Of a stretch of DNA of 33,026 nucleotides, positions 1-33,026 are shown piece by piece (within the stretch, counting starts at the first letter, position 1; each line of letters opens with the position of its first letter). The position numbers were made by a program, and so were the translations under genes. The stretch comes from Bigelowiella natans CCMP2755. Lineage: Eukaryota; Protista; Cercozoa. The DNA is taken from contig ADNK01002146.1 in the NCBI GenBank assembly GCA_000320545.1, positions 1 to 33,026 of the forward strand. Reading direction: 5' to 3'. The notes beneath the pieces were generated by a model, which made no database searches, was not told the DNA's origin, and worked only from the letters and a program-made list of their open reading frames with translations.

Positions 1-32
1 TCTTCCTTCCTCCCCCCCCCTCCCCCCCCCTC

Positions 33-70
<38 letters not shown>

Positions 71-85
71 TCTCTCACATACAAG

Positions 86-694
86 AGTTATGACAACCCC
101 GCTGATGCTCTAATCGACGTGTTGGAAGAGAAACGAAGTGAATCATCTCGGCACTACACCCCTGAGGAGGGGCAGAATGGCGGACAGCGACATGGTCATT
201 ACAACAACAATAACGGTGAGAAGACTACCACTTGGCGTATCTGATGGCTATTGTGGGAAAGTTTAGATCGATAGATGATAATAATTATGATATGATAATA
301 ATAGAATGTTAATGTTAATGACGATGATAATGATGATGATGATGATGATGATGATCCAGCTAGTCCTGCTTCCTGTGCTGAATAGGTTATTTATACATTG
401 CGGACAAACACAAACACACACGCGTGAGTATATTCTTGATCATTTTATATAGGCAGCAGCAGCAGCAGTAGGCTTCCCGTTGTGTCCCCACTGCAAAATG
501 TATGGGAAAACAGCTCCAAATACAAGGTGGTAGTAGCACTTAACAACAAGAGCAGAAACAACAATAACAACAGCAGGGGCCTACCAACACAAAGAAATAT
601 TGTCCCTTCAAACCACCACCACCATCATCATTATCACCATCATCATTTATCATTTATCATTATCCGCCACCACCATGTACTACGCATGATGCAG

Positions 695-739
<45 letters not shown>

Positions 740-868
740 CGCTGATGTGCGTGTGTGTGTGTGTGTGTGTGTGAGTTAATATCTCTCTCATCCCCCCTCC
801 TTCCCAAGACCCTCTTGACAGTGCTAGCTGCATTGAGAACTAGATCAAATGATGGCGTTGAAGAGGAA

Positions 869-900
<32 letters not shown>

Positions 901-1064
901 AGACAGGAGGGGTGCAGGATGGGTATTGATCTAATGACAGTGTGATGATAAACAACTGCTTTATCGCTACTTCTGTAATTTTATGTTTGCGGATTTGTCT
1001 ACTATCAGGTGAATCAAACGTGGATATTATTCTCGAGACGGTTTATTACTATACGTGTATATGT

Positions 1065-1114
<50 letters not shown>

Positions 1115-2296
1115 GCTAATTGGTGAATAGAATGGTGATAAGTGATGATATGATGTGGGTTAGACCCTTATGATTTCCGCTCTCTCCCTTCGTCGTCGTC
1201 ATCATCATCATCGTCATCATCATCACCGTCATCATCATCATCATCGTAACTAGGTTTGAACGGCTGATGTCCAATGTGTACGGCAGAATCATCAACTACG
1301 CACAAGTAGTACTCGTTTTCTCACTTATGTGTTGGTTGTTTGTTGTAGTAGCGGCAGCAGTAGTAGTAGTAGTAGTAGTTGTTATTGTTGCTGCAGTAGC
1401 GGTTGTAGTAGAGGTTGTGGTAGTAGTCGTAGCTGTTAAACTCTTTGCAATCAAAACGGCAGCAGAGGATGGTGATATTTGTGCACCATCTTCCAGGTAT
1501 TTCTGGTTTCTATCGTCATCTGTGATGCATTCACGTACGCGACATACCAAGGTGAGAGGCGGGGTTGATTGTGCAGATGGCGAGGATGGAGCTGGTGGCG
1601 TGTTGTTTTCAGAAACGACCTCTCTCTCTCAGATAGTGTACACCTTTGCCTTGGCATTTAATTCTTCTTGTTGTTGTTGTTGTTGTTGTTTCTGCTGCTG
1701 CTATATTGCGCGACAACGGTGGGAAGACGATGCCTTTACACCGGCATATCAGGTGGTGTGGTTGTGGTAGTAGTAGTAGTAGTAGTAGTAGTAGGTAGTA
1801 GTAGTAGTAGTAGTGGTAGTCAAGTTAGTAGTCGTCTGATGGCAGGGGGGGATTTTATATTAGAATATGAATGTACTCTACTGCGTGCGTGCATGCGTGT
1901 GTGTGTGTGTGTGCGCGTGTGTAATGGGGACTAGGAGCTGTGTACCTTCACAAATTGCATACTGATATTTGATTCTTCCTTTGGATTATTGTGACTGGTC
2001 CATCGTTGATATGCCAATAAACATGCTCAGGCGACGATGACGTTATTCCTTGTGTCTAGCTATGCGATGATCGTGCAGGTGCATACTTCGCAGAGAGATG
2101 GCTGTTAATCCTGCTGCTGCTATTGCTAGAATCGACTGTACTGGCTCTTTCCTTCATCGTTAAAGACCTCCCCCTCCTCCTCTTCATTTTCCCACAAACA
2201 ATCAGTATCTGGTGTTTGTCCCTGAATACTTTGAGGAGCGGCAAGTTGTGTGGCGAGAGCGCAAAGGGGGTTTCTTGAAGTACAATGGCCAACACA

Positions 2297-2348
<52 letters not shown>

Positions 2349-2938
2349 TGCAAATTAATGAGTAATTTATGCATCATCATTGTTATTATTACTCTCATGA
2401 TCATCACGATCATCGTCGTCGTCGTCATCGCTCGATGACTATGCGTCACTTATGCTCTTATCAGAATTGAAAGCTACATTCTTAGCGGTCTTGTTGCGGA
2501 GACTCCTGAGGTACTCTTCCTACCTACCATTCACAAGTAGATATAGAAGAAGCAGCAGCAGCAGCGATCATATTCCCACCTCCTTCATCTCCTCCCCCCC
2601 CCCCCTCCTTTCCTCTGGAGTTCGGTCATTCATAATGTAATAATAAGATTTCAAACATAATAATAGGCCATCCTCACGGGAGTCCTGGTAGTAGTGATAG
2701 TGTGATATGAAGGCACCACCGGAGTATCACTCTTGGCCGCCTTCTCTCTCTCTCTCTCTCTCTCTCTATTCTCTTTCCCTCTTTCTTCGTTCTCTTGCTC
2801 TTGCTTTCTCGTCATAAGCATCATCCTTAAGGCCTAGTAACAATGGTATACAGCACGTGGTGGGTATGCTGCTACTTCCTGTACCATCAATCCATTCGTT
2901 CGTGAAGTATCACTCTATCATTGCGTCGAATACTTATT

Positions 2939-2987
<49 letters not shown>

Positions 2988-4467
2988 TTTGTATTCCCTT
3001 TCTTTACTTGTATGTCAGGCCCTTGGTGTATCTTACATGTACTGTGATCTGAACACGGATAAAGGATATGCTCGGTACTATCAAAGCTGTATATGTTAGT
3101 CTGTGCTCATGGTCTATTCTCTCTCTCTCTCGCTCTCTCTTTCTCTTTCTCTTTCTCTTTCTCTTTCTCCCCCCCCCGCCCCCCCCCCTTCCTTTTAGCG
3201 CACGCTCATCTAATACTCTCTGTCGTCGTTTGATTATTCGTTCGTTGAAAGGTTTGCATTCGTGATTCTCTTGATTGGACTATCAGCGTGGCAGTCGATG
3301 ATACAGCTTTTGTCTATGGTAGAAGAAAGATGTATATTTTGTATTGGTTGGTGGTGATTGAAAGATTGATGGCCGTGCCGTTGTGAGTTATAAGCAGTGG
3401 GGTCAAGTGCAGGCTCTAATCGTCGTCAATCATTAGATTCACACAATACGATAGCACAACACGCACGCACACACGCACGCACCCCATCATGAGAAAGAAG
3501 TGATATATTCTCTACCATTGCTGCAGATGTCAGATTCGATAGGAGTCGTGTACGCTTTGACGTTCATGATCCTCGGTGTTGGAACGTTATACGGGTGAGT
3601 GGGGGGGGGGGGGGGGGGTTGGATTGGAGGTGTAAAGCCAACACTTTTTCATCGTATCAATGAGAATTGTCATCAATACGGTTTTTGATGTCTTAGGACA
3701 GTGTTTACGATGATGATGATGATGACGATGATGATGATGGCAGCGTTGGCCTTGTTGCATGAATTACGCGCTACCTCATAGAAAGGATTGAGAGGATGAT
3801 CTGCATACATGTCGTTGTTGCTGACGTTGTATCATGCCGTGTTGTTCTCCCTTCCTTCATGGAATAACAGCCCTGATATATCATATTTCTCTTCTCTCCT
3901 CTTCCTTCATCACCATCTACTCTCACTCTCCACTCGTGTTCCTTGCCGCTGGACTCCCTCCTCCTCCCCCCCCCCCTCCATCTCCTCCCTATATATATAC
4001 ATATATCCTCCTTGTCCTGCCTGTCTTCAAAGGGGGTTAACGATCAACTATTCGTATATTCCTTGGTATTTCGTCTGGGCCTACTACACGTAAGAAGATG
4101 ACCGCTAGTAGTACAACAAAATGAACGATTCTATTAGACTCCTCCTCCTCTTGAATATGCGCTTTACCATGCAAACGTGATGATAGTAATAGTATCCCCT
4201 TCCCTCCCTCCCTCCCCCCCCCCCCTTCACTTGCGTACGCTCAGATCCGTTCCCGCTCTGACATACCGTGCTTTGATATTCAACGATTTGTACTGCTGCA
4301 AGTACACGGCGACGTGTGAGGAGTTCCAGCGAGCGGTTGTAGTAGTAGTAGTTAGTAGAACAAGTGGGAGTGGTAGTAGTACTTTTAGTAGCAGCATCTT
4401 CTTTCTTATTCTATGATTGAGATCGATGCATTGATAGAGATTGATGATCACCTGTTCTTACCTTATA

Positions 4468-4508
<41 letters not shown>

Positions 4509-4800
4509 CATATCTTCTTCGGTAGCGTCATGTATTTGCGAGTAAGTAGAAAAAGTGTAATAGTAGTTGCCGTAGCAGTGGTGGTGGATGATTGTTACGA
4601 CGAGTCTCCATTTCATCAAAAGCTATTCCTCCCGTGCCATTATTGTTGTGGTTGTTGTTTTTGTTGTAGTTGGGTGTATTTGTTGTTGTAACTGTTGTAT
4701 TTGTTGTTGTTGTTGTTTCCAGATGCTTGGCTTGTATACACCGGTCAACCTTGACGGTGGTCAAGACATGAGCACTGCAACGTGCGACACTACAACAACA

Positions 4801-4834
<34 letters not shown>

Positions 4835-6021
4835 TCGCGAATGTCGATGATAGCAATGACGATCTCTTGCCTTTCGAGAATTTGGGCGATATGCATATCA
4901 GCAGATGTAACATGTGTGTGTGTATAATATATATATATATATATATATATTATACTTACTACTGCAAGACTATTGCATTGGTCTCGACGGTCATTGACGC
5001 AACGATAGTATAATGATGGTAATCATAATCATCATCGTCATCATCTGTGTGCTTTGCAGCTGCCCGTCACAACTTCAAGAAAGTGGAACGGATAATCCAG
5101 TAAAACACGTCTAAATACCCAACAAGAACATAATACATACGTGGGTGTGTGTGTGTGTGTGTGTGTGCGTGTAATAGTAATACCTACACTCATCGAATGC
5201 TTCCCATGGTGAGTAAATAACGTCCTCAAAGTTTGTGATAGTGGTATTCCTCATCGATCTTTCTTCATCATCATCATCTTCTTCTTCTTCTTCATGATAA
5301 AGACAAACATGGGGCCTGCATACTTGGCCTATATGAACATCGGACAGCCGACGAAGTATCGTGCGGTAGGCTGACGATGATCTTTCTCGATTCGCTCACG
5401 AGCATACAATGCATGCCATCATGAGGATGATCTCTACGAGTGGTTTTGATATATTTTTTTGATATATTGTTTTTGCGTGTGTGCATTTCACCGTCCGCTG
5501 CCTGTGCGCCTATCTTTATGATTCGTCTTCGTAACGCGTGCTCCTCCTCCTCCTCCTCCTCCTCCTCCTCCTCCTCCTCCTCCTCCCAACCAAAATAACA
5601 CCAGCTCATTGCCATGGCCATGATGATTACTTTGTATCGGATATTAGCGATGCTGGTGAGTCAGAATTGTGAGAAGAAAAAGAGGATGAAGATCATGATG
5701 ACGACTACGACGATGATGATGATGATGATGATGATGATCCCTTATAGAGAACTAATAGATACATATCACAGCCACAATGAACAATTCAAGATTACATCTG
5801 AAGGAAGATATTGAGATGTGTTTTTTAGCTTCTTCTTCTTCTTCTTATCATACGCGAGGATAAGCATAGTGGGTGGTCTTACATGTTACGTGCACTGTGA
5901 AACGTAACTAATTCCCGTTAATCATACTGCTTGTCATCAGGTGCTCTGGGCGCGAGAATGGTCCCAACAGAATCTCAAAGAGGAGAACCGTCACCAAATA
6001 TTGGAAAAGGTCTTCTTTTGA
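86..6021 (+). CDS. ABCG/White-family ABC transporter, 3' portion (post-NBD linker + ABC2 membrane domain), multi-exon, 5' end outside window
   Basis: Hand-spliced exons give SYDNPADALIDVL (86-215, ABCG NPAD motif), VNQTWILFSRR, YLVFVPEYFEERQVVWRERKGGF (2206-2279, ER-x-V-x-x-RE motif), IESYILSGLVAETPE, FAFVILLIGLSAWQSMIQLLSM, LYGGLTINYSYIPWYFVWAYY, SVPALTYRALIFND, LYRILAML, VLWAREWS...KVFF* (TGA 6019-6021). Some internal junctions and the exact stop are uncertain; extra exons to ~6400 are possible. Confidence 0.88.
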
Positions 6022-6729
6022 GACTATCACGATGATAACTGCGCTTGTCATTATTATAGTTGAAACAAAAAATGACAGTCAATTCCAACACGGAAGTCGT
6101 GCGACAGCCCTCAATTTTCTTTTAGAATGATGATGATGGGAGGCACAACGAAGAAGCTAATTACGCCTTCTTTTTCTTGCATTCGTTCGCTGATGATCTT
6201 GCTCACAAATTTACCAACCGCTACTACTACTGCTACTACTACTGCTACTACTACTACTACTACCATGGTTTTGCTGTATTTCTTCGTTGATTGCCCATCA
6301 AAAAGTTCTCACAGTTGGAGCGCCATTACGTTGATCAAGGTTGTCCCCATAACTAAAAAAGACGTTCCATGTATCTTGAATTTGTAGCCTCTTTTTTTAC
6401 ATTTCTTCACATGAGTATTTCATTCGGTATATTACGGACAATTGGAATCTGCTTATTATAGACGGGGCGGACCGAAAGCTGAGGAGTAGAAGCTGAACGT
6501 AACTGTGATGTGAGGAAGAAAGGTGTGGCATGCATGGTGGATATTGTTATATGTCGTCTAGTTGTGCCTATATTTACATCAGATACTAGCATGTCTATTG
6601 CATGCTTTTGCTTGCAACTTGTCATTGCGCTCGTGCGCGAGGTCGCTTGCAGACTTGCGACGCAAGATGCCTATCGCTATCAGGCGGGTGTAACGAATAT
6701 TTTTTTTTTCCAATGGCCATCTTAATGAA

Positions 6730-7260
6730 CTATAGCTATCTAGCTATGTTTACCATGTATCTATAGCAGCTCCTGCAGGATCGAGGCGCAAGTGCTATGC
6801 CTGTTAGATAGCGATGATAGATGATGACAATTGCAATTTATGCGCACACTATTATACAAGATCTTAATGGCTAGTCAGCGTGAGTACGGATTGCATTCAC
6901 GCGATTCGGCCCAGAAGCAACTTTGCGCAGATCTAAGAAGATAGCATGGACAGTAGCACATGCAAGAACTTCGCTCGATTGATGTCTATCTAGCTAGCTA
7001 TCTAGCTATGCAGATGTCTAGATGTAGTGTGCGTGTGCAGACACAATTTGGAATCACGACTGCAATACCATCGTGGGCTGGAGGTCATCTAGGTATGTTA
7101 ACTCACATGTGCATTATCCTTGTGCGTACGTGTGCGTGTTGTGTGTGTTTAAGTATTTGTATTTGTAACGCATATTAATTTGGGGGTAAATTATCTAGTA
7201 GCTAGTGTAGGCTGGTGCATGTGCATGTGCATGTGTCTATCGCCATGCATGTCACATACA
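6730..7260. repeat. CTAG/CATG/TGCA palindrome-rich low-complexity spacer between convergent ABCG and PEN-2 3' ends
   Basis: CTATCTAGCTATG at 6736-6748 and 6998-7010, AGATGTCTAGATGT at 7012-7025, (GTGCAT)n near 7215-7235. Confidence 0.6.
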
Positions 7261-7628
7261 GTTATAAACCTACGAAGTGTCGATGCTATACAAAGTTAAT
7301 CCATAATAACGATTTTACATTCCGCATCACAAGCTGCATCGGTAGGTAGCACCCATATATGCAAGTGTTTAGCCGCGCTAACTAGTGTATGGATGACTGG
7401 AGCTTAAGAAATGTACCTCAACTAACATGATGGTACGCTCAATCCAACTTCGATGTCTTCTACTAATAAATTTTGGAGTACACCCCCCATCGTGCAAGAG
7501 AGCGGCGAGTCTGAGCCGAGTTACAACTGCTTCACGAAGGATGATAGGATGATCCCAACAACGTTTTACTGCTTTCACCACTAAATTTAGGGTGATGATG
7601 TGTTCCTGGCAACGGCAACGGCTGGCTC

Positions 7629-8104
7629 TTAGAACATCGTGTCACCTGCATAGAGATTGAGGGAACAACATGCTGCAGCTGGTAGTAGTAGTAGTAGTAG
7701 TATCATCAACGAATAATGCAACTTAACAATACCTTTTTCGAACAGTAATAGCTGTTGTGCCCAGGGAGAATCTATGTTTGTATAAAAGACTAATAGCCAT
7801 ATCGCCCACACGATCATGAACAATATGAAGCCTGTGAAGGATCCCTTTACGTCTGCAATCAAAGGAATTCGCTCTTTCAGGCACTTGGTGATGATCATGC
7901 AGTAGAAAACAGCAAATTGCGATGATGTGGCTGTTCGGTGGTGGGATGCGTACAGAATTTCATATCTTCTGGGGTGTCATCCTCTTTCACGTATGAACGA
8001 TACTGAATGAAGTTTATGAGCCAGAGCCAAGGGAGAAAGGCGAACCCTGCGTAGAACATTATCTTCGAGGACTCTACATCGTCGTTATTTATGCGCCTCC
8101 TCAT
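7629..8104 (-). CDS. PSENEN: Gamma-secretase subunit PEN-2 (presenilin enhancer 2), 3 exons, 95 aa
   Basis: Exons 8104-7954, 7852-7733, 7645-7629 (GT-AG, 288 nt) give MRRRINNDDVESSKIMFYAGFAFLPWLWLINFIQYRSY...MKFYVKGSFTGFILFMIVWAIWLLVFYTNIDSPWAQQLLLFEKGDTMF*. This matches the PEN-2 signature GFAFLPxLWLxN...YVxxSxxGF, size and two-hydrophobic-segment layout. Confidence 0.93.
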
Positions 8105-8327
8105 CGACTGGGAATGTGCCCCAACACAGCGTAGATCTCGACTGCTTTGAACAGGAAAGATGGGGAGAGGGGAAGTTGGCAGGAGAGAGCGAAGGAGCAA
8201 TCGCTCCTCAAGAGCATAAAGCAGAGGGGAGTAGTGGAAATAGTGGATGCGGCGCACATATATACATATTTCATCACTAATTCTACGATATATTAAGTAC
8301 ATATTTCTTCCTAGATGATCGAGTATA
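8105..8327. promoter_or_regulatory. Putative bidirectional promoter between PEN-2 and BORCS6-like gene
   Basis: Only 223 bp separates two divergent start codons (8104 on -, 8328 on +); AT-rich core ~8255-8325; no microsatellites. Confidence 0.55.
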
Positions 8328-9807
8328 ATGGCAACACGATCTGATGAACAAGACCACAGATCATACCGAAAACATCCAGAGCACATCTCCGAAGAAATCG
8401 TCAGAATTCATCGGGAGAACAGACTTCACACAAATCCCGTTCAGAACCTGTGCCCCCCCGCCCGCTTGCTGTTGCTCCTCGGAACCGCGGAGGCCGCACT
8501 GAGACGAGGCTGCCAGTAGCCGGTTAATGCATTTGTGTGGCTTTGAGCTATGTCTACCGTTGCCGTAAATAAGAGGCGTGAAGTCTAATTTCCGGATGTT
8601 TACAGAGAGGAGCGCGCCGATGGAACCGAATAATAGCAGGGGAAGCAGCACTACCACCAGCAGCTCGAAAGAAGGCTCGGGGGAAGGAGCTATGCTGAAA
8701 CCGTCGTCTTCGGACTCGCTTAGCGAAATGCTTGTTCATCTGGAGAAGGATACAAAGTAACAGAGCAGATATGTCTAGAGTCGTCACGTGGCACTTCACA
8801 TGCACTTGCATTAAGTGTAATACAACAGTCGTCTGTGCGGCTTACAGTGACTCCGTTTGTGGTAGTTTGACCCTCGTTTGCTCTTTCTAAAACATTCGCC
8901 CCCCCTCTCAATTCTCAGAAAAATTGCCAAGGACTTTTCTTCAACGGTGACACAGCTCAAAGACATGAATGCAATGGTAGAGAACCTATGATACTTTCGA
9001 GTCTTTCGTCATTTTTATGTGGTTACTCATTCTCTACCTTCTTGGGGATGCTGGCGGAGTATTCGAGTATATGAATTGGAATTTAGCAAGCGATGTCGGA
9101 CACCATCTGAACAATTGTTGTGCATGTTAACGTGCGACAGCTTGAGGCGATCTCGGTGAAACATATGCAAGTACTAGCCCAGGCATCCAAGGTAACGATG
9201 AAGGTGGAAGATCAGGATGGTGGGGGTGATTGTGATAGCACAATTAAAGTAGTTGGACCTACATATTTCCCTCAGGAAACAAGAAGTACAATCGCTCACA
9301 CAGTCGCAAACTCAAGGTCAGTACTTATAGAGTTGGAATAGGCCTCGTCGCATATATGCGTATTCACGACTCTTCCGGACGACCTATGCACGCACCAATG
9401 AGACTCGGGCAAGGGAATTTCTGAGAAATCTCTGGAGTATGAAAGCTGCAGTATTTTCACATAGATTGATGTTTTTGACCGCTAACTAGGAAATTTGTTG
9501 AGGCTGTTTGTAAAAATGTCACTGATCTGGAGAAAATCTCTGAGATGGAAGAAAAATTGTAATACGCTTTTTACATAGCCTCTAAATATAGGAATGAGGG
9601 ATGCGAAATCAAGATGCTATTGTGCGAATATTAACAGCCTATTCCTTCTGATTTAGGAGATGTACGCGGAGCTCACTCTCTGCTCTAGAAAGGCTCGTGG
9701 ATAGAAGGCTGGCAGCCAAATCAGGAATGGCATTGACACCAGGAGCATCGGCTAGACATAAAGGAAGCATTAGCTCATCCTTAATTGATGAGGATTCTCA
9801 GAAATAG
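8328..9807 (+). CDS. BORCS6: BLOC-1-related complex subunit 6 (BORCS6/lyspersin)-like coiled-coil protein, ~7 exons
   Basis: Exons ~8328-8449, 8574-8756, 8919-8976, 9141-9191, 9276-9316, 9490-9558, 9657-9807 join in frame. The C-terminal part MLVHLEKDTKKIAKDFSSTVTQLKDMNAMLEAISVKHMQVLAQASKETRSTIAHTVANSRKFVEAVCKNVTDLEKISEMEEKLRCTRSSLSALERLV aligns by eye without gaps to the BORCS6 C-terminal helix pattern (LxxLE...LxAxSVxxxQ...RxxRxxLxxLExL); N-terminus is Ser-rich/disordered as in BORCS6. Confidence 0.72.
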
Positions 9808-9960
9808 TATTCGTATGATGAGGTTGTAATCCAAAAGCCACGGAATCTCATGTGTGTCTTCTAGAATTTTTAATAAATATAACGCTAGGATTCATAAACA
9901 TCCTGAGATAACTTGTGCATGTGCTGCCTACAATGCTGCATGGCCCATGAATCTTTGTCT

Positions 9961-9962
9961 AG

Positions 9963-10049
<87 letters not shown>
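9961..10049. repeat. Compound (CA)n(TA)n(TG)n microsatellite forming a ~90 bp near-perfect inverted repeat
   Basis: Directly visible; CA arm and TG arm flank a self-complementary TA core. Confidence 0.85.
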
Positions 10050-10051
<2 letters not shown>

Positions 10052-10682
10052 ATGTTTCAAATAATGCGGCTCGCTGACACTCTTCACTACGCACGAAGGA
10101 GCATCGTGCAGCTCGAGTTGGATACCGCGGGAAGCTAGCGGGCTAAATTAAGTTACATCGCTCCAATTTCACTTATATCCATGTCTAGATATGTGAGGCT
10201 GCTGAAGCTGTCATGTGCAGTTTGGTGGCTCTCGTAAGTTGCCAATAAAATAAAGCGAACGATGGACATGCATGACAGTCTGTACGTGCATTCGTTCAAC
10301 AACAGCATCGTGTCGTAGATGTAGGCAGGTATCTACCAAATTAAAAAATGCATAGCCATGTGCATGCTGGCACGACTGCTGCGCGCTTGTGGAGGATGGC
10401 AATGTAAAGCATATTTTTATGTCCACAGGTAAAGCTATTGTGAAAAGACTAGTAGAACACACTTTTAAAAGCTGATGTTCGACGACGGCACGATAAAGAT
10501 GAAGCAATTCTGCACGACTTTCGAAATTATATTTATCATTACATTTTCTAACATTGCAGCAGTATCCATGGCATGGTGCAAGCTGGTAAGACGCAAGAGG
10601 GTATTGTATTCTGTGTGATTCCTGGCAAGGAGGTATTAAGGGTGTTTTGTAATTGTAGATGTGTGCCTTTAACACAACTAAC

Positions 10683-12084
10683 TCATTTCTTTATTTGTTG
10701 TATTTTTGAAACTTTCATTAGATTTGAAATCGCATTCGCGAAAACTCTCGCGTGTCCTTTTTTCATTAATGGATAATCTTCGATAAGAATTCTTATATCA
10801 TGATAAAATTCAAGGGTTGCTCCATCCACTTGATCAGTTCTGAAGATTTCTGCATACCTTTTCCAATGTGATGCAGCGCCAATGGAAATAATGAAATGAT
10901 ATACTCTGTCACAGTCCCAACGATTCATGTTCTCCCTTTCTTTTTCGAAGGACCCGTTAACGTTGTCGCCTGTTGTATCACTTGAGTTTGAACCAGTATT
11001 ATGATTACGATTATCATTTCCATTAGGACCAGGTAATTCAACATTCGTGCTTAATCTAGAAGGAGCAAACATCACATCGCAATTTAATCTATTCGATGCT
11101 GAGTTTGGATATGACTTTATAGCATCCTCATGGTTGTGTATAGGTGGCTTCAAAATTTTGCCCTCTCTTTTGTTCTGCATTTCTTGCACGGTCTTTTTAT
11201 ATCCCCGATTGAAATTCTCGAGCGAGTTGCGGATGGTAGTCTCATTCAATGCAATGCTTTTTATTTCAGGCGCAATTAATTCCTCACGCAACATCGGCAG
11301 GCTTGAAGCTCTCTCTGGAAGCCCTCGAGGGGGGGAGTTGGCAGGTTGATGTAAAAATTTGGTAGTTGAATTCATTATCTGAACATTGTGGCCATGTCTC
11401 AGAATCTTTTCCCTCATTTTTCCGGCCTCAATACGCGCCCACACTTTGTCTTCAAGCTCGGAATAATTACTCGTTCCTATAGCCATTTCCTCATACACAG
11501 ATATCGGGAATGGAACATGCTGGGCAATGTCAATAATTTAGAATTGTACCATAATGTAACAGATCAAAAGACCAAACTCGTATTCACCTGAAAGTAGCAA
11601 GCTGTTTTGGTGTAGAAGCATTTTCCAAGAAGAAAGTTTCGACAGATTCCAGATTTCTCTGGAGAGACCCACGCATGTACGAACTTGCAGGAAGAGCCTC
11701 GTAAGCATCGTCGTCCAGGCATTGCCCAGTGATGACAAGTTTTCCCATGCTTGATGTCCTCTTCTCTCTCGTACTGACGCACAGGTTGCAGCATCCAGGA
11801 GGAAAGAAACTCGCAGGATGGAGCGTGCAGGTTCGCCTTTTCTATCGGTGCGCAATGCCTGGTTGTTGGTCCCACGTTCGCGCCGTTGGCACTCTCGAAG
11901 TAAGAGATAATATATGTCGTCTAGTACAGACTGACCATCGAAATGCAATCATATTTTTACGATTTTCACCCAATTTCATAGACTCAATAGAAAAATTATG
12001 GAACAGAGCCAGCCATCCTTCTTCCTCGCATTCTTGCCAAATCTGGATTTTTCTTGTTGATAGTTGAAAGCCGTTTAATTTTGC
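10683..12084 (-). CDS. Tandem CCCH zinc finger protein with C-terminal SAM-like domain (5' end not resolved, probably up to ~12400)
   Basis: CHHWAMPGRRCLRGSSCKFVH and CRNFLLGKCFYTKTACYFQ|H; the second finger's His is supplied across the GT-AG intron 11587-11520. Last exon 11519-10683 ends in WDCDRVYHFIISIG...YAEIFRTDQVDGATL...KKGHARVFANAISNL, the SAM pattern W...V..F...Y...F....VDG..L...GH. Confidence 0.78.
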
Positions 12085-12959
12085 CTGTGACAACGTTTCG
12101 TGGCAATATTAAACTGACAACAGCCTCAATTGTTCAATATTTGATTAGGAAAAATGGCGGAAATTTGTCAACCAAGCTGAATACTTCTCGTAATTCCCGA
12201 AGAAGGAATTTTGAGAATTTCGGAACGTAATCGTATTTCTTCCGGAACTTTGCAGTTTCTCAGGCGATCAGGTGAAAATTGCCCTGGATTTTGGGCCAAA
12301 TATACGGAGAGGAGCGGTTGGTGATTACAATGATCACGAAACAAATGCAGGATGACACCTTGTCGTCGAATGACAATTGCATGCGAAGCATTGGCGTCAG
12401 AAGCTCACGAGAAAAAAATTATGACATTAAATTGGGGTGAAATCTGGGTGTAAATTTTTATGCGACATGATCTTGCCTTCGACGGCACAATTTCGCATCA
12501 TTTTTGCCCAAAAAAACCATTCTCCGCTCGCTGGCTGAAGTCGCTCACTTCTGTTCCAGTGTCCGATGTTGAGCGAAACAGGTTTTCGACGCTTTCATTT
12601 CGAACCTCTCACTTTGCCAGGTGAAACAACAACAAGCTTGCGTGAGAAACCTTCTCTGAAGGCAGGTCATCCATCTCAACGCTCGTGGCCGGTGGATGTG
12701 AAACAAGCCCTTGCAATTGTCTTTGGTTTCTCTTGTTTGGGGACGCTGTAGCAGGCTGCGGCAGGACCAGAGCTAGCAGAGGGAGGGCCACGTGCGTGAC
12801 ATGCACAACAGCGTGCACAGACGTCTGATGGTTCTTCGAACAGAATCGACCATTGCGAAAACACTTCACTCACTTGCTCACTCACTCAGCAACCCTCGAC
12901 CTTCTAGCCTTCCTCGGTGTTCTGATTGATTGCGGAGGGCATGGATGAGTCAGCGCCAT

Positions 12960-13350
12960 GGCTAGATGCGCTGGCTAGCTGGCGTGTCAAGCTAGCAAGT
13001 GATCAGCTAGCCCGCATGCACTGACAACCGCTACTTGAATCACTTCGTTTGTTCGTTCAACTTCAATCGTTCACCCACTGCTGCGCATCAGTGCAGCATG
13101 CGCTGTCTAGCTGTGTCCGCTCACACGTTGATCGTGAGTGCTCGCTAGCTAGAGTGTCACATCAAGACATGAGCAATGCTTGCAGCGCTGCCACAATCAA
13201 CTGATTCCTGCCGCTGCATGGTGTCCGATCCACGCATGAAGATGCCCATACATGCGCATCTGTGCACGTTTGCACATCTTAGACATACATGTCTAGGTAT
13301 GTGCATGCATGTGCGCAATGAATGTGTGTGTAGATGTCTAGATGTGAAAG
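12960..13350. repeat. CTAG/CATG palindrome-rich spacer
   Basis: Many GCTAGC/GCATGC copies; CTGTCTAGCTGTG 13103-13115; AGATGTCTAGATGT 13332-13345. Confidence 0.6.
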
Positions 13351-13504
13351 CAAGTGCGAAATTCTCTTCTATGCTAAATGAAGGTGATGAAGGTGATATT
13401 TGTGGCATCATATTATCACGTTTTAATTAAGAACTTTTACGAAACTTAGTACGTGCAACAACGGGATGCGTGGATTATATCTAACAAATGTAAAGGTATC
13501 GACA

Positions 13505-14784
13505 TCATTGCTCTGCCTGCTTGAGTGGAGCTGCTTCCCACCCGCCACTACCGGATTTAGGAGAAGGTCCCGACAAATATGACGACGGTCGACTGGGAGG
13601 TTGAGTCCAGCCATTACGTGAAGTATGGCCCAAGAGCATGCCTCCATAGTATAAAGTAGCGTTGTATAAGCAGTAATACAAGATGATCTGGGATAAGAGC
13701 CACCAAGCCCCATTGACGAACTTAGCATCAATATGCAACAGCTTGCCGTTGGTTGAGATCCTACATATATCATGATTTAGTGGTCGTGATGGATGCACGA
13801 TGAAAGGTCACAGTACTAAAAGAGTGATGGGATGCGAAGTTCGTTGATGTAAATTGAACAGAAGTAGAATCCTTTTTGTGCGTTTTCCGTAAATATTTGG
13901 AATGTTGATGCTTTTCACATCTACTGTCATGTAAATATGCTATATTACGGTTCGATGAGAACGCAGAAGCTTTGTAGACTTCCAGCCTGCTCACACCAGC
14001 CCTGTAGCGTATGGCCCAGGATCCACACTGCCACCTATTGGTTAGATATAGGGTAGGAGGAGGAGGAGGAGGAGGGGGAGGAGGAGGGGGAGATGCTGTA
14101 AGTAGGATGGAGAATATTGCACGTACAAGTGTGTTTAGAAAATGTAATTCATGGTCACAATTCTTCTCTTCCTGAACCATGATAATTTCTCTCGCACACA
14201 TAAAATCATGTAAGTTTCAGGCACCTGATTAATCTCGAGAACGGCCGCGAAGCTGGCAATCCAAAACACTTCCAGCCCACAGAAGGACCATACTCGATTC
14301 ATAGCAGTGTATAGGTTTCGTTGGATGTTCTTCTTAAGCGGCACAAGCCAGAGCACGAGCCAGAGTGCCAGAATTGCCAAAGGAAGGGCCAGGACTAGTA
14401 TGCTGTGTAAGGGCATTATTATCTTAATTATGTAAATTCTGACGAGTGAGCGTGTTTTATAATGATCCTTATCAGGTCATATTTTTCCATGTCTCATCTT
14501 CGTTCGTTGTTGTTCTTCTTCTTTTCTCTTGACAAGCAAAGCAGTCAACTACTACCTGTACGCAACTGCTATCGTATAAGCCCCAGCAACCTCATCCGTG
14601 TTTTTCGGGAGGTCTTTGGGGAACGAGTAGACTTTGTAAGTGCGGATGATTTCGTACTGGCTTGGCCCAGGGAGCTCAGCTAGCACACCAGTCAATTTAA
14701 ACCTAGCAGCGTAATGGGGATGGTTGGCAGTAATAAGGTAACAGGAACGAGAGCTTGGAGAGAGGGAAAAGGGGGTGGGGATGT

Positions 14785-14817
<33 letters not shown>

Positions 14818-15113
14818 CACTACTAGAGCATGCGATTCAGTCGCATTAATATTTGGACGAAAAGGAGAGCGGGTGAGGATAATAAGTATTTATGTTTTGT
14901 TTTACAGTGAGTAGACTGAAAGGGGAAATAAATATTTTTAAGATTTTCTTCTTTTGGTTGGCTTGGCATAGCATGATTTTGACTGCTGCTAGCCCACTCA
15001 CTCACCAAGTCACGTCGTCTCGATATATGACAGCGAAGAGGGACACGGCAGCCATTAAGAACAGCACCACCAGCGACACATAGTGGATCCACTGAGCGCG
15101 AATGATCATATAC

Positions 15114-15149
<36 letters not shown>

Positions 15150-15209
15150 TATATTATCTCTTGTTTAAATCGAGATATGCATCTGTTGAAACTCAGTGCA
15201 TACACAATT

Positions 15210-15252
<43 letters not shown>

Positions 15253-15299
15253 ACGAAATTCACAGCTTCTATGGCTACTTCGGGAATTATTTTCCAACA

Positions 15300-15334
<35 letters not shown>

Positions 15335-18300
15335 AAATACTACCGATCTAATCCTGTTGTTGGGATTGTAATTTTGACCCCGCCGCCTCATACGACGAAT
15401 GTGCAGGCCCCAGAGGCTTCTACGTTTCTTCGACGGATGGTGTTTAGGCTCGAGCTAATCCCGATGACGACGACGACGACGACGACGACACAACAATGCA
15501 TATGCACGCAAACCACAAGAAAGAGAGAGTCAAGCACGTATTCATATCGAAAGAGCAAGGATATGAATAATATTCCATTATTACCAGCCCTCTCCCCCTC
15601 TTAATTACTACCTGGCTATTGTGGATATGCCAAAGCCAGTGGGTGGCGAAGAGGGTGGCGGTGGTGCTCGCAATACCGCCAAAGAGACCCTCCACAGGTT
15701 CTGCAGTGATTTTGACATCCCAACCAGCAATGTTGATCTCCTGCTTCATGACTAGCACAATGTAGCAAAGGAACATCACGTCAATGTATGACCCCTTGCC
15801 TACTTGCGTGAACAACATCAGCATACGGCCACGGAACGACGGCTTCATCGGAATGAACCAAGCAGCGAGCAGGGACATTTGGATCAAGAACGGCATCACG
15901 CACGAGCCCGCCACAATCAGCAGCGAGATGAGGTAGGCCCCTGATTTCCAGAAGTAGCGCACCATGTTGCCGAAGTTGAAGTCTATGATGTAGCTGTCGA
16001 GGACATCCATGCCGTCGGGTTGCTCGAATTCCATTCGCACGCGAGTGACCCGCACCACCAGCGCGAAGATTTTGATAGCGACTGCGGCTAGGATGAGACC
16101 CGGCACTAGCAGCTGATGGGCCCAACTGCGAGCAGTACCATCAGGCTGTAAGGGATAGTACTGACGAATGGAACTCCACGGCAACTCCTCCACCAACTCA
16201 GCATTAGTCTTGGTTTCCATGGGGGTCATTGCTTCCGAGTAGTCATCGGCCTGGCGCTTGGAGTAGATTTTCCATCCAAGGCAGCCGATGCCGAACACGA
16301 ACGCCCACGTCCCTGCGACCACCATGAATAAGAGTGTCCATGAGGCCAGTCCGTGGTCTTGCCCGCTCGCGGGCAGGGGCGGGATCTGCCCGGCACAATA
16401 GTAGGGAGCATTGACCATCTCTTGCTGGATCCCGGAGTTGACCGATGAGCTAATGGTCTCGGGTATCTGGCCTTTGAGATTCCCGACGATGCTCCAAAGG
16501 GTGGGGGACAGCTTCTTGATCAGGTCCTCCAGACTGGTCCAGCTGTTGTCGAAATTCAGCGCTACCATAGCATCGTCGAGCTGCAGGCTGGTTATGGTGA
16601 AGTTCCACACATCGACGTAGTTTGCGAGGAAGCACACCCCCTCGGCAGCGGTCGGGTCGTTCATTGTATCGAGGGGATGTGTCTCCAAGTACTCCAGGAC
16701 GGTTGTGTTGAGGAAGGAGTTCTCTATCGTAAGATCTTGCAGTAGCGCGAAGTGCAGATCGTGCACGGTGGTGTTGATCAGGAACCGGGTAAGTGGCCCG
16801 TCATTGATCGAGAAGGTCAGGTCGAAAAACACGTCTATCGGTCGCTGATTCCCGATCCCGAGCGTTGATTGTATCATTGTGGGCGCGGCTGCGTCCAATA
16901 ACGAGGTGTTGTAAAAAGTATTGTGAACCCCGGACACGTCCAGCTGATTTATGTTTACGAACAGCTTCACCCCCGCGAGCACGAGGGTCTTCGAGAAGGT
17001 CAAGTTTAAGCTGATCGTATCGTTCGGTACCAACGCGTCGCCGATGGTGTTGAGAAGCTGGTCATCAATGTAGGAGAGAAGTGTGACAGGAGGATACTTT
17101 TCCCAATCAAACAGCTTTTCCTCGGGATACTTCCTACACCCGCTCAACTCCAAGTCAATCACATCACCCACCAGTTCGTTCACAATAGGCCGCACAGCCG
17201 CGTTGGCGATACGGGCAGCACTTTTGGAGATGTAAGGCCCGTCCGTCAACAAGAGGTAACGAAAGATGTCGTTCACGAGCGTCGCGAGTTCACTCTCCAG
17301 GGCACCGTTGGCTGCCATTGTAATTTGATTCAAAGATACAGCAGCGTCTATATATGAGACGTTGAAGCTGTAGAGGATCTTGGGCCAGCAGCCTATCTGC
17401 CCGACCTCGTTCAAGGTCAGTTCTAAAAGCGACAGTGAATCGAGCCCAAGGATTATATCGCCTCCTAGCTTGAGGTTCGTCGCGGACAGGGAAACGAGAA
17501 GGTTCTCCACCAGTGGCGGCTGTGTGCTTGTCGTCACGTTTACGGTTATATTCATCACAAGATCAATTTTCTGTGTTAAAAGCTCCGTGGCTAAGATGTA
17601 CGAGTCCTCAGGATACATCACCTCGAGTAGCTGCGTGCTATTTAGTCCTGAGATATCGACCTGGTGGACTATCACTGATAGGCCCAAGTCAGGAGTTTGA
17701 AGAATGCCGTCAAACTCAAGCTCCAGCTCCAATCGAAATACTCCCGTCCCATGTGACAGCACGTTGACAATGTCAGCTATGCTTACACTGCCGTTGGGCC
17801 CGAGTATATTGTAGACAGATTCTGAGGCTTCGCGGAAGATTTTCATCTTCGTGAGGTTGAAAATGGTGTCGGGCATAACTGGTGTAGGAAGGGCAGGCGG
17901 TACTGGCTTTTCAAGCTCGGTGTCGATCATGTCAAGAATTGCCGTTAGGTTTTTGGACACGAGGTTTTCTACCTCTTTATTGATGATTGGATCCACTTGG
18001 CCGGGGAGAAAGGGCTTCAATAGGGGGGTGAGCACCTCAATTAAGAACGACTGAATACCGCTCCCGTGGAAGTGAAGATCCTGTACTGTAGACTTTGTTT
18101 TGCAGGTTCCGCTGGCAGCGGCTGGGATTGGGCTTGAAAAATTGGTCTTTATGGTCACATCCAAGTCTAATGTCGCTGAGGCAGTGAAATCGAAATCTCC
18201 CTGTGCATGAACCTAGAAGGGACATAGAAATATGTCACCCACATTTTAAAGTAAATAACGTGGTGTACTTACATCTCCAATTATGATGATGTGCGTGTCC

Positions 18301-18815
18301 ACATCATAACGGCCGTTGCACGAGAGGTCTAGCTTCCCGATATCCACAGTGAGCTAATGAATCGACGCGGGAGTAACAAGACATATACTTAGAACTATAA
18401 ACTTTAAGAGAGTGCAGACATTCTGGAATAGGCATCTGTTGGGTCTTCCTCACCTGATCTGGAGGAAGGAATTTGGATTCCACATTGTTCGCCACAAAAT
18501 TGGTGCATTTCAGTTCATGAAGTCGAACCAAGCTGCCAGCGAGAGTGGTTGTTATATTCGGGAGGTGTATATCAAAATCGTAGATCCATCGTGAAAGGGG
18601 GCTGAAATGTTACATAAAGTTTAAGGACAGGAATTCAGGTTAAATTTCGAGCGCAGAAAATTAAAATTTTATGATCACATCCATCGTGTGCATCGATTTG
18701 GTACTGGGAATGTCCGCAAACGGAATATACTTAAATTTGTTTGTGCGCGAATGTACCTGTCTGCTCGAGCCCCAAGGGCTAGGAAAAAATAGAGGAGAGA
18801 CAGGGCTCGAAACAT
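13505..18815 (-). CDS. ~1,250 aa membrane protein: signal peptide + BPI/LBP-like (TULIP) luminal repeats + TM + two PqiA/LetA-like (paraquat-inducible protein A) membrane domains, ~10 exons
   Basis: Exon 1 18815-18757 MFRALSLLYFFLALGARA (signal peptide). Exons 2-4 read ...LDLSCNGRYDV...AQGDFDFTASATLDLDVTI...P...GTCKTKSTVQDLHFHGSGIQSFLIEVLTPLLKPFL (BPI N-terminal-like). Exon 4 is 18212-15612. PqiA-like repeat 1: NMVRYFWKSGAYLISLLIVAGSCVMP...QVGKGSYIDVMFLCYIV. Repeat 2 from six downstream exons: ...AYTIAVAYSILVLALP...RVWSFCGLEVFWIASFAAVLEI...DAKFVNGAWWLL; TGA at 13507-13505. Confidence 0.85.
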
Positions 18816-19680
18816 GCCCTACTCTCCTTCCTTATATGCTTTTACTTATGCCTCCCTTCCACCTCAAGGCTGCCAGAGAACTGGTAACTTGATTAAGAGG
18901 CAGGCCACTCAAGAGATGGCCCTACAATTGGGTTTTCAGTCTTTGATGAAGCAAGAACACAACTCTACCCGTTCATAAATGTTGTGAAATAATATATTCT
19001 CTCTAGTCTCTACTCTAAAGTGAATGCTATTTTTACTATGTATTCAACGGGGAAAAATAAAACAAGCTTATTCTCATCGAACTTCATTTTCCATTTTCCT
19101 TACGTCAGGAAAAAGATGATGTCGTATATGGCATACCACATACTAAATATCGAATTCTTCTTTTTTTAAGGGGGGTCTCTACAGTACTAGTTTTAGTTAG
19201 CCTTGATTTTACAAATCTAATCCCGGGACTGAACATTATTTTTATAGGAGATGATCTCCAGAAATCTCGAAATGAGCAAGGACTGACTTCGACTTTCAAA
19301 TAATAGATCTCCTACTGGGCAAAACCCAAAGCAAACTTCTTCCGAAGGAATGGGGGATGGGAAATCTGCGACAACCTCTTGGAAAAAATTATCGGATAAT
19401 AATCAACTCGACTTTAAAGTAGATATTATCCGCATAAAAATATGTCACAAATATAAACACAACAGCTCGATCATCCAGCCCCCCTCATTCGACAGTGCTG
19501 GGGAACCCTACCGACGACGGTGACAACGACTCCCCATCTCTGTGGGCATCATCCTTCCACACCATCATCCCTAGGCATTCGATGTAGACGCCGACCATGC
19601 CAAATTGGAACGAATAAGGTATTTTTTACCGGTACATATTCATAGTAGGATTTTCCTCCTCTCGCCGTTTATAATATACC

Positions 19681-21285
<1,605 letters not shown>

Positions 21286-22106
21286 TGGAGAGAGTTTATT
21301 CTACGATCCTGGACGTAGCTACACAAGAATCAATGCAACGACGTGTGATTCGCAAGAGTCGTGGCCACCGCACGACCCGACTTGTTAACTATTTAGCCTA
21401 CAATACATGTGACAGTCTACATGCTATCGTAGATAGAAGGCGCATTTTGGTAGAGATAACGCGTACATTGTGCTGCTACTGCGTATACTAGTCTGTTTAG
21501 TCCACACTCATCAGCAGAAACGTACTCGCGCCAAAATGCGTTCATTCATGGATACAGTGTGTGATGTGTAAGTAATAATAGTAAATCATTGCAACCGCCA
21601 GTGGCGGTATGGTATGCGAAGCATATCCTCGCAAATAAGCGATGCGACTGTGACATGTGACACTATACCATCAGCAGTTGTAATGTTTTATTATTATTAC
21701 TTACAGATCACACACCATCCATGAATGAACACCTGTTTAGATGTGCCACCAACGCACGAAGACCAGCCTGCCCATTACCGCACATGACAGTGGCGGCTGT
21801 ATATGCAGCTCTCGCACGCGCATGTATATACATGCATGCAATCAGCGATATGGACGTGCATGGCACCGTAGCTTCTTTGCAGCATGTTTAGATTTGCCAG
21901 CGGACGGAATCGTTACAGTCTACACAACCTATTTGCAATGAGTTAGCGCCGCTACCGCTGCACTGATGTGAATGTGTATAATACCAGCTCATTTATTTTA
22001 AAATCATCAAATCATCATGCTTAATCAATAATCTTTTCATGGTTTCAATTCACGCATCAAGGGCTGTAGATGTCATGGAAGAGATCTCGGTGCAGGCCAA
22101 CTCAAA

Positions 22107-22273
22107 TCAGAACGATCTGATTGCGAAGTTCGTTGCCTGCTCGAAGCCTTCCCAGCGTCCCGAGAAAGCAATCTTGAACTCCCCACCTATTGTAACCCCC
22201 TCGGGAAATGCTAATTGACTGCCCTCCGAGAAATCACCTAGTTTGGATCATCAAATAGAGCCCGATCACAATC

Positions 22274-22315
<42 letters not shown>

Positions 22316-23442
22316 CAGAGAAAGGTAGAAGACAACGGAACAAATCAAGCGATTATCACCAACCGGGGACATATCTTGCGGCGCAGCTGTCTGGTGGTAG
22401 AAGACCGAGAAACTTGTAGCCCTCGGCGACCTGAGGACAACGAATCTCAACGGAATATCACAATCGCGGGCAGAATGCGTGATCAGATGATTCAAAGACC
22501 GTAGTTTTCGACCAAATGATAATTTGGGAGACGAGAGGAAAAAAAAGGCAAGAAAAGCAGCGCTGTAAGAGATGAAGCAATGTTACGAATGAAGGGAACA
22601 TCTTGGATTCAATCGATGTGTCTTCTTCGTGCTCAGGCGCATGTATATGATATGATGATTGCCGTACGATTTCCGAGCAGAAATAAGTCCGTGCCGGGTC
22701 GTTCCAATTGCGCAAGGTTCCTCCGCAGATCAAACCGCACAGATTCAATCCATATCTATAATCAAACAGGAGAAGGAGGAGGAGGGGGTGGAGGAGGAGG
22801 AGGAGGAGGATGGGAGCGTCAAGAATAACGGCAGGGGGCGCAGCATTCAATCTTTCAATCTATTTATCTTTTTACCATCATCATCATAATCATCATAATC
22901 ATCATAGTCATCATCATCATCATCATCATCTTACACACACTACATTCACTTATTTTTCATCCCAATTCCACAGATTACTTTTTTCCGTTGACAGCATCAG
23001 CAAACTCCTCCAGCCGCTCACCCAAATGACCACGCCGCCCCCGCGCTGTGTGCCAGTGATTACAGGCAATGCATCAATAATATTGTAAAATCTCGTCGAT
23101 ATGGCTGCTACTATCAGCGTCATAGTGCTGCTGCTGCTGCCTCTGCTGATGGTGTAATTGCCCGACAGCACCCACAAACCGTTTACGTAATGTGTGTCAC
23201 ATACAATATATACTAATTCTTAATATTGTGAATATGGCTAGCACATGCTCATTCTATCATACTTCTGCTGCTTCTTCTTCTTCCTCCCATGTTGTTGTTT
23301 TTGTTGTTGTTGTCTTTCATGAGTCTACCAGGCCAATTGAGGCGTCGAAGGACGATTCTGCAGTAGTCCTTATGCCATCCTTGTTCCGCGAAATGGTGCC
23401 ATGCACTCACAGACACCCCTGATTTTAATATCGCAGAGAGGG

Positions 23443-23491
<49 letters not shown>

Positions 23492-24005
23492 AAGAGGAAA
23501 AGCAATGGTGACGGGGGGGGGGATGGGGATATGTGAGAGAGAGTTGTGAAATGCCTTCTGCAAGCGCCTCAATAAGCCTAGTGTCGCCCTCTGGAGTCTT
23601 AAGCACAAGGCCCACATGATCGTACGCGGAGAATGTTCCTATGAGAGGGGGGGGGGGGGGGATGGGGAGGGACAACGATGAAAAGGAATGATAGACATTC
23701 ACGCAGAAACGAGAGTAGCAGCTAGAAGTAGTTGAAGCTTGCATAATTAATCCTCCAACCATACTGCTGCTTGCTACTACTCAGTACTCAGAATTCATTC
23801 GCCCAATCACTGCATTAAAGGACGCTTTGGAACGGAAGTAGCACCCGTGAAGTATTATCCTTTAATTGTACTATTATAATTCTGTTTAAGTACTACCAAG
23901 GCGAACGGCTGCAGAGCCAATACCCTTGCCTGTGAGGGAGGGGGCAGAGGTGAAAAGCACTAAATCCCCGGTCTCCACCATCTCCGGTATGTGCTCTTGC
24001 GGTAT
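22107..24005 (-). CDS. Permuted papain-like NlpC/P60 (YiiX/YaeF, C92-type) amidase/acyltransferase domain; probably the C-terminus of the upstream transporter gene
   Basis: Exons give ETGDLVLFT...AVRLG|TFSAYDHVGLVL...RLIEALAEG|VSVSAWHHF...RIVLRRL...LEEFADAVNGKK|YGLN...RTYFCSEI|VAEGYKFLGLLPPD...YVPG|DFSEG...*. His motif (YDHVG) precedes Cys motif (YFCSE), i.e. the circularly permuted order. TGA 22109-22107. Confidence 0.88.
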
Positions 24006-24085
24006 CTGGTGATTGGAAGATTGAATTGATTCAACGGAGGGGTAGGGGGGGAGCAGATGTATCCTACTTGGGAGGCTACTACTAC

Positions 24086-25511
24086 GCAGCAATCAGCAGT
24101 GTAGCGCCTTTACTTTGTGGTGCTCATCATCATCATCATCATTATCGTAATCATCCTTATCATCATCATCATCATCATAATCATCATCATTATCTCGGCG
24201 ATGTAAGACCCATTCGCCTTTGTAGTATCTGAGTGACTCGTTGGCTTCGGGTATCGAAGGCGGCTCGCGAGAGCGCCTGTGATAAATATACTGCTGTATC
24301 ATTTGCTTGCTTCCAGGGTTCACATCATTTTTCACTCTCCCTTCTCTATACATTCATTCGTAAGGGAGGGGATTACGACAATTCTACTACTACTGCTGCT
24401 GCTACCGATAAAAGAAAGAGCTGCTCCAACCAATAACCATTCCGAAAACAGCACCCCATCCTAAGTACATGCCGGTGACAAGGACCAAAAACGATGTTAC
24501 CAGAGCAGCAGTAGCAGCAGCAATCGAGAAAGGAATCTTGATGGGTTAGCTTGATGGTATGAAACATTTCTTCACCACCACCACAATCACCACTCTCTCT
24601 CCTGCCCCCCTTCCAACAACTGCCCTCCCCACCCGTAACAACGGCCAGCCCCACTTGCTTGTGAAACTGCTGTTATTCTTAGTTCTAGTAGTAGCAGCAG
24701 CAGCAGCAGTATTACCTATATTCTCGCCTAATATCGAAACACCACCGATTACGATGATGGCGTCGGTCCCTGCCGCTAGAGGTAGTAGGAGAGGTAAGAA
24801 ATATCAGGGGAGGGAGAGGCAGCAGAGAAGAGTATTAGCAGCAGCAGCAGCAGCAGAAGAAGAAGCAGAAGAAGAAGAAGGAGAAGAAGAAGAAGAAGAA
24901 GAAATCATGCTTCAACTGGCACTATGCTCTACTACTCTCCTCCACCTCCTAACAGCTACACCACCAATCGCTGCTTACTTGCAAGTGAGATCACAGGGAG
25001 GGGCGCTGCAATCGCCACAACCGACCCGCATAGTACCGATGCTGATGATCAGATATAAAGGTGGGGGAACTGGTGAACAATAACAATAGTAACAATAATA
25101 ACGACAATGATAATAATAATAAAAATAATAAAAGAGACTTCATCATTATCATGGTCATCATCAGCAAACGGCCTTGTCAGCAGTCATAAGTATCCATTGC
25201 CACCGGTGGAGTACCGCGCACCATCATCACCACCACCGCCACATCCCACCACTGCACTTTCCCTTTCTAATCTCTCTATTTCTTCTTCTTCTTTCAAGAT
25301 GTTTGCTAAGCAGCGCACCAAAATAGAGAAAGCCATTGATGAGGAAAGCTGGCAGCCCCACAACGGCAACCTACCGCCGACGACAAACACATACAAGAAC
25401 CAGATTGTAAGAGTAATAATAGTAATAAATAATAACGGGAATCATATCGCCAATGAATCATGACAATGTGCAAAAGAGAGAGAAGGAAGAGGAGAAGAGT
25501 AGGAGGAGGAG

Positions 25512-25551
<40 letters not shown>

Positions 25552-27004
25552 ATCTCTCTCTCTCAAACCTGTTCCCATGTGACTGTGTACGACTCCGTCG
25601 CAAGGAAAAACAGGAGGGTGAAGATGGTCGCTACAGGCGCAGCGTGGCAAATTATCGACGGGAGAGTAAGGGCGAGGGGAGAACTGTGCGCAACAGGGAT
25701 ATGGTGCTGCTGCTGCGGCTGATGATCCATAATGTCGGAAGGAGAGTTGGGAGGAGCTCCTCCAGAGTACTTAACATCATTGGAACCGTCATCTCCATCG
25801 TTGATGTTCAAATTCCCCGCGCTCAGGGACCGAGTCTCTGAGAACACGCACATGCACACACACACACACAATTGTAGGAGGAGGAAGAGGAGGAGGAGGA
25901 GGAGGGAAAACTCTGAGCAACCACAACCAAAGAAAAAGGGCCGATCATGCGTTGTTCGTGAAATCCATCCTTCTCTTCCACAACCACGTATTGAACTAAA
26001 ATCAGTGCGTTGAAGTAGTAGTAGTAGTAGTGGTAGTAGTAGTAGTAGTAGTAGTAGATGCTCAAGTGGCATCATCATCATCAGAATCCCCTCACCTGCA
26101 AACGCTGTAGCAGCAGTGAGAATCATCACTGAAAACAACCAATTGGCGCCCAATTGAGCGGTAATTCCCAACGCTGTACTGTCGCCTGGCAGCATGGAAA
26201 ATGATAACTGAATCATGCCAGAAGAAGAGGAGGTGGGGAGGCATAATCCATGCGACAACTATGCCACCAATGACGGCCAAAAGGAGCAATTTTATGCAAA
26301 ATAGATCATGATGATGATGATGATGATGACGAAGAAGAAAAGAAAGAGGAAATAAGCAGCACCTTTTGAAGAGGCGATACAGATGAATATGCACGCGGCT
26401 GTGGACACGATGATGTGGCACGCAGCGGAGCGAGTCGATGCTTCGAATCTAGAGATAACGACGTGACGTGCAGCACCGAATAGAATGAAGAAGAAGAAGA
26501 GGTTGATGATGCCAGTGGAGAAGAGAGATAAGCACCAACGACAGCAGCAAACAAAGAAGCACACAACAGAGAGATATAAAAGAACGATCCATCAGAACAA
26601 CGAATGCTGTTGCATTCACTTAATGCTGCTACCCTCACAACGATCATCATCGTCATCATCGTCATCATCGTCATCAATACCATTCCACCATCGTCATCAC
26701 CATATTAACATCGTATTCCCTCACATGTATGCATATGCATGCAAAGAGGGGAAGGGAAGAGGAGGAGGAGGAGGAGGAGGAGGAGGGGAGAGGAGGGCAA
26801 AGTATCGACCCGAAGAGAACAAATCCCATCCCGAAAAACATGAGCTGGGTTGAAGACAGCATGCGAATTACGCTACGAAGAAGAGAGGGGAGACAAGGAC
26901 AGCGATGGATGATGGAATCGTAGGCAATCAGGAATAACAGAAGGTGATGGGGATGATGATGATGATAATGGAAGAAACGGTGAGTGTACTGACACATTCC
27001 CGAC

Positions 27005-27060
<56 letters not shown>

Positions 27061-27188
27061 AAAACCTGCCTCATCCGCCCTTCAATACATATCTAAACCT
27101 CATCAAGCAGCAGCAGTAGCAGCGGTATATACCACGCGCCACCACACCGTTTCATCCCACCTTATATAACCGCAAAATCTTCCCCACC

Positions 27189-27222
<34 letters not shown>

Positions 27223-27561
27223 TACAACCCACTACTACTGCTGCTGCTGATAATTGTGTTGCCCCGACCTGAGTTCAAGCTTGGTCATCGCGACGTTGGA
27301 GAGGATCATATAACTCGAGAAACTAAGTGATACAAATAGCACCCTGAGCAAATAACTTCCCCATCCTAAGTCTTTGGCCCCATTTGCCGACGAAGAGAAC
27401 AAGCTGGTAGTGTGCTTCGCAACCTGGCCGATTTAATAAGGGAAGTAGTCAATTAAGCGGAATATTTTACGGCTTCTCAACAAAACATCGCATGTCATTA
27501 ACTATGATCATCATCGCCATTCACATCACTCTCCATGATCACTATCATCGAAAAGGGCAAT

Positions 27562-27595
<34 letters not shown>

Positions 27596-28669
27596 GCAAC
27601 AACAACAGCAACAACAACAGCAACAATAACAACAACAACAACAGCAACAACAACAGCAACAACAACAACAACAACAACAGCAACAACAACAGCAACAACA
27701 ACAGCAACAATAACAACAACAACAACAACAGCAACAATAACAACAGCAACAACAACAGCAATAACAACAACAACAACAGCAACAACAACAGCAACAAAAT
27801 CGTTGTACCTGCGTGCATATGAGGACCACTACCATTTGCAGCAGCGTCACAAGAAGCGGAAACGGTGCCTCTGCAAAACATATTCTCAGTAAGAATAATT
27901 GAATTATATTCGAATTGAAATCCTAGGCCCATTGATTCAACTTGACCCGTCACAGGAAACCCTCCGCTTCCCTCCCCAGAAAAACACTTCACTCCCCGTC
28001 ATTTTCTCGTTGATAAAAATCTAGTTGGTAGCGAAGACGCACATACTTTTCAGCAACCAATTGTTGTAAAACATGTAGGCGACTGCGCAGGGAACGGATA
28101 TTCCAATACTAATCCAAAGATTGGTGCCCCCGCAATACTGCGGTCGGCTGTGGCCATAGTCTTTGATCCCAACCCCCCCCCTGAAAACAATGAACTCAGT
28201 GCGACCATATCGTGACGATATAGGTGGATAAAGCTTACGGTGGGACTTTCATAGGGACCCCCATGTCCCCCCTTGACATACTCTGATTATATTGACAAGA
28301 AAGATCACGTCATCACAATTGTAACACATGCAGCCGCTTTCATCATCATCTTTTTCCTCTATTTCTCCGATCCACAACCTTGTTGAGGAGAGGCTCCTGG
28401 TCCTAATGACACATATTTGTCAATAAATTCACGGAAACTGACGCTCAAAGATTCAATGCGAAGTTAGGCACGAAGAAGCGGGCATGAGGGATCAAACCGG
28501 GTCATCCATTGGCACAGCGGTTCCAATCCCTTGATAATTATGCCAATAATATCTGCCTTAATTGCTTGTCGCATAGGTATTTTCGCCTGTATTCTAGAAG
28601 ATGATACCGGTCGAGATTGGGAACTACCAGCTCGTGAATTCTTCGGCGAGCAGAAACAATTTTGCCCAT
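24086..28669 (-). CDS. SLC35/triose-phosphate-transporter-like (DMT superfamily) multi-pass membrane region, N-terminal part of the same probable gene
   Basis: Start MGKIVSARR (ATG 28669). Exons give AYMFYNNWLLK|KAPFPLLVTLLQMVVVLICTQ, SYLLRVLFVSLSFSSYMILSNVAMTKLELS|VIRMLSSTQLMFFGMGFVLFG|FE, GITAQLGANWLF, SIICHAAPVATIFTLLFFLATE, AFLINGFLYF, LVTSFLVLVTGISIFITG. The NxWLL...PFPxxxTxxQ and LSNxA...S motifs are typical of NST/TPT transporters. Junctions around 24550-25050 are not fully resolved. Confidence 0.72.
27559..27797. repeat. ~240 bp (AAC)n/(AGC) trinucleotide tract with recurring AAC-AAC-AAC-AGC higher-order unit, intronic
   Basis: Directly visible; lies inside the intron between exons ...LICTQ and VAKHTT... 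of the minus-strand transporter. Confidence 0.92.
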
Positions 28670-28849
28670 GTCGTACGGCGAAATAAGAGGCTATTTTTGT
28701 CACTTATTTTGAGTGAATTCCACCTAAAAGGATCCGATGAGGCATTTCCGTGCGCTTTTTCGAGGGTTTCTTCCATGCGACAATGCAGTTTAACTCATCC
28801 CAAGGAAAAATCCTGACAGACTCCGAACTGCTTCGACCTCGCTCGGAAA
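28670..28849. promoter_or_regulatory. Putative bidirectional promoter between transporter gene and HAD hydrolase
   Basis: About 180 bp between divergent ATGs; free of microsatellites. Confidence 0.5.
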
Positions 28850-29391
28850 ATGGGGGACACGTGGAGACCGCCACGTCGTCTGGGGATGGGGATGTATCCG
28901 CGTCGTTCAAGACCGACCACCCTGCTTCGTCTCTTGGTAGGATTGGTTCTAGTAATGATAGGAATTATCCATGTTAGTTTCCGAGCACGCCGCGTAGCTG
29001 GGGGGGGTATTAAGAGCAGATGCATCGTGCAACAACCAGCAAGGTGCTTCTTTTCTCCTCGAAGGCAGCTGTCAATGGCAGCAACAGCAAACGTCGAACA
29101 TCTTCATGGAATTGAAGATATCGTTGATAAGTACGATGCCTTTCTGGTGGACCAATTCGGTGTCATTCACGATGGGAAGAAGGCGTACACGGTACGTGGC
29201 GTTACTACTGCCGCCGACTATACTTTCTTCGTGCATATTCCTACTTTGACTCGACTTTGATGGTACTTAGGGAGCAATTGAGTGCATGGGCAAAATTTTT
29301 GCTAAAAAGAAACCAGTAATATTACTGAGTAACTCATCCAAGGTGATATGACATGAGACAGCGGCACATGTATCTAGAACCGAAGAAAGTT

Positions 29392-29481
<90 letters not shown>

Positions 29482-30040
29482 GCGGGGGGGAGGGAGGGGA
29501 GAGTGCGTGCGACGTATCCATATATCCATTAAACACTGACTTTCAGAGCCCATTATGAGTGCCACGTCGTCACCTGCTGAAAAGAGAGTTTGATTCTTTT
29601 TGCAGAAGAAGGATGGCAGCGTTAAACGCATGGTGAAGATGGGTTTCTCCAAGGACACCTTTGCTGATCTAATTACAAGGTAAGGTGGTGGCGCACCAAT
29701 GTTCGAAAATACTTGAGGATCCCATCATCTCTATTAGTTTCTCATCATCATCATCATTATTATCATCACATCATCATCACCTCGTTGCAACCCCCTCATA
29801 CGCTCTTTGTGCACGATTCTACTACAGTGGGGACCTTGTATGCGAAGGCTTGAAACCTGAGCAAAGAGAAGGAATTTTCGGCGATTTTCAGGGTCGAAGG
29901 ATGCTCGTATTTGGCAATGGCGACGAAGATGACGAGTAGTAGTGAGAGACAGCTTTATGATGATGATGAACCACAACGACGAAAACACAATTAGCCGATA
30001 AAATTAGGACTGAGTTAGATTTTCGACTTAAATTTGATAT

Positions 30041-30085
<45 letters not shown>

Positions 30086-30943
30086 ACACACACACACACA
30101 TACACGCTCATGTACACACACAAACACAACATGGTACGGTGACAAAGTTGAGCGGTGTGTGGCGCACTTTCAGCAACCGCAGCTGTACCAGTGGAATGAA
30201 TATATCGATCCCTTTTAAGCATGTGATGATGTGCTTCTGGCGGTTTCATCAACTGATGTAACGAGAAATATATGTATTTCAGATATCTCTCGGAGATCGG
30301 CACTCCTTCGAATAGCGAAGATGCTGACTTCATCTTGGCCAGAGGCACGTTCTCTCTTCTCACGGAGTCGGAGAAAATATCGGCACCAAATTCTAGGGTA
30401 TTATTATTAGTAGTAGTAGTAGCAGTAGTTGTGGTAGTAATTGTTGTTGTTGTTGTCGTTGTTGTATCTATTATATATGATGCGATTTCGAGCATGAATG
30501 TTGAAAAGCGGATAGTTGTGTGAAGCATCCGTGTGCCCGAAAATAGATACATCTGTATATTTTGCAAAGGGCCACCCTGCACTGCTCGGTGTGCGTATGT
30601 TGCGACGTATGCATGCGGGCGAGGATCATCATTCAGATATTACTTATATCAATATTATATATGTTTGTGTGTGTGTGTGTGTGTGTCACGCCGATGAAAC
30701 AATTAGGACATGCTCGATCGATTCCGAACGGTCATGTGTGATGCCAAGAAAAAAGGCGGTCTCAAGATGCTTGTTAGCAATCCAGGTGGGTCTCTTTAGC
30801 TTCTCTCCTTCTCCTTCCTCTTCTTCTTCTTCTTCTTCTTCTTCTTCTTCTTTTTCTGAGTGGTGGGTCGTCGTCGTATGCTTTGGCTCAAGTAACACTT
30901 TTAGCTCCTATCTTCTCTTTTGTTTGATTTCCTCTCTTTTCTC

Positions 30944-30987
<44 letters not shown>

Positions 30988-31830
30988 CTAAATATTCATC
31001 GGTATCGTCGCCTCATCAGCATCATCTAAGCTAGCAGTATCATCATAAGCTTCTTAAAATCTCTGATGTTGTGTGCGTTTTCCCTGCTGCAGATCTTGTG
31101 CGGCCTGATGGCGACGACTCTCCCATGCCAGGCCAGTTGGGCAATTTTTACGAGTCATTAGGCGGTCAAGTGACCTACGTCGGCAAACCACATTCGTATA
31201 TCTACGACCACGCTTTTGACGTTCTGAGGTAGAGCCATCACACCCTCCCCCCCCCCCGACTGTGTGGAGGCGGCATTACATCTCCGTAATCCAGTACGGA
31301 GAGTGACGATGTCGATGATAATGACGACATCATATCAGAAGGCAGTTTGGCATCACGGACAAGAAGCGAATATGCGCCATCGGAGACGTTATGTACGTGA
31401 TGTGGCAAAGCTAGTAGGACGGGGGGGGGTGGGGGGAGAAGGCGAAGTAGGGCATGGAGGCATTTATTCAGCGAAGGTAAAATCCACGAACAACCAGACG
31501 TGCTATGTCTTTACGTAAAAGGTACACTGATATCCTCGGCGCAAATAGCAACGAGATTGACAGCATCCTTATTCTTGACGGTGTGCATGCTTCCGAACTA
31601 GGGATTCAGGTATATGACTCACTGCTAACTATACATGGTTCAAAAAGATCTAATGTACAGCAACACACATGAGAACACACATAATTCTATGGCAAACGTA
31701 CGTTATCATTACGCAGCAAACGAGTGGAGATCGGCCGGACGACAAGCCCCTCAAGGAGCTTCTGGAGTCATATGCTGATTGCGGCACTCCCACATACGTT
31801 ATGGACCATTTCCAGTGGGGCGCGCTTTGA
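28850..31830 (+). CDS. HAD-superfamily subfamily IIA hydrolase (DQFGV type) with bipartite signal + transit-like leader, ~10 exons
   Basis: YDAFLVDQFGVIHDGKKAYT|GAIECM...ILLSNSS, ITSGD, ADFILARGT, MLVSNP|DLVRP...MPGQL...YVGKPHSYIY, ICAIGDVMYTDILGAN...ILDGVH, PTYVMDHFQWGAL* (TGA 31828-31830). Start could be ATG 28850 or one of the next two Met codons. Confidence 0.92.
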
Positions 31831-32089
31831 CATGACGACGCCCAGCAAAAGTCAACTCATATTAATAAATTGGTATCGTTGCTGCAGGGAATACTCGCTC
31901 AATTATTCACTCATTCGTGCGAGTTGATGCTCTATCTGGCCTCCTCCTTCAGCTTTAGAGCATATTCGTTTTTATTATTTGTAAGACGGATGTAATGGAT
32001 CAAATTAAATTTGTTCAATGGTCATCCTAATGTAGTTGTGCAATGCAGCGGCTAGAGCGCTAATTTGTATGATCGTGAAACCTGTAACG

Positions 32090-32335
32090 CTGTATGCTAG
32101 CATGTAACGATGTGAAAATGCAGGCGGGTTATTTATTGCTGCACATGTGCTACTGACTGACTGACATCACCATTCATATTGAATAGCATCAGTATCGAGT
32201 ACAGCATGCGCTGCCTTACTAGCTTAGCGATGAGCTGCATGAGAGTGCATATGTATTTTATCATTTGAGTTATGCCTGCGACATAACTATCTAGCTATGT
32301 CTAGATTCAGTTGCGATCTGTCTAGCTGTGCTATT
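32090..32335. repeat. CTAG/CATG palindrome-rich spacer downstream of the HAD gene
   Basis: CTATCTAGCTATG 32287-32299, CTGTCTAGCTGTG 32318-32330, CAGCATGCGCTG 32202-32213. Confidence 0.6.
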
Positions 32336-32687
32336 TAAATTTCATCACCATCACCACGCTTGTCCTACGTACATGTATGAGCTGCTGTCTATCAAGTAAC
32401 AATAATGTCGCGAATGGCAACGATGAAAACATGCTGCTCAAAGGAACAAACACAATTTTAGCGCTGTGGCCGCTGCTTTGCATAGCTACATTAGAATGAC
32501 CATTGAGAAAAGATAATTTATTCATGCCGTCCGTCTCGTACATGCTAAGTTTAAATCTAAACAAAGTCAGATTAGCTAATACAAGTGGTGCATGAGCGGG
32601 GTCCTCGCCTGCCGTGCTCACAGTCCACAACGACGACCAATACCAATCTCGCACTACTCGTCACAACTGCTGGTAGTGCATGGCGAC

Positions 32688-32971
32688 TCATCCCCAAATA
32701 TCGACACTTCCCTCAAATCCGCCTCGCACTATATTCTGCTGCTGCTGCTGCTGCTAGCTTTTGTGCCCGCATTCAGGCTCCGAGAGGAACGAATCTGCGA
32801 GGGAAAAGACATGATTAAACGACGACGTAGATTGATTCGTTCAGCATCGCTCATTTATCTTGCAAATGTGAAGAGCCACCGACCATCGTGTTGGAAGAGC
32901 AGCTTCCATCCCTTCTTCTTCGGGTTATTTTTCCGTGGAGAAGCTTTCGTCAGGCAGCACACGCTCACAAA
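32688..32971 (-). CDS. Possible 3'-terminal exons of a minus-strand gene entering from the right edge (product unknown)
   Basis: Plausible acceptor tttcag then FVSVCCLTKASPRKNNPKKKGWKLLFQHD|DSFLSEPECGHK..., with an intron-like poly-C tract upstream. No recognisable family; stop uncertain. Confidence 0.3.
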
Positions 32972-33026
32972 CTGAAAGATACAATGTGTGGAGGTGGGGG
33001 GGGGGGGGGGGGGGGGTTTCCCAAAA

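What the first reader, a model, noticed from the sequence alone, without database searches (positions are those of the whole stretch)
13505..18815. Single-chain TULIP + double PqiA/LetA fusion: candidate eukaryotic lipid-transport machine
Seen: cleavable signal peptide; a ~700 aa luminal region with a BPI/LBP-like first domain and two further related repeats (VIVHQVDISGLNST vs VNINQLDVSGVHNT) rich in N-x-S/T sites; a TM helix; then two PqiA-like membrane repeats. I see no CxxC zinc-ribbon motifs. Established: bacterial PqiA/LetA are inner-membrane partners of the MCE tunnel proteins PqiB/LetB in lipid transport, and TULIP domains are tubular lipid carriers. Inference: TULIP repeats replace the MCE tunnel, giving a self-contained luminal or extracellular lipid conduit coupled to a membrane extractor. 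It could serve lipid uptake from prey in lysosomes or transfer across complex-plastid membranes. PqiA-annotated proteins are known in other protists, so the novelty is in the architecture and function.
Basis: partly seen in the sequence, partly recalled or inferred. Interest (0 to 1): 0.8.

Follow-up and report, generated by a model that had tools for sequence, protein, structure and literature searches.

The report
Triple-TULIP plus LetA-like lipid transporter
This is a real ten-exon gene of the alga Bigelowiella natans that encodes three lipid-carrying TULIP barrels fused to a bacterial-type LetA/PqiA membrane lipid transporter, a protein class ("TUPALs") already described in 2017 and 2026, so it is a further member and not a new kind of machine.

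Summary
On the minus strand, ATG 18815 to stop 13505, ten GT-AG exons encode 1250 aa. Two complete MMETSP transcripts cover the whole ORF. JGI model Bigna1/89770 is identical to the window but skips exon 5.

The anatomy is:
- a signal peptide;
- three homologous BPI-like TULIP modules (aa ~20-196, 220-452, 470-702);
- one TM anchor;
- a two-module LetA/PqiA membrane domain with no zinc ribbons.

The AF2 models are confident (pLDDT 86.6 and 85.9). The ectodomain's top PDB hits are BPI, CETP, LBP, Der p 7, Takeout and JHBP. The membrane domain hits E. coli LetA uniquely (Z 14.3, next ~8). Module 3 is a duplicate of module 2 (hhalign E 4e-11).

BPI/CETP proteins anchored by PqiA were noted by Wong & Levine in 2017. 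The LetA paper (Nature 2026) noted them too. A 2026 preprint on PfTUPA named the class TUPALs and showed lipid recycling from a digestive vacuole.

What differs here is the third TULIP module, seen only in chlorarachniophytes and one metagenomic protein. B. natans has at least three such paralogs. Function and location remain inferred. The scan holds no earlier report of this on other DNA.

The parts
13505..18815 (-). Whole gene: 10 exons, 1250-aa ORF (Bigelowiella natans, JGI Bigna1 protein 89770)
   Evidence: Exon mapping of transcript protein P0001 on the window. All introns are GT-AG. P0153 is identical to the window exons.
18757..18815 (-). Exon 1: signal peptide (aa 1-18, A-x-A cleavage motif) and the first residues of the mature protein
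   Evidence: Read from the sequence. The ortholog P0002 also starts with a hydrophobic leader. No predictor was run.
17913..18601 (-). TULIP module 1 (aa ~20-196; exons 2 and 3 and the start of exon 4), a BPI N-terminal-like domain
   Evidence: Pfam LBP_BPI_CETP E 1.1e-3, aa 31-180 against profile 20-168/168, and JHBP E 7.9e-3; both are below cut-off. Relatives P0003, P0006 and P0011 reach the cut-off. The part folded (aa 97-196) forms two long strands and a 48-residue helix.
17145..17843 (-). TULIP module 2 (aa ~220-452)
   Evidence: AF2 model residues 122-353 align with BBP (Z 8.1, 197 of 221 residues), Takeout (Z 7.7), Der f 7 and JHBP. hhalign module 2 against module 1: 92.6% probability, E 4.6e-7.
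16395..17093 (-). TULIP module 3 (aa ~470-702), an extra module restricted to this lineage
   Evidence: hhalign module 3 against module 2: 97.2% probability, E 4.3e-11, 202 columns. It has the same helix, long-strand and ~45-residue-helix pattern, mostly at pLDDT 85-94 (one block of 10 residues falls to 61). CETP, BPI and LBP alignments run on into it, and Mmm1 SMP aligns at Z 5.3. It was detected only in clusters P0001-P0005.
16266..16343 (-). Single TM anchor (aa ~720-745) linking the luminal array to the cytosolic start of the membrane domain
   Evidence: Hydropathy peak at aa 723-745. AF2 helix at model residues 624-648.
15612..16145 (-). LetA/PqiA-like module 1 (aa ~786-963; 4 TM helices and luminal beta-hairpins)
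   Evidence: Pfam PqiA best stretch at aa 846-919. hhalign to LetA TMD-C: 90.8% probability, E 1.2e-6, with Ser866, Pro870, Gly901-Lys902, Ser904 and Asp907 matching LetA S321, P325, G361-R362, S364 and D367. AF2 and LetA fold match.
15344..15454 (-). Exon 5: 37-aa basic cytosolic linker between the two membrane modules, sitting where LetA has its second zinc ribbon; it has no Cys
   Evidence: Present in P0001, P0152 and the ortholog P0002, but skipped in JGI model P0153. Low pLDDT in the model.
13637..15091 (-). LetA/PqiA-like module 2 (aa ~1001-1207; exons 6-10)
   Evidence: A second PqiA stretch in Pfam. hhalign to LetA TMD-C E 5.4e-5, with Pro1083 and Glu1120 in place of LetA P325 and D367. 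The LetA structural alignment covers model residues 26-448.
13505..13636 (-). C-terminal cytosolic tail (aa ~1208-1250, Pro/Ser/Gly-rich, predicted disordered) and stop codon
   Evidence: pLDDT below 50 at model residues 451-488.

Best explanation
The gene encodes a TUPAL-class lipid transfer protein (TULIP plus PqiA/LetA-like) of Bigelowiella natans.

Topology (inferred). A cleaved signal peptide puts three tandem BPI-like TULIP modules into the lumen of a secretory or endolysosomal compartment, or outside the cell. One TM helix returns the chain to the cytosol. Eight further helices then form a LetA-type pseudodimer whose beta-sheets face the same side as the TULIP array.

Mechanism (inferred). 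By analogy with E. coli LetAB and Plasmodium PfTUPA, the TULIP array binds lipids from luminal or extracellular sources such as internal membranes, prey or lipase products. It passes them to the LetA-like domain, or receives them from it. That domain inserts them into, or extracts them from, the limiting membrane.

Shown here: the gene structure, the single transcript, the three homologous TULIP-fold modules, the LetA fold, and the absence of zinc ribbons. Inferred: topology, lipid binding, direction of transfer, energy source and location.
For: - Gene and transcript.
- TULIP ectodomain: sub-threshold Pfam LBP_BPI_CETP and JHBP matches with near-full profile coverage. AF2 pLDDT 86.6. The leading Foldseek hits are TULIP-superfamily proteins (BPI 3.6e-7, CETP 6.3e-7, Der p 7, LBP, JHBP, Takeout). 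VIA Z 7-8.1 over a whole module. Module homology: hhalign E 4.3e-11 and 4.6e-7.
- LetA domain: Pfam PqiA with 2 stretches, E 6.5e-4. Family profile against PDB LetA (9n8w_A) E 4.3e-7. AF2 pLDDT 85.9, pTM 0.86. Foldseek's only significant hit is LetA, E 1.8e-5. VIA Z 14.3 over 316 residues, then claudins and TARPs at ~8, the same pattern the LetA paper reports (PMC13017536).
- Transitive homology: 265 relatives at E<=1e-3. Most have module 1, module 2 and two PqiA modules, and some pass both Pfam cut-offs.
- Literature: the class is described and PfTUPA was tested functionally.
- Location: 15 sequons lie in the ectodomain, which fits passage through the ER and Golgi.
Against: - This protein itself falls below Pfam's gathering scores for both PqiA (20.1 against 23.8 bits) and LBP_BPI_CETP (19.1 against 28.8 bits).
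- The first 77 mature residues of module 1 were not folded, because they lie in other exons.
- The membrane model was made from a 90%-identical fragment (P0154), not from the window's own sequence.
- The match of module 3 to solved TULIPs is weaker (Z ~5) than that of module 2.
- No coordinates were available, so no hydrophobic cavity or end-to-end arrangement was verified.
- The Lys equivalent to LetA K328, which is Lys or Arg in 30 of 42 family members, is Ile here (aa 873). The Trp of the G-R-W-S motif is Gly. The polar network may therefore be partly degenerate.
- No experimental data exist for any chlorarachniophyte member.
Confidence: 0.8

Rival explanations
1. It is a cell-surface pattern-recognition or defence protein. 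The BPI/LBP-like array binds bacterial lipopolysaccharide or other hydrophobic ligands outside the cell, for prey or pathogen recognition. The LetA-like domain serves mainly as a membrane anchor or signal transducer and not as a lipid pump.
For: The closest solved folds include BPI and LBP, which bind LPS. Wong & Levine placed such proteins at the plasma membrane. The Lys of the LetA polar network is lost in this protein.
Against: The LetA-type fold and the Ser/Pro/Ser/Asp signature are conserved across 42 eukaryotic relatives, which argues for a retained activity. The fusion recurs with different TULIP types across eukaryotes, and in PfTUPA it is needed for lipid clearance.
Confidence: 0.1
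2. It is a lipid conduit of the complex plastid. The protein sits in one of the four plastid envelope membranes and moves lipids across an inter-membrane space, standing in for the TGD/MCE system.
For: No MlaD/MCE Pfam match was found in a six-frame search of the nuclear assembly. The three modules could span a fixed gap.
Against: The mature protein starts with TULIP module 1 directly after the signal peptide. That leaves no transit-peptide-like extension of the kind chlorarachniophyte plastid proteins need (background knowledge, not tested here). Relatives occur in non-photosynthetic amoebae such as Balamuthia. The many sequons point to the ER-Golgi route. The MCE search is exon-by-exon, and absence is not proven.
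Confidence: 0.05
3. The third module is a structural spacer or stalk that has lost lipid binding. Only modules 1 and 2 would then form a BPI-like two-barrel carrier, as in ordinary 2xBPI TUPALs.
For: Module 3 matches solved TULIPs less well (Z ~5). It is absent from most relatives.
Against: It is a clear duplicate of module 2 (E 4.3e-11), with the same secondary-structure pattern at high pLDDT. It is kept in at least three B. natans paralogs and in other chlorarachniophytes.
Confidence: 0.15

Closest known systems
TUPAL class / PfTUPA of Plasmodium falciparum (Guillen-Samander et al., bioRxiv 10.64898/2026.09.11.750981)
   Same: One polypeptide combines a two-module PqiA/LetA-like membrane domain without zinc ribbons with extracytoplasmic TULIP (BPI-like) domain(s). 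The TULIP is joined to the membrane part through a TM helix. The proposed role is lipid transfer between a lumen and its limiting membrane. The N-terminal placement of the BPI-like domains matches the '2xBPI' TUPALs described in several lineages.
   Different: PfTUPA has a single, divergent ApiTULIP at the C-terminus. The described N-terminal types have one or two BPI-like domains, whereas this protein has three. No localisation or phenotype is known for it.
E. coli LetA (YebS; PDB 9n8w) and PqiA
   Same: A pseudodimer of two four-helix tetraspanin-like modules with extracytoplasmic beta-sheets (Z 14.3, 316 residues aligned). G-[KR]-x-S-x-x-D-type motif and conserved Ser/Pro positions.
   Different: There are no cytoplasmic zinc ribbons. 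The partner is not a separate MCE hexamer (LetB/PqiB) but TULIP modules fused in cis. The polar-network signature lies in the first module, not the second, and the Lys is replaced by Ile. Identity is only ~12-13%.
BPI / LBP / CETP (Pfam PF01273, PF02886) and single-domain TULIPs (Takeout, JHBP, Der p 7, BBP)
   Same: Each module has the helix, long twisted beta-sheet and long helix of the TULIP fold. Module 1 aligns with the BPI N-terminal Pfam profile over nearly its full length.
   Different: Those proteins are soluble secreted proteins with one or two barrels. This one is membrane-tethered, has three barrels, and is fused to a transporter-like domain. It scores below the Pfam cut-off.
Balamuthia mandrillaris KAL6068024.1 (P0006, 2232 aa)
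   Same: Same family: a BPI-like first module, repeated module-2-like units, and two PqiA modules that pass both Pfam cut-offs.
   Different: It has four module-2-like repeats after module 1 (five in all), and it comes from an amoebozoan. Its extra modules are not detectably module-3-type.

Membership tests
TUPAL class (TULIP + PqiA fusion) | Two-module PqiA/LetA-like transmembrane domain | tested here: met
   Profile hit to LetA E 4.3e-7. Foldseek's only significant hit is LetA. VIA Z 14.3. The fold was made on P0154, which is 90% identical to aa 761-1250.
TUPAL class (TULIP + PqiA fusion) | TULIP-superfamily domain in the same polypeptide | tested here: met
   AF2 model plus Foldseek and VIA. 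The single transcript spans both parts.
TUPAL class (TULIP + PqiA fusion) | TULIP on the extracytoplasmic side, the same side as the PqiA beta-sheets | tested here: inconclusive
   This is predicted only, from the signal peptide, 15 ectodomain sequons, one TM anchor and then 4+4 helices. No experiment and no dedicated topology predictor was available.
TUPAL class (TULIP + PqiA fusion) | Hydrophobic lipid-binding cavity in the TULIP domain | not testable with these tools
Pfam PF04403 PqiA | Score at or above the gathering cut-off (23.8 bits) | tested here: not met
   20.1 bits, E 6.5e-4, 2 stretches. The paralog on C3701 (56.5 bits) and relatives P0006, P0011 and P0014 pass.
Pfam PF01273 LBP_BPI_CETP (N-terminal domain) | Score at or above the gathering cut-off (28.8 bits) | tested here: not met
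   19.1 bits, E 1.1e-3, profile 20-168/168. Relatives P0003 (28.8), P0006 (30.0) and P0011 (33.1) reach it.
Bacterial LetA family | Cytoplasmic zinc-ribbon (4 Cys) before each TM module | tested here: not met
   There is no C-x-x-C anywhere, and no Cys in either cytosolic segment (aa 746-789, 964-1000). The LetA paper reports the same for eukaryotic LetA-like proteins.
Bacterial LetA family | GRWSM-psi-D-psi-F motif and polar network (S321, K328, S364, D367, T402) | tested here: inconclusive
   Module 1 keeps Ser866, Pro870, Gly901-Lys902, Ser904, Asp907 and Thr949, but has Ile873 for K328 and Gly903 for W363. Module 2 has Cys1117 and Glu1120. The alignments have 66-91% probability.
Bacterial LetA family | Separate MCE-domain partner (LetB/PqiB) | tested here: not met
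   There is no MlaD/MCE Pfam match in the six-frame search of the genome. Absence is not proven, because domains split by introns could be missed.

The most novel reading that the evidence does not exclude
The number of tandem TULIP modules in PqiA-fused proteins may be tuned to the distance to be bridged. There are three in chlorarachniophytes, five in Balamuthia, and probably more in 2000-3200-aa metagenomic relatives. On this reading the array is a rigid, end-to-end, bridge-like conduit and not a shuttle. It would be a modular eukaryotic counterpart of the stacked MCE rings of LetB, with the membrane-proximal module docking on the LetA-like pocket.
Probability: 0.2. Interest if true: 0.6.

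Novelty: new member of a known kind. Interest (0 to 1): 0.3.

Why it matters
Lipid handling in protist lysosomes and food vacuoles is poorly understood. The TUPAL class was functionally defined only in 2026, and only in Plasmodium. This gene shows that a free-living, genetically sequenced rhizarian alga carries at least three paralogs of the class, each with a three-barrel TULIP array. Relatives elsewhere carry longer arrays. That gives a natural series for asking whether TULIP arrays act as shuttles or as bridges, and how a LetA-type domain works without zinc ribbons or an MCE partner. The gene itself does not open a new category.

Tried and rejected
- phmmer of the main exon against PDB sequences found nothing. 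Only the family profile reached LetA.
- The first word search found only the transcript and one ortholog. The exhaustive search was needed to see the family.
The exon mapping was redone from the files only.
- Full-length P0001 (1250 aa) and P0153 (1213 aa) exceed the 1200-aa fold limit. The ectodomain was therefore folded from exon 4 alone (aa 97-745) and the membrane domain from database fragment P0154. No exon-joined model was built or searched; exons were handled one at a time by reference.
- ESM Atlas hits for the ectodomain (0.79-0.85) are leads only.
- The six-frame PF01273 search of the genome found nothing, but its controls did not ring either, so it is uninformative.
- Rejected: a gene-model fusion artefact (transcripts span it all), a plastid-targeted protein (no room for a transit peptide), and kappa-opioid receptor hits at E~1e-3 (TM composition noise).
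Full report
**Gene and organism.**
- The finding lies on the minus strand. Six-frame translation shows a signal-peptide exon starting at 18815, a 2.6-kb main exon and several short downstream exons.
- A word search with the main exon returned P0001, a complete 1250-aa MMETSP transcript ORF that is 99% identical. It also returned P0002, a 1264-aa protein of the chlorarachniophyte Norrisiella sphaerica at 46% identity.
- The cluster of P0001 also holds a second complete transcript (P0152) and JGI model Bigna1/89770 of Bigelowiella natans (P0153).
- P0153 is identical to the window over all nine exons it uses. P0001 differs at three residues. The window is therefore B. natans nuclear DNA, contig C1591 of a 91.4-Mb assembly.
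- Mapping P0001 back exon by exon gives ten exons with canonical GT-AG borders: 18815-18757, 18601-18454, 18353-18273, 18212-15612, 15454-15344, 15091-15006, 14702-14556, 14402-14225, 14034-13949 and 13760-13505. They sum to 3753 nt.
- I compared exons one at a time and built no joined model. Every full-length analysis used database proteins by id.

**Linear features.**
- The protein has a hydrophobic leader ending A-R-A.
- The ectodomain is ~700 aa and holds 15 of the 16 N-x-S/T sequons.
- A hydrophobic anchor sits at aa 723-745, followed by eight further hydrophobic segments.
- There is no C-x-x-C motif.

**Family scans.** On full-length P0001, Pfam gives only sub-threshold matches:
- PqiA, E 6.5e-4, two stretches;
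- LBP_BPI_CETP N-terminal domain, E 1.1e-3, aa 31-180 covering profile positions 20-168 of 168;
- JHBP, E 7.9e-3.

ESM Atlas features point the same way. The ectodomain gives TULIP-clan leads at 0.79-0.85. The membrane part gives eukaryotic PqiA clusters at 0.92, with all 30 hits in that family.

**Relatives.**
- The exhaustive HMMER search with exon 4 found 265 relatives at E<=1e-3.
- I cut P0001 into five segments and ran local phmmer against the hits. The usual relative is 1000-1100 aa with module 1, module 2 and two PqiA modules.
- The third module (aa 481-720) is detectable only in five clusters. These are B. natans, Norrisiella, Amorphochlora amoebiformis (P0004/P0160), another MMETSP transcript (P0003), and one intronless ORF on a metagenome scaffold (P0005).
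- Some relatives have longer arrays. Balamuthia mandrillaris KAL6068024.1 (2232 aa) has module 1 plus four module-2-like repeats.
- Relatives pass Pfam's cut-offs for both families (P0006 and P0011; P0003 for LBP_BPI_CETP). Homology is therefore established transitively.

**Are the three modules related?**
- Profile-profile comparison is clear. Module 3 against module 2 gives 97.2% probability, E 4.3e-11, over 202 columns. Module 2 against module 1 gives 92.6%, E 4.6e-7.

**Ectodomain fold.**
- AF2 on aa 97-745 with a 58-row alignment gave mean pLDDT 86.6 and pTM 0.67.
- The model shows three repeats of short helices, five or six long strands and a 45-50-residue helix, followed by the anchor helix.
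- Foldseek against the PDB returns mainly TULIP-superfamily proteins at the top: BPI 3.6e-7, CETP 6.3e-7, Der p 7, LBP, Der f 7, JHBP, BBP and Takeout. The bridge-like LPD-3 complex (9cap) also appears, at rank 12 (E 6.6e-5). SPLUNC1 and OrfX2 follow at weaker E-values (2.4e-3 to 4.4e-2).
- VIA-align places single-barrel TULIPs on module 2: BBP Z 8.1 with 197 of 221 residues aligned, and Takeout Z 7.7.
- The two-barrel proteins span modules 2 and 3 with large rmsd, so the inter-module geometry differs from the BPI boomerang. Mmm1 SMP aligns to module 3 at Z 5.3.
- I could not fold module 3 alone or inspect coordinates. A cavity and an end-to-end arrangement remain untested.

**Membrane domain.**
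- A profile of 42 eukaryotic membrane domains hits E. coli LetA (YebS, 9n8w_A) at E 4.3e-7. The next hits are opioid-receptor noise at ~1e-3.
- AF2 on P0154, a database fragment 90% identical to aa 761-1250, gave pLDDT 85.9 and pTM 0.86. It shows two units of TM helix, hairpin, two TM helices, hairpin and TM helix.
- Foldseek's only significant hit is LetA (E 1.8e-5, 441 columns). VIA gives Z 14.3 over 316 residues, followed by claudins and TARPs at ~8. The LetA paper reports the same neighbourhood for LetA itself.
- I took LetA from the E. coli K-12 record and aligned it to the family profile. The signature of LetA's second module (S321, P325, K328, G-R-W-S364-x-x-D367) turns up in the first module of the eukaryotic family.
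- This protein keeps Ser866, Pro870, Gly901-Lys902, Ser904, Asp907 and Thr949. It has Ile873 for the lysine and Gly903 for the tryptophan. Module 2 has Glu1120 for the aspartate.
- The cytosolic segments that replace the zinc ribbons hold no cysteine.

**Literature.**
- Wong & Levine 2017 (PMC5507252) already noted protist and amoebal CETP/BPI proteins anchored by a C-terminal PqiA domain.
- The LetA paper (PMC13017536) noted LetA-like proteins without zinc ribbons in parasites and marine protists, some fused to extracytoplasmic lipid-transfer-like domains.
- Guillen-Samander et al. (bioRxiv 10.64898/2026.09.11.750981) named the class TUPALs. They surveyed it across SAR, Discoba, Haptista, Amoebozoa and other clades, described one or two BPI-like domains fused at the N- or C-terminus, and showed that PfTUPA sits in the digestive-vacuole membrane with its TULIP in the lumen. 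PfTUPA is needed to clear internal membranes.

**What is particular here.**
- The protein has a third TULIP module, a duplicate of module 2.
- B. natans has at least three paralogs with three modules each, on C1591, C2647 and C3701. It has further PqiA-type loci on C3222 and C1488.
- A six-frame search found no MlaD/MCE domain in the assembly. This does not prove absence.
- Module 1 follows the signal peptide directly. A plastid location is therefore unlikely; this rests on background knowledge of bipartite targeting signals and was not tested.

**Verdict.** The gene is a further member of a known class, with a modest architectural variation. Function, location, direction of transfer and energy source are inferred by analogy.

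Noticed in passing
window 15344-15454 (-): Exon 5 (111 nt, 37 basic residues) is skipped in JGI model Bigna1/89770. Both MMETSP transcripts keep it, and it is conserved in the Norrisiella ortholog. The public gene model is probably missing an exon, or the exon is alternatively spliced.
   Followed up: partly
window 14055-15489: Introns 4-8 of the gene carry microsatellites: (CGA)n 15462-15489, (ACT)n 15300-15343, (AG)19 15213-15250, (AT)19 15117-15154, (TAC)n 14785-14825 and (AGG)n 14055-14092.
   Followed up: no
G000:C3701 (L004:4349-7579, -) and G000:C2647 (L007:292-3403, -): These are two further B. natans paralogs with the same layout: a BPI-like first module, two more TULIP-like modules, a TM anchor and PqiA modules. 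The C3701 copy passes the Pfam PqiA cut-off. C2647 has long Ser, Asp and Arg low-complexity inserts.
   Followed up: partly
P0006 (Balamuthia mandrillaris KAL6068024.1), P0038, P0090: These are relatives of 2000-3200 aa with repeated module-2-like units before the PqiA domain. Balamuthia has four such units and the other two have at least two each. Such arrays are longer than the one or two BPI-like domains described for TUPALs.
   Followed up: partly
L009:3001-7257 (+), ENA ERZ23491500 scaffold_7510: The only carrier of module 3 outside chlorarachniophytes (P0005, 1418 aa) is an intronless ORF. It lies on a tightly packed metagenome scaffold, where the upstream gene ends 2 nt before it. The organism is unknown.
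   Followed up: no
family alignment A2, P0001 aa 866-907: In the eukaryotic family, the polar-network signature of LetA's second TM module sits in the first module. The two modules may have swapped roles, or the fusion may derive from a differently ordered ancestor.
   Followed up: partly
window 22107-28669: The scan holds another first-reader note for this window, on an SLC35/TPT-like transporter fused to a permuted NlpC/P60 enzyme. I did not examine it.
   Followed up: no
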